NCBI GenBank assembly: GCA_963823665.1
Contig: CAWGMQ010000005.1
Span: forward strand, 1,088,001-1,152,000
Length of the DNA stretch: 64,000 bases
Source: an uncultured Planctomycetota bacterium
GTDB lineage: Bacteria > Planctomycetota > Planctomycetia > Isosphaerales > Isosphaeraceae
Direction of reading: 5' to 3'
In this document: piece after piece, positions 1-64,000 of the stretch
Numbering within the stretch: position 1 is the stretch's first letter
Layout of the letters: every line of letters starts with the position of its first letter
Notes under the pieces: generated by a model
Databases searched by the model: none
What the model saw: only the letters and a program-made list of their open reading frames with translations
Told to the model about the DNA's origin: nothing
Translations under genes and position numbers: made by a program

Positions 1-1094
1 CAACCATAGAGCCAGCCGTCGGGGCCCCAGATGAAGCTGTTGAGCGTTTCGTGCGTATCGTGCTGGCCCCAGCCGTCCAGGAGGACCTGGGGCGGTCCGT
101 CGGGCTGGTCGTCGCCATTCCTGTCGGGGATGAAATAGAATTCCGGCGCCGCACCGACCCAGACTCCGCCGAAGCCGACTTCGAGGCCGCTCACCAGGTT
201 CAGGTGATCGGCGAAGACCTTGCGGGAATCGAAGCGGCCGTCGCCGTCGGAGTCTTCGAAGATGAGGATGCGGTCTCGCGCCTGTGCCTGCGGCACTCGT
301 CGCGGGTAGGAGTAGGCCTCGGCAATCCAGATGCGGCCGCGATCGTCGATTGCCATTCCGATCGGCTGAACGACGTCGGGCTCGCCGGCGAAGAGGGTCA
401 CCTTGAAGCCCGGCGGCACGGTCATGGCCCGCGCTGCGTCTTCGGGACCCAATCCGGCGTGGGTGTAAGTATCGGGAGCGGCGGGGCGCCGGCGTGGAGG
501 AACGGCCGGCTTGGTGTCGTGGAGGCGGAAGTCGTCGAAGTTGATGTGGCCCCAGCCGTCGCTGTCGGAATCGACAAGCCGGATCACGATGTCCTTGCCC
601 ACGTGGGCAGACAGGTCGACCACGACGCGTTCCAGATCTTCTTGATCGTCGCCGGAGGCCTTGAAGACGACCTGGCCGTTATCGCTTCGGAGGAGCTCGA
701 TGTAGGTTGTGGGACGCGAGCCGCCGGCGACCATGAAGCTTGCGAACGGCTTCGAGACTCGGAACGGGACGGAGGTGAGCGTACCCTGGGCGGCGTCTCC
801 GTTGACCTCGAACGATCCGACCCAGAACCGGCCCTGCTGGCGGCTCTTCATGTCGCCGCGACGCCGGCTGACGGTGTCGCCGGAGACCGGCTGGCGCTGG
901 AACGCGTCACCCTGGGCGGTCCAGTCGGAGAGATCACCGGATTCGAAATCGAGATTGAGCGGCCGGCCTTTCTGGTCGCGGGGCAGAGAACCCTCGCGAC
1001 CCGGCTGCGGCTCGGACGAATCTGCCCGGGCGACAGCCGGCGCGATGGACAGAGCGAGAATAGCGATCCAGTTCAGCGACAACACCCGTCTCAT
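1..1094 (-). CDS. PVC-type heme-binding CxxCH / membrane-bound dehydrogenase-domain protein (5' part; runs off the window start)
   Basis: Manual minus-strand translation from ATG 1094: signal peptide MRRVLSLNWIAILALSIAPAVARA, then VPPGFKVTLFAGEPDVVQPIGMAIDDRGRIWIAE...DSDGDGRFD...WGPDGWLYG, typical of this planctomycete family. Absent from the ORF track because no stop lies in the window. Confidence 0.8.
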   Translation of the reverse strand, partial: MRRVLSLNWIAILALSIAPAVARADSSEPQPGREGSLPRDQKGRPLNLDFESGDLSDWTAQGDAFQRQPVSGDTVSRRRGDMKSRQQGRFWVGSFEVNGDAAQGTLTSVPFRVSKPFASFMVAGGSRPTTYIELLRSDNGQVVFKASGDDQEDLERVVVDLSAHVGKDIVIRLVDSDSDGWGHINFDDFRLHDTKPAVPPRRRPAAPDTYTHAGLGPEDAARAMTVPPGFKVTLFAGEPDVVQPIGMAIDDRGRIWIAEAYSYPRRVPQAQARDRILIFEDSDGDGRFDSRKVFADHLNLVSGLEVGFGGVWVGAAPEFYFIPDRNGDDQPDGPPQVLLDGWGQHDTHETLNSFIWGPDGWLYG

Positions 1095-1109
1095 GAACCT
1101 TCTTCCCGG

Positions 1110-1931
1110 TCACTTGACGGTGATCAAATCCTTGATCTTGGCGAATTCACCGTCCTTGATGCCCTTCACCTTCATCACGTCTTCGATGGTCTTGAACGGA
1201 CGGCCTTCGATGATTGCCTCGGCCCGGACCGGTCCAATACCGGGAAGAGTGTCGAGCTCTTCCTTGGAGGCGGTGTTCAGGTTGACCTTCTGCCCTGCCT
1301 TGGGCTTGGGCATATCCTTGGTCGCCGCGCCACCAGTGGTCTTGGCGGCGGTCTTGGCGGCGGCCTTGGCGGCGGGGGCGTCGGTCGTGACCAGGTCTCT
1401 GAGCGCATCGATCCGCGATTTGCCGAGGCCCTTGACGCGTTCGAGATCGTCGACCGATTTGAACGGGCGAGCTTCGATGATGGCCTTGGCGTGAGCCGGT
1501 CCGATGTTGGGCAGCTCTTCGAGTGCGGCGGAGTCAGCCGTATTGAGATTCACCTTCTCGGACTTGGCCTTGGGCTGGCTGGCTCCTTCTGTTTTGGACT
1601 TAGCCTTGGCGGCGGCGGCTTCCCCGACGTGAACCTTGGAGCGAATGGCCGTGATCACCCGCGCCGCAATGCCTGCTTTGGCGAGGTCGTCAACTTTGGA
1701 ATAGGGCCTGCCGGCGATGATCTTCTTGGCGGTGGACGGGCCGACGCTCGGGAGCTCTTCGAGCTCTTCGGCGGTGGCTTTGTTCAAGTCGATCGTGGCT
1801 GCCGGGGCTGCCTTCTCCTTGGCAGTGGTTTTCTGCGGGGCGGTCTGGGCCTGGATGGCGACGCTCGTCAGGACAACGACGGCGCCCACGAAAGGCACGA
1901 CCGCGAGTTTCATGAGATTAGGGACATTCAT
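1110..1931 (-). CDS. Exported helix-hairpin-helix DNA-binding protein (ComEA-like) with three HhH modules
   Basis: Signal peptide and three repeats of (I/V)(D/N)LN(K/T)A..xLxxLPxIGPxxAxxIIxxRP(Y/F) joined by Ala/Lys-rich linkers. Confidence 0.85.
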   Translation of the reverse strand: MNVPNLMKLAVVPFVGAVVVLTSVAIQAQTAPQKTTAKEKAAPAATIDLNKATAEELEELPSVGPSTAKKIIAGRPYSKVDDLAKAGIAARVITAIRSKVHVGEAAAAKAKSKTEGASQPKAKSEKVNLNTADSAALEELPNIGPAHAKAIIEARPFKSVDDLERVKGLGKSRIDALRDLVTTDAPAAKAAAKTAAKTTGGAATKDMPKPKAGQKVNLNTASKEELDTLPGIGPVRAEAIIEGRPFKTIEDVMKVKGIKDGEFAKIKDLITVK

Positions 1932-2297
1932 GGTTCTGCACTCGTCAAGTCAAAATCTACCACGGAAGAAGGAAACCGCATGGGAGAAGGTTGGATGCCG
2001 TGCGGTCTGCATGGAAGGCGATCGTCGCGTCTGGGCACAGCGGAACGCAGCGGTCCCAGCGGACTTTCGGGCTTGAAAAGGTCACAACCGGAGTCGCACG
2101 GATCTCGTCTCCCCATGCCAGCATACAGTGACGACGCGTGGATTCCAGAGCCTAGTGCCGTGCCGGATTACAGTTTTCTGAAGATGATGTGGCGGCGCCG
2201 CCGCGATTCGGGAGCGACACCTCGTTTCTTGAGTTTCGCCGCGTTATCATTCTGTGGTATTAACCCGTCATCATCGACACGTCGCGAGGAGCATATC

Positions 2298-3155
2298 ATG
2301 CGTTGGCAGGAAGGACGGCGGAGCGAGAACGTCGAGGATCGACGCGGAATGACACCCGCGAGACTTGCCATTGGAGGCGGCATCGGGACATTGCTGCTCG
2401 CGCTGGCCGCGATTTTTCTGGGTGCGGACCCTCGCCAGGTGCTGAACGCACTTCAGCAGCAACAACAACAAGCGGCGCCTGCTGGCGCCAAAGCACCGAG
2501 AAACCCTGAAGAAGATGAACGCGTTGACTTCGTGAAGCGCGTGCTGGCCATGACCGAGGACGTGTGGACGGACATCTTCCGCAAGAGCGGGAAGGCGTAC
2601 CAGAAACCCACGCTGATCACATTTAGCCGCGCGGTCGAGTCGGCTTGCGGAAATGCGAGTGCGGCCGTCGGGCCATTCTATTGTCCCAACGATTCGAACG
2701 TTTACATCGACGTGAGCTTTTTCAAGGAGCTGGAGGAGAAATTCAATTCCCCTGGCGACTTTGCCCAAGCGTACGTGGTGGCGCATGAAGTCGGCCATCA
2801 CGTACAGAACCTGCTTGGAATCAGCAGCAAGGTGCATGCGGCGCAGAGCCGTATGAGCAAGGAAGAGGCCAGCGAGCTGTCGGTGCGGCTCGAGCTGCAG
2901 GCGGATTTCCTGGCTGGCGTGTGGGCGCACCACGAGCAACGGATGGAGCAGGTTCTCGAACCTGGTGACGTCGAGAGAGCGCTCAACGCAGCGTCGGCGA
3001 TCGGTGACGACCGAATCCAGATGGAGAACCAGGGATACGTCGTTCCCGACACCTTTACCCACGGCACTTCCAAACAGCGGGTGCGCTGGTTCCGGAAGGG
3101 CTTGACAACCGGCGACATGAACCAGATGGATACGTTCAACGCCCCGGAGCTGTAG
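2298..3155 (+). CDS. Neutral zinc metallopeptidase (YpfJ family)
   Basis: MRWQEGRRSENVEDRRG N-terminus, GPFYCP, HEVGHH, ELQAD and FTHGTS motifs; GAGGAG RBS before ATG 2298. The earlier part of the 51..3155 ORF is antisense shadow. Confidence 0.9.
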   Translation: MRWQEGRRSENVEDRRGMTPARLAIGGGIGTLLLALAAIFLGADPRQVLNALQQQQQQAAPAGAKAPRNPEEDERVDFVKRVLAMTEDVWTDIFRKSGKAYQKPTLITFSRAVESACGNASAAVGPFYCPNDSNVYIDVSFFKELEEKFNSPGDFAQAYVVAHEVGHHVQNLLGISSKVHAAQSRMSKEEASELSVRLELQADFLAGVWAHHEQRMEQVLEPGDVERALNAASAIGDDRIQMENQGYVVPDTFTHGTSKQRVRWFRKGLTTGDMNQMDTFNAPEL

Positions 3156-3294
3156 GTTCAAGAGTGCAAGAAAGTCTGGCCGGACTTCCGTGCCATCTCC
3201 ACCCTTCGTCGGCTCTCTCCGCCGGAACAGAGAGACGGTTGGCAATGGAGTGGAATTCGATCGTGACGTCTTCATTTCCGCGAGGTGCACGCAG

Positions 3295-3699
3295 ATGGGC
3301 AGTGTGATCGATGTTGAAGGCATCGGTGAAGTCTACGGCGCGAAGCTCAAGGAAGCCGGCATCGCGACGACCAGCTCGCTTCTCAAAGAAGGAGCGTCTC
3401 CGGCCGGCCGGAAGAAAATTGCCAAGGACACCGGGATCAGCCACGCGCTGATCCTGCGCTGGATCAACCACGTCGACCTTTTCCGCATCAAAGGGGTGCA
3501 AAAACAGTATGCTGAGCTGCTGGAAGCGTCCGGCGTGGATTCGATTCCAGAGCTGGCGCAGCGCATCCCGGCGAACCTCCAGCCCAAGATGGCGGCGGTG
3601 AACGAGAAGAAGAAACTGGTGCGCAAGCTGCCCACTTTGGACCAAGTCGCCGACTGGGTGGCGCAGGCGAAGAAACTCCCTCGAACCATCACGTATTGA
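3295..3699 (+). CDS. DUF4332 domain protein
   Basis: IDVEGIGEVYGAKLKEAGI...WINHVDLFRIKGV..YAELLEASGVDSIPELAQR. Confidence 0.85.
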   Translation: MGSVIDVEGIGEVYGAKLKEAGIATTSSLLKEGASPAGRKKIAKDTGISHALILRWINHVDLFRIKGVQKQYAELLEASGVDSIPELAQRIPANLQPKMAAVNEKKKLVRKLPTLDQVADWVAQAKKLPRTITY

Positions 3700-3737
3700 G
3701 CCCCGGCACGAACCATATAACCCGAAGAGGTACCACA

Positions 3738-4181
3738 ATGTCCGACGTCGTCGACCGGCTCGCATCCCAAACAGGCATTTCGGCCGATCAGATTCAAAAG
3801 GGCCTTGGAGCATTCTTTACCTTTCTGAAAAAGGAACTGGGTGAGGAGACGTACACCGAGGTTGAGGCGTCGGTTCCCGATGCCGTGAATGCGGTGAAGA
3901 CGTTCGAGACGGCGCCCGAGGCGAGTCAAGGATCGGGTAGCCTGCTCGGGATGGTCACCGATCTGGCCGGTAAATTTCTGGGCGGTAAAACTGGAGCGGG
4001 AGCCGAGCTGGTGGCGAGCTTTACCAAATTAGGCTTCAAGCCGGAACAGATCGAGAGTTTTCTGCCCAAGGTGCTCGAGCTGATCAAGGCCCATCTTTCA
4101 CCGGAGCTCGTCCAAAAGATCATGGCCAGTCTGCCAGCACTGGCCGCGATGCTCGGCGCGCGGGCGAAGAACGAAGCTTAA
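3738..4181 (+). CDS. Small helical protein (DUF2780/DUF2267-like)
   Basis: MSDVVDRLASQTGISADQIQKGLGA pattern; RBS GAGG; follows the DUF4332 gene. Confidence 0.6.
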   Translation: MSDVVDRLASQTGISADQIQKGLGAFFTFLKKELGEETYTEVEASVPDAVNAVKTFETAPEASQGSGSLLGMVTDLAGKFLGGKTGAGAELVASFTKLGFKPEQIESFLPKVLELIKAHLSPELVQKIMASLPALAAMLGARAKNEA

Positions 4182-4392
4182 GCGGCAGTGGGGCCTGCGA
4201 TTGGAATTGGTGGACTGGGCGGATCGTGGCGGATTTCCGATCGGGAGCTCATGCACGACCGCCTGGAATGCCGATGATGACGATACGAAACGGCCTGAAC
4301 GTATTGCATGCACGCTGGCTCTGAAGCTCGCATGGAAACCGTTCAGTGTCCGGGAGAATCAGCCGAACGTCTTTTGGGAATGGATTCCCGAC

Positions 4393-5328
4393 ATGCGGTC
4401 GTATCATCGATTGGGCTCGCGTGGTGTACGTCGCGTTTCCCTGCACGCCGAACCGCTCGAGCATCGAACGCTTTTGAGCGGGGCGCCGGCAACGCAGCAC
4501 GTGGCGATTGATGTACCGAGCGAGTACGTGAGCCAGCAGGCCGACCAGCTCACGGTCACGCTGGTGCGCTCGTCGCCTTCAGGGCACAGCCGCAGCCTGC
4601 GGCCATTGACGATTGATTTCTGGGCAGCGGAGGGTTCCCTTACACACGGCGGCAAGCTCACCGATACAGTCGTGCCGGCGCAATTCACGCCGGTCAACCA
4701 GTCGGTGACGTTCCCAGCGGGGATGACGACCGAGACCGTTGCCGTCCCCATCACCTCGGGAGCACCAAATCCTGGGTCAGTGGCGGTGCGGCTGGGCGTG
4801 AGCTCGCCTTCGGGACGGGCGCGCGATAGCGCTTTGACGGTTTATCTTGCGAACAGTGTCGCCGCCGTTCCACCGTCGATCGTCGCCGTTCAACGGGTTG
4901 CTGGAGGAATCGCGATCACGTTCAGCAAGCCGATGAACCCTGCTCGGGTTCAGAATATCCACAATTACGCGGTCAGGTTTACTCCCTCGCAGCAGTTCAA
5001 CGTGGTGGATTTGACCGGCGTCGGTCTGATCCAGCAGTTGACCAACGGCAAGCAGCCAATCCCGCTGAGACGAGCGACCTACGATGCCGCCACGAACACG
5101 GTCTTGCTGGTTGCTACCGAGCAGCTCGGGCTCAACGGCGTGTACACGATCAGCAACGCACCGAGCCTCCGCTTCCCTGGGAACAGACCGCACAAGGCAC
5201 GCCCCCTCACCGACCTGGAAGGCAACCCACTCGAGGAGGAAGACGGCGGCGGCGGCGTCTTCTCGATCAACATCAGCAAGGGGCGTCCGTACGCGGTGGG
5301 CGCGCCCAGTATCTCGGACGGGAGTTGA
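4393..5328 (+). CDS. Planctomycete extracellular protein with Ig/Calx-like beta domains
   Basis: Arg-rich N-terminus with EPLEHRTLLS (LExRxLL motif), then FTPVNQSVTFPAG and ITFSKPMNP. Confidence 0.65.
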   Translation: MRSYHRLGSRGVRRVSLHAEPLEHRTLLSGAPATQHVAIDVPSEYVSQQADQLTVTLVRSSPSGHSRSLRPLTIDFWAAEGSLTHGGKLTDTVVPAQFTPVNQSVTFPAGMTTETVAVPITSGAPNPGSVAVRLGVSSPSGRARDSALTVYLANSVAAVPPSIVAVQRVAGGIAITFSKPMNPARVQNIHNYAVRFTPSQQFNVVDLTGVGLIQQLTNGKQPIPLRRATYDAATNTVLLVATEQLGLNGVYTISNAPSLRFPGNRPHKARPLTDLEGNPLEEEDGGGGVFSINISKGRPYAVGAPSISDGS

Positions 5329-5551
5329 TCGAGGAACCGAACTGAAGAAACGCGAGATCGCCCGTCGAGAAGGCGCGATCGAATCAAGCCGCGGTGTTCG
5401 ATCGCGGTGGAGCGCCCGAGGCTCTCGGGTGTGGCGTGCCGCAATTTCTCAGGTTAACCTGAGTAACGTTCAATAGAACAGCGGGCCGACTCCGAGAGGG
5501 GCAGCGGAGCACGCGCACAACACGCGGAAACTCACCAAGGGAACGGCACTC

Positions 5552-6898
5552 ATGGCGCATCGTATTCATCCTGGAATATTTGTTTGTGTGACGATAGCTA
5601 CGGGCCTGTTGATCGGCGCGGCAAGCGGTGACGAGCCGCAGAAGAGTGGGGGGGTGTTGACCGGCCAGGATGCTCTGGGCGACTGGACCACCGATGCACC
5701 GGGCGTGCGCCGGCGGATCACGATCGACGACCTTGCCAAGCCGTTCGCGACTCCGTCTGCGAACAATTTCCCCAGGCCCGCGCGCCGGCCTTCGGAGGCC
5801 ATGCCGCGGGCGCCGAAGGGATTCCAGGTTTCCGAGTTTGCGGCCGGTTTGCAGAACCCTCGCAAGATCGTGACTGCGCCAAACGGCGACATCTTTATTG
5901 CCGAAAGCATGCCGAGTGGCCGTACGCCCGGCCGAATCAAGGTCCTTCGCGATACCGACGGCGACGGTAAGGCCGACGTGACCGAGAACTTTGCGACCGG
6001 TTTGCGCCGGCCGTTCGGGATCGCGTTCTACCCCGCCGGCCCGAATCCTACCTACGTGTACGTAGGCAACACCGACTCGGTCGTCCGCTTTCCCTATCGG
6101 AACGGCGACACCAAAGCTTCAGGAGAAGCGCAGATGCTGGTCGACAACATCCCCACCGGGCGAGAGCAAGTAGGCGGTGGGGGACACTGGACTCGCGATG
6201 TTGAATTCGCCAAGGACGGCAAGACGCTCTTTGTCTCGGTCGGTTCGCGGTCGAACGTGAGTGACGACCAGAGCGAAGCGCGGCGCGCCGATATTCTGGC
6301 GTTCGACCCCGACGGGAAGAACGAGCGCATCTACGCATCGGGTATCCGCAACGCCGTCGGCCTGGCCATTCATCCCGAGACCGGCCAGCTCTGGGCTTCG
6401 GTCAACGAGCGTGACGCGCTCGGCGACCACCTGGTGCCCGATTATGTGACCCACGTAGAACAAGGCGGTTTCTACGGCTGGCCCTGGTACTACATCGGTG
6501 CCCATCAAGACCCTCGGCACGGAGGCAAGCACCCGGAGCTCAAGGACAAGGTGATCGTCCCCGACGTGCTGGTTCAATCGCACTCGGCATCATTGTGCAT
6601 GACGTTTTATACCGGCAGTCAGTTTCCTGAATCGTATCGCCTCGACGCATTCGCTGCCGAGCACGGCTCGTGGAACCGCGCGCGCCGTACCGGTTACAAG
6701 GTGATTCGGATCCCGATGAAGGACGGTAAAGCGACCGGCGAATACGAGGACTTCCTGGTCGGTTTCGTCACCCCGGAAGGTAATGTCTGGGGCCGCCCGG
6801 TTGGCGTGACCGTGGCCAAGGACGGCGCGCTCCTGGTCACCGACGACGGTTCGGGCATCGTCTGGCGGGTCGCATACATCGGCTCGGACACGAAGTGA
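5552..6898 (+). CDS. PQQ-dependent sugar/L-sorbosone dehydrogenase family protein
   Basis: HWTR, SVGSRSNV, GIRNAVG, VNERDALGD, FYGWPWY, HGSWNR and GRPVGV motifs; signal peptide. Confidence 0.9.
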   Translation: MAHRIHPGIFVCVTIATGLLIGAASGDEPQKSGGVLTGQDALGDWTTDAPGVRRRITIDDLAKPFATPSANNFPRPARRPSEAMPRAPKGFQVSEFAAGLQNPRKIVTAPNGDIFIAESMPSGRTPGRIKVLRDTDGDGKADVTENFATGLRRPFGIAFYPAGPNPTYVYVGNTDSVVRFPYRNGDTKASGEAQMLVDNIPTGREQVGGGGHWTRDVEFAKDGKTLFVSVGSRSNVSDDQSEARRADILAFDPDGKNERIYASGIRNAVGLAIHPETGQLWASVNERDALGDHLVPDYVTHVEQGGFYGWPWYYIGAHQDPRHGGKHPELKDKVIVPDVLVQSHSASLCMTFYTGSQFPESYRLDAFAAEHGSWNRARRTGYKVIRIPMKDGKATGEYEDFLVGFVTPEGNVWGRPVGVTVAKDGALLVTDDGSGIVWRVAYIGSDTK

Positions 6899-8079
6899 TG
6901 AGCGGTGCCAGTCAAATGCGCATTCAGCAGCCGCGATCGGCATTTCGACTTGCTCTGGGTGTTGGGTGCATTCTGGTCTTGGGACTGGAGCTGCCACGAT
7001 CGCTGCGCGCCCAAGCACGGGTGCAGCCGACGGTCGATGAGCGGTGGATCGGCCAACGGGTGGTGCAGAAGGTCGCCAAGCTGACGCTCCGCATGAATGG
7101 CGAGCCCGTCGAAGGCAACAACGGCACGCGTCACTTTTATCGGGTGGAGCAGATCGATGGTGCGTCGCTTCTGCTCAAGCCAGAAGGCCAGGGAAAAGGG
7201 GGCTGGGCGAGTGCAGTCGAGGTCATTCGCGTCGCTGAGGCACTCGAGTTCTTCCTCCAGCAAATCCAACGTAATCCCAAAGACCCGTTGTCATTCGCCA
7301 TGATCGGGCTGCTCAGGGGCGACCGGAACGAGTACGACCTGGCCATCCACAGCTACGACGAAGCAATCCGGCTCGAGCCGAAAAATGCCGCGATCTACGC
7401 AGCCCGGGCCCGATCGTGGTATGCAAAGAAAGAGTATGACCGCGCCATCGCGGACTACGACGCCGCAATCATTCGCGATCCGAAGAACTGCGCCGCGTAC
7501 ATCGGGCGCGGCCTCACTGCTGTTGCGAGGAACCAGTACACGCAGGCCATCGCCGACTTCAGCGAGGCGATCTGGCTCGACCCGCTCTCGACATCAGCTT
7601 ACTTCAATCGCGGTCGCGCGTGGCGATCCAGGAAGGAGTATGCGAAGGCGATCATCGATTACAATCTGGCAGCGCGGCTCGACCCCCAACGGGCCGACGT
7701 TTTTCGTGAGCGCGCTAATGCCTGGGAAGCGCTGAACAGCTATCGCAATGCTATCGCCGATTACGGGGAGGCGATTCGGATCGATCCGCGCGACCCGCGA
7801 GCATACAGCGATCAAGCCAGGCTCCTCGTGACATGCCCGGATCGGATGCTGCGCGATGCCAAGCTTGCCGTGGATTTGGCAAGGAAAGCATGCGAGCTGA
7901 CCCGCTGGCAGGAAGCCAGCGCGCTTGACGCGCTGGCTCGTGCCTCGGCCGCGATCGGAGATTTCAAATCGGCTGTAGAGTGGCAAACCAAGTCAAACGT
8001 ACTCGCTCGCAGCCCCGTCGAGCGGGAAGAGGGAGCCGCTCGGCTGAAGCAATACCTGGAAAAGCTGCCGGAACCGTGA
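6898..8079 (+). CDS. Tetratricopeptide repeat protein
   Basis: Repeated AIADYxxAIxxDP units and C-terminal AVDLARKACELTRW; overlaps the upstream stop (GTGATGA). Start uncertain. Confidence 0.85.
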   Translation: MSGASQMRIQQPRSAFRLALGVGCILVLGLELPRSLRAQARVQPTVDERWIGQRVVQKVAKLTLRMNGEPVEGNNGTRHFYRVEQIDGASLLLKPEGQGKGGWASAVEVIRVAEALEFFLQQIQRNPKDPLSFAMIGLLRGDRNEYDLAIHSYDEAIRLEPKNAAIYAARARSWYAKKEYDRAIADYDAAIIRDPKNCAAYIGRGLTAVARNQYTQAIADFSEAIWLDPLSTSAYFNRGRAWRSRKEYAKAIIDYNLAARLDPQRADVFRERANAWEALNSYRNAIADYGEAIRIDPRDPRAYSDQARLLVTCPDRMLRDAKLAVDLARKACELTRWQEASALDALARASAAIGDFKSAVEWQTKSNVLARSPVEREEGAARLKQYLEKLPEP

Positions 8080-8214
8080 GCAGACGTCTGAGGCGAACCC
8101 GCGCGGCGGCCGATTCACCCGGGCTATCGCACGCCCGGGACAATCTTGCCGCAGAGCCTAGGCATCAACGCGTACGGCACGCAAAGCTCCTATCGGACGC
8201 CATGTGGGAACATC

Positions 8215-9831
8215 TCAGAGGCCGCTCAAGTTCAGGCCGACGAGCCTGATCCCCTTCTTCAGTCCCAGTTCTTTCACGACATTCTCACTCGCCGGCACCG
8301 TCAAGCTTCGGCGCGGGGCGATGCTGATGCCGACCAGGAACTTGGGCACTTCCTCCGCCGCACTTGCGACGCCCAGTGCCGCTAGGCCGTTCAGAACAAG
8401 GGGCGATGCGTTTTCGATTCGAATCTCATAGTGCATCTTCCCCTTGTCCTTGACCCCCTTGCTCAACTGTGCCCGGACCAGTCGATTGAGGATTCCCTCC
8501 GACATCTCCTCGCAGAGATCGTAGGTGTCGAGCTTGCCTTTGTCCCGTTTGACGGGAACGTTGAACTTACCGAACGCGACCCAGTGTTGCGCCGCGCCGT
8601 CGCTCGAGAAGACCTGGACCAGCGCAGTGCTCGCGCTCAGCTTGACGCGGCAAGCCACAGCGGGAGCATTCGGCCGAGGCGGTATCCCGTTGTCAGCGAG
8701 GAGCCCCAAGACCATCTTGTTCTGAAGCGTCCGCGAGAGCTCGGCCGCCGCCACTTCACCCGCGCTGTCGCTTCCCGAGACTTCGAAAAGAACCCTGGCA
8801 TTCTCATCGACGACCTTTGTATCCAGCCGAGCCACGAAATCCTGGGCGAGCGTCATCTCGTAGCGGTTAACCCAGTTTCCCGCGAGCTGGGAAATGGAGT
8901 TCCAATCAAGTCCGGCGCACACATGCCACATGACAAGCTGCGAAACTCGCGAGGGAGCCATGCGCTCAGCCAGTCGCCTCAATGCCGTCTGGACTCGCGG
9001 GTCTTGATTGGTTTCGGCAATGTCGGCGAGTGCGAGCGGCTCGCCCTTCTGGGGCAGCCTCAAGACGATCGCGGGGTCGGGAGGCGTCAGACTCACCAAT
9101 CGCGTCGGCAAGTGACGGGTCTGACCCGGCTCCAGAACGGCCGAAGGGACCCCTGTTGCAGGCACGGAGCGCATACCGCCGCCCATTCCACCCATCATGC
9201 CGCCGCCCATACCGCCGCCCATCATCCCCATGCCGCCACCCATTCCACCCATGCCTCTCATACCCATCATTCCGATCATGAGGCTGCGCATGTCCCAACT
9301 ATCAGGATCACCGCAAAAATACATGATAATTCGCGCAAGCGTCATCATGCCGAACATTGCCGGCATTGTCCCGGAACTGCGGCCCATGCCTCCCATGCCT
9401 CGCATCCCGCCGCCCATGCCTCCCATGCCGCCGCCCATGCCTCCCATGCCACCGCCCATGCCGCCACCCATGCCTCCCATGCCACCGCCCATGCCTCCCA
9501 TTCCTCCGAACTGGCCGGTCGCGCCTTGCGCAATCAAGCCCGGCGGCAGCACGACTCGCAGTTGGCGGCGGGTGCGATTCGTGAGAGAGACGGTCATCCG
9601 GCCATCGTCTCGGCCCTCGGCCTTGACGGTGATCTCCCCGTCGCGCGCGGCGGCAAGCAGGTTGACTTCCCGAATCTCCTGCTCGTCCTGGTTCTTTGAT
9701 CGTTCCGGCGCAACTTGCGACGGACGGACTTTTGTCTCGGACTTGTCCTGGGGGTCTCCCGCACAAGCCGGGGAAAAACCAAGCGAACCTGTGAGGCCAA
9801 TTACCAGGAACGCCCGAATGCAGTAATTCAT
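8215..9831 (-). CDS. Exported Gly/Met-rich low-complexity protein, paralog 1
   Basis: Signal peptide, AQGATGQF-(GGM)n-MPAxxGMMxLARIIMYFCGDPDSWDMRSLMIGMM-(GGM)n-MRSV, C-terminus ...LSGL; RBS GAAAGG. Confidence 0.85.
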   Translation of the reverse strand: MNYCIRAFLVIGLTGSLGFSPACAGDPQDKSETKVRPSQVAPERSKNQDEQEIREVNLLAAARDGEITVKAEGRDDGRMTVSLTNRTRRQLRVVLPPGLIAQGATGQFGGMGGMGGGMGGMGGGMGGGMGGMGGGMGGMGGGMRGMGGMGRSSGTMPAMFGMMTLARIIMYFCGDPDSWDMRSLMIGMMGMRGMGGMGGGMGMMGGGMGGGMMGGMGGGMRSVPATGVPSAVLEPGQTRHLPTRLVSLTPPDPAIVLRLPQKGEPLALADIAETNQDPRVQTALRRLAERMAPSRVSQLVMWHVCAGLDWNSISQLAGNWVNRYEMTLAQDFVARLDTKVVDENARVLFEVSGSDSAGEVAAAELSRTLQNKMVLGLLADNGIPPRPNAPAVACRVKLSASTALVQVFSSDGAAQHWVAFGKFNVPVKRDKGKLDTYDLCEEMSEGILNRLVRAQLSKGVKDKGKMHYEIRIENASPLVLNGLAALGVASAAEEVPKFLVGISIAPRRSLTVPASENVVKELGLKKGIRLVGLNLSGL

Positions 9832-10120
9832 CGAACGAGACCTTTCGTATGAAAGAGATAAATGAATCGTGCGGCGCAGACGAGCGCGACACACGAAGTA
9901 CAAATTCACTCGTTTATTTAGCCGGGATCGGCTGCCGCGTTGCGGCGTGAGATGCGAATCCGGACGGGATCACCGCGTCGATATGCGGGGCGATCCACTA
10001 CCGACGCGCCACCAAGCCGTCTCACAACGAGCAGGCCGAATGCCGCGGAGGGATCCCCGCGTGACACGGTGCGGCTCGGAAGCGCTCAGGTCGCACAGCG
10101 GATGATCGAAGAAGGGAGGT

Positions 10121-10471
10121 CTAACAGCGAAGCGGTGAAAGGGTAGGAACGCGCCGCGTGCTGAAGGCAATCGACCAGGGCAAACAGAGCGAGCGCGGGA
10201 CGACTACAGGTCCCAAGTCGGTCTCTTCGCGGATGTTGTAGTCGGTCTCGGCCAGCACGATTTTTGGCCGTGCCTTCCACGGAGCAAAGCGACTCATCGT
10301 CGGCGCATCTGGAATGCTCATCCCAACCGGCCGAACGGATGTGCCGTCGACCGTCAGTGTAGCGAAAGCCGAGGCTTTTGCCGGTGACTCGGTCGACAGC
10401 GCGAACAGCGCCGACGGCGCGCTTAGCAAAGGAAAGAACAGGACCAAGAGAGCCGGACGAATGACGAACAT
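10121..10471 (-). CDS. Small signal-peptide protein ending PLRC, paralog a
   Basis: Homologous to 12753-13103 and 15362-15721 (RxAPWKARPKIVLxE...DLGP..VP...PLRC). Confidence 0.65.
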   Translation of the reverse strand: MFVIRPALLVLFFPLLSAPSALFALSTESPAKASAFATLTVDGTSVRPVGMSIPDAPTMSRFAPWKARPKIVLAETDYNIREETDLGPVVVPRSLCLPWSIAFSTRRVPTLSPLRC

Positions 10472-10789
10472 CCCGCTTCCCCACGAGGAGCCAGTCGAGA
10501 TCAAGCGCGTATCAGCCTGATCACAAGGAAAGCTCATGAGATAGGATATCTCGTCCAAAGCGCTCGATCAAGGCAGAGCTTCAGATATCTTATTATGCGA
10601 TGTTGTGCCCGCGGCCGGCCATGAAATAGCGATGTCATCCTTGGTTCTTGACAGCAGCACCGACCAGAATCCGGAACCGAACGAAGTTCCCCGGCGAGCC
10701 ATCCTCGCCGGGGCTGGTCAAGATCATTGAGACGTGTCGGTCGTTTTCAGCGTCTGGGCACGCTGCGAATCCGGTGAACGCCCGCAACA

Positions 10790-12448
10790 TCAAAGTCCGC
10801 TCAGGTCCAGTGCCGTCAGCTTGATCCCCTTCTTCAGGCCGAGCGTCTTCACGACTTGCTCATTCGCCGGAATCGTCAGGCTCCTCCGCGGCGACACGCA
10901 GATCCCCGTCAGAACCTTCGGCGTCTCGCTCGCCGGACTGTCCGTTCCCAGCAGGGCAAGACCGTTGAGTATCATCGGAGAGAAATTCTCAATCCGGATC
11001 TGATACACAAGCTTGCCCTTCTCGCGGGTCGTCGCACCCTTGATCACCTGCGCACGCACCAGCCGATTCAACACCCCCTCCGCGAAGCCGTCCGCAAATC
11101 GATTCACATCGAACTTGTCCCGGCCATCATCGAGCGGAAGGGTGAACTTGCCGAACGGAACCCAGTTCGAAGCCCCCGCGTCACTCCCCAGCACCTGAAC
11201 CGACGCTTCTCCTGCCTTCAGCTTCACTCGGCATGCAATTGCAGGCGCCTCCGGACGCTCGGCAAGCTTCTCCGAGACCGATGCGGCCAACCCCAAGATA
11301 GACTTGCGATCGAGCAACTTGCTCAACTCGTCCGCAAGCGGATGAGTCGTTTCATCCGACGCCACGACCTCGATCAACAGCCGCCCGCTTTCGGCTTCGT
11401 CCAGAGTATCCAGGCGGTTCACAAACTCCTTGGCCATCGCCAGCTCATGACGATTCGACCAGCCTTGCGAGAGCTGACCAATCGTGCTCCAGTCCAAACC
11501 CGCCGCCAGGTTCCACATCACCAGTTGCGAGAGCGACGTCGGCGCCTTTTCAGCCGCCAGCCGCCGCAACGCTTTCTGCACCCGTGCGTCATCGTTGACC
11601 TGCGAAATATCACCCACAATCCGCATCGGCTCACCCTTCTCGGGAAGACGCAAGCCATGCTCCGGATCGGGCGCCGTGATACTCACCAACCGCGTGGGCA
11701 AGTGCCTCGTCTGCCGCGGGTTCAGCTCTGCCGACGGAAGCATCGTCGGAGCCACCGAACGCATCCCACCACCCATACCGCCCATGCCGCCGCCCATCAT
11801 GCCACCGCCCATGCCGCCCATGCCGCCGCCCATGCCTCGCATGCCCATCATTCCAATCATGAGGCTGCGCATGTCCCAACTGTCGGGGTCGCCACAGAAA
11901 TACATGATGATTCGAGCCAGCATCATCATCCCCATCGTTGCCGGCATCGTACCCGACGTGCGACCCATGCCGCCCATACCTCCCATGCCGCCGCCCATGC
12001 CTCCGCCCATGCCTCCGCCCATGCCTCCCATCCCGCCGCCCATGCCGCCCATGCCGCCGCCCATGCCGCCGCCCATGCCGCCGCCCATGCCTCCCATCCC
12101 GCCGCCCATGCCTCCCATCCCGCCGAATTGACCAGTGGCGCCCTGCGCGATGATGCCCGGCGGCAGAACGACTCGCAGTCGATGCGGGGTATTATTGGAC
12201 AGCGAGAGCGTCATTCGACCGTCGCCTCTGCCCTCGGCGTTTATCGTCACCTGGCCATCACGTGCAGCGTCCAGCAAGTTGACCTCGACAACCGGTTGGT
12301 CGGCTTTTTGCTCGGTACTTCTGGCCTTCACCCGCGCAGGGCCGGCCTTGCTGCCAGCCTTGTCTTTGTCATCACCGCGTGCAGGGTGAGCAAGCGGGAG
12401 ACACGCCATGAAGGCGGCCGAGACGAATGCGCGAACGGTGTGATTCAT
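10790..12448 (-). CDS. Exported Gly/Met-rich protein, paralog 2
   Basis: Same architecture as paralog 1. Confidence 0.85.
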   Translation of the reverse strand: MNHTVRAFVSAAFMACLPLAHPARGDDKDKAGSKAGPARVKARSTEQKADQPVVEVNLLDAARDGQVTINAEGRGDGRMTLSLSNNTPHRLRVVLPPGIIAQGATGQFGGMGGMGGGMGGMGGGMGGGMGGGMGGMGGGMGGMGGGMGGGMGGGMGGMGGMGRTSGTMPATMGMMMLARIIMYFCGDPDSWDMRSLMIGMMGMRGMGGGMGGMGGGMMGGGMGGMGGGMRSVAPTMLPSAELNPRQTRHLPTRLVSITAPDPEHGLRLPEKGEPMRIVGDISQVNDDARVQKALRRLAAEKAPTSLSQLVMWNLAAGLDWSTIGQLSQGWSNRHELAMAKEFVNRLDTLDEAESGRLLIEVVASDETTHPLADELSKLLDRKSILGLAASVSEKLAERPEAPAIACRVKLKAGEASVQVLGSDAGASNWVPFGKFTLPLDDGRDKFDVNRFADGFAEGVLNRLVRAQVIKGATTREKGKLVYQIRIENFSPMILNGLALLGTDSPASETPKVLTGICVSPRRSLTIPANEQVVKTLGLKKGIKLTALDLSGL

Positions 12449-12752
12449 CGAATCGGACCTTTCTTATGAAAGAGATCAATCGGAAATGCGGCGCAAGAAA
12501 TCGCCACATGTCTGTAATCAAACTCATTTTCTTATTGATTGATTCGGGGCCGGCACTGCTGTGAGGGCGGCAAAGATCATGGGGCCGGACGTGGGTAACG
12601 GCTTGCACAGCGACGCGCAAGCGAAGCGCCGGATAGCGTGCTCGCGGGCAGCCGGTCAGTTGTCGCGCAGAGGCCGCGCCTTATCCCGTGACCGGCAGGA
12701 AAAGACCCGGGCACACGAGTTAGGGAGAATGGAACCGGGAACCAAGGGCCCT

Positions 12753-13103
12753 TCAACAACGAAGCGGCGATTGGGTGGGAGCGCGGGGCGAGGTCCGAGC
12801 AATCGACCAAGGTGCAGTGAGCGTGCGTGGAACAAGCGCGGGGCCGAAATCAATCTCGTCGGGGAACTGGGGGCCCGTCTCGTTCAAAACGATCTTTGGC
12901 CGGGCTTTCCACGGCGCCAAGCGAACCAGGGTCGATGAGCGAGAGAGGCCGAATCCGACCGTGGAGGAGATGGACGAACCGCACCCGGCTGGAGCGAAAA
13001 CGGCGTGTCTGGCCGGAGACTGGGACGATCCGTCGGCGAACGCCGATGGCAACGTCAACAGGCCAACCAAGACAGCCGCGATCGCCGAGCGAATGGCGAA
13101 CAT
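12753..13103 (-). CDS. Small signal-peptide protein ending PLRC, paralog b
   Basis: MFAIRSAIAAVLVGLL...RLAPWKARPKIVLNETG...DFGP..VP...SPLRC. Confidence 0.65.
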   Translation of the reverse strand: MFAIRSAIAAVLVGLLTLPSAFADGSSQSPARHAVFAPAGCGSSISSTVGFGLSRSSTLVRLAPWKARPKIVLNETGPQFPDEIDFGPALVPRTLTAPWSIARTSPRAPTQSPLRC

Positions 13104-13423
13104 CCCGCTTCCTCGTATGAGGCGAATCGACAAATCCAACGTCCCACCGACGTAAATGCACGTACTACTCAAGAACCAGCCTAACTTACGCGGCTCGCTC
13201 GAACAAGACGCCATCAGATATCTTATCATGCGATTTCGCCCGTGCGACCGGCCATGAAATACCAGATGCGGACGAGTTTTGAAGGATCGCTTGTGGCCGA
13301 AGGCGGATTGCCTCGAACCAACCCGGGCGAGCCCTCCTCGCCCAGACTGGTCGAAATGCTGGCTTCGGAACGACTCCTTCCCTCGTCTCGCAATGTCCCG
13401 ACAGTACCCTGAGCAACCGACGA

Positions 13424-15097
13424 TCACAGTCCGCTCAGGTCCAGTGCCGTCAGCTTGATCCCCTTCTTCAGGCCGAGCGTCTTCACGACTTGCTCATTCG
13501 CCGGAATCGTCAGGCTCCTCCGCGGCGACACGCAGATCCCCGTCAGAACCTTCGGCGTCTCGCTCGCCGGACTGTCCGTTCCCAGCAGGGCAAGACCGTT
13601 GAGTATCATCGGAGAGAAATTCTCAATCCGGATCTGATACACAAGCTTGCCCTTCTCGCGGGTCGTCGCACCCTTGATCACCTGCGCACGCACCAGCCGA
13701 TTCAACACCCCCTCCGCGAAGCCGTCCGCAAATCGATTCACATCGAACTTGTCCCGGCCATCATCGAGCGGAAGGGTGAACTTGCCGAACGGAACCCAGT
13801 TCGAAGCCCCCGCGTCACTCCCCAGCACCTGAACCGACGCTTCTCCTGCCTTCAGCTTCACTCGGCATGCAATTGCAGGCGCCTCCGGACGCTCGGCAAG
13901 CTTCTCCGAGACCGATGCGGCCAACCCCAAGATAGACTTGCGATCGAGCAACTTGCTCAACTCGTCCGCAAGCGGATGAGTCGTTTCATCCGACGCCACG
14001 ACCTCGATCAACAGCCGCCCGCTTTCGGCTTCGTCCAGAGTATCCAGACGGTTCACAAACTCCTTGGCCATCGCCAGCTCATGACGATTCGACCAGCCTT
14101 GCGAGAGCTGACCAATCGTGCTCCAGTCCAAACCCGCCGCCAGGTTCCACATCACCAGTTGCGAGAGCGACGTCGGCGCCTTTTCAGCCGCCAGCCGCCG
14201 CAACGCTTTCTGCACCCGTGCGTCATCGTTGACCTGCGAAATATCACCCACAATCCGCATCGGCTCACCCTTCTCGGGAAGACGCAAGCCATGCTCTGGG
14301 TCAGGCGCCGTCACGCTCACCAACCGCGTCGGTAACTGCCTCGTCTGCTGCGGGTTGAGGTCCGCCGAAGGAAGCATGGTCGGAGCCACCGAACGCATCC
14401 CACCACCCATACCGCCCATACCACCGCCCATCATCCCCCCGCCCATGCCGCCGCCCATGCCGCCGCCCATCATCCCCATGCCGCCCATCATCCCGATCAT
14501 GAGGCTGCGCATGTCCCAACTATCGGGGTCACCGCAGAAATACATGATGATTCGAGCCAACATCATCATGCCCATCGTCGCCGGCATTGTGCCGGAAGTG
14601 CGGCCCATGCCGCCCATGCCGCCCATCCCACCGCCCATCCCACCGCCCATGCCGCCGCCCATCATCCCCATGCCGCCGCCCATGCCGCCGCCCATGCCGC
14701 CCATGCCGCCGCCCATGCCTCCCATGCCGCCGCCCATGCCTCCCATGCCGCCGCCCATGCCTCCCATGCCGCCGAATTGGCCGGTCGCGCCTTGGGCGAT
14801 GATGCCGGGGGGCAGCACGACGCGCAGTCGGCGCCGGGTGTTATTGGTCACTGCGAGCGTCATCCGGCCATCGCCTCGCCCTTCAGCGGTGATCGTCACT
14901 TGGCCGTCGCGTGCGGCGTCCAGAAGGTTGACTTCCTGAATCGGTTGCTCAGGCTTTTGCTGAGAACCCTTGAGTTTGGCCCGAACCCGGCCGGCATTCG
15001 TGGCCGACTTCTCCTTGTCATCACCGCGTGCAACGTGAGCAAGCGGCAGACACATCAGCAAACTGGCCGCGACGAAAACGCGAATCAAATGACTCAT
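13424..15097 (-). CDS. Exported Gly/Met-rich protein, paralog 3
   Basis: Same architecture; 3' half almost identical in DNA to paralog 2. Confidence 0.85.
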   Translation of the reverse strand: MSHLIRVFVAASLLMCLPLAHVARGDDKEKSATNAGRVRAKLKGSQQKPEQPIQEVNLLDAARDGQVTITAEGRGDGRMTLAVTNNTRRRLRVVLPPGIIAQGATGQFGGMGGMGGGMGGMGGGMGGMGGGMGGMGGGMGGGMGMMGGGMGGGMGGGMGGMGGMGRTSGTMPATMGMMMLARIIMYFCGDPDSWDMRSLMIGMMGGMGMMGGGMGGGMGGGMMGGGMGGMGGGMRSVAPTMLPSADLNPQQTRQLPTRLVSVTAPDPEHGLRLPEKGEPMRIVGDISQVNDDARVQKALRRLAAEKAPTSLSQLVMWNLAAGLDWSTIGQLSQGWSNRHELAMAKEFVNRLDTLDEAESGRLLIEVVASDETTHPLADELSKLLDRKSILGLAASVSEKLAERPEAPAIACRVKLKAGEASVQVLGSDAGASNWVPFGKFTLPLDDGRDKFDVNRFADGFAEGVLNRLVRAQVIKGATTREKGKLVYQIRIENFSPMILNGLALLGTDSPASETPKVLTGICVSPRRSLTIPANEQVVKTLGLKKGIKLTALDLSGL

Positions 15098-15361
15098 CGG
15101 TTGATGCCTTTCATGAATAAGGCGATGAATCGATCGTGGAAAGTAAGCAAACGCACGTGCAAATCACTCTGCAGCCACACAAACACGTCGCGAGCCCTGA
15201 TCACGTGGCAGAGCTCGCCATCGAAGCACAACAGCCTCGCGCGGCCGGCTCGAGTGAAGTGAAAACGAGCTAGCAGACGCGAGTCGACGCAATCGCACCG
15301 GCCATTTGTCACTGGCGTGGCGCGAGCGCCGCACTGAACGCCCCACGTACCGGCGCGCTGT

Positions 15362-15721
15362 TCAACAGCGGCGTCGGCAGGTTGTCGAGAGGAAAGGACG
15401 CACGAAGTGATTTGATGGAGGCGAGTTGTTCCCCTTCGGAACGTCGACGGGGCCCAGGTCGACTTCTTCAAACTCGCGTTGTGACTCTTCCAGCACAGCC
15501 TTCAGCCGGCTCTTGCGCCGTCCAACCCGCAACAAGGATGAACTGCCAGTGATTGAGGCGAGCGCCGGTAACGAATTCCATGATTCAAGGTGGCATTGCA
15601 CCACGACGGCACCGGTCCCGGGAGAGTTCCCGACCGAGGAGACCGAAGCAGCGACGGGCGAATTGAGGAAGCCCATCGTCAGGACCAGGATGCACCAGGG
15701 AACGGCGGACATCGGAAACAC
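15362..15721 (-). CDS. Small signal-peptide protein ending RRRC, paralog c (divergent)
   Basis: RRKSRLKAVLEE...EVDLGPVDVP...RRRC aligns with paralogs a and b; same relative position. Confidence 0.55.
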   Translation of the reverse strand: MFPMSAVPWCILVLTMGFLNSPVAASVSSVGNSPGTGAVVVQCHLESWNSLPALASITGSSSLLRVGRRKSRLKAVLEESQREFEEVDLGPVDVPKGNNSPPSNHFVRPFLSTTCRRRC

Positions 15722-15895
15722 CTTGATGGTCTAATCACGCTTATCACGCAAATCGCCGACCCGCGCGAGACGCACTCGCGCAGGTCGGTCGAAATCGCGT
15801 CAACTTATCCATTCCGAGAGATAGCCGGCCAATCATTCTCCGACTTGAGACATTGAACGCTTGTGTTGGCCTCTTTTTCAATGGCTTCGGAATCA

Positions 15896-17587
15896 TCACA
15901 GCCCGCTCAGGTCGAGCGCGGTCAGCTTGATCCCCTTCTTCAGGCCTAACTCTTTGACGACGTCCTCGTTAGCCGGAATGGTCAAGCTTCTCCGTGGTGA
16001 GACGCAGATGCCTGTCAGCACCTTCGGCCGCTCTTCTTCCGGGCTACCCGTACCCAAAAGCGCCAGCCCGTTGAGAATCATCGGAGAGTAGTTTTCGATC
16101 TTGATCTGGTAGACAAGCTTACCTTTCTCGCGGGTCGTCGCACCCTTGATAACTTGCGCCCGGACCAGGCGATTCAGCACGCCCTCGGCCAAACTGTCCG
16201 CAAACCGAGTCGCGTCGAACTTCCCTCCAGCCTGCTGAAGCGGAAGACTGAATTTACCGAACGGAACCCAGTTCGCAGCCGCCGCGTCACTCCCCAGCAC
16301 CTGAACCGACGCCTCACCATCCTTCAGCTTCACCCGGCAAGCAATCGCCGGGGCATCCGGATTGGCTGCCAGAGCCGCTTTTGATTCCGCAACCAACCCC
16401 AGAATGTACTTGCCTTCCATCGCCTTGCCCAGGTCTGTCGCCGCCCCCTGGCTCGCTTCATCCGATGCCACGATCTCCAGGAAGAGCCGACCACTCTCAC
16501 CAACAGGCAGCGTATCCAGCCGATTCACAAATTCCCTCGCCATCGCCAGCTCATGACGATTCGACCAGCTTTGCGAAAGCTCGGCAATCGTGCTCCAGTC
16601 CAGACCCGCCGCCAGATTCCACATCACCAGTTGCGATAGCGAAGTCGGCGCCTTCTCAGCCGCCAGCCGCCGCAACGCCTTCTGCACCCGCGCGTCGTCG
16701 TTCACCTGCGAAATATCACCCACGATCCGCATCGGCTCACCCTTCTCGGGAAGACGCAAACCGTGCTCCGCATCAGGCGCCGTGACGCTCACCAGCCGCG
16801 TCGGTAACTGCCTCGTCTGCTGCGGGTTGAGCAATGCCGAAGGAAGCAGTGTCGTAGGCACAGATCGCATGCCGCCACCACCCATTCCTCCGCCCATTCC
16901 TCCGCCCATGCCGCCGCCCATCATGCCACCGCCCATGCCACCGCCCATGCCGCCCATCATCCCGATCATCAAGCTGCGCATGTCCCAGCTATCCGGGTCG
17001 CCGCAGAAGTACATGATGATTCGCGCCAGCATCATCATTCCCATGGTCGCCGGCATTGTCCCAGACGTCCGGCCCATGCCTCCCATGCCGCCCATACCAC
17101 CGCCCATACCACCGCCCATACCACCGCCCATGCCACCACCCATACCACCACCCATACCGCCACCCATACCACCCATGCCGCCGCCCATGCCGCCACCACC
17201 CATACCGCCGCCCATGCCACCCATGCCGCCGAACTGGCCGGTGGCACCTTGGGCAATAATCCCTGGCGGAAGCACCACGCGCAATTGCCGGCGCGTATTG
17301 TTCGTCACGGATAGAGTCATACGTCCATCACCCCGGCCCTCAGCTTCAACCGTGACCAGACCGTCGCGCATCGCTGTCAGAAGGTTGATTTCGGGAGCGT
17401 GCGGGTCTTCCTTGACGGTCGCTTTATTTGTCTTGGCGCGCCCCTTGGTCGCCTTGCTTTGCGACGGAATCGCTTTCGCCCGAGGAAGATCGGTCTCGCC
17501 CTTATCCTGGGCAAGGACCGACAATGGAAGCAGGGCGAGCAAGCTTCCGGCGCAAAACGAGGTGAACCACCTGAGCGACTGAGACAT
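15896..17587 (-). CDS. Exported Gly/Met-rich protein, paralog 4
   Basis: Start MSQSLRW (ATG 17587, RBS GAAAGG); same architecture. Confidence 0.85.
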   Translation of the reverse strand: MSQSLRWFTSFCAGSLLALLPLSVLAQDKGETDLPRAKAIPSQSKATKGRAKTNKATVKEDPHAPEINLLTAMRDGLVTVEAEGRGDGRMTLSVTNNTRRQLRVVLPPGIIAQGATGQFGGMGGMGGGMGGGGMGGGMGGMGGGMGGGMGGGMGGGMGGGMGGGMGGMGGMGRTSGTMPATMGMMMLARIIMYFCGDPDSWDMRSLMIGMMGGMGGGMGGGMMGGGMGGGMGGGMGGGGMRSVPTTLLPSALLNPQQTRQLPTRLVSVTAPDAEHGLRLPEKGEPMRIVGDISQVNDDARVQKALRRLAAEKAPTSLSQLVMWNLAAGLDWSTIAELSQSWSNRHELAMAREFVNRLDTLPVGESGRLFLEIVASDEASQGAATDLGKAMEGKYILGLVAESKAALAANPDAPAIACRVKLKDGEASVQVLGSDAAAANWVPFGKFSLPLQQAGGKFDATRFADSLAEGVLNRLVRAQVIKGATTREKGKLVYQIKIENYSPMILNGLALLGTGSPEEERPKVLTGICVSPRRSLTIPANEDVVKELGLKKGIKLTALDLSGL

Positions 17588-17921
17588 CGAGAACGACCTT
17601 TCTAGACGATTCCGTAAGTGAGAAGCGATTGGCCATCGAGGCACGTCGGCATCGGCAACGCGACTGTCAATTGCCGTCGCAGTCACGTGTTCTTGTCCTA
17701 ATTGACGCTGGAGACGAGCAATCTATTCGGCAGTGACGGCGACCAACTCGCTCGATCGCCCAGTTTCCCTGCTCCCCGCCGGCTCATTCCCCCGCGTATC
17801 GGCTCCGAACCGTCAAGAATGCCTCACAACATGGTGTAATACCAGAACTTCGACCAGAGTGTTATTTGTTGTTGCGCACACGATCGGCAGGAACTGCCCC
17901 CCAAGTGCAGGAGCGCCGCGG

Positions 17922-19603
17922 ATGGAACGTGCGATTCCGCTCTGCATGAGCTTGATCGTGATCTTCGCCGTGGAATCGCGTGCCGCTGACGAACCGGCGC
18001 GGTCCTTGCGTGTCTTGGCCGATTTGAACCACACGGGCAATCTCATCAAGCCGCGCAACTCTCGGCGCTAGCCCCGAACGAATTCGGCATCGCTGTGCCG
18101 CTCCCGGCGCGAATCCTCGATCGAACCCGATTGCCCGAGAACTTGGCGCCAGGTGACCATAATCTTGAGAAGCTAGGGCGGCTCCGTGTCGAGATAACGC
18201 GGGGAGGGGGTGACCTCGTCGTTTCCATCGAAAGTGACAGTAGCCGTCAACTTCGCCTCTTTCAGAAGGCCAACGGCGAATGGCGGCGGTTGGCGACGGG
18301 TAAGGGTCAGTCATGGACGCTGGCGCCGGAACTTGATGGAGCCGTTGAAATGGGCATCGGTGTTCTGATGCCCGAGGCCCAACGAGGCGAGCCTCAGCCA
18401 ACCTGGCCTCGAACATTCGACGTCCTGGTCTCATCGCAGGCCCACCGCGGTGAGACCGTGCGCATTCCGTTCCGCGTGGCACCATGCATCATTCCCTCGG
18501 CGCTCGAGCCGGTCGAGGAACTGATGATCGTCTCCCTGCCCGTCACCGCTGATGCGGTGCTAGGCATACGAGCGCTCACGGCAGCAATGGGCGTCAAGCT
18601 CGTTGCTAATGAGGCCCACGACCTTTGCGATCAATGGATGCAGGACACGATCCAGCCCGGAATCTTCGCGTTCCCGACCGCCGTGCGCCGCGAACAGGCG
18701 CGCGCAAGCCTGATAGGGCTGCGCTCGAGGACCTCTGCGGCCCGGCTCGATCACCAGGTCGCCAGGAGGCTCCGCCGTCACGGCGTGCTGACGATAACGG
18801 CCGGAGTCCCGCGTGAGAACACTCGGTGGATCGACGGGTACGGCAACCTCGAGTCCACGCCTCCTCATACCAACCGCCACGGAACGAAGTATCCCTATGG
18901 CCGGGTTATCGTCGGCAAGCAACGCGAGCTCACAATGCATCCGGACGTGATGAAATTCCTCGAGGCACAAGGGTTGCAATGGCCGCCGATCGTCGCAGAT
19001 ACGTCTTGGTTGGCAATCGGACACGTTGACGAGGTCGTGAATTTCGTCCCGGCGAACACCGAAGCGGGCTTCAAGGTCCTTCTTCCCAGCCCGAAGGCAG
19101 CTCGAGACATGCTTGCGAGGCTTCTGGCGAGCGGCTTGGAACTGGCCCCGGTCTTCGCCGGGACGGAAAACGAGATGACCCTCGGCACCCCGCGGATGAC
19201 GATTGCCGAATCGTCAGAGAACCTGGCGATCGACCAAGCCGTCACCCGCCTCCTCAAGCAATTAAAGACCGAGCTGAACCTGGGCGATTCTGACTTCGTC
19301 ATGCTCCCAGCCCTGTTTCAGCGGGGTATCGCCGTGATCCCGAACCCGGTCAACAGCATGCTCGTCAATGGCGTTCTGCTCGTTGCGGAGCCGCGCGGCC
19401 CCCGGCAGAACGCGAAAGACGCCTTCGAGAACGCCATCCGCGCGGCCCTCACCGGATGCGATGTGCGACTGGTCTTCATCGACTCATGGAACGCATACCA
19501 CACGTCGGCCGGCGAGATCCACTGCGGCACCAACACCTTCCGCCGCCTGCGCGACCCGGCGTGGTGGAAGTACGTCGGGAATGCGGACCCGCACGCAAAG
19601 TGA
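17922..19603 (+). pseudogene. Protein-arginine deiminase (PAD family), apparently frameshifted near 18044
   Basis: PAD catalytic motifs WMQD, GHVDE and GEIHCGTN in 18095-19603. A signal-peptide N-terminus from ATG 17922 (RBS AGGAG) is in another frame and joins with a 1-nt insertion. Confidence 0.8.
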
Positions 19604-19693
19604 GCCACCGCCGACCACGAAGCCGCGTATAATCGGATGGCCTCGAACCGTCGTTTGTTTTTTCCCCGTTCGACTCCCACCGTGCGGCCCCCG

Positions 19694-21097
19694 ATGCGCT
19701 CGTCGATTCGCAACCAGATCTTGATTCCACTCCTCTCCATTCAGGCGGTCACGGTCACTGCCGCCACCGTCACCATGGCCACGCTGGCGGTCAGGCGAAG
19801 CGAGCGCGAGATCATCAGCCGCATCAATGACGTGGCCGATACCCTCACCCACGGCAATTTCCCCTATAACGAGAGCGTTCTCAACCGAATGCGTGGGCTC
19901 TCCGGGGCCCACTTCGTCGTCATCGACTCAGCCGGGAACGTCTTGCACACCAGCCTCCAGCAACTCACGAGCTTGCCCGCTGCATTGCGCCAGTTGCCGC
20001 GTTCGGCGGACGTCGAGTCGCTCCAGCAGGCTCCGGCGATTCTCTTGGGCCGCACACCTTACTTCGCCACGTCCGTTCAGACCCGCAATCGGCCGCCCGG
20101 CGACTCGCTGTTTATCCTTTACCCTCGCACGAGTTTACAGCAAGCGAGGTGGGAAGCGGTCATGCCGTCGCTCTTGTTGGGTACCGGGTCCCTGGGGATG
20201 ATGATGCTCGTGACAAGCTGGATTGCCAACCACATCAGCCGGCGGATTCGCCAGGTGCAGCGCCAGGTGGCGCGGATTGCCGCAGGCGATTTCCATCAGG
20301 TCGAGCCGGTAGGGCGAGAAGACGAGGTCGCCGATCTGGCCCTCTCCGTGAACAGGATGTGTGCACAGCTCAAGGAGATGCAGCAGACCATTCATCGCTC
20401 CGAGCGCGCCCGGCTGCTCGCGCAGCTCGGTGCCGGGCTGGCCCATCAGCTCCGGAACTCGCTCACCGGCGCCAAGCTGAGTGTTCAGCTCCACGCAAAG
20501 CGCCACCCGGATGCCGCCGCCGACCAGACCCTTTCGGTCGCCCTCCGCCAGCTTGCACTCACGGAGGAGCATGTCCGGGGCCTGCTCTCCATCGGCCGCG
20601 TCGAGCAGGTTCCCCCCGAGGTCTGTGAGCTGCGACAGGTGCTCGACGATGTCGCATTCCTGGTCTCTCCCGCGTGCCAGCACGCCAAGGTCGCCTTCAT
20701 CCACCCGGCCGATGTGTCACCACCGGAATCGGTCGAGGTTTTCGCTGACCGGTCCGGCCTCCGGGCGGCGATACTCAACCTCGCGCTCAACGCCATCGAG
20801 GCAGCCGGTCAGGGGGGATCCGTCGCCATCGAGCTTCATCGGCGTGACCATGAGGTGACCGTCGAGGTCGTCGACAACGGGGCGGGACCGCCCCCCGAGC
20901 TGGCAGAAACTCTCTGTGACCCGTTTATCACCACCAAGCCGGAGGGCGTCGGCCTCGGCCTCGCACTCGCGCGGCAGGTCGCCGTCGATTACGGCGGCCA
21001 GCTCTCCTGGAGCCGCTCACACGGTGAAACCCGGTTCCGCCTGGCACTTCCCCGGCATCGCGCACTCTCGAAGGGGGCTGAATGGGCCGCATCTTGA
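19694..21097 (+). CDS. HAMP-domain sensor histidine kinase
   Basis: Two TM segments, HAMP, H-box AHQLRNSL, NLALNA, DNGAG, PFITTK.EGVGLGL. Confidence 0.92.
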   Translation: MRSSIRNQILIPLLSIQAVTVTAATVTMATLAVRRSEREIISRINDVADTLTHGNFPYNESVLNRMRGLSGAHFVVIDSAGNVLHTSLQQLTSLPAALRQLPRSADVESLQQAPAILLGRTPYFATSVQTRNRPPGDSLFILYPRTSLQQARWEAVMPSLLLGTGSLGMMMLVTSWIANHISRRIRQVQRQVARIAAGDFHQVEPVGREDEVADLALSVNRMCAQLKEMQQTIHRSERARLLAQLGAGLAHQLRNSLTGAKLSVQLHAKRHPDAAADQTLSVALRQLALTEEHVRGLLSIGRVEQVPPEVCELRQVLDDVAFLVSPACQHAKVAFIHPADVSPPESVEVFADRSGLRAAILNLALNAIEAAGQGGSVAIELHRRDHEVTVEVVDNGAGPPPELAETLCDPFITTKPEGVGLGLALARQVAVDYGGQLSWSRSHGETRFRLALPRHRALSKGAEWAAS

Positions 21098-22485
21098 TCG
21101 TCGACGACGAGGCCAGCATCTGCTGGGCCTTTCGCGAATCCCTGGGTGACCTCGGCCACAATGTCGAGGTTGCCGCCTCCGCCGAGGAAGGTCTGCAAAT
21201 CGCCTCCCGGAACAACCTCGACGTCGTCGTTCTCGACATCCGTCTGCCCGGAATGGATGGCCTGACCGCGATGCGCACCTTCCGCGAATGCCTCGGGCGC
21301 GTGCCGATCGTCATCATCACCGCATTTGGCGACCTGGAGACCGCCGTCCGGGCCCTCGAGGGGGGCGCATTCGAATACCTCGTCAAGCCGTTCGACCTCG
21401 ATCAGGCAACCTCCGTCGTCAAACGAGCCCTCGAAAAAAAGCAAACGGACCACGACCAGCACCCGGCGCCCGCACGCACCGATTCGGAAGCGCTCATCGG
21501 CTCCTCCCCGGCGATGCAGGAGCTCTTCAAAAACATCGCACTCGTCGCCCCCGCCGGAGTGCCCGTGCTCATCACCGGCGAAAGCGGAACCGGCAAGGAG
21601 CTCGTCGCCCGCGCAATCCACCGCCACAGCGGCCGCCGCGACGGTCCATTCCTCCCCATCTGCCTCGCAGCGCTCAGCCCCAGTCTCGTCGAACGCGAGC
21701 TCTTCGGCCACGTCAAGGGGTCCTTCACCGGCGCCGTCCAGGACCGCAAGGGCCTGCTCGAGCTGGCAAACGGGGGCACCGTCCTGCTCGACGAGATCGG
21801 CGACATCGCCCTCAGCCTCCAGGTGAAGCTGCTCCGCGCCATCGAACACGGTGAAGTCACACCGGTTGGCGACGCCCGCCCGCGGCCTATCGACATCCGC
21901 GTGATCGCCGCCACCAACCAGCCGCTCGGCACCCTCATGACCGCCGGTGCCTTTCGCGAAGACCTGTTCTTTCGCTTGAGCGTCTTTCAGATCCACATTC
22001 CCCCCTTGCGCGAACGCCGCCAAGACATCCCGGCCCTGGCCGACGCATTCCTCAGACAGGCTCGTCTTGCAACCGTGACCAACACGCAAATCACCGACGA
22101 CGTCATGGCCGAGCTCCAGTCGCGGTCCTGGACCGGCAACGTCCGCGAGCTGCGCAACGCCATCGAACACGCGGCAATCATGGCCCGCGGCCAGCCCATC
22201 CGGCTCGAGCACTTTCCCGCCGTGCCGGCAACCCGACAACAACCACCATCATCATCAAGTCAAACCGGCTTCGACGCCGATCTGGCCGCCTGGGTCCGCC
22301 GCGCTTTTCACGATCGATCCCAGAACGGGAACGCGGTCTATGAACAGTTCCTCGAACGAGCCGAACCCCCGCTTCTGCGAGCCGCACTCGAAGAATGCCG
22401 GGGCAACCGCGCCGCAGCCGCCCAGATTCTGGGAATCCACCGGGCAACCCTGAGGCAGAAACTTCGCAAGTACGGGATCGAGTAG
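21082..22485 (+). CDS. Sigma54-dependent response regulator (NtrC family)
   Basis: Receiver domain, GESGTGKE, GSFTGA, WTGNVREL, Fis-type HTH. Confidence 0.95.
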   Translation: MGRILIVDDEASICWAFRESLGDLGHNVEVAASAEEGLQIASRNNLDVVVLDIRLPGMDGLTAMRTFRECLGRVPIVIITAFGDLETAVRALEGGAFEYLVKPFDLDQATSVVKRALEKKQTDHDQHPAPARTDSEALIGSSPAMQELFKNIALVAPAGVPVLITGESGTGKELVARAIHRHSGRRDGPFLPICLAALSPSLVERELFGHVKGSFTGAVQDRKGLLELANGGTVLLDEIGDIALSLQVKLLRAIEHGEVTPVGDARPRPIDIRVIAATNQPLGTLMTAGAFREDLFFRLSVFQIHIPPLRERRQDIPALADAFLRQARLATVTNTQITDDVMAELQSRSWTGNVRELRNAIEHAAIMARGQPIRLEHFPAVPATRQQPPSSSSQTGFDADLAAWVRRAFHDRSQNGNAVYEQFLERAEPPLLRAALEECRGNRAAAAQILGIHRATLRQKLRKYGIE

Positions 22486-22568
22486 CCGCCGAGCGAGGAA
22501 TGGGCCGTCGAGCGTCCCATTGAGAGTATCCAAGAGCCGACGCATAAGGCACTTATGGCTCGCTCCGC

Positions 22569-22598
22569 TTGACGTCCGCGAGCCGCGAGCTATAAGAT
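22569..22598 (+). promoter_or_regulatory. Putative sigma70 promoter of secA
   Basis: TTGACG (22569-74) followed after 16-18 nt by TATAAG/TAAGAT, about 60 nt upstream of the secA ATG. Confidence 0.45.
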
Positions 22599-22658
22599 TG
22601 CTCCGATAAACGACTTATCTATGTCCATTCTCAACACTTTCTGGGAGCGGTAGCGGCA

Positions 22659-25600
22659 ATGGAACTGCTGAGCGATATCTGGGACAAGACGACCGACGCA
22701 TTCACGGCCCTGACGGAAGGCGTCTCCGAGGGCCTGGTTCGTCTGTTCGGCAGCTCCAACGAGCGCAGAATCCGTCACATGCGGGCGACGGTGGACCGAA
22801 TCAACGAGCTCGAGCCCGCAATGAAGACGCTCAGTGCCGACGAGCTGCGGGCCAAAACGGCCGAGCTGCGGCAGCGCAGGACCGCCGGCGAGTCGCTCGA
22901 GGAGCTCTTGCCCGAGGCCTTCGCCGCGGCGCGCGAGTCGGGCCGTCGCTATCTCAACATGCGCCACTTCGACGTCCAGTTGATGGGCGGCATGGTCTTG
23001 CACGGCGGCAACATCGCCGAGATGGTCACGGGCGAAGGCAAGACCCTGGTCGCCACCCTGGCGGCTTACCTGAACGCGCTGGACGGCCGCGGCGTGCACG
23101 TCATCACGGTCAACGACTACCTCGCCCGCCGCGACGCTGAATGGATGAGCCCGTTGTTCCATGGTCTCGGGATGACCGTCGGCGCGATCCAGTCTGAGAT
23201 GGATTCCAGCGAGCGCCAGGCGATCTACGGCTGCGACATCACCTACGGAACCAACAACGAGTTCGGCTTCGACTACCTCCGCGACAACATGAAGCCGACC
23301 AAGGAGTATCAATCTCAAGGCGAGCTCAATTACGCCATCATCGACGAGGTCGACAGCATCCTGATCGACGAGGCCCGCACGCCCCTCATCATCTCCGGGC
23401 CTGCGTTCGACGACGTCGCCAAGTACGCCGAAGCCGACCGCATCGCCCGCCAGCTCAAGCGCGACCTCCACTTCGAGGTCAAGGAAAAGGAGCGGACTTG
23501 CCATCTGAACGATGACGGCGTGCGCGAGGCCGAGAAGATCGCCGGGCTCGAAAGCTTCTACACCCCCGGCAACATGGAGTGGCCGCACCTGATCGACAAT
23601 GCCTTGAAGGCCCATCACCTCTACCGGCGCGACCGCGATTACGTCGTCCAGCCCGACGGCGAGGTGGTCATCGTCGACGAGTTCACCGGCCGTTTGATGA
23701 TCGGCCGCCAGTGGTCCGACGGCCTCCATCAGGCCGTCGAAGCCAAGGAAAAAGTCAAGGTCAAGGAAGAGAATCAGACGCTCGCCACGATCACCCTCCA
23801 GAACTTCTTCAAGCTCTACAAGAAGCTCGCCGGCATGACCGGCACGGCCATGACCGAGGCGACCGAGTTTTACAAGGTCTACGAGCTCGACGTCATCGCC
23901 ATCCCCACCAACCAGACCCTCGTGCGGGTCAACTACCCCGACGTGATCTACCGCTACGAGCGCGAGAAGACCGAAGCCATCCTGGACGAGATCCGCGAGG
24001 TGAACGCGACCGGCCGGCCGATCTTGGTCGGCACAACCTCGATCGAAAAGTCGGAAGAGCTCGCCGGGATGCTCAAACGCTACGGCATTCCCCACCAGGT
24101 CTTGAACGCCAAGTATCACGAGCGCGAGGCCGAGATCGTGGCCCAGGCCGGCCGCCGCGGCGCCGTGACCATCGCCACCAACATGGCCGGCCGCGGCACC
24201 GACATCATCCTGGGCGGCAACCCCGAATTCATGGCCTGGGCCGACCTCAAGCGCCAGGCCGATGAAGACGGCCGCCCGCTCTATCAAACCCGCCTCGATG
24301 TCTCGAAGGAAGTGTGGGAAGAAGCGGTCCGCCGCTACGAGCCCGAGATGAAGACCGAAGGCCGCGAAGTCGCCGCCTTGGGCGGCCTGCACATCATCGG
24401 CACCGAGCGCCACGAAAGCCGCCGCATCGATAACCAGCTTCGCGGCCGCGCCGGCCGCCAGGGTGATCCCGGCTCCTCGCGCTTCTTCCTGTCGCTCGAA
24501 GACGACCTGATGCGCAAGTTCGCCGGCGAATGGGTCTCCGCCGTCCTCACCCGCTTGGGAATGCAGGAAGGCGAAGCCATCGAGAGCAAGATGGTCAGCC
24601 GCCGCATCGAAGGCGCCCAGAAGAAAGTCGAGGAGCGCAACTTCGACATCCGCAAGAACCTCCTCGAATACGACGAGGTCATGGACCAGCAGCGCCGGCG
24701 CATCTACTCCTTCCGCCAGAGCCTGCTCGAGGGCGCACCTCCCAAGGAAATGGTCCTCGAAATGATCGACAAGCAGATCGAGGATGCCGCCGGCCGCTTT
24801 CTCGCCGACGACTACGGTGCCGCCACGTTCGCCGAAGTCGCCGGCCAGGCCCTGGGCGTCGAGCTCACCGCGCGCGACGTCAAGGGCGCAAGCTTCGAAG
24901 ACGCCGTCGAGATCGCCAGGTCCAAGGCCGAGCGACAGCTCTCCGACTCCATCCGCCAGGCCATCGAGGAAAACCTCCCCCCCGACGCCGATCGCTCCGA
25001 ATGGACCTGGCAGGCCCTCGTCAACTGGGTCAACAATCGCTTCGGGCTGAAGCTCAACGAAAAAGAGCTCCGGAAAATCGCCATCACCGATGAAGAAGAG
25101 TTCCGCTCCGGCCACGATGACCTCGAGGAATTCCTCACCGAGCGGGCCACCGAGGCAATCGCCGGCATCGACTTGTCCAAAGCGAACGAGTTCCTCCAGC
25201 CCGACTGGGGGCGCCGCACACTCGCCGGCTGGGTCCACCACAAATTCACCCTGGTCGTCGACCCGGCAACCTGGGCTGATCTCGATCGCGGGGAAATCAT
25301 CCGCCGCGTCCGGGCCGCCGCACGCCAGCTCTACGCCCTCAAGGAGGCCGAGCTCCCCTTGCGCATCGCCCTCCGCCGATTCCTCGGCGACCGCTCCCAG
25401 ACTGCGTCCCCGCGCTACGACCGCGACGGCCTCGCCGCCTGGCTGAACGAGCGCTACCAGGCCCACATCGATCCCGAAGAGCTGCGCCCCCTGCTCCGCT
25501 CCCAGATCGAGGCCAGGCTCACCGAGCTCGCACACGAACATTATCAAGGTGAAAACGCCTCGCAGGAGCTCGAAGCAAAACTATCAGCCGCCAGGATCAG

Positions 25601-26285
25601 CCGCTCGCACCCCGACTCCGATTCCACTCCGCCCACACCGGCGGCGCTCGCCGAGATCGCCGACTGGGCCAACCAGTCCCTGGGCCTCTCGACCACCGCC
25701 GAACATCTCGCATCGATGACTTCCGGCGAGATCCGGCACACGCTCTTGAACGCCATCGATGCCCGTTACCGCCCCGAAATGCGCGAGATGGAAAAATCCG
25801 TGCTCCTCGATATCCTCGACTCGAGCTGGATGGAACACCTCCGCACCATGGACCACCTCCGCAGCTCGATCGGCCTCCAGGGCTACGCACAGATCGACCC
25901 CAAGGTCGAATACAAACGTGAGGGCATGCGCATCTTCGGCGACATGTGGGGCGGCATCGGCGATCGCGTCACCGACCTCATCTTCCGCGTCGAACAGTTC
26001 GACCCCCAGGTCCTGGACGACCTCGGCTCGCGCTGGAAGCTCGACCGCGCCCAGACCATCCACCACCAGGCCGAATCACAGCTCTCCGCCCCGGCTGCTT
26101 CCGGAGGCACCCGCCGCCAGCAAGACGCCGCAATCGCCGCCAGCGAGCGCTCCACCGAAAAGAAACGCGAGCCCCTCCGCAACACCAACAAGAAAGTCGG
26201 TCGCAACGACCTATGTCCCTGCGGCTCCGGTAAAAAGTTCAAAGCCTGCTGCATGCGCAAACAATCGATGGCCGACCCGTTTTGA
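22659..26285 (+). CDS. secA: Preprotein translocase subunit SecA
   Basis: [59 protein letters not shown]-terminal [18 protein letters not shown]. Confidence 0.98.
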
Positions 26286-26560
26286 TTGATTTCCCCAGTC
26301 TCCTCATTTTGTTTCGACACCCCACCTGCCCCGTTTGGCTTTATCCGTCGCTCAGACGCACTGCGAAGCGGCGGCAATCGCAACCGGCTCGCTCGCAAGA
26401 TCTGCCGAGCAGACCATGACTTAGGGACGGCGAACCGTCGGATTGCTGGCGTCGGCTACACGAGAAATGCAGACGTTCCCCGCGCTCAAGTCCGTCGACC
26501 ATCGGTAATTGTGCGCAAAGCGTGGCGACCCTAATGAGTCCGGGCACGCCAGTTGCTATC

Positions 26561-26699
26561 AGTGTCGCCCATCGCTCCGCGATGGGTTCCCGATTTGGCA
26601 TCGCGGCGCTGTCCAGACACGCCGATTGCTGTTAGTGTCGCCCATCGCTCCGCGATGGGTTCCCAACAATCCAGTGTCGCCCATCGCTCCGCGATGGGT
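26561..26699. repeat. Three copies of a REP-like palindrome AGTGTCG-CCCATCGC-TCC-GCGATGGG
   Basis: Copies start at 26561, 26634 and 26673; perfect 8-bp stem. Confidence 0.85.
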
Positions 26700-26761
26700 C
26701 TTAGAAAATACCTTCCGCTTCTTACGGACGAGAATCGCTTGCGGGAAAGGATTCCCTCGAG

Positions 26762-28075
26762 ATGCCATTCGCGCTCAACTTGATTTACGCCGCGGCTCTG
26801 GTCGTTTTCTCGCCGCTGCTTTTCTACCGATGGCTTCGAGACGGCAAATACCGCGAAGGGTGGGTCGAAAAGCTGCTGGGAAAAGCACCCCTCCGGATCG
26901 GCGATCACCCGTGCTTGTGGTTCCATTCCGTCAGCGTCGGCGAAGTCCTGTTGCTTCGCCCGCTGGTGCAGGAGATGGCCCGCCGCCGGCCGAACTGGCA
27001 GGTCGTGATCTCGACCTCCACCTCGACAGGGCTCGCCGTCGCTCGCCGCGTCTATCCCGACCTCGTCACGTTCTACGCACCCCTCGACTTTAGCTGGGCA
27101 ACCCGGCGCGCCATTGCGCGAGTGCGCCCGACGGTGCTGGCCTTGGTCGAGCTCGAGCTCTGGCCCAATTTGATCCGCGCCGCCAAGCGCTCCGGCTCCA
27201 AGGTCGCGATCATCAATGCCCGCCTCAGCACCAGGAGCTATCGCGGCTACCGGAGCTTGCGCCGGCCGCTGCGGCCGACGCTCGGCAGCATCGACATCGT
27301 TGCGGCCCAGAACGGCGAATACGCCAGGCGCTTCGTCGACCTGGGAATTCCCCGTCACCGCATCAGCGTCACCGGCTCGGTGAAGTACGACGGCCTGGAG
27401 AGCGACCGGAACAACGCGAAGACGCGCGAGCTCCGCCGGCTTCTCGGCCTGGCTTCGACCGACCTGGTCTTTGTGGCCGGCAGCACGATGGAAGGCGAGG
27501 AAGCCGCTGTTTTGCAGGCGTACAACACAGCCCGGCGCCAGCATCGCGGCTTGCGGCTGATCCTCGTTCCCCGCCACGCCGAGCGTTTCGACGACGTGGC
27601 TCGCTGGCTCAGGCAGAACAAGGAAACGGTCGTGAGGCGCAGCGAGTTGACGAGCCCGATCACGCGCACCTGGGGTGGAATCCCTCCGATCACCCTGATC
27701 GACACGATCGGAGAGCTCTCGGCAATCTGGGGCCTGGCCGACGTGGCATTCGTCGGCGGCAGCCTGCACGCCGGCCGCGGCGGCCAGAACATGATGGAGC
27801 CCGCCGCGTATGGTGCATCGGTGATGTTCGGTCCCCACATTGCAAACTTCCGCGAGACGGTCGATCAATTGCTCAAGCACAACGCCGCCCGGCAGGTCGC
27901 CGACGCCGACGAGCTGACGCAGGGTCTTCTGGCCGATCTCGACGACCCCGAGACCGCAGCAGCCCGTGGCGCAGCCGGCCGAGACTTCGTCCTGGCCCAG
28001 CACGGCGCCGCCGGCCGAACCCTCGCCGAGCTCGACCGCCTGGTCGAATCGTCCCTCGCCACAGTATCAGACTAA
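26762..28075 (+). CDS. waaA: 3-deoxy-D-manno-octulosonic acid (Kdo) transferase
   Basis: LWFHSVSVGE, APLDF, ELELWPN, INARLS, GSVKYD, AGST, LVPRH.ERF, DTIGEL, FVGGSL..GGQN..EPA. Confidence 0.95.
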   Translation: MPFALNLIYAAALVVFSPLLFYRWLRDGKYREGWVEKLLGKAPLRIGDHPCLWFHSVSVGEVLLLRPLVQEMARRRPNWQVVISTSTSTGLAVARRVYPDLVTFYAPLDFSWATRRAIARVRPTVLALVELELWPNLIRAAKRSGSKVAIINARLSTRSYRGYRSLRRPLRPTLGSIDIVAAQNGEYARRFVDLGIPRHRISVTGSVKYDGLESDRNNAKTRELRRLLGLASTDLVFVAGSTMEGEEAAVLQAYNTARRQHRGLRLILVPRHAERFDDVARWLRQNKETVVRRSELTSPITRTWGGIPPITLIDTIGELSAIWGLADVAFVGGSLHAGRGGQNMMEPAAYGASVMFGPHIANFRETVDQLLKHNAARQVADADELTQGLLADLDDPETAAARGAAGRDFVLAQHGAAGRTLAELDRLVESSLATVSD

Positions 28076-28318
28076 CGTCGACGTGACGTCGACCGCTGAG
28101 ACCCTCCCGGCGCTCATTCTTCGAGTCTCTGCCCGTGAACGCGCGTGTAACCCCCCCCGAAAGTGCCGTCATGCCGTCAGCTCCTTGCAGCGATTGGAGT
28201 TACGTCAGACGGCACGATTCTGCTCAAAAAGGCCCGATCGAAGCATCTCGAACGGCACACCAGACTTACGCCTGACGGCACCATGACGGCACCCGCCCGT
28301 TTTCGCCCGAGCTGCAGG

Positions 28319-28524
28319 CCCCGAAGGGGCGACATCGTACAGCCTGGTGGCGTGAGCCCCAGGTCGAGCGTCGCGAGCAAACGCCCGCCATTCCCCAAGC
28401 CCCAACGGGGCGACATCGTACAGCCTGGCGGCGTGAGCCCCAGGTCGAGCGTCGCGAGCAAACGCCCGCCATTCCCCAAGCCCCAACGGGGCGACACCGT
28501 ACAGCCTGGTGGCGTGAGCCCCAG
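28319..28524. repeat. 81-bp tandem REP-like repeat, about 2.5 copies
   Basis: Unit CCCC(G/A)A(A/C)GGGGCGACAycGTACAGCCTGGyGGCGTGAGCCCCAGG...; period 81 nt; internal hairpins. Confidence 0.85.
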
Positions 28525-29761
28525 GACTGGGTGCACCCACCCCAACACGACGCCGTCTCACAGCGCGTGCGTCCCGAATTTCGATCTGCTCGCGTCAGAG
28601 CGCCTGGTTGCCGACGTGACTGTCCGCGGCGGCGCTGCTCCTCTCGTGCGACAGAACTCGCCTGGCACCGATCGCAAGGGATCAATCTCCGCCTGATCGC
28701 CGGACGAACCACGACAAAAAAGTTCGCAAGGCCTACGTCACCCGTCATCTGCGCCATCCCCTTGCGGCGCTTCAACTTAACGGGTGACGCAGGTATAATC
28801 GGAACCCCCCTTGAATCGACATAACTCCAGATTTCTAATTGACTTATACGGTGACGCAGATGGTGACGCAGAGACAGATGATGAACGCGCCGCGCACCCC
28901 CTCGTACGGCAACTTCGCCTTTCGTTCACAATCGAGTTAATCCACGCGCCGGCGCCCTCGGGAGCGCCGACCTTCTCCAGTGGGCGACGATGGAGCCCCT
29001 CGTCTCGACGCTCGGCGTCGCAACGTACTCCCAAAAAACGCTCTTTGTTTCTGCATCGAAAAAAGCCGCCCAAACATAGTGAACAACAGAGTCGCATCGT
29101 TTTGGCAATTTTTGCGGTGGCATTGCCATGAGTTTTCTCGAAGCGCTTGGAAGAGCACTCGCCATGTCCGATCCTGTGATTCAGATTCGACATGCGGAGC
29201 GAACGTCTCCACTCCAGATGACCGCTCGAACGATCGAAAAATGGCAAAAAGTGGCAATATTACGAGGGCCTTCCAGCATCCGTACACCAGTGTAAATTGG
29301 CCGCTTTTGAGCAACGGCAAGTGGTCGTCATCCGTTGGTCGTTGAAGCTCGCACAATACAGTTGGAATCATGGTCACTTCTCAAAAGGAGCGGATATGGA
29401 TGAAAGCGCGGCATCATGCATCCCGAGCAGGTCAGCCCCTTCACCCGTGGCACTATCTGGCACTGGATGGCACTTTTTTCGAGGATTTCCCCGCTGTTCT
29501 CAGGAAAACTGGAGATCGACGAAGAGGCAGGAAAGGAACGCAAAGGGAGCCGCCCATCGCGCCTGCATCGCGCGTCCGCGCACTCTCCCTCACGTGATAA
29601 TATGCGACGAGTTTGCCTGCTCGGCAACAAACGCCTCCAAAAAAAGCGCAATCACTCGACCGACACGGCTGCAACGTCAGGAGCTGCGGCTTTGCGCGAT
29701 TTCTTTGTTAATTGTGAACACGCGGTCATGGGATGGGGTCGTCGAGGGCCTTTCGTGGGTA

Positions 29762-29870
29762 AGAATGATCTACAGTACGGCCATTCCAGTTGCGCAAACG
29801 CAGGAAGAATTCGGCCTTTTTGATCAACCGCGGTCCAGTTGCACCGTTCGTAGGGCAAGGCCCGGATAAA
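29762..29870. repeat. Imperfect ~110-bp direct repeat, copy 1 (copy 2 at 31682-31790)
   Basis: AGAATGATCT...GGCCATTC.AGTTG...GAATTCGGCCTTTTTGATCA.CC.CGGTCCA.TTG..CCGTTCGTAGG shared at offset 1920. Confidence 0.8.
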
Positions 29871-30040
29871 TAGAGGGGCATATGCCGGCGCCGCCCGCGG
29901 ATGCGGGCTCGGGCGATAGGCAGTCCGCTCGCCAGCGGGGTTCCCTCGTTCTGCCAGCCGCACGCTGACGTCCTCAGGACGAGATCGCGACCCCGTTGCA
30001 GTCTCGAGGTATAATGACACCGAATCCTGAAGGAGGAGCC

Positions 30041-30334
30041 ATGACCACCAAGACCGAAAAACAATACCAACACTTGGAGCCGCGACCCGGCTCGAATTAT
30101 CGGCAGTTGTGGCTCGAGGGTCGACGGATTCGAGCGGCGGTGGTTTACGAAGCCATCCATGGCCCTGATCCCCGCAGCCCGGAAGAATTCGCTCGGGACT
30201 ATCAGGTTCCGCTCCCGGCGGTCCTTGAGGCTCTCGACTACGTGGCCCAAAATCTCCCGCTCATCCAGCAAGAGCGGGACCACGAGGCGGCCAGGCTCCG
30301 GGCACGGGGTCTCCTCGGGCCCGCGCATGAATGA
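30041..30334 (+). CDS. DUF433-like HTH antitoxin
   Basis: GRRIRAAVVY...SPEEFARDYQVPLPAVLEALDY; RBS AGGAGG; TATAAT at 30010; ATGA overlap with the PIN gene. Confidence 0.75.
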   Translation: MTTKTEKQYQHLEPRPGSNYRQLWLEGRRIRAAVVYEAIHGPDPRSPEEFARDYQVPLPAVLEALDYVAQNLPLIQQERDHEAARLRARGLLGPAHE

Positions 30335-30570
30335 AGGCGCTGCTCGACGAGAACATGAGCGATCCGCGCTTGGCCGCGCGGCTTCGGGCTCGCGGTCACG
30401 ATCCTATCCTTGCTCCTGACGTCGGATTGCTGTCCGTCTCGGATCCGAGAGTGCTGATCTTTTGTATCGCCGAGAGCATTCCGGTTTTGACTCGCGATGC
30501 CGAGGACTTCGAAGACCTGCATGATCTGATCATGGCTGCGTCGGGCCATCATGCCGGGATTCTCCTCTGT
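30331..30570 (+). pseudogene. DUF5615 (Mut7-C/PIN-like) toxin, C-terminally truncated
   Basis: MKALLDENM...GHD...D..VL......LTRD.EDF..LH...HHAGILL; the frame then runs into the antisense strand of the convergent gene. Confidence 0.65.
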
Positions 30571-30876
30571 CATCTCGCAATCGCCCGCCAAGTGGAGGCG
30601 CAATCTCTCCCTCACCGCCTCCGACAGATTGGCGTCCGGCGGCTCGTACCGGTCGCGCTCAATCCGCTCCGCTTCCCGCTCGACAATCTCCTCACGATGC
30701 TTCATACCGTATTCAGTGAACCGATATTCCGTGTCCGAGCCGGGTACTGGCTCCATGATCCCCGCGGCAGCCAGCTCGCGGTAGGCCGGCAACTGGCTTC
30801 CCGGTACTTTGGATCGATATCCCTTGATTTCGAAGCGCAGCACGGCGACGGCGTCGGGCGACAGGGCGACCTGCAT
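30560..30876 (-). pseudogene. Winged-helix-like planctomycete hypothetical protein, truncated
   Basis: MQVALSPDAVAVLRF...AYRELAAAGIMEPV...YRFTE; RBS AAGGAGG; a second repeat LSEAVRERLRLH breaks off; similar to 47910-48296. Confidence 0.55.
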
Positions 30877-31232
30877 TGCGACCTCCTTCGGGCGGATTCT
30901 ACCGGAACGCGCCAAGGCGCGGAACGCCAAGCCGTTGCTCTCGTCAAATGACTACAATCCCCGCGTCGTTGGCGTCACAACCTGCTGATTCGAAGCAATT
31001 ACGGGCGCACGAGGTGCCGCCGCAGGCGAATTTGGCCGTACGCTCGCACCGCGGATGTGCCGCTGCAGGCGGAGGTGGGGGCTACCGCACAGCGAAGGCC
31101 GCCCAGCCCAGCGGCGTTTGGCACTGGCGCACCGGAAAGCTGCCGTCGCCGGCGGCGGACGGCCCGCCCTGAGCATGGTCGAAGGGGGCTCGCACACACG
31201 GGGCGGCCGCGCCGACATCCGTCATTCCGCCA

Positions 31233-31275
31233 GTCCTCCGTCCTCCGCCCTCCGTCCTCCGTCCTCCGTCCTCTG
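31233..31275. repeat. Heptamer tandem repeat (GTCCTCC)n
   Basis: About six copies visible; a second heptamer run (TCGGATT)n lies at ~31451-31482. Confidence 0.8.
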
Positions 31276-31681
31276 CGCTTCCCCCCGCTCGGGTTCGTTC
31301 GCAAATTCCAGCCACGTTGTAAAGTCCCATTTCGTTTTCGTTTTGTGGTTCAATCACAATTCGAACCTCAACTTATGCATTTCCAGCCACGTGAGCCCAG
31401 CTGGGTTCGTTCGCGTGTTTTTCGCCGCCGATCAATTTCGTCTCCGAACCTCGGATTTCGGATTTCGAGTTTCGGATTTCGGCTCTCGCCTTTGCTCCCA
31501 TTTCCGGCGCCACGCCGGCCGGTGGTGTCGTTCGCTGTAGGTCAGGCTTTCAGCTTGACGATCCGTAAGCCAGGCGTTCAGCCCAGCACCAGAACGAGGC
31601 GTTCCTGGAGTACCCGGTAGTTGGCGTCGATCTCCCCCGTTCGCGCCGACCCGCACGCAGGCTCACGCGTTGCTCCTACCT

Positions 31682-31790
31682 AGAATGATCTGCAAACAGG
31701 CCATTCAAGTTGTGCGCGCTCACGAGGAATTCGGCCTTTTTGATCAGCCCCGGTCCAATTGTGCCGTTCGTAGGTGAAGGTCCATAAGAA
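31682..31790. repeat. Imperfect ~110-bp direct repeat, copy 2
   Basis: See 29762-29870. Confidence 0.8.
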
Positions 31791-31889
31791 TGGGCGAACG
31801 AGCGGCGCGTTTCGGCAGCGAGAAAGGGGTTCGCGTAGAGGTGTGGCCGCGGGCACCGGCGCGGTCTCCTCATTCCGTCGCACCGTGCC

Positions 31890-31945
31890 GGGAGAGCGCC
31901 TGGCTTGCAACCAAGGGGTTGCCGGCTCGATCCCGGTCGATTGAT
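31890..31945 (+). pseudogene. Degenerate tRNA-Ala(TGC) fragment
   Basis: GGGAGAGCG CCTGG CT-TGC-AA CCAAG GGGTT GCCGG CTCGATC CCGGT: 3' side of the D arm, anticodon arm and T arm recognisable; 5' acceptor/D strand missing. Confidence 0.65.
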
Positions 31946-33155
31946 CGCGGAGTGAAAGCGCGTGAACCATCCGGACCGCCCCTGTGCCTAATAACATGAA
32001 ATTAGGCTTGGAGTCAGCGCTCGCGGCCGACATTCCCCTCGCGAAACCCGGCACATATGCGAAGATACCTCGGGACGAACACGCCGCACGTGGCGCTCGG
32101 CCGCGACGAATTCGCGCGGGACAGCCCGATTCATCGAATTGTCCTCTAATGCTCTGTCACAGCTAAAAACTCGGATCGGTCCTCGCGGGAACCATCCGGA
32201 AAACCACGACGATCTTAAGCTGGTGCACCCGAAAACTAAGCTCTTACAAAGCACTAATTTGTCCGCCAAGCCGCACTTTGGGATCTCAGTGGCAAGAGTT
32301 AGGCCAGTGGGAAGAAACGACGGTAGTGTTCGAACCACCTTCAGTGCTACGTGAGTCGTGTGTCAGTGAGCACCGTTAGCGGAGACAACTATGGGCATCA
32401 TGCGAATCATCCGCAATTCGACCTGGGACACGATCGAGGCCGCGAACAACTGGCTTATTCGGACGCGTGCGGGCGATCCGGCGATCTCGGCCCAGGAGCG
32501 TGCGGGGATTAACTTCTCCATCCTGCTCAACTCGAGTTGCTATGTCGAAGGAAATCTCGAGTGGCTGTTCATTCAGTTGCTAGAAGCGCACGCTGAACGA
32601 TTTCACTCGATCGAGAAGCCGCATTTCGAGACTCGTCGCTCGGTCAATAGGTTCTTTAAGCGCCTGGTGAAAGAGGTCGATGAACGGATTTGCCGCGCGA
32701 CGGGTCCGGACAACTATTGTGTGGCGTTTCAGTTGCTCGTCGGCGAGAGATTGAGCGATTGCGCACACGATCCCCAATCGTGGGAGGGGATTCGCGTCCT
32801 TTTCTATCTCAGGAATGTCATCGCACACGGCAGGATGGCTACCGCAAAGTACACGATGACGACCGGGACACAGGAAGAGCCCGAATGGGACGCAGAATTT
32901 AAGGGAGGATACGCGAGGGTGTGCGAATACCTCGAAAAGCGCGGTCTCGCAAGCCAAAAGTTCGGCTGTCACCGGGCGCTTCAAAACCAGCCAATTATGG
33001 GCGCTTATCGGTAGTTCAAAACCAGCCACCCCGTTCGGGTAGTTACATTGGTCAATTCAATACAGCTCTACGGTAATCACGACTGACTGAGAACTTGCTT
33101 TGCTTGGCCGAATCGGTCTTTGACTTTTCCGGCGGAGCCGAATTGGCTCCTCATT

Positions 33156-34079
33156 TTAACGCTTCGTTGTGGTCTTGCCTCCTCCCTTTCCGCTGGCGTT
33201 GGAGCCAGATGGCGCCTTGGCTGGTTTTGAATCTGGTGGGTTCTCTTCCGACCCGGAGGGCGCTTTGGCTGGTTTTGAATTCGAACCACCATGCTCAGAG
33301 CCGGAGGGCGCTTTGGCTGGTTTTGAATCTTCAAACCCGTTTCCGCCCGAAGCCGATTGGTGCCGCAGGCGGTAACTTCGGCCCTCCAATCGCACGAGCT
33401 CGGCATGATGCAGGAATCGATCCAAGATCGCCGTGGCACTCGGCACATCCCCGAGAAGCTTTCCCCAATCCTCGAGCGGACGGTTCGATGTCATCATCGT
33501 TGACCGTGTCTCATACCGCCGCATCACGACCTCGAAGAGACATTCACCGGAACGCCTCGGCAATTGCTTCATTCCCATGTCGTCGATGATCAACAACTCG
33601 GGCTTCAGGTACATCGTCAGCATCTTGTCCTCCTGCCCCAACACCTGATCATGCAGGAAGTCCCGGACCAGGTCGAAGACCGAGCGGTAAAGAACCGTGT
33701 AACCGGCCTTGACGGCTTGATACCCGATCGCTTGTACGAGATGGCTCTTTCCGAGGCCGGGCGGTCCCAGCCAGAGCACGTCGCGCCCTTCGCGGAGGAA
33801 CCGACAGCTCGCCAAGTCGTACACCTGCTTGCGGGGGATCGACGGGTTGAACGACCAGTCGAAGTCTTCCAACGACTTCCGCTCGCGAAACTCAGCCGCT
33901 TTGAACCGTCGCTGGAATTGGCGATCGGCTCGCACCGCCAGCTCGTCTTGAAGGATCAGCTCAAGGAACTCGCTGTGGCTGAGGCCGTGGCCAGCGGCCT
34001 CCTGTAGGCGAATCTCCAGGCTCTCCAAGAGTCCGGAGAGCCGTAGTTGCCTCAATACATTTCTCAGTGGTTCATTCAT
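33156..34079 (-). CDS. istB: IS21 helper ATPase IstB
   Basis: LEDFDWSFNP, GPPGLGKSHL, LLIIDDMG, TSNRPLEDW, ILDRFLHH, GRSYR. Confidence 0.95.
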   Translation of the reverse strand: MNEPLRNVLRQLRLSGLLESLEIRLQEAAGHGLSHSEFLELILQDELAVRADRQFQRRFKAAEFRERKSLEDFDWSFNPSIPRKQVYDLASCRFLREGRDVLWLGPPGLGKSHLVQAIGYQAVKAGYTVLYRSVFDLVRDFLHDQVLGQEDKMLTMYLKPELLIIDDMGMKQLPRRSGECLFEVVMRRYETRSTMMTSNRPLEDWGKLLGDVPSATAILDRFLHHAELVRLEGRSYRLRHQSASGGNGFEDSKPAKAPSGSEHGGSNSKPAKAPSGSEENPPDSKPAKAPSGSNASGKGGGKTTTKR

Positions 34080-34369
34080 GGAGAAAACTCCTGGTGTGGT
34101 GTGGAAAATGTCGTGCTCGATCTCGATCGCCGATCACAGAATCAAAATGTCATCTCCGTCCCTCCCGCCTTCGCCATCGCCTCGCCCTCACTTGAACTGG
34201 GCGAGGCGATGGCGAAGGTGGGAGGGAGCATCCCTCTTGCCGAGCCGGAGCTGAGCCCCGTCCCCTCTTTTTCGCCGGAAACTCGGTAGCCACTGCAACG
34301 TTGTTTGCACCGTGACCGGCGGAGGTCTGCCAAGTCGATTCAGGCACTCCCGCTCAAAGCAACTCTGAT

Positions 34370-35950
34370 TCATGAGTTGTTCCCCTCGTATCGAGATTGG
34401 AATGCGTCGCGGACAAACTGGCCATATTCACTCATTGGTCGGATCATAGGATGCTCGTTCATGAATGGCAGCAACTCTTGCTTGGGTCCCTGGCGCTTCA
34501 GGAGCGCACGGATTGTCCGGAGGCGATACTCGCCGTAACCGTGCGCAATTTCGCAAGCGTGATCGATTGCCGAGGCGAGATGCCGGCTGGAAAGGTTCAA
34601 AAGGCCGATCAACACTCGCACTCCCTCGACTCCGCGGGCTCGGATCATCGCCTCTGCCCAAGCGGTGCTCTTGGGTCCCAGCCGAGTGGTCACTCTGCGC
34701 AGAAGCCAGGCTGCCCCTTTCTCGACCCCGCTGATCTTATTGGGGTGAATCAGTTCAGGCGGTGTGCTGAAACGACCTGGTTCCTTCCTGAGATGCACGG
34801 CGATCTTCTCCATCCGATCGTTGTAGATCGACACCAGGCGGCTGTCCCAGCGCACCCAGACGTCCCGGTCCCGGTATTCCGGCGGCACCGCATAGTAGGC
34901 CCGCTTGACCTCAACATGGCCATCGCGGTGGACAGTGCGGCGGCCCTCGTGGAACGACGGGAATAGACCCAATGGCAACGGTACCAGTGCCTCGCGCTCG
35001 ACCTCGGCGAAATGCTTGCCGACCTGGCGACGGGTGGTGCCATGGATCCGGGTGTCAGCGACGGTCAGCTCCCAGTTCAGTAGGAAAGCATTCTGCTCCT
35101 CCAGGCTGGGGAATCGCCGTGCCTTGAGAGCGTTGCTCTGGACGTAGTCGACGCTTTTTTCGACCTTTCCCTTGTGCCGAGGTGTCCGGGGTCGCGTGGG
35201 CCAGAAGACAAAGCCGTAGTGCTCTCCGAAGGAGCGGACCTTGGGATTGAGCTCGGGATCAAACCAGTCGGCCTTCGTCACGGCGGCCTTCAGGTTATCC
35301 AGAACCAACCGTCTCGGTACGCCACCGAAGTGGCGAAAGGCACTTTCAATGCAGCGAAGGAATTCATCGGTGGTCTGGCGATAGACGGCCTCGGAGTAGG
35401 CCTTGCGAGAGTGGGACAGCACGATGCGGAAGACATGGGTTCTGCGGCGCTTGCCGTCGGTTGTGTAAACCGGAGCACCAGTGCCGAAGTCGACCTGGGC
35501 CTCCTCCCCTGGCTCACACTCAAGGCGCCGGAAGGGAAGCTCTTGTACCGGCTCGAGGCGGCGAACAAAGCGACGGACGGTGTAGTAGCTCCCCTGGAAG
35601 CCGTGTTCGGACGAGAGATCCTGGTAAATGCGTTGGGCGCTCAGGCCCTGGTTAAGCTTGGACTGAATGATGTCTCGCCAAGGCTCGCAATCGCTGAGTC
35701 GACCGCGAGCTTGGCTGCCGCGGTCGCTGGCCGAAGCGAGTGTCGGGACAGCCGCGCTTGCTGCAATTTCAGGGCCGCTCGAGCCGGAGGGCGCAATGGC
35801 TGGTTTTGGCGCCTCTCTGGCCTGCTTGAGGTAGCGAGCGACCGTCTCACGATTGATGTCCAGCTCGATGGCGATTTGGCGCTGGGACCATCCCCTGCGA
35901 TGCAGGGACAAGATAGCGTCTATCATGGCCACTTTGAGGCAATTCGACAT
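34370..35950 (-). CDS. istA: IS21 DDE transposase IstA
   Basis: N-terminal HTH, PGEEAQVDFG, HFGGVP..LVLDNLK, KGKVE, R.HGTT. Confidence 0.95.
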   Translation of the reverse strand: MSNCLKVAMIDAILSLHRRGWSQRQIAIELDINRETVARYLKQAREAPKPAIAPSGSSGPEIAASAAVPTLASASDRGSQARGRLSDCEPWRDIIQSKLNQGLSAQRIYQDLSSEHGFQGSYYTVRRFVRRLEPVQELPFRRLECEPGEEAQVDFGTGAPVYTTDGKRRRTHVFRIVLSHSRKAYSEAVYRQTTDEFLRCIESAFRHFGGVPRRLVLDNLKAAVTKADWFDPELNPKVRSFGEHYGFVFWPTRPRTPRHKGKVEKSVDYVQSNALKARRFPSLEEQNAFLLNWELTVADTRIHGTTRRQVGKHFAEVEREALVPLPLGLFPSFHEGRRTVHRDGHVEVKRAYYAVPPEYRDRDVWVRWDSRLVSIYNDRMEKIAVHLRKEPGRFSTPPELIHPNKISGVEKGAAWLLRRVTTRLGPKSTAWAEAMIRARGVEGVRVLIGLLNLSSRHLASAIDHACEIAHGYGEYRLRTIRALLKRQGPKQELLPFMNEHPMIRPMSEYGQFVRDAFQSRYEGNNS

Positions 35951-36365
35951 GGTGCGGCTCCAGGAAAGGGGTCTCCCGAAAGCCTACATGTCGAATCCGC
36001 GTCTCCTCATTAGTGGCTGGTTTTGAAGCGCCCCATGGTGGCTGGTTTTGAGCGCCCGCTGTCAGTTCGGCGACGTCGACCTCGAAACGTTGGTATTCTC
36101 CGATCGCGTGGCCGATCACTTTTGGGACCTGGCGCAAGCCTTCACTCAAAGCGCCACGAACAAGGTCCAAGTTGAGCTCACCAAAGGATTCCCCGCGCAC
36201 CCCGCGGAAACCTAACCGCTGAAGCAACCTTATACGCGTATCGCCACCGGCGCAAGATCACACGGATTCTGCGATGCGTGTCTGGTATTTCCGGCCCTTG
36301 ACCAAGGCGCGGTATTCCGCCTGGGCGTCGATGCCGCGGAAGCAATTCCGGCGCGTTGAGATTCA

Positions 36366-37431
36366 TCATTTCGATGGCGAAGGGATCCGCTGGCTGGTCT
36401 CCGACTGGGCCGACATTCCCGATAACCGGACGACCACCGCGAGCAAAAGGTACACTGAGATGAGGACCAAGCGGACCTCATCCACCGACACGTCTGCATG
36501 AACTCCCTTGCAAGCCTTTTCGTACAGAGCATCCAGTCTCGACGCGATCGCCTCGATCTCCGCTTGTGCCATAGCGGCGGTGGTATTGCTCTGAACCTTC
36601 TGATCGAAAAATGCTAGTAAGCGGTTCTTGTACTCTTCCGTCCCAACCTTGCGGGACCGCCCTCTTGAATCGATGAACGGCCCGTTCTGCGCAGGAAACA
36701 CTGCGTCGGCCACGGTCTGAAAAAGTCGACGGCAGGAGGTAAGCGCATGCGTGAGTGCTTCAGGATCACCGGATTCGAACCGCTCGAATGCCACCGCCAT
36801 CTGATCTGCCGCCTTGGGGGCGGATGCGCACAAAGTTGTCGATGCGTTCCCGCGCTTTTTCGAACAGGGTCTGTGCAGCGTCGCTCAGCGATAGTGCGTG
36901 ATGGCAGTCTGTCGCGTAGTTATGGAGGGCGGATTTCAGCCCGTTAAACATTGAGGCATTCTGTGAATTCGTGTTTCGAGCAGCACTGACCGCTCGGTCG
37001 TAAGCCATCGTCACCCCACTTATCGCACTGGCCATCCAGGTCGCCGTTTCTTCATTTGGATTACTGCTCGACACACTTGGCGCGATGTGTGCGGGAAATT
37101 GCAGCCCCTTGAGGACAAGCTTGCTTGCTTCGAGGTCCGCTTCGAACTCAGGAAGACTACTGTAATAATACTTATTGTCGTGCGTGAGTCGACCGCCTTG
37201 ACGCGCGTACCGCACGCATGTTCCGAGAGTTGCGAAGGCGAACTTCGGAGGATAGCCGCGTGCTTCGAGATCCAGCCAAGTGATGGCGTCTTGGTCGCGC
37301 ATTAAACGGGCAAGCCGTTTTGCCTTGAGCAGCGAGTTCATGATGGGCCCCGAACCGAGCTCGAGCTCGTCCAGTAGCGCCTCCGCCGTTTTGCGAGCAT
37401 CCTTGAGCCTCTGACCGTCGAGCTTCACCAT
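36366..37431 (-). pseudogene. AbiTii-like domain protein split by a frameshift near 36826
   Basis: N part LLKAKRLARL...WLDLEARGY (AbiTii pattern); C part ALTSCRRLFQTVADAVFP...YKNRL..F...KGVH in another frame, joinable at ...DNFVR/ASAPKA. Confidence 0.65.
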
Positions 37432-38200
37432 CGAGTAAGCTTCCTGATGTTCGGCAAACGGGCCCCCGAGTATCCCCATGATAACAGAGAAGCCGGCGCA
37501 GCGAGCCCGGGCCGCGCCCGGCCCTTCCTTCAGTCGGGGCGTCTCCTTGGGAGCGTCCTCAGTGGAGGGTCGCTGCGTGGTCTCGTTGTCGAGCTTCTCT
37601 CAGCGTCCGCTCGTGAACTGGCGCCGCCTCGCCGCCGAGCATTCGCCTCTGCTGAAGGAAGCGCGAGTAGAATGGGCATCCGCCGACGGGGCTAGCGACC
37701 ACTGCATCGTATGCGTCCGACATCTCCAGTAGATGGCGCAGACGGTCGATTGGTTGGCGAAGCCGGCGAGTCGTGCGTTGCCGGCTCAAGGCGTTCTACG
37801 TCGAACGCCGGCGCCGTGCCTATCCCTTGTCACGTCGCTGCGCTTTCTCGCGCGACTTCGAGTGTACGATTCAGGACGTGTTCGGTGTGTGCCAGCCACT
37901 ATCAGTCCGGTAGCAAGCCGACCAATAACTCCAGGCTCGCGTCGACCGAGAGCTGCAAGATTACGTCGTGCAGGTAGGCCCAAGCCACAAGTCGGCGCCG
38001 CCTCGCTCCGGCCGCCTGTAGAACCCGGCCCTCGGTCGCCAACGAAGAGATTCCAACGATCGCCAACTTGGTACAATCATTCCAGCCTGCTCGCGCTACT
38101 TAATCCATCTTGCCCCTGGCGACATCTCCTGGCCAGCATGCTACGTCCTCGCTTCAAGAGGAATGAGATTCGCCAACCCTTTTACAGCCACTCTACCTAC

Positions 38201-39735
38201 ATGCATATCAATACAGCTGAAGAATCCGTCAAGCGACAGGACGCAGAAACGCTGCGAAGAATGGGTTATGCCCAGGAACTGCTCCGGGCAATGCGCGGAT
38301 TCTCCAACTATGCGATCTCCCTGTCGATCATTTGCATCGTCGGGGTCTTTGCATCTTTCCATATCGGCTTTTGCGCCGTAGGGGGCGCCGCTGTCGGGAT
38401 CGGCTGGCCGATCGTTTTATTGTTCGTGCTAGCCGTCGCGGCGACCATGGCGCAAATCGCATCGGCCTTTCCGACTGCCGGTGGTTTATACCATTGGGCA
38501 TCGATCCTGGGGGGAAGAAGTTGGGGCTGGGTGACGGCTTGGTTCAACTTGCTCGGCTTGGTTACCGTGCTGGCGGCCATCAATGTGGGGACGTTTCTAC
38601 TTTGGTCCAAGTCGATCGGTACTGTATTCGGCCTGGACATCGGTGCCGCCGACGCAACGACGAGGGACGTCATGCAGATTGTCGGTGTCGTACTGATCAC
38701 AACCAGTCAGGCATTCTTCAATCATCTGGGCATTCGGGCAACGACCGTACTGACCGACTTCAGTGGCTACTGGATCCTGGCGGTCGCCGTCGCGATCACG
38801 TGCTCCCTACTCGCCTTTGCACCCGGATGGGATCCCGTGCGACTGATCACGGTCTCGAACTACAGCGGGCGATCCGGCCACGACGTCTGGCCGTGGACGG
38901 AGAACCGTCTGTGGCTGTCCGCATTGGGTTTCCTCCTCCCGGCGTACAACCTAACTGGTTTCGACGGGTCGGCGCACACCTCCGAGGAAACGATCGGCGC
39001 ATCCATCAACGTGCCCAAGGGCATCGTTCGTTCCGTTCTCGTATCGGGGCTGGTCGGCTGGATCATGCTCTCGGCTCTGGTATTGGCAATCCCGGACATG
39101 GACCGCGCCGCCGCGCTGGGAGACACGGTCTTCTACAGGGTCATCGAGGAAGTGCTGCCTCGCCCGCTCGCCGCAGCCATGTTCGTGGGAATTGCGACCG
39201 CCGTCTACCTGTGCGGGCTGGCCACCGTGACGTCGGCCTCTCGCATGGTATATGCGTTCGCCCGCGATGGAGGGTTGCCGTTCGCTGCACGCCTGCGGCG
39301 CATCCATCCCACACTCCGCAGTCCGGTCGCCGCGATATGGACCGTGTCGCTGTCTTCCATCCTCTTCACGGTCTATACGCCGGTCTATTCCACCATTATC
39401 AGCGTTTCTACGATTTTTCTGTACGTGTCTTACATCGTCCCGACGGCGCTGGGGGCCGTGGCGTTCCGCCGGACGTGGACTCGGATGGGACCATTCGACC
39501 TCGGCAGATTCTTTCGCCCCCTGGCCGTATTTTGCGTTCTGGGGTGCTCGATCCTAATTGTCATCGGGACGGCGCCCCGAACGAAAAGTCGGTCTGGCTC
39601 CTCTGTGCGACCGTGGTGATTCTATTCGCGTGCTGGTTTGGGTTCGAACGGAATCGCTTCTGCGGCCCGCCGAAGGTCGACCTGGCGGAGATCCAGCGGG
39701 AGACGCCAGGAGACGCGGCGCACCGCCGCGCGTAA
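38201..39735 (+). CDS. APC-family amino acid permease, frameshift near the 3' end (C run 39575-39578)
   Basis: L..MGYAQEL.R.M.GFSN, SAFPTAGGLYHW, GFDGSAHTSEET, SRMVYAFARDGGLP; the natural tail PNEKSVW...WFGFERNRF.GPP lies in another frame. Confidence 0.85.
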
Positions 39736-39769
39736 TCCGCCATACCCCACGCCCGCCCGAGGCTTCTCG

Positions 39770-40171
39770 TCAGCTGCGAAATGCGGCGAACATCGGGGTG
39801 GTGTCGAAGTACTCCCGGAAACGGACGACCTTGCCATCCCGGAAGTGGTAGACGTGGGCCCAATTCATTTCGAAGTGACGGCCCGTCGACTTCACGGAGA
39901 CGCGATCCCACCCCAGGACCACGACCGCGTCTTCGCCGACGATAAACTCGTGGATCTCGAATTCCTCAATCTGGGCGGCATCAGCGAATTTGCGGAAGTA
40001 ATCCGCCAACTCGCCACGGCCGCGGTACCGCCCCGAATAGGGGATCTCGGGGGGGATGAAGAGCTGCCAATCGATGTCTTCCGCACAAGCGGCGATCACA
40101 AACTGGAGGTCGCCGCGCGAAAAAGCGTCGTAAATGCTCTGCGTATTCTCGAGGTTCGACCGATTCTGCAT
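39770..40171 (-). CDS. NTF2/SnoaL-like protein
   Basis: YDAFSRGDL...DIDW..P..IPYSG.YRG...TGRHF...WAHVY.FRDGKV..FREY.DT. Confidence 0.88.
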   Translation of the reverse strand: MQNRSNLENTQSIYDAFSRGDLQFVIAACAEDIDWQLFIPPEIPYSGRYRGRGELADYFRKFADAAQIEEFEIHEFIVGEDAVVVLGWDRVSVKSTGRHFEMNWAHVYHFRDGKVVRFREYFDTTPMFAAFRS

Positions 40172-40355
40172 GGAATTCCTCCGCGCTCGGCGTCGGGCCA
40201 CGCCGCGAACTGGGCGACTTCACCGATTTCTAACAGAGGCGGGCCGCAATGTCAAAATTTTTACCATCGCAGTAATATTGCCCCATGATATTGAGTGGAT
40301 ATTATTACTTATTTGGCAAGATAGGTATTCGGACAAATCCGGGGAATCGACAATG

Positions 40356-43300
40356 CTACAGGGGATCGAGTCGTCTGGCGGGGCGGACGCCCAAGTCGAT
40401 GATCCGAGAGCCCGGCGGCCCGCTCAGGCGGTTCGCCGACCGAGCGGATGAGGCCGTGTTCAAGAAACTTCCACCGCGCTGGGCCCGTAGGCGACGGCTG
40501 CTGACGTTTCGTTCGCCATCAGCCTCCTGGACCGGTGATTCGTATCCACCGAACGAGTCCTTACACCATTCCCAGACGCCGCCGACGAGGTCGTGTAAGC
40601 CAAAGGGGTTCGCCATCGATCGGCCGACCGGTGAGTGCGTGATCTCCGATAGTTTACCCGCTCCGTCCAAGGAGCCTTCATCATCCCCACTCCACCACAC
40701 CGTGCTCGTTCCGCCCCGGGCCGCGTACTCCCATTGAGCTTCCGTCGGGAGGGCCAAACCAAGGCGCCTGAGTACGCGGTCGCACATAAACCAACTCAGA
40801 TTCTCCACGGGGTGCAACAGAGAGACCGGGTTCGACCAATTCCCGTGGGACGGCCGTGAAATGCTCGGGTTCCTGCCGGTGATCCGCCGCCACTGCCCTT
40901 GGGTCATCGGATACTTGGAAATGAAGAAGGCGTCCAGCGAGACAGCATGCACGGGAGATTCGTTCGGTTGTGCGCGAGGGTCCACATTCGGTGAACCGAG
41001 GGCGAAGTCGTCCTGCGGGGGTATCGCCCCCATCCTGAAGGTGCCAGCGGGGATAAGGACGAAGATCACGGCCGTTGACTCGGTGAGGATGAGCCTCTGC
41101 CCGGCGTGGCGTCGCGGCACCTTGCCTGAACGGAGGAAGGCAAACTCCGACAATCCGGACTCCGAATCCCTGCCGACCGGGACCAAACCGAGTTGAGGTC
41201 TCATGCGGAGCCCCCCATACAGCGGGGAGATGGTTGGATCGGAGATGCACACGATCGCATCATCCCATTCTTGCCGATAGTTCTCGATCGTCCTCAAGTA
41301 GACCTGGGACGCATGATGGAGCCTAGACTCGACATTCTCAATGGAGTCCTCGTGATGCTCGTCATCAGTAAGAGCAGAAAGCCGACGGACTGTTTCGAGC
41401 AGCACGCGGTGGTGATGCCTGTCCTCTTCCTCAAGGAAGGACCGTGGGCGGGCCTCTTCGATCATAAGCTGGAGGCGATTGATGACCCCATCGAGACTTG
41501 CTCTCCGTTTGTGCATCGATTCGAGAGAGAGACTACTGGCATCACCGACCCCATCAGCTGCAATGCCGGCGATTCTGTCATCGAGGCGCTGACGCCTCCT
41601 CACTAACGTTGCCAGTTTCTTCAAGAGCGGCGGATCGTCCGCCTCCGTAACCGACGGAAGGGCAATCGCCGGCTCGGCGCGCCGGCGGAAGTCGTTGAGC
41701 TTATTCCGATATTCGTCAAGCCTGGCAGCTATGCTCCGAGCCGTAGCCAGCCACTTCTCAAGCTCGGATATTCGGTCCGGGGTGGAAGGCCACATCTGCT
41801 TCGATTCTTCGACCAATGTTCTCAAGTCGCCCAGGAATCGGACGTCCATGAGCCGGCGTTCTTTCTCCAGCAGTTCGCCCTCGCGCCGCGATTCCAATTC
41901 CATCGCTCGCGAGAGGAATTCCTTCGCCCACTCGCTGGGCTCGTAGGCATTCCTGAAATAAGCGAGCTGCCCGCCTCGCGGCAGACCGCCTTCCGATCGG
42001 CCCGCGGCGCACCAAGCCTTCGCTGCATTGTCCAATTCATCTCGAATCTGTAATCTTGTCCTGTTTTCATCGATCCATTTTCTCAATCGCCCCCAATTCT
42101 GAATCACGGCCTCATGAGCCACTTCGACGGTCTTGCTGTGGGTCTCCGAGTCGTAGTCGACGACCAGGAGTCGTGCTTTCGGATTGGAAAGGGCTTCGAC
42201 GAGCCCGCTCACCCCCGATTCGTCGGAGCGACCCAGCGTGACCCGCCGTCGGCTGTCTTGACTCCCTTCGTCCGGTCGGCCGGGGCGTACCAAGCTGATA
42301 AAGAGACTACGCGCCATCTCTTGCTCGGCCGGGCTGAGCGTCTCGAATTCCTCGTCCACCCGCTGAGCGATGGCCCCGGATAACCCCCCGATTGCCCGGT
42401 ACGCTTCGTGCGTCAGTTGATCGCCGGATCGATGATTCCAGAGCAACTCCAGGGCGAATTCGAGGAGCGGAAGATTTCCCGGGGCGTTCCCGACGTCGTC
42501 CAGAATGCGGTCGACCAGACCGCTTTCAAAAGTCACCTCGCATCGCTTGGCGGGATCTTCGATAACGCTCCTGAGCTCCTCGCGCAACATCGGCGGTAAG
42601 TTGAGGGCGCTCCCCTGCAGCAAATCGGAGAACGTTCGATGGGTCAGGGCCTGTCCGTAGAAGTCGGCGCACAACGTGATTGCGAGGATACAGTCGGGGC
42701 TCAACCGGCGAGCTCGTCCGTCGACGACGCGCAACAGCGAGTCCAGGAAAAGGTTCCGGATCTCGACGTCGGGGCACAGCGAATACAGCTCCTCGAATTG
42801 GTCGGCGAACAGGAAGAAGCCGCGTTTGTCGGAACGCGATCGAATCATTTCATTGATATACCCGTCAACGGTTATGTTTTCGCTCATCAGTTCTCTGGCC
42901 AATGCGGAACTTTCTCGAAGGCGCTCTCGAATTCCCAGCCTCGGATCGGACGCCGAAACCAGGGCGGCGGACAGCGATCCGAAGGGGTCATTGCCGGGCC
43001 GGAAATGTGCGATTAACCGGTTTTCTTTCGTGCGGAGGTGACGCACCAGCCCCGCGAACATCAGTGAAGACTTACCACTACCTGACGGTCCGATCACCGC
43101 AACGAAGGGCTTGTGGCTCATTCTCACCAGCTGTTGCACGTATCGCTGCCGACCGCAGAAGCACTCCCAATCTTCTTCGCGGAAGGCGAGCAGTCCCCGA
43201 TAAGGGCACTCCGGGGCGACGATCGGAATATCACTTGCGTATGGCGTGACCGACGATTGATGTCGAGGCGCGGACGATTGTGCACGCCGGTTTATGGGCA

Positions 43301-43835
43301 CCGGAACGGGACCGGCCTGCGACCCCTGCTTCGCCGCGAAGTTTGGACGGCGCCCGATTGGCGGTGCATCTTCCCTCGCGCCGTGCAGAGTCCGCAGAAG
43401 TTCCTCGTACTCCGACTCGGAGTAAGGGTCCCCGCTCAGGTCGATTTTCGCCCTCCCGAAGAGCCACGTCGGCGCTGCCTCGACCCACTTCCCGCGCCGC
43501 AGCACCGGGATGAACTTTTTCTCGGCTTCACCGGTGAAGGCGTAGGCAGTCATGATGTCGCCCTCGTAACCAACCCCGCCGCCACGCCGGTCCGACTTCT
43601 CCTTGAATCGGTCTGTGCAGATGGCTATTACGAAGTCGTTCTCGCGCACGGCGCGCTCCATGAACGCCGGGATTTGGTCGCCAGGTGCGGCGTGCCAGCG
43701 GTCGAGCGTCACGTCGACGCCGTCCCGCCTCAGCCGACTGGCAAGTTGCTTGACCCACTCCTTGTGCGCGTCGTCGTCCCAGGAGTATGAAATGAAGGTT
43801 TTGGGGACTGTGGAATCGGTTTCAGGCGCGGTCAT
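40356..43835 (-). CDS. SEFIR/TIR + nSTAND1-type NTPase + FGE-sulfatase (SUMF1) domain protein
   Basis: KTFISYSWD...LDRW...FME; CPYRGL.AF, Walker A GPSGSGKS, Walker B FLFADQFEE, LPLLEFAL, VEVAHEA; C-terminal LPTEAQWEYAARGG, NPFGLHD..G.VWEWC, RGGSF. Confidence 0.85.
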   Translation of the reverse strand: MTAPETDSTVPKTFISYSWDDDAHKEWVKQLASRLRRDGVDVTLDRWHAAPGDQIPAFMERAVRENDFVIAICTDRFKEKSDRRGGGVGYEGDIMTAYAFTGEAEKKFIPVLRRGKWVEAAPTWLFGRAKIDLSGDPYSESEYEELLRTLHGAREDAPPIGRRPNFAAKQGSQAGPVPVPINRRAQSSAPRHQSSVTPYASDIPIVAPECPYRGLLAFREEDWECFCGRQRYVQQLVRMSHKPFVAVIGPSGSGKSSLMFAGLVRHLRTKENRLIAHFRPGNDPFGSLSAALVSASDPRLGIRERLRESSALARELMSENITVDGYINEMIRSRSDKRGFFLFADQFEELYSLCPDVEIRNLFLDSLLRVVDGRARRLSPDCILAITLCADFYGQALTHRTFSDLLQGSALNLPPMLREELRSVIEDPAKRCEVTFESGLVDRILDDVGNAPGNLPLLEFALELLWNHRSGDQLTHEAYRAIGGLSGAIAQRVDEEFETLSPAEQEMARSLFISLVRPGRPDEGSQDSRRRVTLGRSDESGVSGLVEALSNPKARLLVVDYDSETHSKTVEVAHEAVIQNWGRLRKWIDENRTRLQIRDELDNAAKAWCAAGRSEGGLPRGGQLAYFRNAYEPSEWAKEFLSRAMELESRREGELLEKERRLMDVRFLGDLRTLVEESKQMWPSTPDRISELEKWLATARSIAARLDEYRNKLNDFRRRAEPAIALPSVTEADDPPLLKKLATLVRRRQRLDDRIAGIAADGVGDASSLSLESMHKRRASLDGVINRLQLMIEEARPRSFLEEEDRHHHRVLLETVRRLSALTDDEHHEDSIENVESRLHHASQVYLRTIENYRQEWDDAIVCISDPTISPLYGGLRMRPQLGLVPVGRDSESGLSEFAFLRSGKVPRRHAGQRLILTESTAVIFVLIPAGTFRMGAIPPQDDFALGSPNVDPRAQPNESPVHAVSLDAFFISKYPMTQGQWRRITGRNPSISRPSHGNWSNPVSLLHPVENLSWFMCDRVLRRLGLALPTEAQWEYAARGGTSTVWWSGDDEGSLDGAGKLSEITHSPVGRSMANPFGLHDLVGGVWEWCKDSFGGYESPVQEADGERNVSSRRLRAQRGGSFLNTASSARSANRLSGPPGSRIIDLGVRPARRLDPL

Positions 43836-44108
43836 GGTCCCTCTTCATCGTTTTTACAACTAAATCATTCGGCGGTCACACCCGCATTGCCGGCCCCCTC
43901 GATGGGGCGAACACCAGCCTCCGGGCCCGTGTCTGGCTTTACGACCGGAACCACGTTCGGCTTGTTGGGTGGGGGCCACTCGCGGACCGGTGCCATCGCG
44001 TTCGAGTTTCCCTCGTACGCCCCGATCATCTCGCCGATCTCCTCCGAGGATTTAGAATATCGTCTCCCACTCCAACACTACTTTCGCAAGACAGACGACC
44101 CCGATTGC

Positions 44109-44225
44109 TCACCCTGTCGCCCAGTTCTCGAGCCGCGATCCCAGTACGGTGCTGAAATCGCCATCCTTCGTGACGAACGTGCAGTTGCCCAACACGAACG
44201 CGATCGCAGTCAGTTGCACATCGAC
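44109..44225 (-). pseudogene. C-terminal remnant of a VapC/PIN toxin
   Basis: Manual translation VDVQLTAIAFVLGNCTFVTKDGDFSTVLGSRLENWATG* fits the PIN tail pattern D..IAA.A......VT.D.DF......ENW. Confidence 0.6.
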
Positions 44226-44575
44226 GCCCCCAGGGGAGGGGAACAGGGACAGGTCCGTTTATGGCAATCTAGGCAACCGGTCTACTCTTCTCGTGCCTCG
44301 CTCGGATCGTTTTCCACCTTCCGCGGCCGCCCCGCCCGACGATAAGCCGACTCCGGTCCAAGCCGCTTCGCGTTCTCCTTCAGCCCCTCTGGCCGGACAG
44401 GGGCCCCTCCCTATACGCACCCGCGAAGTGCCTCCAATTCCCGCCCATCCCAATACACCACCTATTTTGCCAATACCGGACCTAACTCCGCATCCCTCTG
44501 TCCCTCTGACCCCGTTTCCCTCTCGCTCTAGGAGGGATTCGCCTCGATCGTTCGCGGGAACCGGGAAGCACCGGT

Positions 44576-44842
44576 TTACGAGGAAGCCTCAAGTCTCTTG
44601 CGGACGTCGGCCAGCGTCGAGACGCGACCCTCATTCGCTTCCCGTCGGCTCTCCTCGGCGAGTCTGCGAAACGACTCGTTCTCTTCGAGCAGGCGGTCTA
44701 TGAAGTCGGGATCGTCCGTGTGGATCGGGACGAGCTCGAATTTCGGTATCCCTCCAATCGTGACAATCACCGGAGATTGTTGGCACTCTTCGGCATAACC
44801 CTCAAGATTCGCCTTCGCCTCGCTCAGGTCGATCACTTTCAT
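44576..44842 (-). CDS. Phd/YefM-like antitoxin without an adjacent intact toxin
   Basis: MKVIDLSEAKANL..YAE......PVIVT..G.P..ELVP; RBS AGGAG. Confidence 0.7.
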   Translation of the reverse strand: MKVIDLSEAKANLEGYAEECQQSPVIVTIGGIPKFELVPIHTDDPDFIDRLLEENESFRRLAEESRREANEGRVSTLADVRKRLEASS

Positions 44843-45229
44843 GGGCGGAATGCTCCTCGCCTTGCACGATCACTCTCTTCAGGATACCGCAATCTTCGAG
44901 GCGTTGAAACGGGGACGGGCGTGGAAGCGAGGACGCCGCGAATCCCAGGACACTTGCACGCGCACCGTCGCGTGCCGCTGCATTCGGCAACGTCAATGCG
45001 CTTTCAGGGCAACTCGCCTTCGCCGCCGGTCTGTTGTAAGGTATCCGGTAGCAAACGGTGTGTTCCACAACGGAGTTTGGACCCGACGATGAATTCGCGC
45101 TATGTCCTTCGTGACGCGTCCGGGACAATTGCCGAGCAGTACTGCGAATCGATGAATTTCCTCATCGAGAAGCCGGTGATGGAGCTGGGCATCTTCGGGC
45201 TATCGGGTGGAATCCTCAGGAGCGTTGAA

Positions 45230-45532
45230 ATGATCCATTACCTGACGGTTGGGCATTTCGACGCGCAAGCGCTGCACGAATGCGCGGCCGTGGCGACCAC
45301 GCCGCTCGACCAGACAACAGTTCGCCGCGTGCTGGCCGAGTTCCCCGGCATCAAGGCCGAGCACAAGGACGGATGCCTGGTTCTTCCGTGGCACGGCCTC
45401 GGGCGTGTGAGCTTGAGCGAGGCATTCGCCCTTCGCCTGCACGAATTGACCGGTTGCTTGATCGCCGACCGGCGAAACGGGCGTCTCATCGAGCCGGCAG
45501 CCTTGTCGGGTAAGAAGAGGGCAGCAATCTAA
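45230..45532 (+). CDS. Hypothetical protein
   Basis: RBS AGGAG before ATG 45230; 100-aa globular-looking sequence. Confidence 0.5.
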   Translation: MIHYLTVGHFDAQALHECAAVATTPLDQTTVRRVLAEFPGIKAEHKDGCLVLPWHGLGRVSLSEAFALRLHELTGCLIADRRNGRLIEPAALSGKKRAAI

Positions 45533-45831
45533 GAGTTGACGTAAGTCAACCGTCGGATTTGGCCTGCCGAGGCGTGTCGTCGACCCTGCCGTAACCCACT
45601 GGTATCCCTGCGTGACGCGCTGTGTCCTCCCGCTTCGTTACCTCCGTTTGCTTCTGTTCAAGACTGGTTCTGAACGGGCATGACACGCCTCCCATCCGAA
45701 TTCATTCCGTGAAGATCCGTGTCGTCCGTGGTTAATCACCATTTCAGATTCGCAACTCACCGATTCAGCATCCCCGCCGAGTCCGCCTCTCGCCGTCCCA
45801 TCGCGTCGCCTGTCCTTGCGCTCCACCGTTT

Positions 45832-46299
45832 TTACTGAATCCGGTCCCAGATCTGGGCATCGATGCCGGGGAAACGGATCAAATGGGCCAGATTCGTCGT
45901 CGCGATCGTGACAGTATCGCCTGGCCGGCTGGCCAGCGCCGCTTGGCCGGCAAGGATGGCATCAGCGTCGAGAGAGTCGGGCGACGCGGTCGGGATGCCC
46001 GCCTGTCGCAGGAACGCCCAGAACTCCGCAGCCTTGATGATCGCGTCGGTTGTCAGGGTCAAGTGTCTCAAGCCACCGCTGGGATCGAGATAGTACTCGA
46101 GGCGTCGGAGGCTGCCGACGGCGCGGATCCGGAAGAGTTCGCGGCGGACTTCGTAATGGGCGATCTCGGGGATGATTACGGTCGCGCCGGTTGCCGAGAT
46201 GGTCTTGAGCCACGTGACGCAACGAACGACTTGTGGCTTGCTGGGAGCACGAACAATCAGGCCGAGCGGTCCGCTGTCCAGCAGGATCAGCCGCGCCGT
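45832..46299 (-). CDS. PIN-domain toxin; apparent start codon reads ACG
   Basis: ILLDSGPLG, IPEIAHYEVRREL, AAEFWA, LDADAILAGQA, IATTN..HL; begins 2 nt after the antitoxin stop. Confidence 0.75.
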   Translation of the reverse strand, partial: TARLILLDSGPLGLIVRAPSKPQVVRCVTWLKTISATGATVIIPEIAHYEVRRELFRIRAVGSLRRLEYYLDPSGGLRHLTLTTDAIIKAAEFWAFLRQAGIPTASPDSLDADAILAGQAALASRPGDTVTIATTNLAHLIRFPGIDAQIWDRIQ

Positions 46300-46301
46300 G
46301 A

Positions 46302-46586
46302 CTAATAGAGGCCTTCGAAGAGTTTGCGATGCGGGCGCTGCGCGTCGAGATCGCGCATGGCTTCCTCCCATGCCCCAGGTGGGTCTTCGTCAGGCATCGC
46401 CAGCATTCGCTCGACCAGGTCGGCGATGGCCTTGGCATTCCGAGCCTGTTCCTCCGGAGTGATCGGGAGAACGCGGCCTGTGGAGTCGTTGCAGGGGACA
46501 CGACGCGGAGAAGACGCGCCGGCATGACCCTGCAGGGCGGCTTCCTCAACCGTGCTCACGTCGGGATCATCATCGAGCATACCCAT
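46302..46586 (-). CDS. Putative antitoxin of the PIN toxin
   Basis: Acidic 94-aa ORF ending LDAQRPHRKLFEGLY immediately upstream of the PIN gene. Confidence 0.65.
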   Translation of the reverse strand: MGMLDDDPDVSTVEEAALQGHAGASSPRRVPCNDSTGRVLPITPEEQARNAKAIADLVERMLAMPDEDPPGAWEEAMRDLDAQRPHRKLFEGLY

Positions 46587-46794
46587 TGTCTAGCTCCCGC
46601 ACGCTTGAGATCGCAACGATCCACTGATTATATGCCATCCCGCCTCGGCACGGGAGGTTGAGAAAAGCGCGCACAGTCGGCTGAGCCAGCGGCCGAGGGA
46701 GTTGGCCTCTGGCAGTGATCGGCCACATCGACACCAAGACCGCGCGGCCAGCCGCCTGGTCTCATTCTTCTTCGCGATCCACTACCGAATCGCT

Positions 46795-47060
46795 TTACTG
46801 GAATATCCCTTCGATTCGTCGATCGCGCTCGGCGGCATTCGCAATGTCAAAATCCTTCTGCATTTTCCGGTCCGCCTCCCAAGCCGCTTCCTCCTCCGGC
46901 GTCATCACGATAGGTTCCAAGCTGTGATACCAACGAAGCCACGCTTGAATCTCCTCGGGAGTCTCGGGACATTCGCCGTCGTATTCTGACTTGCGGTTCG
47001 ATCCGAGTTCGACACGCACGGGCGTCCCATCAGGCCAGTTCGGCGGGGCATCGACCACCC
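46795..47060 (-). pseudogene. Antitoxin-like fragment lacking a clear start
   Basis: VVDAPPNWPDGTPVRVE...ETPEEIQAWL.WY.SLEP.VMTPEEEAAW resembles planctomycete antitoxins. Confidence 0.45.
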
Positions 47061-47300
47061 GGAACAATGAGCAGTGACCCCGTCTCGACTCGGATCGGGG
47101 GACACCATACCGGACTCCGGCCCACGTATCGTCCGACAGGGCGATTTCCATCGCATCACCCTCTGCCGTGGCGGAGATTCGGCGCTAAATAGCCGCAATT
47201 CGTGCAAAATCCCGACAATTCCCGGAAAATGCGTACGTCACGAGTGCAGATTACAAAACATCTTCAATAATAATTTACGTGACTTGTCGTCGCCGCAATA

Positions 47301-47350
47301 CGCCCGGTTTGCAACCACGAGGTTCCACTTTCGGTCCCGGTCGTCTCCAC
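47301..47350 (+). pseudogene. Second, more degenerate tRNA-Ala(TGC) 3' fragment
   Basis: CG CCCGG TT-TGC-AA CCACG AGGTT CCACT TTCGGTC CCGGT CGTCTCC A; aligns without gaps to the 31899 fragment. Confidence 0.55.
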
Positions 47351-47507
47351 TTAATATCAAGCCGAATTCCAGGTTATGTCAGCCAATCATTCGGCGAGCT
47401 TTCGCGCCTGCTTGAAGCGACAATCCGAGGTTTTTCTCGCCATTTCCGAGACCCCTAACTGCCCTGGACAAGTTGTTCCGCCGATCGCGCCCTGCTATTC
47501 ATGAGGC

Positions 47508-48039
47508 ATGAGCTCGCCACGAGGATTGAAACGTATCATCACACGCGTCGCGGCAGCCGCGAAAGGGCTCGCCGCCGTCGGCTCGCTTTTCCGCTATCCC
47601 CGCAGACCCCGCAAAGCATGCCGTTCGGTCGGCACACGAATGGGAGGAGGTCGGCGAAGCCTACGTCCAGAAGCGAATGCGCCAGCTCAGAGTTCCAGAA
47701 CGGCAAATCGGCGTCCGGCGACGCGAGCGCAATTACCGGCGCGTCGCAATCATTCCCAGCGAACGAGATGGCGGCGGTATCACGCCCGACGGCATCAACG
47801 TAGACAGCGGCGTGTTGAACCCGCAGCTCAACGCGGAGGAAATCGGCCCGCGCGCCTCGGCGATCTGGGAAAAGGCTCGCTCGCGGGACCGCATCGACGC
47901 CGTGATCGCTCACGAACACGAGGAAAGCATCACAGGCACCCACAAGGGCGCCGAGATGCGCGCGGCGGACACCGCTTTGCCGATCAGCGACAATGCTCGG
48001 CGCATCCTCCGTGCCATAGCCGACCGGGATAACCAATGA
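47508..48039 (+). pseudogene. Planctomycete hypothetical protein (DPAxHA...RDRIDAxIAHEHEE), frameshift near 47580
   Basis: The 47677 frame extends upstream as ARFSAIPADPAKHA...; the likely ATG (47508) is in another frame. Confidence 0.5.
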
Positions 48040-48296
48040 GGACGCCGCTGAAGCTCCTCTCGCCGCTTATCGGCTTCTTCGGTTAGGCGGTAGAGCGCCT
48101 CTGGCCCACCGGCGAACGTGGAGACAGGTTCCATCAGCCGCGCGGTCACAAGTTCCCGATAGGCTCGCCTCGTCTGCTCAACACTCCCGCCCGGCAATGA
48201 TTCCGGTCGGCTCCGCCGCATTGAAAGCGGATGGCCGCCGAAGTGCAGCCGAAGAAGCTTCCGGGCGTCTTCGGATAGGTCGAGTCGATCCGCCAT
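47910..48296 (-). CDS. Winged-helix-like hypothetical protein, convergent and 3'-overlapping
   Basis: LSEDARKLLRLH...AYRELVTARLMEPV...YRLTE; RBS GGAGG; same family as 30560-30876. Confidence 0.55.
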   Translation of the reverse strand: MADRLDLSEDARKLLRLHFGGHPLSMRRSRPESLPGGSVEQTRRAYRELVTARLMEPVSTFAGGPEALYRLTEEADKRREELQRRPHWLSRSAMARRMRRALSLIGKAVSAARISAPLWVPVMLSSCS

Positions 48297-48487
48297 CTGC
48301 CTGCCTCCGTGACTTTGGCGAGGCCACCCCGATGAGGTGGCACTACAGTATTATACCAAGAAGTTGCTCGCGAGGGCCGCCCAGTCGAATTCCGGACAAC
48401 TCATGAGCTTCAGTGCCGAGGCACCAGAGAGACGGTGAGCCGCGCGAAAAGAAAGGAGATCTCTAGAAGCGCTGCAAACGCACGAAG

Positions 48488-49249
48488 TCAGCTCGTCTCG
48501 GGTAACCGCCCTTCGAGAGCAGCGCGATAGAATTCGGGCACGCCGCGGTACGTGCTCTGGTAAGTTGGCTCGAGCGGCACGTTGACATAACGGTCAGTCC
48601 GGAGGAACAGCGGCATATCTGCCAGCGCCGAACCGCCGACCAGATGTTCGAGGTAGATCTCTATCTCCAGCCCGGCAACGTAGCTCGCCATTGTGAGCGG
48701 CGAACCGGCCGGTAGGACGTATGGCTCACTGTACTGGTCCAAGGCTTGGACAATGGAACCATGAATGCCGGCAAGGTCATGCGCGCCAGGCGGAAGGAGA
48801 TCGATCAGAAGTACGTGAACGCCTCGCTCCAGCGCGGCCACGGCCTTCCCGACCAGTTCTTCGACGTGTGGACCGCGATCCTTGTTCGCCGGCGACACGA
48901 TCTCGATCAAGGCGATCAATCGATGCCCGCTGACATGCCGAATTGCCAACGAGCGGCGCCGGCCCAGAGTCGACAGTTCCACCGTCTGCTTCCGCAACAC
49001 TCGCGGTGGCGCTTCAGCAACGGCAATCCCGCCGGTATCCGGCGGCGTCCATGCTGGGCCCTGCACTTCGGGGCTAGCGTGAAGTGTCAGGACGTCCGCG
49101 ATCGCGCGGCCGGCGTGCTGCTCCGCCAACGCGTAATACCCCCTCGGCAACAATCCTTCGTTCAGTACGTTTCTCAGGGCGCCAGTCCAGACCGTGTGAA
49201 AGTCATCGAAGATTCCGGCCGCAACGCGGGTCCAGTCATGGACGGGCAT
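48488..49249 (-). CDS. DUF4058 family protein
   Basis: MPVHDWTRV.AGIF.DFH, ALIEIVSPANK, GVHVLLIDL, MPLFL....VNVPLE.TY. Confidence 0.85.
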   Translation of the reverse strand: MPVHDWTRVAAGIFDDFHTVWTGALRNVLNEGLLPRGYYALAEQHAGRAIADVLTLHASPEVQGPAWTPPDTGGIAVAEAPPRVLRKQTVELSTLGRRRSLAIRHVSGHRLIALIEIVSPANKDRGPHVEELVGKAVAALERGVHVLLIDLLPPGAHDLAGIHGSIVQALDQYSEPYVLPAGSPLTMASYVAGLEIEIYLEHLVGGSALADMPLFLRTDRYVNVPLEPTYQSTYRGVPEFYRAALEGRLPETS

Positions 49250-49343
49250 GGTCTGCTCTCCGAGTAACTCAGCCTATTGTACACTCGCTAATTCGCCGCG
49301 GAACATTCGAATACGGCGTGCGGCCGCCACATCAACCGCGAGA

Positions 49344-51011
49344 TCATCGGGATTGAGCGGACGACGCCTTCGCCCGGGCCAGGACTGGGATCGGGGTGCG
49401 GTCGGCCATCAGGGTCAAGAGTGCCGCGGCGGTGCAGAAGGTGCGGCCCGAGATGTAATGAGCTCCGGTCCAGCTCCCGTCGCCGTTCTGCATCCGGTCG
49501 AGCGTCGCGGTCATCGGCGAATCCCAGTGCCGCCATGGATCACCGCCTTTAACGGCCAAGCTCTCGGCGATCATCATGTAGCTCAGGAATTCGTCGCCGC
49601 CGATCGTGCCCAAGCCGGCGAGGAAGCCCCGATGGCCCAGCCTCGCGATGACGCCCGCCTGGGCCTCCTGTTGGAGCTTCTCCGACTCGGCGATCCGCGC
49701 GAGGTTCTTCTCGGCCGCGGCCCGCTCCTTCGCGTCCTCGGAATGGGCGGCCTGATCGCGGAGCCTCGGCATCTCTGCCCGGGCCGTGTTCACCGAGTCC
49801 TGCAACAGGCCCAGGGTGGCCGCCCGGCTATAGAGCTCGGCTCCTCCACTCTTCCAGATCGTCAGCATGACCTCGGGAGAAACCGCGTGCGGCATCGACA
49901 GACCGCCGCCCGCCACCCTTCCCGTCGTCGTGCGCCCCTTGGTCGTCGTCCGCCCCTTCGTCGTCGTCCGCTCCTTGGTTCGAGAGGGTTGAGGCACCGC
50001 GCTATCCGCGGCCCTCGACGGGCTCGTTCCCGCGTCCAGCGACGCCGAGCCGTACCGCGCCCGCTGTCGGAACGATTCCTGGACGATCTCTCGCGAGAAT
50101 CTCCACACCCTCACCCAGTTCGATGGCTCAATAGGTGGCGTCACCCCGGACAGATCCTTGTAAGCCTTACGTGCGCCGTCCTCCACTCGGGCCAGAGCGA
50201 AATCGGAGACAACCGCCCCGGCCTGGCGTGCACGATTGAGCCCCTTCCCGCACGTCGCGGCCGCCAGGATCCACTCCCAACCCGCGAGGTCGTCCGGCGC
50301 AGGCGGCATCCGGGTTCCTTTCGTGACCGACTCCGAAAGGGCGCGTGTCCATGCGGGGAATCCGAACGGATCGTCTTGCATCACGTGCCGTTCGATCTGG
50401 CCGATCACCTTCTCCAGGGTGCGGTCGACGACGGCTTCACTCGCGGAAGAGGACATGTGCCCCTTGACCTCGGCCAGGAGCACGCAGGCCAGGTAGGTGT
50501 CGAGGTAGGGTCCGATTCTCCTCTGGGGCGGCGTGTTGTACCCAACCGGAGTGGCAGCGAGCGACTCGGGATCGAATGTTTCGAGCTGGGTGCAGACGTA
50601 CTCCACGCCCTGGGCGATCGGACCGCCGTACGGCCCCTCGCGCGGCGTACTCCCCGATCGGATGAGCGCCAGGCATGCGATGCAGGTGCTGACCAATTCC
50701 GGCGTCTCGGAACGGATATTCAGGTCCACCGCCCTGGACACCTCGCCCGCGCCCCACCCGCCGCCGGGGAGTTGACTCTCCACCAGCCATTCGAGGCCCC
50801 TCCTGACCGGCCGGCTCAGCGGCCTGGGCTCCATGGCCGTCTTCCAGGCCGTCGCGTCTCGGCCGCCGGGCCGCTCACCCCCGTCGGCCGGGGTAACTTC
50901 CTGCCTGCCGGGCTCATCACCTCCCCTGGCCGAGCCAGCAGATGAGATCCCCCAGGCCGCGACGCACGCCAGCGGCACGACCAGCGCCAGGACTCGCCTT
51001 CGGTCTCTCAT
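49344..51011 (-). CDS. Exported prenyltransferase/squalene-oxidase (alpha/alpha toroid) repeat protein
   Basis: RGLEWLVESQ..GGGW and MQNGDGSWTG.H.ISGRTFCT motifs; signal peptide. Confidence 0.75.
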   Translation of the reverse strand: MRDRRRVLALVVPLACVAAWGISSAGSARGGDEPGRQEVTPADGGERPGGRDATAWKTAMEPRPLSRPVRRGLEWLVESQLPGGGWGAGEVSRAVDLNIRSETPELVSTCIACLALIRSGSTPREGPYGGPIAQGVEYVCTQLETFDPESLAATPVGYNTPPQRRIGPYLDTYLACVLLAEVKGHMSSSASEAVVDRTLEKVIGQIERHVMQDDPFGFPAWTRALSESVTKGTRMPPAPDDLAGWEWILAAATCGKGLNRARQAGAVVSDFALARVEDGARKAYKDLSGVTPPIEPSNWVRVWRFSREIVQESFRQRARYGSASLDAGTSPSRAADSAVPQPSRTKERTTTKGRTTTKGRTTTGRVAGGGLSMPHAVSPEVMLTIWKSGGAELYSRAATLGLLQDSVNTARAEMPRLRDQAAHSEDAKERAAAEKNLARIAESEKLQQEAQAGVIARLGHRGFLAGLGTIGGDEFLSYMMIAESLAVKGGDPWRHWDSPMTATLDRMQNGDGSWTGAHYISGRTFCTAAALLTLMADRTPIPVLARAKASSAQSR

Positions 51012-51233
51012 CGGAAACGTCTCCTCTGAAAGGTGCGGTCACACCTCCTCCGACCCGATCCGTTCATTGTGAGATCCTTGAGGATGTCCCCGTCAGCATC
51101 CCCGGAACCGGCTTGCAGGTCCGATTCAGACTCATTCATGCTACAATGCCCGGGGTCCGGCGCAAAGCCCGACCTTTGTCCGTGGCATTCCGCTCGAGCT
51201 TACAACGAGCCGCTGCATGCTAGGAGCGAATGG

Positions 51234-52097
51234 ATGGCAATCAAGACGAGTTGCATCGCCGTTCTCGCGGCCTGTCTGGGTGTGTCTTCCGCGTTCGCGC
51301 AGGAGACGACGCCACGATTCAAGGTGATTGCTTTCTACACCGGGAAGGCGGATGCCGCGCACATTAGCTTCGTGAAGGAAGCGAGGCCGTGGTTTGCCCG
51401 GATGGCCGCCGAGCACCACTTCTCGTTTACGTCCACGCAAGACTGGGACAACCTGAATCGGGAGTTTCTCGCCCCGTACCAGGTGGTCGTGTTTCTGGAC
51501 ACGAGACCGGACTCGCCACGACAGCGCGAGGCATTCCAGGAGTACATGAAGAACGGCGGCGCCTGGATGGGCTTTCACTTCTCCGCGTTCGCGCTCACTC
51601 CCTCGAAATACCCGCAGAACTGGGACTGGTATCACAACGAGTTCCTGGGCTCCGGCATGTATGTCGGGAACACATGGAGACCCACCTCGGCGATCCTTCG
51701 GGTGGAGGACACCCAGCACCCCGCGACCGTCGGATTGCCGGCCACTTTCAAGAGTGCCCCCAACGAATGGTACAAGTGGTCCACGGATCTGAGAACCAAC
51801 TCGAATATCCGGATCCTGGCCTCGATCGATCCGGCCAGCTTCCCCCTGGGCACCGGGCCGAAGAAGCACGAAATCTGGCACAACGGATACTATCCTGTCG
51901 TCTGGGCAAACCAGAAATACCGCATGATCTACTTCAACATGGGCCATAACGACTTGGACTATGGAACCAGACCCAGTAAGGAGCTGTCCTCCACATTCGC
52001 CAGCGAAGTGCAAGACCGCCTGATTCTCAATGCGCTGGAATGGCTGGGCACGGGGAAGAAGCCGCAAAGCCCCGGCGGCAACCAGCCCGGCAAGTGA
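51234..52097 (+). CDS. ThuA-like (class I glutamine amidotransferase fold) exported protein
   Basis: AFQEYMKNGGAWMGFH, VED..HP.T.GLP, EWY.W, YFNMGH; signal peptide. Confidence 0.85.
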   Translation: MAIKTSCIAVLAACLGVSSAFAQETTPRFKVIAFYTGKADAAHISFVKEARPWFARMAAEHHFSFTSTQDWDNLNREFLAPYQVVVFLDTRPDSPRQREAFQEYMKNGGAWMGFHFSAFALTPSKYPQNWDWYHNEFLGSGMYVGNTWRPTSAILRVEDTQHPATVGLPATFKSAPNEWYKWSTDLRTNSNIRILASIDPASFPLGTGPKKHEIWHNGYYPVVWANQKYRMIYFNMGHNDLDYGTRPSKELSSTFASEVQDRLILNALEWLGTGKKPQSPGGNQPGK

Positions 52098-52261
52098 AGC
52101 GCACGTGCGACTTGCCAAAACGATTCGGCGTTCTAGGTTAATGGCGAGACGGAGTTCTCGAACATGACGTTGACGCCGTTCTCACTCCCGGCCGGGTCAT
52201 GCGCCGAGGTAAGACCTCTCGGATCACTTGGTGCGCCTTTCATTCGGAGCGGCTTGCGCCG

Positions 52262-54010
52262 ATGAGAACACTCTTTGGGAGGTCATCGATCCGGCGCCAG
52301 CTATCTCAGCAGCGAACGCGTTCCGCCGCGACGAGACGCCGGATGGGCGATCTCGAGCTTCTCGAAGGGCGCGTGATGCTCTGTAGTTCGCCCCCGCCGT
52401 TGCCGGGCATCGGCTCTCATGTCCGAGACGTCGTGATTCAAACCTATGAGACGCTTGTGGGAGAGAAGCCGACTTTTGCCGAACAGAACCATCTTCTCCG
52501 AATTGAGGCCAGCGCGGGCCAGAATTCGCTCGTGCCGGCGATCGTCGCCACACGTGCCTTTTATGATCGGACCGCGCATGGCGATGCGAACGGCTATGTG
52601 ACGTTGGCTGCGGCGACGCTCGATCAATTCCCCGGCAGTGCTGAGGTCAATCATTTAGCGCGGCAGGTTGTCGTTCATGGTGCCGATACCCAGGTCTTGA
52701 ATCGCGTGGTACTGAGGCTGAATCCCCCCGCATCGAAGTCGCCGTATCCCACCGGCCAGCCTGACCCGTTGTACAAGTTGCTCAAGCAGAACGTTCTGAT
52801 CAATGCGGATTATTACAGCAATACGCCGAGCATTCTCGGTGCATCGCTCGGGTTCACGCATATCCTGGGCGTGCCGCGTTTGAATGGCACGACAACATCC
52901 GACGATGTGCGGGCGCGTAAGGCCGGCGGTTCTTGGGAGACGCTGAGTAGTTCGTCCGCCAGCACCGCGTCGCTGCGGGCGTACACGTCCGATGCTTCGG
53001 TGAGCGGCATCGCGACGAACTATGGCTACCCTTTGAAGTATACCGACGGCTTTCCGATCGAGTTTAGCTGGCCTGTGCTTCCGAGCTCGGTCGCGGGAAA
53101 CGATTTCCGCGTTGTGCTCAACACCGGTCAGGTGATCACCCCGCTGGCGGCCTCGATCACGCCGAATCTCGAGTACAACGAGCGGAGCACGGTCGTGATC
53201 CTGGGCTATTTCGGCAACCGGATTTCCCCTGGGCAGCCGGGTGCGATTTACCCCGTGAAGCTGGAAGTGGCCCACTCTCGCACTCCGCTCAAGCTGGTCG
53301 GTCCAGGGCCTGTCGTGGTATCGGCGGCGGGGCTTACCTACGGAAACGGCAGTACGCCGATGACCGCCTACAATCCTGGGTCGGGGCCGAAGCTGGTCGC
53401 GGCCAAGCTGAGCGTGATGTCAACCGCCGGCGAGTCGGCGCCCAAGCCCTTTTCCGGCGAGCTCCCCAATGATGGCGTTGCGCTTTACGGCTCGGCTGCC
53501 CAGTATCGGCTTCGGGTCTTCACGAGCGGTGGCTTCTCGCCGGATGGCGTCCGGTCTGTCTATCCGACGGACTTCTCGCAATTCTTCCGGATCGAGACGG
53601 TCGACGCCGACGGCGTGGCTCGTTGGCTCACCCAAACTGGCGTCGCCTACCAGTTGCCGAGCGGCAAGATCACTGTGGTCGGCCTCGCGGACTTAGGACC
53701 GGTGGAATCCAGCTACGATGACTCCTATGTTGAGGATCACGATAACCAGATCGACATCGTGCTTTCAGGAGACGAAGCAGCCATCGCCACGATCAAGGCT
53801 GTACAAATTCCCGCGTCTGGAAGTTATTCACCGTTCTACAACCCCGGCGGACCGGGAAATAACCCGACGCCGGGCGTAACCTACAGTCAACCTGGGCCGA
53901 GCCAGACCGAATCGGTGATCAATGCGCTCACCAATCCGATGACAATTACGTACACCGCCCCTGGCAGGGCGGTCGCGAAAGCTGAGAAACGCGATCGCTC
54001 GATATCGTGA
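52262..54010 (+). CDS. Planctomycete extracellular protein of unknown function
   Basis: Arg-rich N-terminus with LELLEGRVML; domain with DGFPIEFSWPVLP and EDHDNQIDI. Confidence 0.7.
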   Translation: MRTLFGRSSIRRQLSQQRTRSAATRRRMGDLELLEGRVMLCSSPPPLPGIGSHVRDVVIQTYETLVGEKPTFAEQNHLLRIEASAGQNSLVPAIVATRAFYDRTAHGDANGYVTLAAATLDQFPGSAEVNHLARQVVVHGADTQVLNRVVLRLNPPASKSPYPTGQPDPLYKLLKQNVLINADYYSNTPSILGASLGFTHILGVPRLNGTTTSDDVRARKAGGSWETLSSSSASTASLRAYTSDASVSGIATNYGYPLKYTDGFPIEFSWPVLPSSVAGNDFRVVLNTGQVITPLAASITPNLEYNERSTVVILGYFGNRISPGQPGAIYPVKLEVAHSRTPLKLVGPGPVVVSAAGLTYGNGSTPMTAYNPGSGPKLVAAKLSVMSTAGESAPKPFSGELPNDGVALYGSAAQYRLRVFTSGGFSPDGVRSVYPTDFSQFFRIETVDADGVARWLTQTGVAYQLPSGKITVVGLADLGPVESSYDDSYVEDHDNQIDIVLSGDEAAIATIKAVQIPASGSYSPFYNPGGPGNNPTPGVTYSQPGPSQTESVINALTNPMTITYTAPGRAVAKAEKRDRSIS

Positions 54011-54018
54011 ACCGCGCC

Positions 54019-54159
54019 AGTTCCGCGGCCTTCAGCCCGGACGGCTCGCGCATCGTCACCGGCAGCGTGGACGCGACGGCGCACGTCTGGGACGCCACGC
54101 CGATCAGCCCGGAACTCCTGCACAAGGAACCCGCCCCACCGCCAGCGGCCGTGAAGTGA
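54019..54159 (+). pseudogene. Remnant of a WD40 protein C-terminus
   Basis: SSAAFSPDGSRIVTGSVDATAHVWDA...*: one WD40 blade with no gene start. Confidence 0.6.
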
Positions 54160-54505
54160 CTTCGCGTGTTCGCCGTCCAACCGGCGACCGAGGACCGAAG
54201 CGGCGAGGCTGTCTCTTGGGCAGAACGGCCGTTCTCCACGACGCAGTGATCAAAACCACGCGCGCCGGATCTGAGAAGCTCGGGAAGCCGTCTCTTGCAA
54301 ACCCATGAGCGTATGATGCTCTGCCCTGGCAGAGAATTTGGGGCCGATATGCTTGCGCAAACCATTCTCGTGCACTAAGATCGGTCCATGACAGAGAGAC
54401 CGCCTTCGCAGCCAGCCGACCACGCCGAAGATTTCAGCCGCCGCGATGCCAAAGACCTCGAAATCGTCGCCGGACAGGCGATGATGGACCTCGGAATCGC
54501 CAAGA

Positions 54506-54745
54506 CCGGAGTGATTGGGAGAACGCGGCCTGTCACGTCGTTGCAGGGGACACGACGCGGAGAAGACGCGCGGGCATGACCCTGAAGGCCGTCTTTCTCA
54601 GCCGTGCTCACGTCGGGATCATCATCGAGCATACCCATTGTCTAGCTCCCCCACGCTTGAGATCGCAGCGATCCACTGATGGTATGCCATCCCGCCGGGC
54701 ACGGAAGGTTAAGCGCGCACAGTCCGCTGAGCCAGCGGCCGAAGG
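54506..54745 (-). repeat. Truncated duplicate of the antitoxin 5' half and upstream region (46453-46700)
   Basis: Near-identical DNA encoding MGMLDDDPDVST...RVLPITP, then breaks off. Confidence 0.85.
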
Positions 54746-54940
54746 AACGGCTCTAAACCAACGGAATCCGGCGCTAATCCATCCGCAACTGCGCAAACGT
54801 CGAACGGGTCAGAGCCAATAAAACGGTTTTTCGTGGGGGCCGCATCGATTATCCTGGAAGGCAAGACCGTATGCCGGATCGGAGTCCCCCGGGCGCACCG
54901 TTTCATTCGGCCGAATCGGAATTCAGGAGCCAGGTAATCT

Positions 54941-55555
54941 ATGTCCACGATCACAGCGACGAAGTCGAGGAAGCCTTCAAGCGACCCGTGCTGGATCCCG
55001 TCATCGCTCTATCGCTTGACTCTGGAACAGTACGAGGCGATGGTCGACGCCGGCATCTTCACCGGGCGGGACAAGGTGCAGCTCATCAACGGGTACCTGG
55101 TGGCCAAGATGACCCAAAATACGCCCCACGCGACGGCCGATGACCTGTGTGGCGATCGGCTCAATCGCGTGATTCCACCCGGCTGGTATGTGCGGGCAGC
55201 CAAGCCGATCCGGCTCCCGACCGAATCCAGCGAGCCCGAACCGGACCGATGTGTGGTTCGGGGTGGCATCCGGGATTATTCGGCCCGACATCCCGGGCCG
55301 GCCGATCTCGCCCTGGCGGTCGAGGTAGCGGATTCCAGCCTCGAAGATGACCGCATGCAGGCCGACATCTACGGCCGGGCCGGCATCCCGGTCTACTGGA
55401 TCGTCAACTTGATTGATCGCCAGGTCGAGGTCTATTCGAACCCCGGCCCTTCCGGTTACCAGTCGCTCGAAGCGTTCGTACCGCCGCATGTCCTCACCGT
55501 GATGATCGATGGCGTCGAAGTCGGAGAGATCCCGGTGGCCGAAATCTTGCCTTGA
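54941..55555 (+). CDS. Uma2 family endonuclease-like protein
   Basis: EPEPD, LAVEVADSS, Y.RAGIPVYWIVNL. Confidence 0.9.
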   Translation: MSTITATKSRKPSSDPCWIPSSLYRLTLEQYEAMVDAGIFTGRDKVQLINGYLVAKMTQNTPHATADDLCGDRLNRVIPPGWYVRAAKPIRLPTESSEPEPDRCVVRGGIRDYSARHPGPADLALAVEVADSSLEDDRMQADIYGRAGIPVYWIVNLIDRQVEVYSNPGPSGYQSLEAFVPPHVLTVMIDGVEVGEIPVAEILP

Positions 55556-55572
55556 TCGCGGAATGACCGTGA

Positions 55573-55980
55573 ATGACGATCTTCAAGGCGAATTTGGCGG
55601 CATGTCTGGTCTTTGCTCTGGCGATATTCGCCATCGGGTCTGTGTCACAGCGTGCCTTGCCCCGCTTCACGCTCGACGACATGGCAATCGTGGCTGCTTG
55701 CACATCGCCAGCCTGGCTCTGGGCCGCCGGCGCATGGGTGACGCGGGGGCGGCGCCGGCTGGCGCTCGCGTGGCTGGTGGCCTCAATTCTATTGATGACG
55801 GTCGCGATTGGCGTCTGTGCGATCGACGGCTGGAGCATGCTGCAGGAGCCGGTCGGTGAACAGACCCAGCACATGGGGATGTTTTTCGAAATGATCTCTC
55901 AATGGGCCCTGGGAATCGTCCTACTCGCGCTTGTTGGCTTGGCGCGGGTTGTGACGCGATCGCACTCGCCTCGAACGTGA
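55573..55980 (+). CDS. Hypothetical membrane protein (about four TM helices)
   Basis: Four hydrophobic stretches. Confidence 0.6.
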   Translation: MTIFKANLAACLVFALAIFAIGSVSQRALPRFTLDDMAIVAACTSPAWLWAAGAWVTRGRRRLALAWLVASILLMTVAIGVCAIDGWSMLQEPVGEQTQHMGMFFEMISQWALGIVLLALVGLARVVTRSHSPRT

Positions 55981-56073
55981 GCATGACACACTCCGGATTG
56001 CGTTCATCGTTCCGCTCCCGACGAACGAATCATGCTCCACCCAACATTAACCCGAGCCCGATAGGTTTCCGGC

Positions 56074-56613
56074 TCACGCCGGCTCCCAAAGTACATTCCC
56101 ATCATAGTCGAACAGAGGAATGCCAAGGCGCCGGAAATCGGCAATGAAAGCACCCATTACCGAGTCGGCGTCCGCATGATGCACGGCCACACCGGTCAGA
56201 TCCTCGGGCGCGATACGATCCCGCACGTACACTTCATCCTGGCATAGGACCACCCAATTGTCCCCCATGGACTCAGGTGTCAACACAGGAAAGGCCGGGT
56301 CAACAAAGACGCTGAACCGGCCCGGCTCGTCGATCGTGTAGAGGAAGGACTGAGGGCCAAATCGGTGCAGGAAGACCAGACTGGCGTACGGCACGGGGGT
56401 GCCGGTCACCACCAGTTGGAGGTCCGAGCAAACCGAACCGTCCGGGCAGGAGCCCGGCGCTTGCAACCCGTTCCGCAAGATGCCCCCAAGGCGGTCAACC
56501 CGCACCGAGCGGGGCTTTCGTGGGTACCGGGTGGATACGTGGAAGAGGGCTCCGGAGTGCCAGAGCGAAGGGCGCTGCTCCTTCGCCCGGAATACTGGTT
56601 CCCCGCCCGGCAA
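56074..56613 (-). CDS. Hypothetical protein, possibly DarT-like ADP-ribosyltransferase fold
   Basis: LFH...LGGILRNGL...QDEVYVRDRI resembles the DarT pattern xYH..NL.SIL..GL...QAEVLV..xI; start uncertain. Confidence 0.4.
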   Translation of the reverse strand: MPGGEPVFRAKEQRPSLWHSGALFHVSTRYPRKPRSVRVDRLGGILRNGLQAPGSCPDGSVCSDLQLVVTGTPVPYASLVFLHRFGPQSFLYTIDEPGRFSVFVDPAFPVLTPESMGDNWVVLCQDEVYVRDRIAPEDLTGVAVHHADADSVMGAFIADFRRLGIPLFDYDGNVLWEPA

Positions 56614-57106
56614 GGGCTCGTCCCCTCGTTCGGACGTATCGTCTTTGCGCGGAAGGTTGATCGCTCACGCGGCTCCTCGCAATCCACAACCGGCAGTCAA
56701 GAGTGATCCGGCCCGACTTCAGACCGCTGGGACTAACGTCAAGGCCCAGCGTCCGCTGTCGCCACGAGGTAGACGGGGCGGGAGGCGCTTGGCCACCGGC
56801 CCCGCGCCGGAATCGCATCCCGCGCCTGCCCCGCCGGAATCGCCGGCCGACGACATCAGCATGCCGCGCACGCGGTGCGCGGGCAAGAGGCCGGCCGCCG
56901 GCGCACGGCGCGACGAAAATCGGTGTCATAGCGTCAGGCAAGCTCGAGCAAGGAGGAAGAGACTCGAACGCGGAATCCTTGTCAATCCGGTGTGCACGTG
57001 TGCCATCGGTTGGTCAGGCTTGGCGGCTTCGCCAGAAAAATCTGGGACTGGAGTATTTTCCTGACCTGGCATCTGCCCGTGTGGCTGGCCCCCCGGGCTT
57101 GACCCC

Positions 57107-57697
57107 TCAACGCACGACAGGTCGAAGCCACTCGGAGATGGGTTCCTGGAGATGCCGCAGTTGCCCGTGTTCGAAAACGGCCACCTGACGGTAGGGGACA
57201 TTCAGGTCGCTGTTGTCGTACACGAGCACATGAGGTAACCGCGGGACGGACGCCTGGAGGTTGGCGAGCGTTCGAGAAAACCTCGATCGAAGCTTGTCGT
57301 CGGGAACATCATGCCCACCTTGCGAAACCCGCATCGCCACACGCTCAGTCGATTGATCGGGGCTGGAGAGCCCGATGTAACACAACACCACGACGTAGCC
57401 GCATGCCGCTGCTTCGGCAAGAAACGCGATCTTGTCGCCGACCGGATCGGAGAAAACGGTCTCAAAGACGAAACTCTCCCCACGACCGATCAATGTCTTT
57501 CTCAAGGCATCCGCCAGGCGAGCCGCCTCGTACGGTTCGACCGCGAGTTCGGCGGCCAGCACATCCGCGTTGACGAAACGCAAGCCGGCCGAGGCAAGGT
57601 GCGCGTGGAAGAATGTGGTCTTCCCCGCACCATTCGGACCGGCAATCGCCACAACGATCGGCCGACGATCAAACTCGGCGAGCTCCATCAAGGCCAT
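57107..57697 (-). CDS. Zeta-toxin-like P-loop kinase/ATPase
   Basis: IAGPNGAGKTT, FVNAD, FETVFS, RVAMRVSQGGHDVP, YDNS. Confidence 0.88.
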   Translation of the reverse strand: MALMELAEFDRRPIVVAIAGPNGAGKTTFFHAHLASAGLRFVNADVLAAELAVEPYEAARLADALRKTLIGRGESFVFETVFSDPVGDKIAFLAEAAACGYVVVLCYIGLSSPDQSTERVAMRVSQGGHDVPDDKLRSRFSRTLANLQASVPRLPHVLVYDNSDLNVPYRQVAVFEHGQLRHLQEPISEWLRPVVR

Positions 57698-58062
57698 GGG
57701 ACCGCCTGGAATTCCCGACCAACAAATCGCCCCACCGTTCGCTTGCCATCGCCATCGATCCGGACAAGCAGGCCCGGCGAGCCGGGAACTGACTGATAGT
57801 GCGGAAACGGCCGAGACTCGAGGTATTCCGCGACACGGCGGCGCCCCGCAGCCGAATCAACCGAGGCCAAACACTTCGACAGCGGAATTGCCGCGCCAGC
57901 CCGCCGTAGGGCGAGTGCTCGGGAGCCTTCGAGCAATGGTTCGATCGCTCGGCCGAGTTGCGCCCAGAACTCGATCTGACCAGCAATCGACCTCTCTGCG
58001 ATCTCTGCGGTCAGCCGAGCATCGAGAATGAGTTCGTCGGATATTTTGACGGGCTGGCTCAT
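57688..58062 (-). CDS. ParD-like (RHH) antitoxin
   Basis: MSQPVKISDELILDAR......RSIAGQIEFWAQLGRAIE; overlaps the toxin start. Confidence 0.85.
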   Translation of the reverse strand: MSQPVKISDELILDARLTAEIAERSIAGQIEFWAQLGRAIEPLLEGSRALALRRAGAAIPLSKCLASVDSAAGRRRVAEYLESRPFPHYQSVPGSPGLLVRIDGDGKRTVGRFVGREFQAVPWP

Positions 58063-58070
58063 AACGTCAT

Positions 58071-58087
58071 GGTAGCATTTTGCTACC
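58071..58087. promoter_or_regulatory. Palindromic operator upstream of the antitoxin
   Basis: GGTAGCA-TTT-TGCTACC perfect inverted repeat 8 nt upstream of ATG 58062. Confidence 0.65.
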
Positions 58088-58207
58088 GAATGATCAAGTC
58101 GTCCACGCGCGGGTTTCTGCGGAGCGGGAAGAGACGTTAGAAACCGATGCACATGAACGAATTCAACTCTGCCACGGCGGAGAAGGGGCGGCCGTCACCG
58201 GGGCCAT

Positions 58208-61200
58208 CTACATCTGTTTCTCCGGCTGCAATGCACTCCCGGCCAGAAGCGCGTCGGCCTCTTTCAGGAGCCTTTGCGCTTCTTGATTGCTCGCCCAGTT
58301 CGGCTTCTGCGACGTCTCGCGGAGCTGGGTCAGACTCGCCCGCGCCTGGTCGGGCTCACCGATCTGGAACCGGGTCATGGCCAGGAAGGCCAGGTCGGCT
58401 GGAACCGAACCTCCCTCGGCCTCCCGGTTGAGCGTTTCCGCGCGCGTCAGCGTGGTCAGGGCCTCCTGGTACTTCCCCAGGCGGTACTGGGCCATCCCGA
58501 GGGTGGTGTGGTAGGAGCCCACGAACGGCATGAGACGGCAAGCGATTTCCGCGCGCTTTACTGCCAGCCCGTACGCGGAGGGTTCCGCGCCCGGCCGACC
58601 GGCCACGGCTCGGCTGGCCCGGTCGAGGTGCAACGGCAATTCCACGAATCGCTCCGCCAGGGCCAGCGCTTCTTGGCGTACAGGCTCGCTAAGCGCGGGA
58701 TTGGCGCGGAGGGACGCGAGGACCTCAGACCGGAACAGAGGCTTGGCGAAGAGAGACCTCACCTCCCGCTCGGCCTCCCGACGCACCCGGTTTCGCCAGA
58801 CCGGCTCGACCAGGGTGAGGGCTCGCTGACGCACGGCATCGCTGATGGCGCAATCTCTGACCCGGGCCGAGACCGCCTCCGGGGTCGGCGATTGGGTGAA
58901 CAGGAACTTGACCAGGCTTGCCGCCTGCCGCTCGTCGCCAAGTTCCGCGTCGAGGGGGATTCCTTCCCAGATCGTCACGACTCTGTCCCCGCTGGCCGCA
59001 AGGCGCCGGCCGCCGCGACCGAACGCTATACGGGGAACCTGGGCAGGCGCCCCGCGCAGGGTAAGGATTTCCTGTCCGGTGAGCGCGTCCCAGAGCTTCA
59101 CTTCACTATAGAGACGCTCGCCTCCCTTGCTCGTCCCGCCCGCGGCGGTGACAAGCCGCCGGCCGTCGGGACTGTACATCAACCAATGGACGGCGCTCGT
59201 ACCTCCGCGAAGAGTAAGGCACGTCTCTCCCGTGACCGGGTCCCAGACCTTGACCGACCCGTCTTGACTCGCGGCGGCGAGCCGCTTGCCGTCGGGACTG
59301 TACACGATGCGCGTGACAACTCCCTCGAAGCTGGGCAGCGTGAGGACTTCCTGTCCCGTGGCCGCCTTCCAGACGCGCACGGTTCCACTCGCACTCGTGG
59401 CCAGGCGCTCGCCATCGGGGCTAAAGGTCACGCTGGCGAGCCCCGGGTCGCTGTCGCGCTCGGTTCGCTCGGGCAGCGTCAAGACCATCTGCCCTTTGCT
59501 CAGGTCCCAGATCATGGCCTCGCCTGAGACGGGTCGTCCTCTCCGCGCCGATGAGCGACTGATCGAAGCGAGCCGCTGGCCGTCGGAGCTAAAGGCCACA
59601 GCCGAGATGGAGGCGGTGTGTCCGCGCAAACAGAGGATTTCAGAGCCGTTCGTCGCATCCCAGACGCGCACGGTCCGATCCACTCCGACAGAAGCGAGCC
59701 GCCCGCCGTCGGGACTGTACGCCACGCCCAAAACGGAATCGAAATGCCCGATCATTGTGAAGACCTCCACCCCCGTTGTGGTGTCCAGGACGTGCAAGAA
59801 TGGACCGCTGGCGATTGCCAACGTTCGACCGTCCGTGGCAAACGCCACATCAGCTACGTTGCCGAAGTTCCCGCTCAAGGCGACGGCTTCCGCAGCCGCC
59901 GTTGCATCCCAGAGCTTCACGGTGCCGTCCCCGCCCCCGGAGGCCAGTCGCCATCCGTCCGGGCTGAACGCCACACTGGCGACGGTGTCGGTGTGGCCAT
60001 GCAAGACCAGGGCCGCATCCCCGGTGGTCACGTCCCAGACCTGCACGATATTATTGCCGGCCGCGGCCGCAAGCCGCCCGCCGTCTGGGCTGAATGCCAG
60101 ACCGCCGATTCCCTGGTTATTGTGAAACGCCTGAATCTCGCTTCCCGTGTCGGCGTCCCAGACCTTGGCTCCATCGTTGCCGCCGGAACCGAGCCGTCGG
60201 CCGTCAGCGCTGTATGCCAGGCAATTGAGCGTGTTCGGTTGCTTGCTCAAGTGAATGATCTCTTTTCCGGTCGTGGGGTCGCAGACGCGGACCGTACGAC
60301 CATCGATGAACGCAAGCTGGCCCTGCCGCTTTGCCCCGGCAGGACGAAAGGCGAGAGCGCTCATGGTACTTCCCCATTGCCCGGAATCGGTCCCGGGTAT
60401 GCGCACGAGTTGCCTGCCATCGACCGCGTCCCAAACCTTTACCTCGCCGGGCAAAATCCCTCCTCCCGGACTGACGCCTACGGAAAAGGAGGCGAGCATC
60501 CGGCCGTCCGGGCTGAACGCCAGGCCTCGCACGGGGGCGGCGTGCGCGGGCAGGGTAGACAGCTCACGTCCGTCTGCCGGGTCCCAGATCTTGATTTCGC
60601 CCGGAGTGTGCACACCTCCATTTGCCGAGGCCAGCCGCCGGCCGTCGGGACTGAATGCCACGCAGGATACGAGGTCCTTGTGCCCGGTCAGGCAAAAGCG
60701 CTCCCGGCCCGTCGCGACATCCCAGACTTTGACTTCTCCACGTTGGCCAAAATTGCCGCTGGCGGAAGCGAGCAGCTTGCCGTCAGGAGAGAACGCCACG
60801 CAGCGCACGGGCGCGGAGTGGCCGGGCAAGGTGCTCATGTCGAGGCGGCACAGGCGCTTCAGGTGGTACCACTCGAAGCTTCGCAGGTCCGGCTGTTCGG
60901 GTGAGCGCGGCTCGAGGACGTCGAGCCGTTTTTCGAGAGAAGCGATCTCGCCCTGTTCCCAGTCTTTCTGGGCAAGGGTGCTTTCTGCGGCGTACCAGCG
61001 GAGGTCGCTCCGCGCTTTCTCCGCGCGTGCGATGCGGGCGCTTGCGAGTGCGTCTGCCGCGCGGTTGCTCGCCTGGATCGCGTAATACGAAGTGCTGGCC
61101 ATGCCGAGCAAGAGCGAGGCCGCCACCGCGCCGAGCAAAAGCGCAACTACCGGGTTGCGCCGGCACCATCGCCATGCGCGCTCCGGGCCGGAGATGGGCC

Positions 61201-62389
61201 GGGCGACGATCGGTAGGCCGGCGCGGAAGCGGCGGAGGTCGTCGGCCATCGCCGCGACGTCGGGGTAGCGCCGATCGGGATCTTTTTGGAGCGCCTTGAG
61301 GCAGATCGTCTCGAGGTCGCCCGGCATGCGGGGGAGGAGCTGCGACGGAGCAACGGGCTCGGCGGTGCGGATCAGGTCGAGGGTGTCGATGATGGACGAC
61401 CCGCGAAACGGCGGTCGTCCGGTGAGCATCTCGTAGAGGGTGGCACCCAGCGCATACTGGTCGGCGGCGGGGCCGGCCCTCTCGGCACCAGTGGTCTGTT
61501 CGGGGGCCATGTAGCTCGGCGAGCCGAGGATCCACCCGGTGCCGGTCTGGCCGGAGTCGGCCTCCATCCGCTTGACCAGGCCAAAGTCGGCGATCTTCGG
61601 CGTCCCGTCGCCGGCCAGGAGGACGTTCGCCGGCTTGATATCGCGGTGGACGATCCCGCGGCGGTGGGCCACGCCCATGGCCCGGGCCAGCGTCTCGACG
61701 ATCTGCGCGGCGGCGTCAGTGGGCTGCGGTTTGCCGGCGATCCGCTCGGCCAGGCTGCCGCCCTCGAGGAACTCGAGCGAAAAGTAGGGCAGGCCGTCGC
61801 GCTCGCCGATCTCGAAGATCTTGACGATGTTGGGGTGGTCGATGGCGGCGACCGCGCGGGCCTCTGCCTCGAACCGGGCCAGGTCGTCCGGTTGTGCACC
61901 CGCGCCGGCCTTGATCATCTTCAGCGCGACCAGGCGGTCGAGCCGGAGGTGCCGCGCCTTGTAGACGACCCCCATACCGCCGGTGCCCAGTACGCCCAGG
62001 ACGTCGTAGCCTGCGATCCGGGGCAGTTCGCGGCGCTCGCGGCCGCCGGACAATCGGGACGCCAATTCCGTATTCGCGGCCGCAAGACCAGGAGAGTGCA
62101 CGAAGCGGTCGGTGGCATCGGGGTCGTAGTCAGCCGTCGCGTCACGGCCCGGGCCGGTCGTGGCGTCGGCATCCGCGTCGGATGTGGACTCACGTTCGAC
62201 GTGGGTGCTCGCGCCACGGTCGAGGAACGTTGTTGGGTCGCCCTCGGAAACTATGGGCGCGTCACGATCCAAGGGTGCGCTCGCGGCGCGTTCGATATGT
62301 GTGGGAGCCTCACGGTCGAACTTCGTGGGGACGTCGCGCTCGCGGTCCTCCGCATTCGGATTCGAGGCCTCCTCTGGACGACCTGCCAT
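58208..62389 (-). CDS. Hanks-type Ser/Thr kinase with a TM segment, WD40 repeats and TPR tail
   Basis: LGTGGMGVVY, VALK, HRDIKPAN, DFGL, GSPSYMAPEQ; many (F/Y)SPDG..WD blades. Confidence 0.95.
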   Translation of the reverse strand: MAGRPEEASNPNAEDRERDVPTKFDREAPTHIERAASAPLDRDAPIVSEGDPTTFLDRGASTHVERESTSDADADATTGPGRDATADYDPDATDRFVHSPGLAAANTELASRLSGGRERRELPRIAGYDVLGVLGTGGMGVVYKARHLRLDRLVALKMIKAGAGAQPDDLARFEAEARAVAAIDHPNIVKIFEIGERDGLPYFSLEFLEGGSLAERIAGKPQPTDAAAQIVETLARAMGVAHRRGIVHRDIKPANVLLAGDGTPKIADFGLVKRMEADSGQTGTGWILGSPSYMAPEQTTGAERAGPAADQYALGATLYEMLTGRPPFRGSSIIDTLDLIRTAEPVAPSQLLPRMPGDLETICLKALQKDPDRRYPDVAAMADDLRRFRAGLPIVARPISGPERAWRWCRRNPVVALLLGAVAASLLLGMASTSYYAIQASNRAADALASARIARAEKARSDLRWYAAESTLAQKDWEQGEIASLEKRLDVLEPRSPEQPDLRSFEWYHLKRLCRLDMSTLPGHSAPVRCVAFSPDGKLLASASGNFGQRGEVKVWDVATGRERFCLTGHKDLVSCVAFSPDGRRLASANGGVHTPGEIKIWDPADGRELSTLPAHAAPVRGLAFSPDGRMLASFSVGVSPGGGILPGEVKVWDAVDGRQLVRIPGTDSGQWGSTMSALAFRPAGAKRQGQLAFIDGRTVRVCDPTTGKEIIHLSKQPNTLNCLAYSADGRRLGSGGNDGAKVWDADTGSEIQAFHNNQGIGGLAFSPDGGRLAAAAGNNIVQVWDVTTGDAALVLHGHTDTVASVAFSPDGWRLASGGGDGTVKLWDATAAAEAVALSGNFGNVADVAFATDGRTLAIASGPFLHVLDTTTGVEVFTMIGHFDSVLGVAYSPDGGRLASVGVDRTVRVWDATNGSEILCLRGHTASISAVAFSSDGQRLASISRSSARRGRPVSGEAMIWDLSKGQMVLTLPERTERDSDPGLASVTFSPDGERLATSASGTVRVWKAATGQEVLTLPSFEGVVTRIVYSPDGKRLAAASQDGSVKVWDPVTGETCLTLRGGTSAVHWLMYSPDGRRLVTAAGGTSKGGERLYSEVKLWDALTGQEILTLRGAPAQVPRIAFGRGGRRLAASGDRVVTIWEGIPLDAELGDERQAASLVKFLFTQSPTPEAVSARVRDCAISDAVRQRALTLVEPVWRNRVRREAEREVRSLFAKPLFRSEVLASLRANPALSEPVRQEALALAERFVELPLHLDRASRAVAGRPGAEPSAYGLAVKRAEIACRLMPFVGSYHTTLGMAQYRLGKYQEALTTLTRAETLNREAEGGSVPADLAFLAMTRFQIGEPDQARASLTQLRETSQKPNWASNQEAQRLLKEADALLAGSALQPEKQM

Positions 62390-62467
62390 GAGTGTTCCCA
62401 CCTACCACGACCGACCTGGCACGGTTGCGCTAGCGGGTCGGAGCGTGATTCGACGAGGAGCACATTT

Positions 62468-62713
62468 TTATCCGTTCCCCATCGCACAACTACAAACGCC
62501 CGTGTCCGCGTTAACTCCGCATGTATCATTCAGGCTACAGCACGTGGCAACACCGTTCTCGCAAACGCAAGACGTGGGCGTGCTTCCCGAACAGTTGACG
62601 CTGACGCCTCTGGCAGGTTGGATGCCGGCGATCGAGTTGCCGCGGGAGGGCCCGCGCGTTGGCCAGGAAACACTCCCACGGAGAACCGCGGGTGCTTGTA
62701 CGGGAAGCTTCAT
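62468..62713 (-). CDS. Cys-rich precursor-like peptide 3 (81 aa, 8 Cys)
   Basis: MKLPVQAPAVLR...GIQPA|RGVSVNCSGSTPTSCVCENGVATCCSLNDTCGVNADTGVCSCAMGNG; RBS AAGGAGA. Confidence 0.8.
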   Translation of the reverse strand: MKLPVQAPAVLRGSVSWPTRGPSRGNSIAGIQPARGVSVNCSGSTPTSCVCENGVATCCSLNDTCGVNADTGVCSCAMGNG

Positions 62714-62762
62714 GTCCGGTCTCCTTTCAAATGGACCCCTGGAAAAAACGTGCGCGGATGGC

Positions 62763-63011
62763 TTATGGATTTTTGCAGACACACCTGCCACCGGGAGCTT
62801 CAGAAACACCGTTCGAGTCGCAGCATTGGCATGCACCAGAAGTGCAGCGCCACACGTCTAGTGGAGAGGTGCACTTTCGATTGTTTGGGTCACCTTGACA
62901 GATGTTAATATCGTGTCGAAACGACGCAGAGATGCCATGGCCGGAAGAACGGCTGGCCGGCCAGAAGTTTCCTGTACGAACCACGGCTCCGGTTTGCAAG
63001 GGAAGCTTCAT
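62763..63011 (-). CDS. Cys-rich precursor-like peptide 2 (82 aa, 8 Cys)
   Basis: MKLPLQTGAVVR...GISAS|FRHDINICQGDPNNRKCTSPLDVWRCTSGACQCCDSNGVSEAPGGRCVCKNP; RBS AAGGAGA. Confidence 0.82.
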   Translation of the reverse strand: MKLPLQTGAVVRTGNFWPASRSSGHGISASFRHDINICQGDPNNRKCTSPLDVWRCTSGACQCCDSNGVSEAPGGRCVCKNP

Positions 63012-63060
63012 GTCCGGTCTCCTTTCAAATGGACCCTTGGAAAAACGGTGCGCGGATGGC

Positions 63061-63309
63061 CTATACATTGCAGACACACCTGCCACCGGCTTCCTGATGA
63101 ACACCCTTCAGGCCGCCGCAGCATTGGCACGCACCAGAAAGGCAGCTTTGCACCTGCAGGGGAGGGGTGCACTTTCGATTGCTGATGTCTCCTCCACAGA
63201 TGTTAACGTCGGTTCGAAATGACGCGGAGACGCCTTGGGCGGAAGAACGGCGGGCCGGCCAGGAGTTTCCTGCACGAAGGACGGCTGCGGTTTGCAAGGG
63301 AAGCTTCAT
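63061..63309 (-). CDS. Cys-rich precursor-like peptide 1 (82 aa, 8 Cys)
   Basis: MKLPLQTAAVLR...GVSAS|FRTDVNICGGDISNRKCTPPLQVQSCLSGACQCCGGLKGVHQEAGGRCVCNV; RBS AAGGAGA. Confidence 0.82.
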   Translation of the reverse strand: MKLPLQTAAVLRAGNSWPARRSSAQGVSASFRTDVNICGGDISNRKCTPPLQVQSCLSGACQCCGGLKGVHQEAGGRCVCNV

Positions 63310-63355
63310 GTCCAGTCTCCTTGTAGGTGCCCCGGCGCGGTGGGCGGCGACAAAT

Positions 63356-64000
63356 TCAGCGGGTGAACCATGAGCGCGTCGGGCCGACGGTCACCGGCAC
63401 GGTGTCGCTCACGTCCACCGTAAACCGATAGACCCGGCGCACCGTCTGCACCTGCCGCTCGGGGTAGAAGAAATACACCTCGACATCCCAGCAGTCCGAG
63501 CCAGGCCGGCAGATCGGGCTGCGAACCACGTTGATGCTTTCCAATTCCATCGTTTCCTTGAGGGCGGACTCGTAGACCTTGTCGAATGCAAACGCATTCG
63601 TCGCCGCGAAATTGATCGCCCGGTCCTGCGGGGCCAGGCCCAGGTTGCGCAGCCCGTGGTAAACGCGGTCGAGGAAGTTGCGGACGCCCGCCGTGCGCTG
63701 GGCGTGCGCATCCTGCTCGTGCTACGGAGCCTCCGCCGCGGGCGCGGGGCCGGCCACCGCGTCCGCCAGGGCCGCAGTCGTCCAGCTAAACATGCCACGC
63801 AATTCCGGCACGATGACGGCAACCACCTGCCCCGACAGTAGCGTGGCCTTACCGGCGACGACGCCCGCGATCGATACGCGCTCGACCCCCTCGTCCAGTC
63901 GCTCGCGCAGGAACCGCCGCAGTTCCTTGTACGCATCGGCGGCGAACGGACCTTGCGGCCGGACCGCGTAAATCGCAGTGCCGTCGAGGGCGAGGGTCCA
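63356..64000 (-). CDS. C-terminal domain of a cyanobactin maturation protease-like protein (PatA/PatG C-terminal DUF); 5' part beyond the window; in-frame TAG at 63722-63724
   Basis: Manual translation WTLALDGTAIYAVRPQGPFAADAY...VERVSIAG...LLSGQVV..IVPELRGMFSW...AP*HEQ...NFLDRVYHGLRNLG..PQDRAINFAATNAF...LESINVVRSPICRPGSDCWDVEVYFFYPE...RRVYRFTVDVSD.VPVTVG..RSW. Confidence 0.88.

Follow-up and report, generated by a model that had tools for sequence, protein, structure and literature searches.

The window analysed here, a 64,000-nt stretch of DNA, carries on its minus strand the 3' part of a subtilisin-type protease gene, three small ORFs in the same direction and a kinase/WD40 gene (Table 1). 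Examination of the ORFs and their translations re-derived what a preliminary description of this DNA had reported, namely three co-oriented ORFs of 81–82 aa (82, 82 and 81 aa; A1, A2 and B) with a start-to-start distance of exactly 298 bp, an AAGGAGA ribosome-binding site before each, and a 46-bp gap between the TGA (63356-63358) of the frame matching PatG_C and the ATG of A1. A repeat search likewise returned three copies at 298/298 spacing. A2 is a tandem paralogue of A1 (67% amino acid identity), and B is the most widely conserved precursor type, present in seven genomes. The reported leader pattern, the exactly eight Cys per ORF and the cores of 47–52 aa were reproduced as well: all three ORFs share the leader MKLP(L/V)Q..AV(L/V)R....WP, followed by GVSAS, GISAS or GIQPA, and end in ...CVCNV, ...CVCKNP and ...CSCAMGNG, respectively, with TAG as the stop codon of A1. 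With a maximum 19-residue hydropathy of 0.14–0.72, the leader is no Sec or Tat signal peptide. The scan for promoters and terminators returned one site each, at or near the shuffle expectation.

Table 1. Features of the locus. Coordinates are positions in the window; those of the precursors include the stop codon.
Feature	Coordinates	Strand	Remarks
PatG_D part of protease gene	63725-64000	-	gene, with its S8 domain, extends past position 64000 as far as about 65217
In-frame TAG	63722-63724	-	linker between PatG_D and PatG_C
Protease gene 3' end (PatG_C + TGA)	63356-63721	-	PF18065 E 1.6e-40, 138 bits; TIGR03895 positions 495-606
AAGGAGA ribosome-binding sites	63316-63322 (A1), 63018-63024 (A2), 62720-62726 (B)	-	6 nt before each ATG
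Precursor A1	63061-63309	-	82 aa; 30-aa leader to GVSAS + 52-aa core, 8 Cys
GVSAS codons of A1 (residues 26-30)	63220-63234	-	putative PatA-type recognition/cleavage motif, by analogy to the modelled B orthologue
Precursor A2	62763-63011	-	82 aa; leader to GISAS + 52-aa core, 8 Cys
GISAS codons of A2	62922-62936	-	putative cleavage motif
Precursor B	62468-62713	-	81 aa; 34-aa leader to GIQPA + 47-aa core, 8 Cys
GIQPA codons of B (residues 30-34)	62612-62626	-	putative cleavage motif
Kinase / one hydrophobic segment / WD40 protein	58208-62401	-	1397 aa, Pfam; 66 bp downstream of B

The gene upstream of the precursors encodes Peptidase_S8, PatG_D and PatG_C in this order on one strand, in three frames or pieces in this assembly. 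It had been described as ending in a PatA/PatG C-terminal domain, and the PF18065 match bears this out; the frame is not intact, however, since an in-frame TAG between PatG_D and PatG_C had been overlooked, and the PatG_C piece downstream of it lacks a start codon of its own. The S8 protease domain that had been suggested as a thing to look for beyond position 64000 is present, contains D, H, N and S motifs, and is PatA-like; D26, H60 and S224 were invariant among 52 aligned homologues. The TIGR03895 match is split into three pieces of 326.6, 218.4 and 80 bits, each alone below the curated cut-off of 421 bits, which their sum would exceed. Intact relatives of the protease have 656 and 694 aa. 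With an intact relative from G015 as the query, the PatA/PagA protease structures 4h6v, 4h6w, 3zxx and 3zxy were matched at E 3e-73 to 5e-72 and the PatG DUF structure 4uvq at E 3e-59, whereas the PatG macrocyclase structures 4h6x and 4aks were matched only at E 2e-29. By these comparisons, the upstream protease is of the PatA subtype, a leader protease, and not PatG-macrocyclase-like. The solved PatA and PagA structures comprise just the protease domain, of about 306 aa. The planctomycete protease lacks a signal peptide, and its locus is the single PatG_C/TIGR03895 locus in the 16.46-Mb genome, where no second PatA/PatG-type locus was found. Counted at E<=1e-20, homologues of the same architecture form at least 975 clusters; for some of these, hosts are named, among them Isosphaeraceae, Lacipirellulaceae, Planctomycetaceae and Thermoproteota.

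In addition to the TAG, one base pair is deleted from the S8 part of the gene at about 64565/64566, about 565 bp past the end of the window. The TAG was also found in one contig of sequencing run X1, which may be the source sample, and the same-genus genome G001 has CAG at this site. Run X4, from another soil study, has the missing base of the S8 domain in an otherwise identical 297-bp contig. Note that the run contigs span parts of the 3-kb stretch, with A1 and most of A2 outside them, and that no RNA run was among the runs listed. Frameshifts occur in the assemblies of all four proteases adjoining MKLP-type precursors, and they share a common G-rich spot in three long-read assemblies; this clustering suggests assembly error. 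A reading of the TAG as a sense codon was ruled out, since A1 itself terminates with TAG. The TAG leaves S8 and PatG_D uninterrupted. Because the sole PatA-type gene of the genome has this premature TAG before PatG_C, the cassette of this genome may operate with a truncated enzyme or may have been disabled recently, and is possibly impaired.

Precursor ORFs with the same Cys pattern recur in six other genomes, and a search of a protein library revealed a family of 41 clusters among 1.84 billion proteins (A1 versus the family profile, E 2.5e-41); this recurrence shows that the ORF pattern is more than chance. All seven precursor-bearing genomes contain PatG_C, compared with 27 of the 121 belonging to the bacterial family, and the precursors adjoin PatG_C in four of the seven; in the other three no protease is adjacent. 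The leader homologues are thus linked to PatA-type genes elsewhere, in line with what had been anticipated. The count of seven excludes two weak profile matches, G068 (E 2.9e-3) and G069 (E 3.4e-4, one internal TGA), neither of which has PatG_C and whose inclusion would give 7 of 9. Seen from the protease side, Cys-rich ORFs with one of three leader types lie directly downstream of PatG_C at 21 of the 32 loci covered in the bacterial family (32 of 35 PatG_C places were covered; left out were G070:C90, G104:C14 and G143:C9:46803), and leader-bearing Cys-rich ORFs likewise follow all 6 PatG_C loci from other parts of the phylum. Across the family, leaders are conserved and cores are hypervariable, in tandem paralogues. 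The protein homologue search with A1 gave only 2 matches, and a search with a six-row type-B alignment narrowed 56 pattern matches to just 5 loci, each in a Planctomycetota MAG record known from the other searches, in agreement with the non-cyanobacterial host that had been proposed; the host is a planctomycete. No Pfam or NCBIfam family matched the precursors, the PDB sequence search with the precursor profile gave nothing below E 0.23, and the best ESM Atlas feature scores (0.76–0.77, with 0.76 to a DUF5837 cluster) serve as leads only. The suggested relationship to PatE-type leaders did not hold up as demonstrable homology: PF19155 gave no match at E<=10, and NCBIfam gave none.

The motif G-phi-x-[PA]-[SAQ], a relaxed version of the PatA site, occurs in each of the three ORFs and, at positions 19–46, in 32 of 50 family members; 200 shuffles gave 2.0 on average and 8 at most. 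We modelled a complex between the S8 domain of G001 and the B precursor of the same genome, which scored 0.72 (best of 3 controls, 0.01). Among solved complexes 116 of 157 reached this mark, and among mismatched pairs 2 of 215, a calibration that applies only roughly here because our own alignments went into the model. Contacts agreed between runs to at least 72%, and the partner pLDDT was at least 55. Precursor residues 30–34 (GIQPS), within a docked segment that is the flexible leader motif (residues 28–42), occupied the modelled cleft and contacted H60, N159 and the region of S224; residue 34 faced 156–159, 222 and 227, and residue 33 faced H60. PatA-like enzymes are described as cleaving after G(L/V)E(A/P)S (PMC10885120, PMC4282754), and the predicted docking of the GxxP(S/A) motif at the catalytic residues matches this site, although the score may also reflect a general likeness to solved subtilisin–peptide complexes. 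The proposal of the preliminary description that a PatA-like protease removes the leader is thus backed by the motif in the modelled active site, but the TAG, together with the frameshift of the assembly, makes processing in this particular genome uncertain.

Cys, Ser and Thr are frequent in the cores, and the Cys arrangement of the family is C..CxC..CC..C..CxC. AF2 predicted four strands for the A1 core (pLDDT 78–89) and four strands for B (pLDDT 72 for the precursor, about 80 for its core), with low-confidence leaders for both core types. Foldseek matched neither core model to a PDB entry at E<=0.001, and the wide VIA-align search returned one row with a best Z of 2.4. The released cores would most likely be beta-rich Cys mini-proteins with up to four disulfides.

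A search for pathway partners agreed with the earlier reading of the products as free of macrocycles and followers: the precursors contain no AYD-type follower, and the genome showed neither a PatG-type macrocyclase nor a second protease. YcaO (PF02624), which had been named as another gene to look for, had 0 matches in the genome (91.87% completeness), in a search whose control detected the family in 5 of 14 known genomes. Pfam families of modifying enzymes, including radical SAM, LanB/C/M/KC, MNIO and flavoprotein families, were absent at E<=1e-5 from 140 ORFs (74 + 66) around 11 loci, and among the same 140 ORFs no transporter or thiol-oxidising gene was conserved nearby, which leaves the route to disulfides unexplained for a peptide processed in the cytoplasm.

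We consider it somewhat probable (roughly 0.6) that this is a minimal, PatA-only relative of the cyanobactin pathway, a RiPP-like cassette releasing Cys-rich mini-proteins of 47–52 aa. Building on the genes, the precursor family, its linkage and the protease identity observed here, and on the modelled docking of the motif, we infer cleavage, Cys state, export and role as follows. A1, A2 and B would be made ribosomally with a disordered leader of 30–34 aa, comprising an N-terminal M-K-L-P-x-Q-x-x-A-V-x-R box and the G-(V/I)-x-(A/P)-(S/A) motif. The PatA-type subtilisin encoded next to them (S8, PatG_D and PatG_C) would, in the cytoplasm, take this motif into its active-site cleft and cut after the last motif residue, yielding a single core of 47–52 aa. 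The core would then form a small four-stranded beta domain whose eight conserved Cys most likely make up to four disulfides, and neither macrocyclisation nor heterocyclisation would occur.

A possible but less favoured explanation is that the cassette is decaying in this lineage, with the protease lost to the nonsense mutation, with or without the frameshift, the precursors drifting and no maturation taking place here, although the family would work as proposed in other genomes. The repetition of the TAG in the X1 contig, the CAG in G001 and the lack of any other PatA-type locus in the genome are consistent with such decay, as are the precursors in G001, where type A has been lost and a Tyr stands in place of one Cys of B. 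Precursor dN/dS was 0.73–0.94 (this genome, G000, versus G001, and A1 versus A2; short sequences), values that relaxed constraint fits as well as diversification. However, none of the three ORFs is interrupted, and each retains its 8 Cys and its ribosome-binding site. The three protease parts had dN/dS of 0.25, 0.32 and 0.20 between G000 and G001; by this measure the gene was under purifying selection between the two genomes, and since the low range of 0.20–0.32 includes PatG_C behind the TAG, any loss would be very recent. The frameshift, moreover, is missing from the X4 contig and its G-rich clustering suggests assembly error, and S8 and PatG_D survive the TAG, the PatA and PagA structures being of the protease domain only.

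It is unlikely, though conceivable, that the cores are instead metallothionein-like metal binders of the cytoplasm, in which the CxC, CC and CxC groups would ligate Zn, Cu or Cd. The density of 8 Cys in 47–52 aa, arranged as CxC...CC...CxC, would suit such a role, and with neither a signal for export nor a conserved transporter the peptides could stay in the reducing cytoplasm. The hypervariable cores and tandem paralogues rather resemble competition or signalling peptides, no metal-homeostasis gene was conserved among the neighbours of the 11 loci, and no metallothionein family of Pfam or NCBIfam matched the precursors; the four-stranded beta domain that AF2 predicted in the absence of metal also argues, weakly, against metal binding.

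Further modification of Cys, Ser or Thr to thioethers, heterocycles or crosslinks by enzymes encoded elsewhere, with the protease as the last step, appears improbable. These residues are abundant in the cores, and many RiPP pathways have unlinked genes; however, the genome has no YcaO at 91.87% completeness, radical SAM, LanB/C/M, MNIO and flavoprotein genes are absent from the 140 ORFs around 11 loci, and the kinase gene alone is conserved across the loci. Subtilisins are commonly inhibited by small Cys-rich proteins, and the peptide is docked in the active site in the complex model. Nevertheless, it is very improbable that the three ORFs encode substrate-like inhibitors or regulators of the subtilisin beside them and not products, because the docked part is the leader motif and not a loop of the Cys-constrained core, this motif resembles the known PatA cleavage site (PMC10885120), and precursors lie away from any protease in three genomes.

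Returning to the release of mini-proteins by the PatA-type protease, the kinase gene is the only neighbour conserved across loci and a putative member of the cassette. Full-length orthologues (57–85% identity) directly follow a B-type precursor in 5 of the 6 other genomes, so that the gene lies after the precursors in 6 of 7 genomes including this one; in two of these it follows the B-type precursor though no protease adjoins. A kinase/WD40 paralogue beside a precursor was found within the 1.5-kb flank at 18 of the 32 family loci with PatG_C; the genome itself contains at least 179 kinase-paralogue matches, and the related genomes do not count as independent cases. The product has Pkinase and WD40 domains only, with no lyase or cyclase, which ruled out a lanthipeptide-type role. 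Its hydropathy peaks at residues 415–439, and the proposed topology would place the kinase domain in the cytoplasm and the WD40 propellers across the membrane, joined by one membrane span. We offer only as a speculative idea, and one with little probability at present, that the mature peptides are ligands of this receptor-like Ser/Thr kinase, with precursor, protease and kinase forming a planctomycete signalling module; such a module would be analogous to the pairs of Cys-rich peptides and receptor kinases in plants. The receptor-like kinase neighbour is in any case a lead to the biological role.

A search of the literature outside subscription journals, judged on titles, abstracts and listings, found no report of a PatA-type protease with Cys-rich precursors in planctomycetes; this pairing appears to be undescribed in print, and the candidacy as a new system put forward in the preliminary description holds against the literature searched. 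If the mechanism holds, the cassette would represent a simple two-component route to disulfide-rich or metal-binding mini-proteins in bacteria, and would supply stable peptide scaffolds in the form of a natural library, along with a leader/protease pair to release them. It would also provide a much wider context for finding the function of the PatA/PatG DUF, which showed no PatE binding in vitro (PMC4259220).

Several known systems share parts of this organization. The precursors of eukaryotic knottins, conotoxins and cyclotides have a protease-removed pro-region, a conserved Cys framework, hypervariable loops and multi-copy genes, but those mini-proteins arise from the secretory pathway, and no fold match to our core models was found. 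SCIFF/ranthipeptide precursors are short, bacterial and contain many Cys in about 45 residues, but their hallmark is a neighbouring radical SAM maturase; here, no radical SAM gene was among the neighbouring ORFs, and no NCBIfam SCIFF model matched. Linear cyanobactins are very short peptides that bear heterocycles and prenyl or methyl groups, and their clusters contain YcaO and tailoring genes, whereas in the present case no tailoring gene was found and the cores are of mini-protein size. The proposed products would nonetheless share with linear cyanobactins the lack of macrocyclisation, described for the aeruginosamide, viridisamide and muscoride types (PMC7551963, PMC10885120).

The closest comparison is with the cyanobactin pathways of the patellamide type (PatA protease, PatE precursor, PatD heterocyclase and PatG macrocyclase), whose proteases belong to multi-enzyme cyanobacterial pathways making small macrocycles and of which many, though not all, clusters contain a YcaO heterocyclase of the PatD type. 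The planctomycete locus has in common with them the PatA architecture of S8 with a C-terminal DUF (PatG_D and PatG_C), and conserved leaders with hypervariable cores in tandem copies. The G-phi-x-(A/P)-(S/A) motif before the core likewise resembles G(L/V)E(A/P)S of those pathways (PMC10885120). It differs in having no PatG-type macrocyclase, YcaO or AYD-type follower, in precursors that match neither PF19155 nor an NCBIfam precursor model, in its host phylum, Planctomycetota, and in carrying one long core of 47–52 aa with 8 Cys in place of short cassettes. Here, a lone PatA-type protease partners long, hypervariable, Cys-rich precursor families in soil planctomycetes.

The three small Cys-rich ORFs at the end of the window constitute a genuine and conserved cassette of precursors, part of a PatA-only RiPP-like module related to the cyanobactins. 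The two type A precursors (A1 and A2) and the type B precursor (B) are co-oriented on the minus strand within the last 1.5 kb, with start-to-start distances of exactly 298 bp; a repeat search likewise returned three copies at a spacing of 298/298. AAGGAGA lies ahead of the ATG of each ORF, and the ATG of A1 is located 46 bp past the stop of the PatA-type gene. The precursors share the N-terminus MKLP(L/V)Q..AV(L/V)R....WP. The motif ahead of the core is GVSAS, GISAS or GIQPA and spans residues 26–30 or 30–34. A1 and its tandem paralogue A2 are 67% identical, and B represents a second type, alignable to them on the Cys scaffold C..CxC..G...CC..C..G.CxC. The preliminary description of spacing, ribosome-binding site, leader, motif, eight-Cys cores and upstream PatG_C domain was confirmed throughout. 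No Pfam or NCBIfam family matched A1, A2 or B, and a search of the genome containing the window (G000) revealed no further precursor copies.

Features of the precursor cassette and its surroundings (L002, a stretch running beyond the window end)
Feature	Position	Strand	Remarks
Kinase/WD40 protein, 1397 aa	58208–62401	minus	starts 66 bp behind precursor B
Precursor B	62713–62468	minus	81 aa ORF, 8 Cys, 47-aa core
Precursor A2	63011–62763	minus	82 aa ORF, 8 Cys, 52-aa core
Precursor A1	63309–63061	minus	82 aa ORF, 8 Cys, 52-aa core
PatG_C-coding frame	ends 63356	minus	PF18065, E 1.6e-40
In-frame TAG	63722–63724	minus	linker between PatG_D and PatG_C
1-bp deletion	~565 bp beyond window end	minus	splits S8 domain
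Kinase + nSTAND1 NTPase + FGE-sulfatase protein, 1562 aa	L002:3366–8054, ~1.4–6 kb beyond window end	minus	directly upstream of protease

The frame preceding the PatG_C frame matches PatG_D, and both frames match NCBIfam TIGR03895. A PatA-like protease had been proposed from the part of the gene inside the window; past position 64000 the gene encodes a Peptidase_S8 domain bearing D, H, N and S motifs upstream of PatG_D and PatG_C and therefore has the PatA architecture. An intact relative (656 aa, genome G015) matched the PatA/PagA protease-domain structures 4h6v, 4h6w, 3zxx and 3zxy at E~1e-73, and the PatG macrocyclase (4aks/4h6x) more weakly at 2e-29; its C-terminal half matched the PatG DUF (4uvq) at 3e-59. 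Architecture and sequence similarity alike place the upstream protease in the PatA/PatG family. Genome-wide searches of G000 (16.46 Mb, 12 contigs, 91.87% completeness, 3.48% contamination) revealed a single PatG_C/TIGR03895 locus and no YcaO; the window occupies positions 1088001–1152000 of contig C5 in this genome.

The bacterial family is represented by 121 genomes, and a profile search found precursors with solid scores in 7 of them, a count that leaves out two further weak matches. PatG_C is present in 27 family genomes, including all seven with precursors, so that the co-occurrence of leader and PatA/G-like genes, put forward for testing in the preliminary description, was borne out, in related and hence non-independent genomes. 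In four genomes (G000, its same-genus relative G001, G021 and G090) the protease gene is immediately followed by precursors. Those of G083, G102 and G028 are located away from it, and behind the intact PatA-type gene of these three genomes comes another kind of Cys-rich precursor, whose leader is of the form MRLPxLSxxVxRR. At 21 of the 32 PatG_C loci examined (35 were found in the family), a small Cys-rich ORF with a leader was found directly downstream, with three leader types, MKLPxQ, MRLPxLS and MxxPGF(T/S)A. Elsewhere in the phylum, PatG_C was present in only 4 of 400 genomes sampled evenly, and all six loci there carried tandem leader-sharing Cys-containing ORFs, none named in NCBIfam.

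HMMER against 1.84 billion representative proteins yielded 41 clusters at E≤1e-3 (15 of them at ≤1e-10), all with members of 71–125 aa sharing the leader box and Cys scaffold, and when the genomes of 185,579 species were scanned by pattern, only five loci emerged, all in Planctomycetota MAG records. The B precursor of G001 has lost one Cys, and type A has been lost from that genome. Precursor dN/dS was 0.73–0.94 over these short sequences, which fits relaxed constraint and diversifying selection equally well.

Several further features were observed at these loci. Most type-B cores carry a semi-conserved tail C-x-M-G-x-G after the last Cys (62471–62485 in the window), which may belong to the fold or serve for recognition of the C-terminus. 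MRLPxLSxxVxRR-type precursors have 6–7 Cys and come straight after intact PatA-type genes (L048:8334–8507, L058:1866–2340, L057:1936–2145 and others; L numbers denote stretches of sequence). Small tandem ORFs that contain Cys and follow PatG_C (L026, L027, L028, L072, L077–L079, L081) bear the third leader type, M..(M/L)PGF(T/S)AE.SL...Y; it has no NCBIfam name, its motif appears in no open-access paper, and some PatG_C genes at these loci resemble stand-alone DUF proteins of 320–343 aa. G102 contains a frameshifted 10-Cys A-like precursor (L046:7065–7358) with a related intact copy in G028 (L045:7225–7476), and two VWA-domain proteins of ~700 aa precede PatA-type genes in G015 and G028.

PatA-like enzymes are described as cutting after G(L/V)E(A/P)S (PMC10885120, PMC4282754). 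G-phi-x-[PA]-[SAQ] was found at positions 19–46 in 32 of 50 precursor family members, compared with 2.0 on average and at most 8 over 200 shuffles. A complex was modelled between the G001 S8 domain (residues 1–310, 52-row alignment) and that genome's own B precursor (46-row alignment). The complex scored 0.72 versus 0.01 for the best of three controls; solved complexes attained that mark in 116 of 157 cases and mismatched pairs in 2 of 215. The calibration is only approximate, as the alignments were self-built; contact agreement among runs was at least 72% and partner pLDDT at least 55. In the model, precursor residues 30–34 (GIQPS) occupy the protease cleft, residue 33 against H60 and residue 34 against 156–159, 222 and 227, near the catalytic Ser224 and the oxyanion Asn. 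The model supports binding of the B precursor by the S8 domain at GIQPS and predicts that the protease cuts behind GIQPS in the G001 precursor and behind GIQPA in that of the window. This pass may stem partly from likeness to subtilisin–peptide complexes, since such complexes have already been solved.

In AF2 models of B and A1 the leader had low confidence, and the core was compact and four-stranded (core pLDDT ~80 and 78–89, respectively), with no recognisable PDB fold matching either core. The idea that the leader is a signal peptide was rejected on its hydropathy. No modifying enzyme, transporter or thiol oxidoreductase was conserved around 11 loci (140 ORFs scanned). The best-supported mechanism is therefore leader removal: the PatA-type protease would remove the leader of A1, A2 and B, and each precursor would release a single long Cys-rich mini-protein, whose core would undergo neither macrocyclisation nor heterocyclisation. 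The eight Cys might form disulfides, bind metal or serve an unlinked chemistry, and the product may leave the cytoplasm.

The G000 protease gene bears a premature stop, the in-frame TAG, with no in-frame start codon after it. The gene is identical to that of G001 at 1891 of 2097 nt; at the position of the TAG, G001 reads CAG; it also retains the base deleted in G000, and has a separate 1-bp deletion of its own. The deletion in G000 is probably an assembly error or a strain variant, since the frameshifts in the G000, G021 and G090 proteases share one G-rich region (~residues 207–236) and other large genes are likewise split in these long-read assemblies. A 297-bp contig from another study (run X4; one contig, depth 2.7) is identical to G000 except that the missing base is present. 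The TAG is possibly real; it also occurs in a 178-bp contig of run X1, which is possibly the source sample and hence non-independent. If it is real, the protease would be impaired in G000. Protease dN/dS between G000 and G001 was 0.25, 0.32 and 0.20 for three gene parts, including the part behind the TAG; therefore any inactivation has to be recent. Splitting into overlapping frames also affects large genes, among them kinase/WD40 and PatA-type ones, in L041 (G001), L044 (G090), L049 (G012) and L050 (G033), suggesting that indel errors are frequent in these few-contig assemblies.

The 1397-aa protein behind B comprises a Ser/Thr kinase domain, one strongly hydrophobic segment (residues 415–439) and WD40 propellers. 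Full-length orthologues (57–85% identity) follow a B-type precursor in G001, G021, G083, G090 and G102, including both genomes of these five in which no protease adjoins the precursor, and kinase/WD40 paralogues lie beside a precursor at 18 of 32 PatG_C loci in the family and 0 of 6 elsewhere in the phylum. The kinase linkage is more constant than the protease linkage, which suggests a possible pairing of peptide ligand and receptor kinase. Chance adjacency and inherited synteny are real alternatives, because kinase paralogues are so numerous in G000 (at least 179 matches at E≤1e-30, with 150 of 946 candidates scored). Proteins similar to the 1562-aa protein upstream of the protease also occur near the cassette in G001 and G102.

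In planctomycetes and archaea, automatic annotation already labels homologous proteases as cyanobactin maturation proteases, and at least 975 clusters share the architecture at E≤1e-20 among 8000 candidates scored; the pattern of protease plus leader-sharing Cys-containing ORF was found within Planctomycetota. The open-access literature (subscription journals and supplements lay outside its scope) yielded no account in which a PatA-type protease is paired with Cys-rich precursors and no paper with the precursor motif strings, and the module is apparently undescribed in print. The PatG DUF is reported to have a novel fold with undetectable PatE binding (PMC4259220). The leader's likeness to PatE-type leaders, pointed out in the preliminary description, stands at the level of resemblance: PF19155 did not match A1, A2 or B even at E≤10, and a DUF5837 cyanobactin cluster in the ESM Atlas came up with a feature score of 0.76, too low to count as a match. 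Unlike cyanobactin pathways, the cassette has no cyanobactin precursor family, follower sequence, macrocyclase or heterocyclase, and it is not a cyanobactin cluster; its proposed action would nevertheless resemble the first step of cyanobactin maturation.
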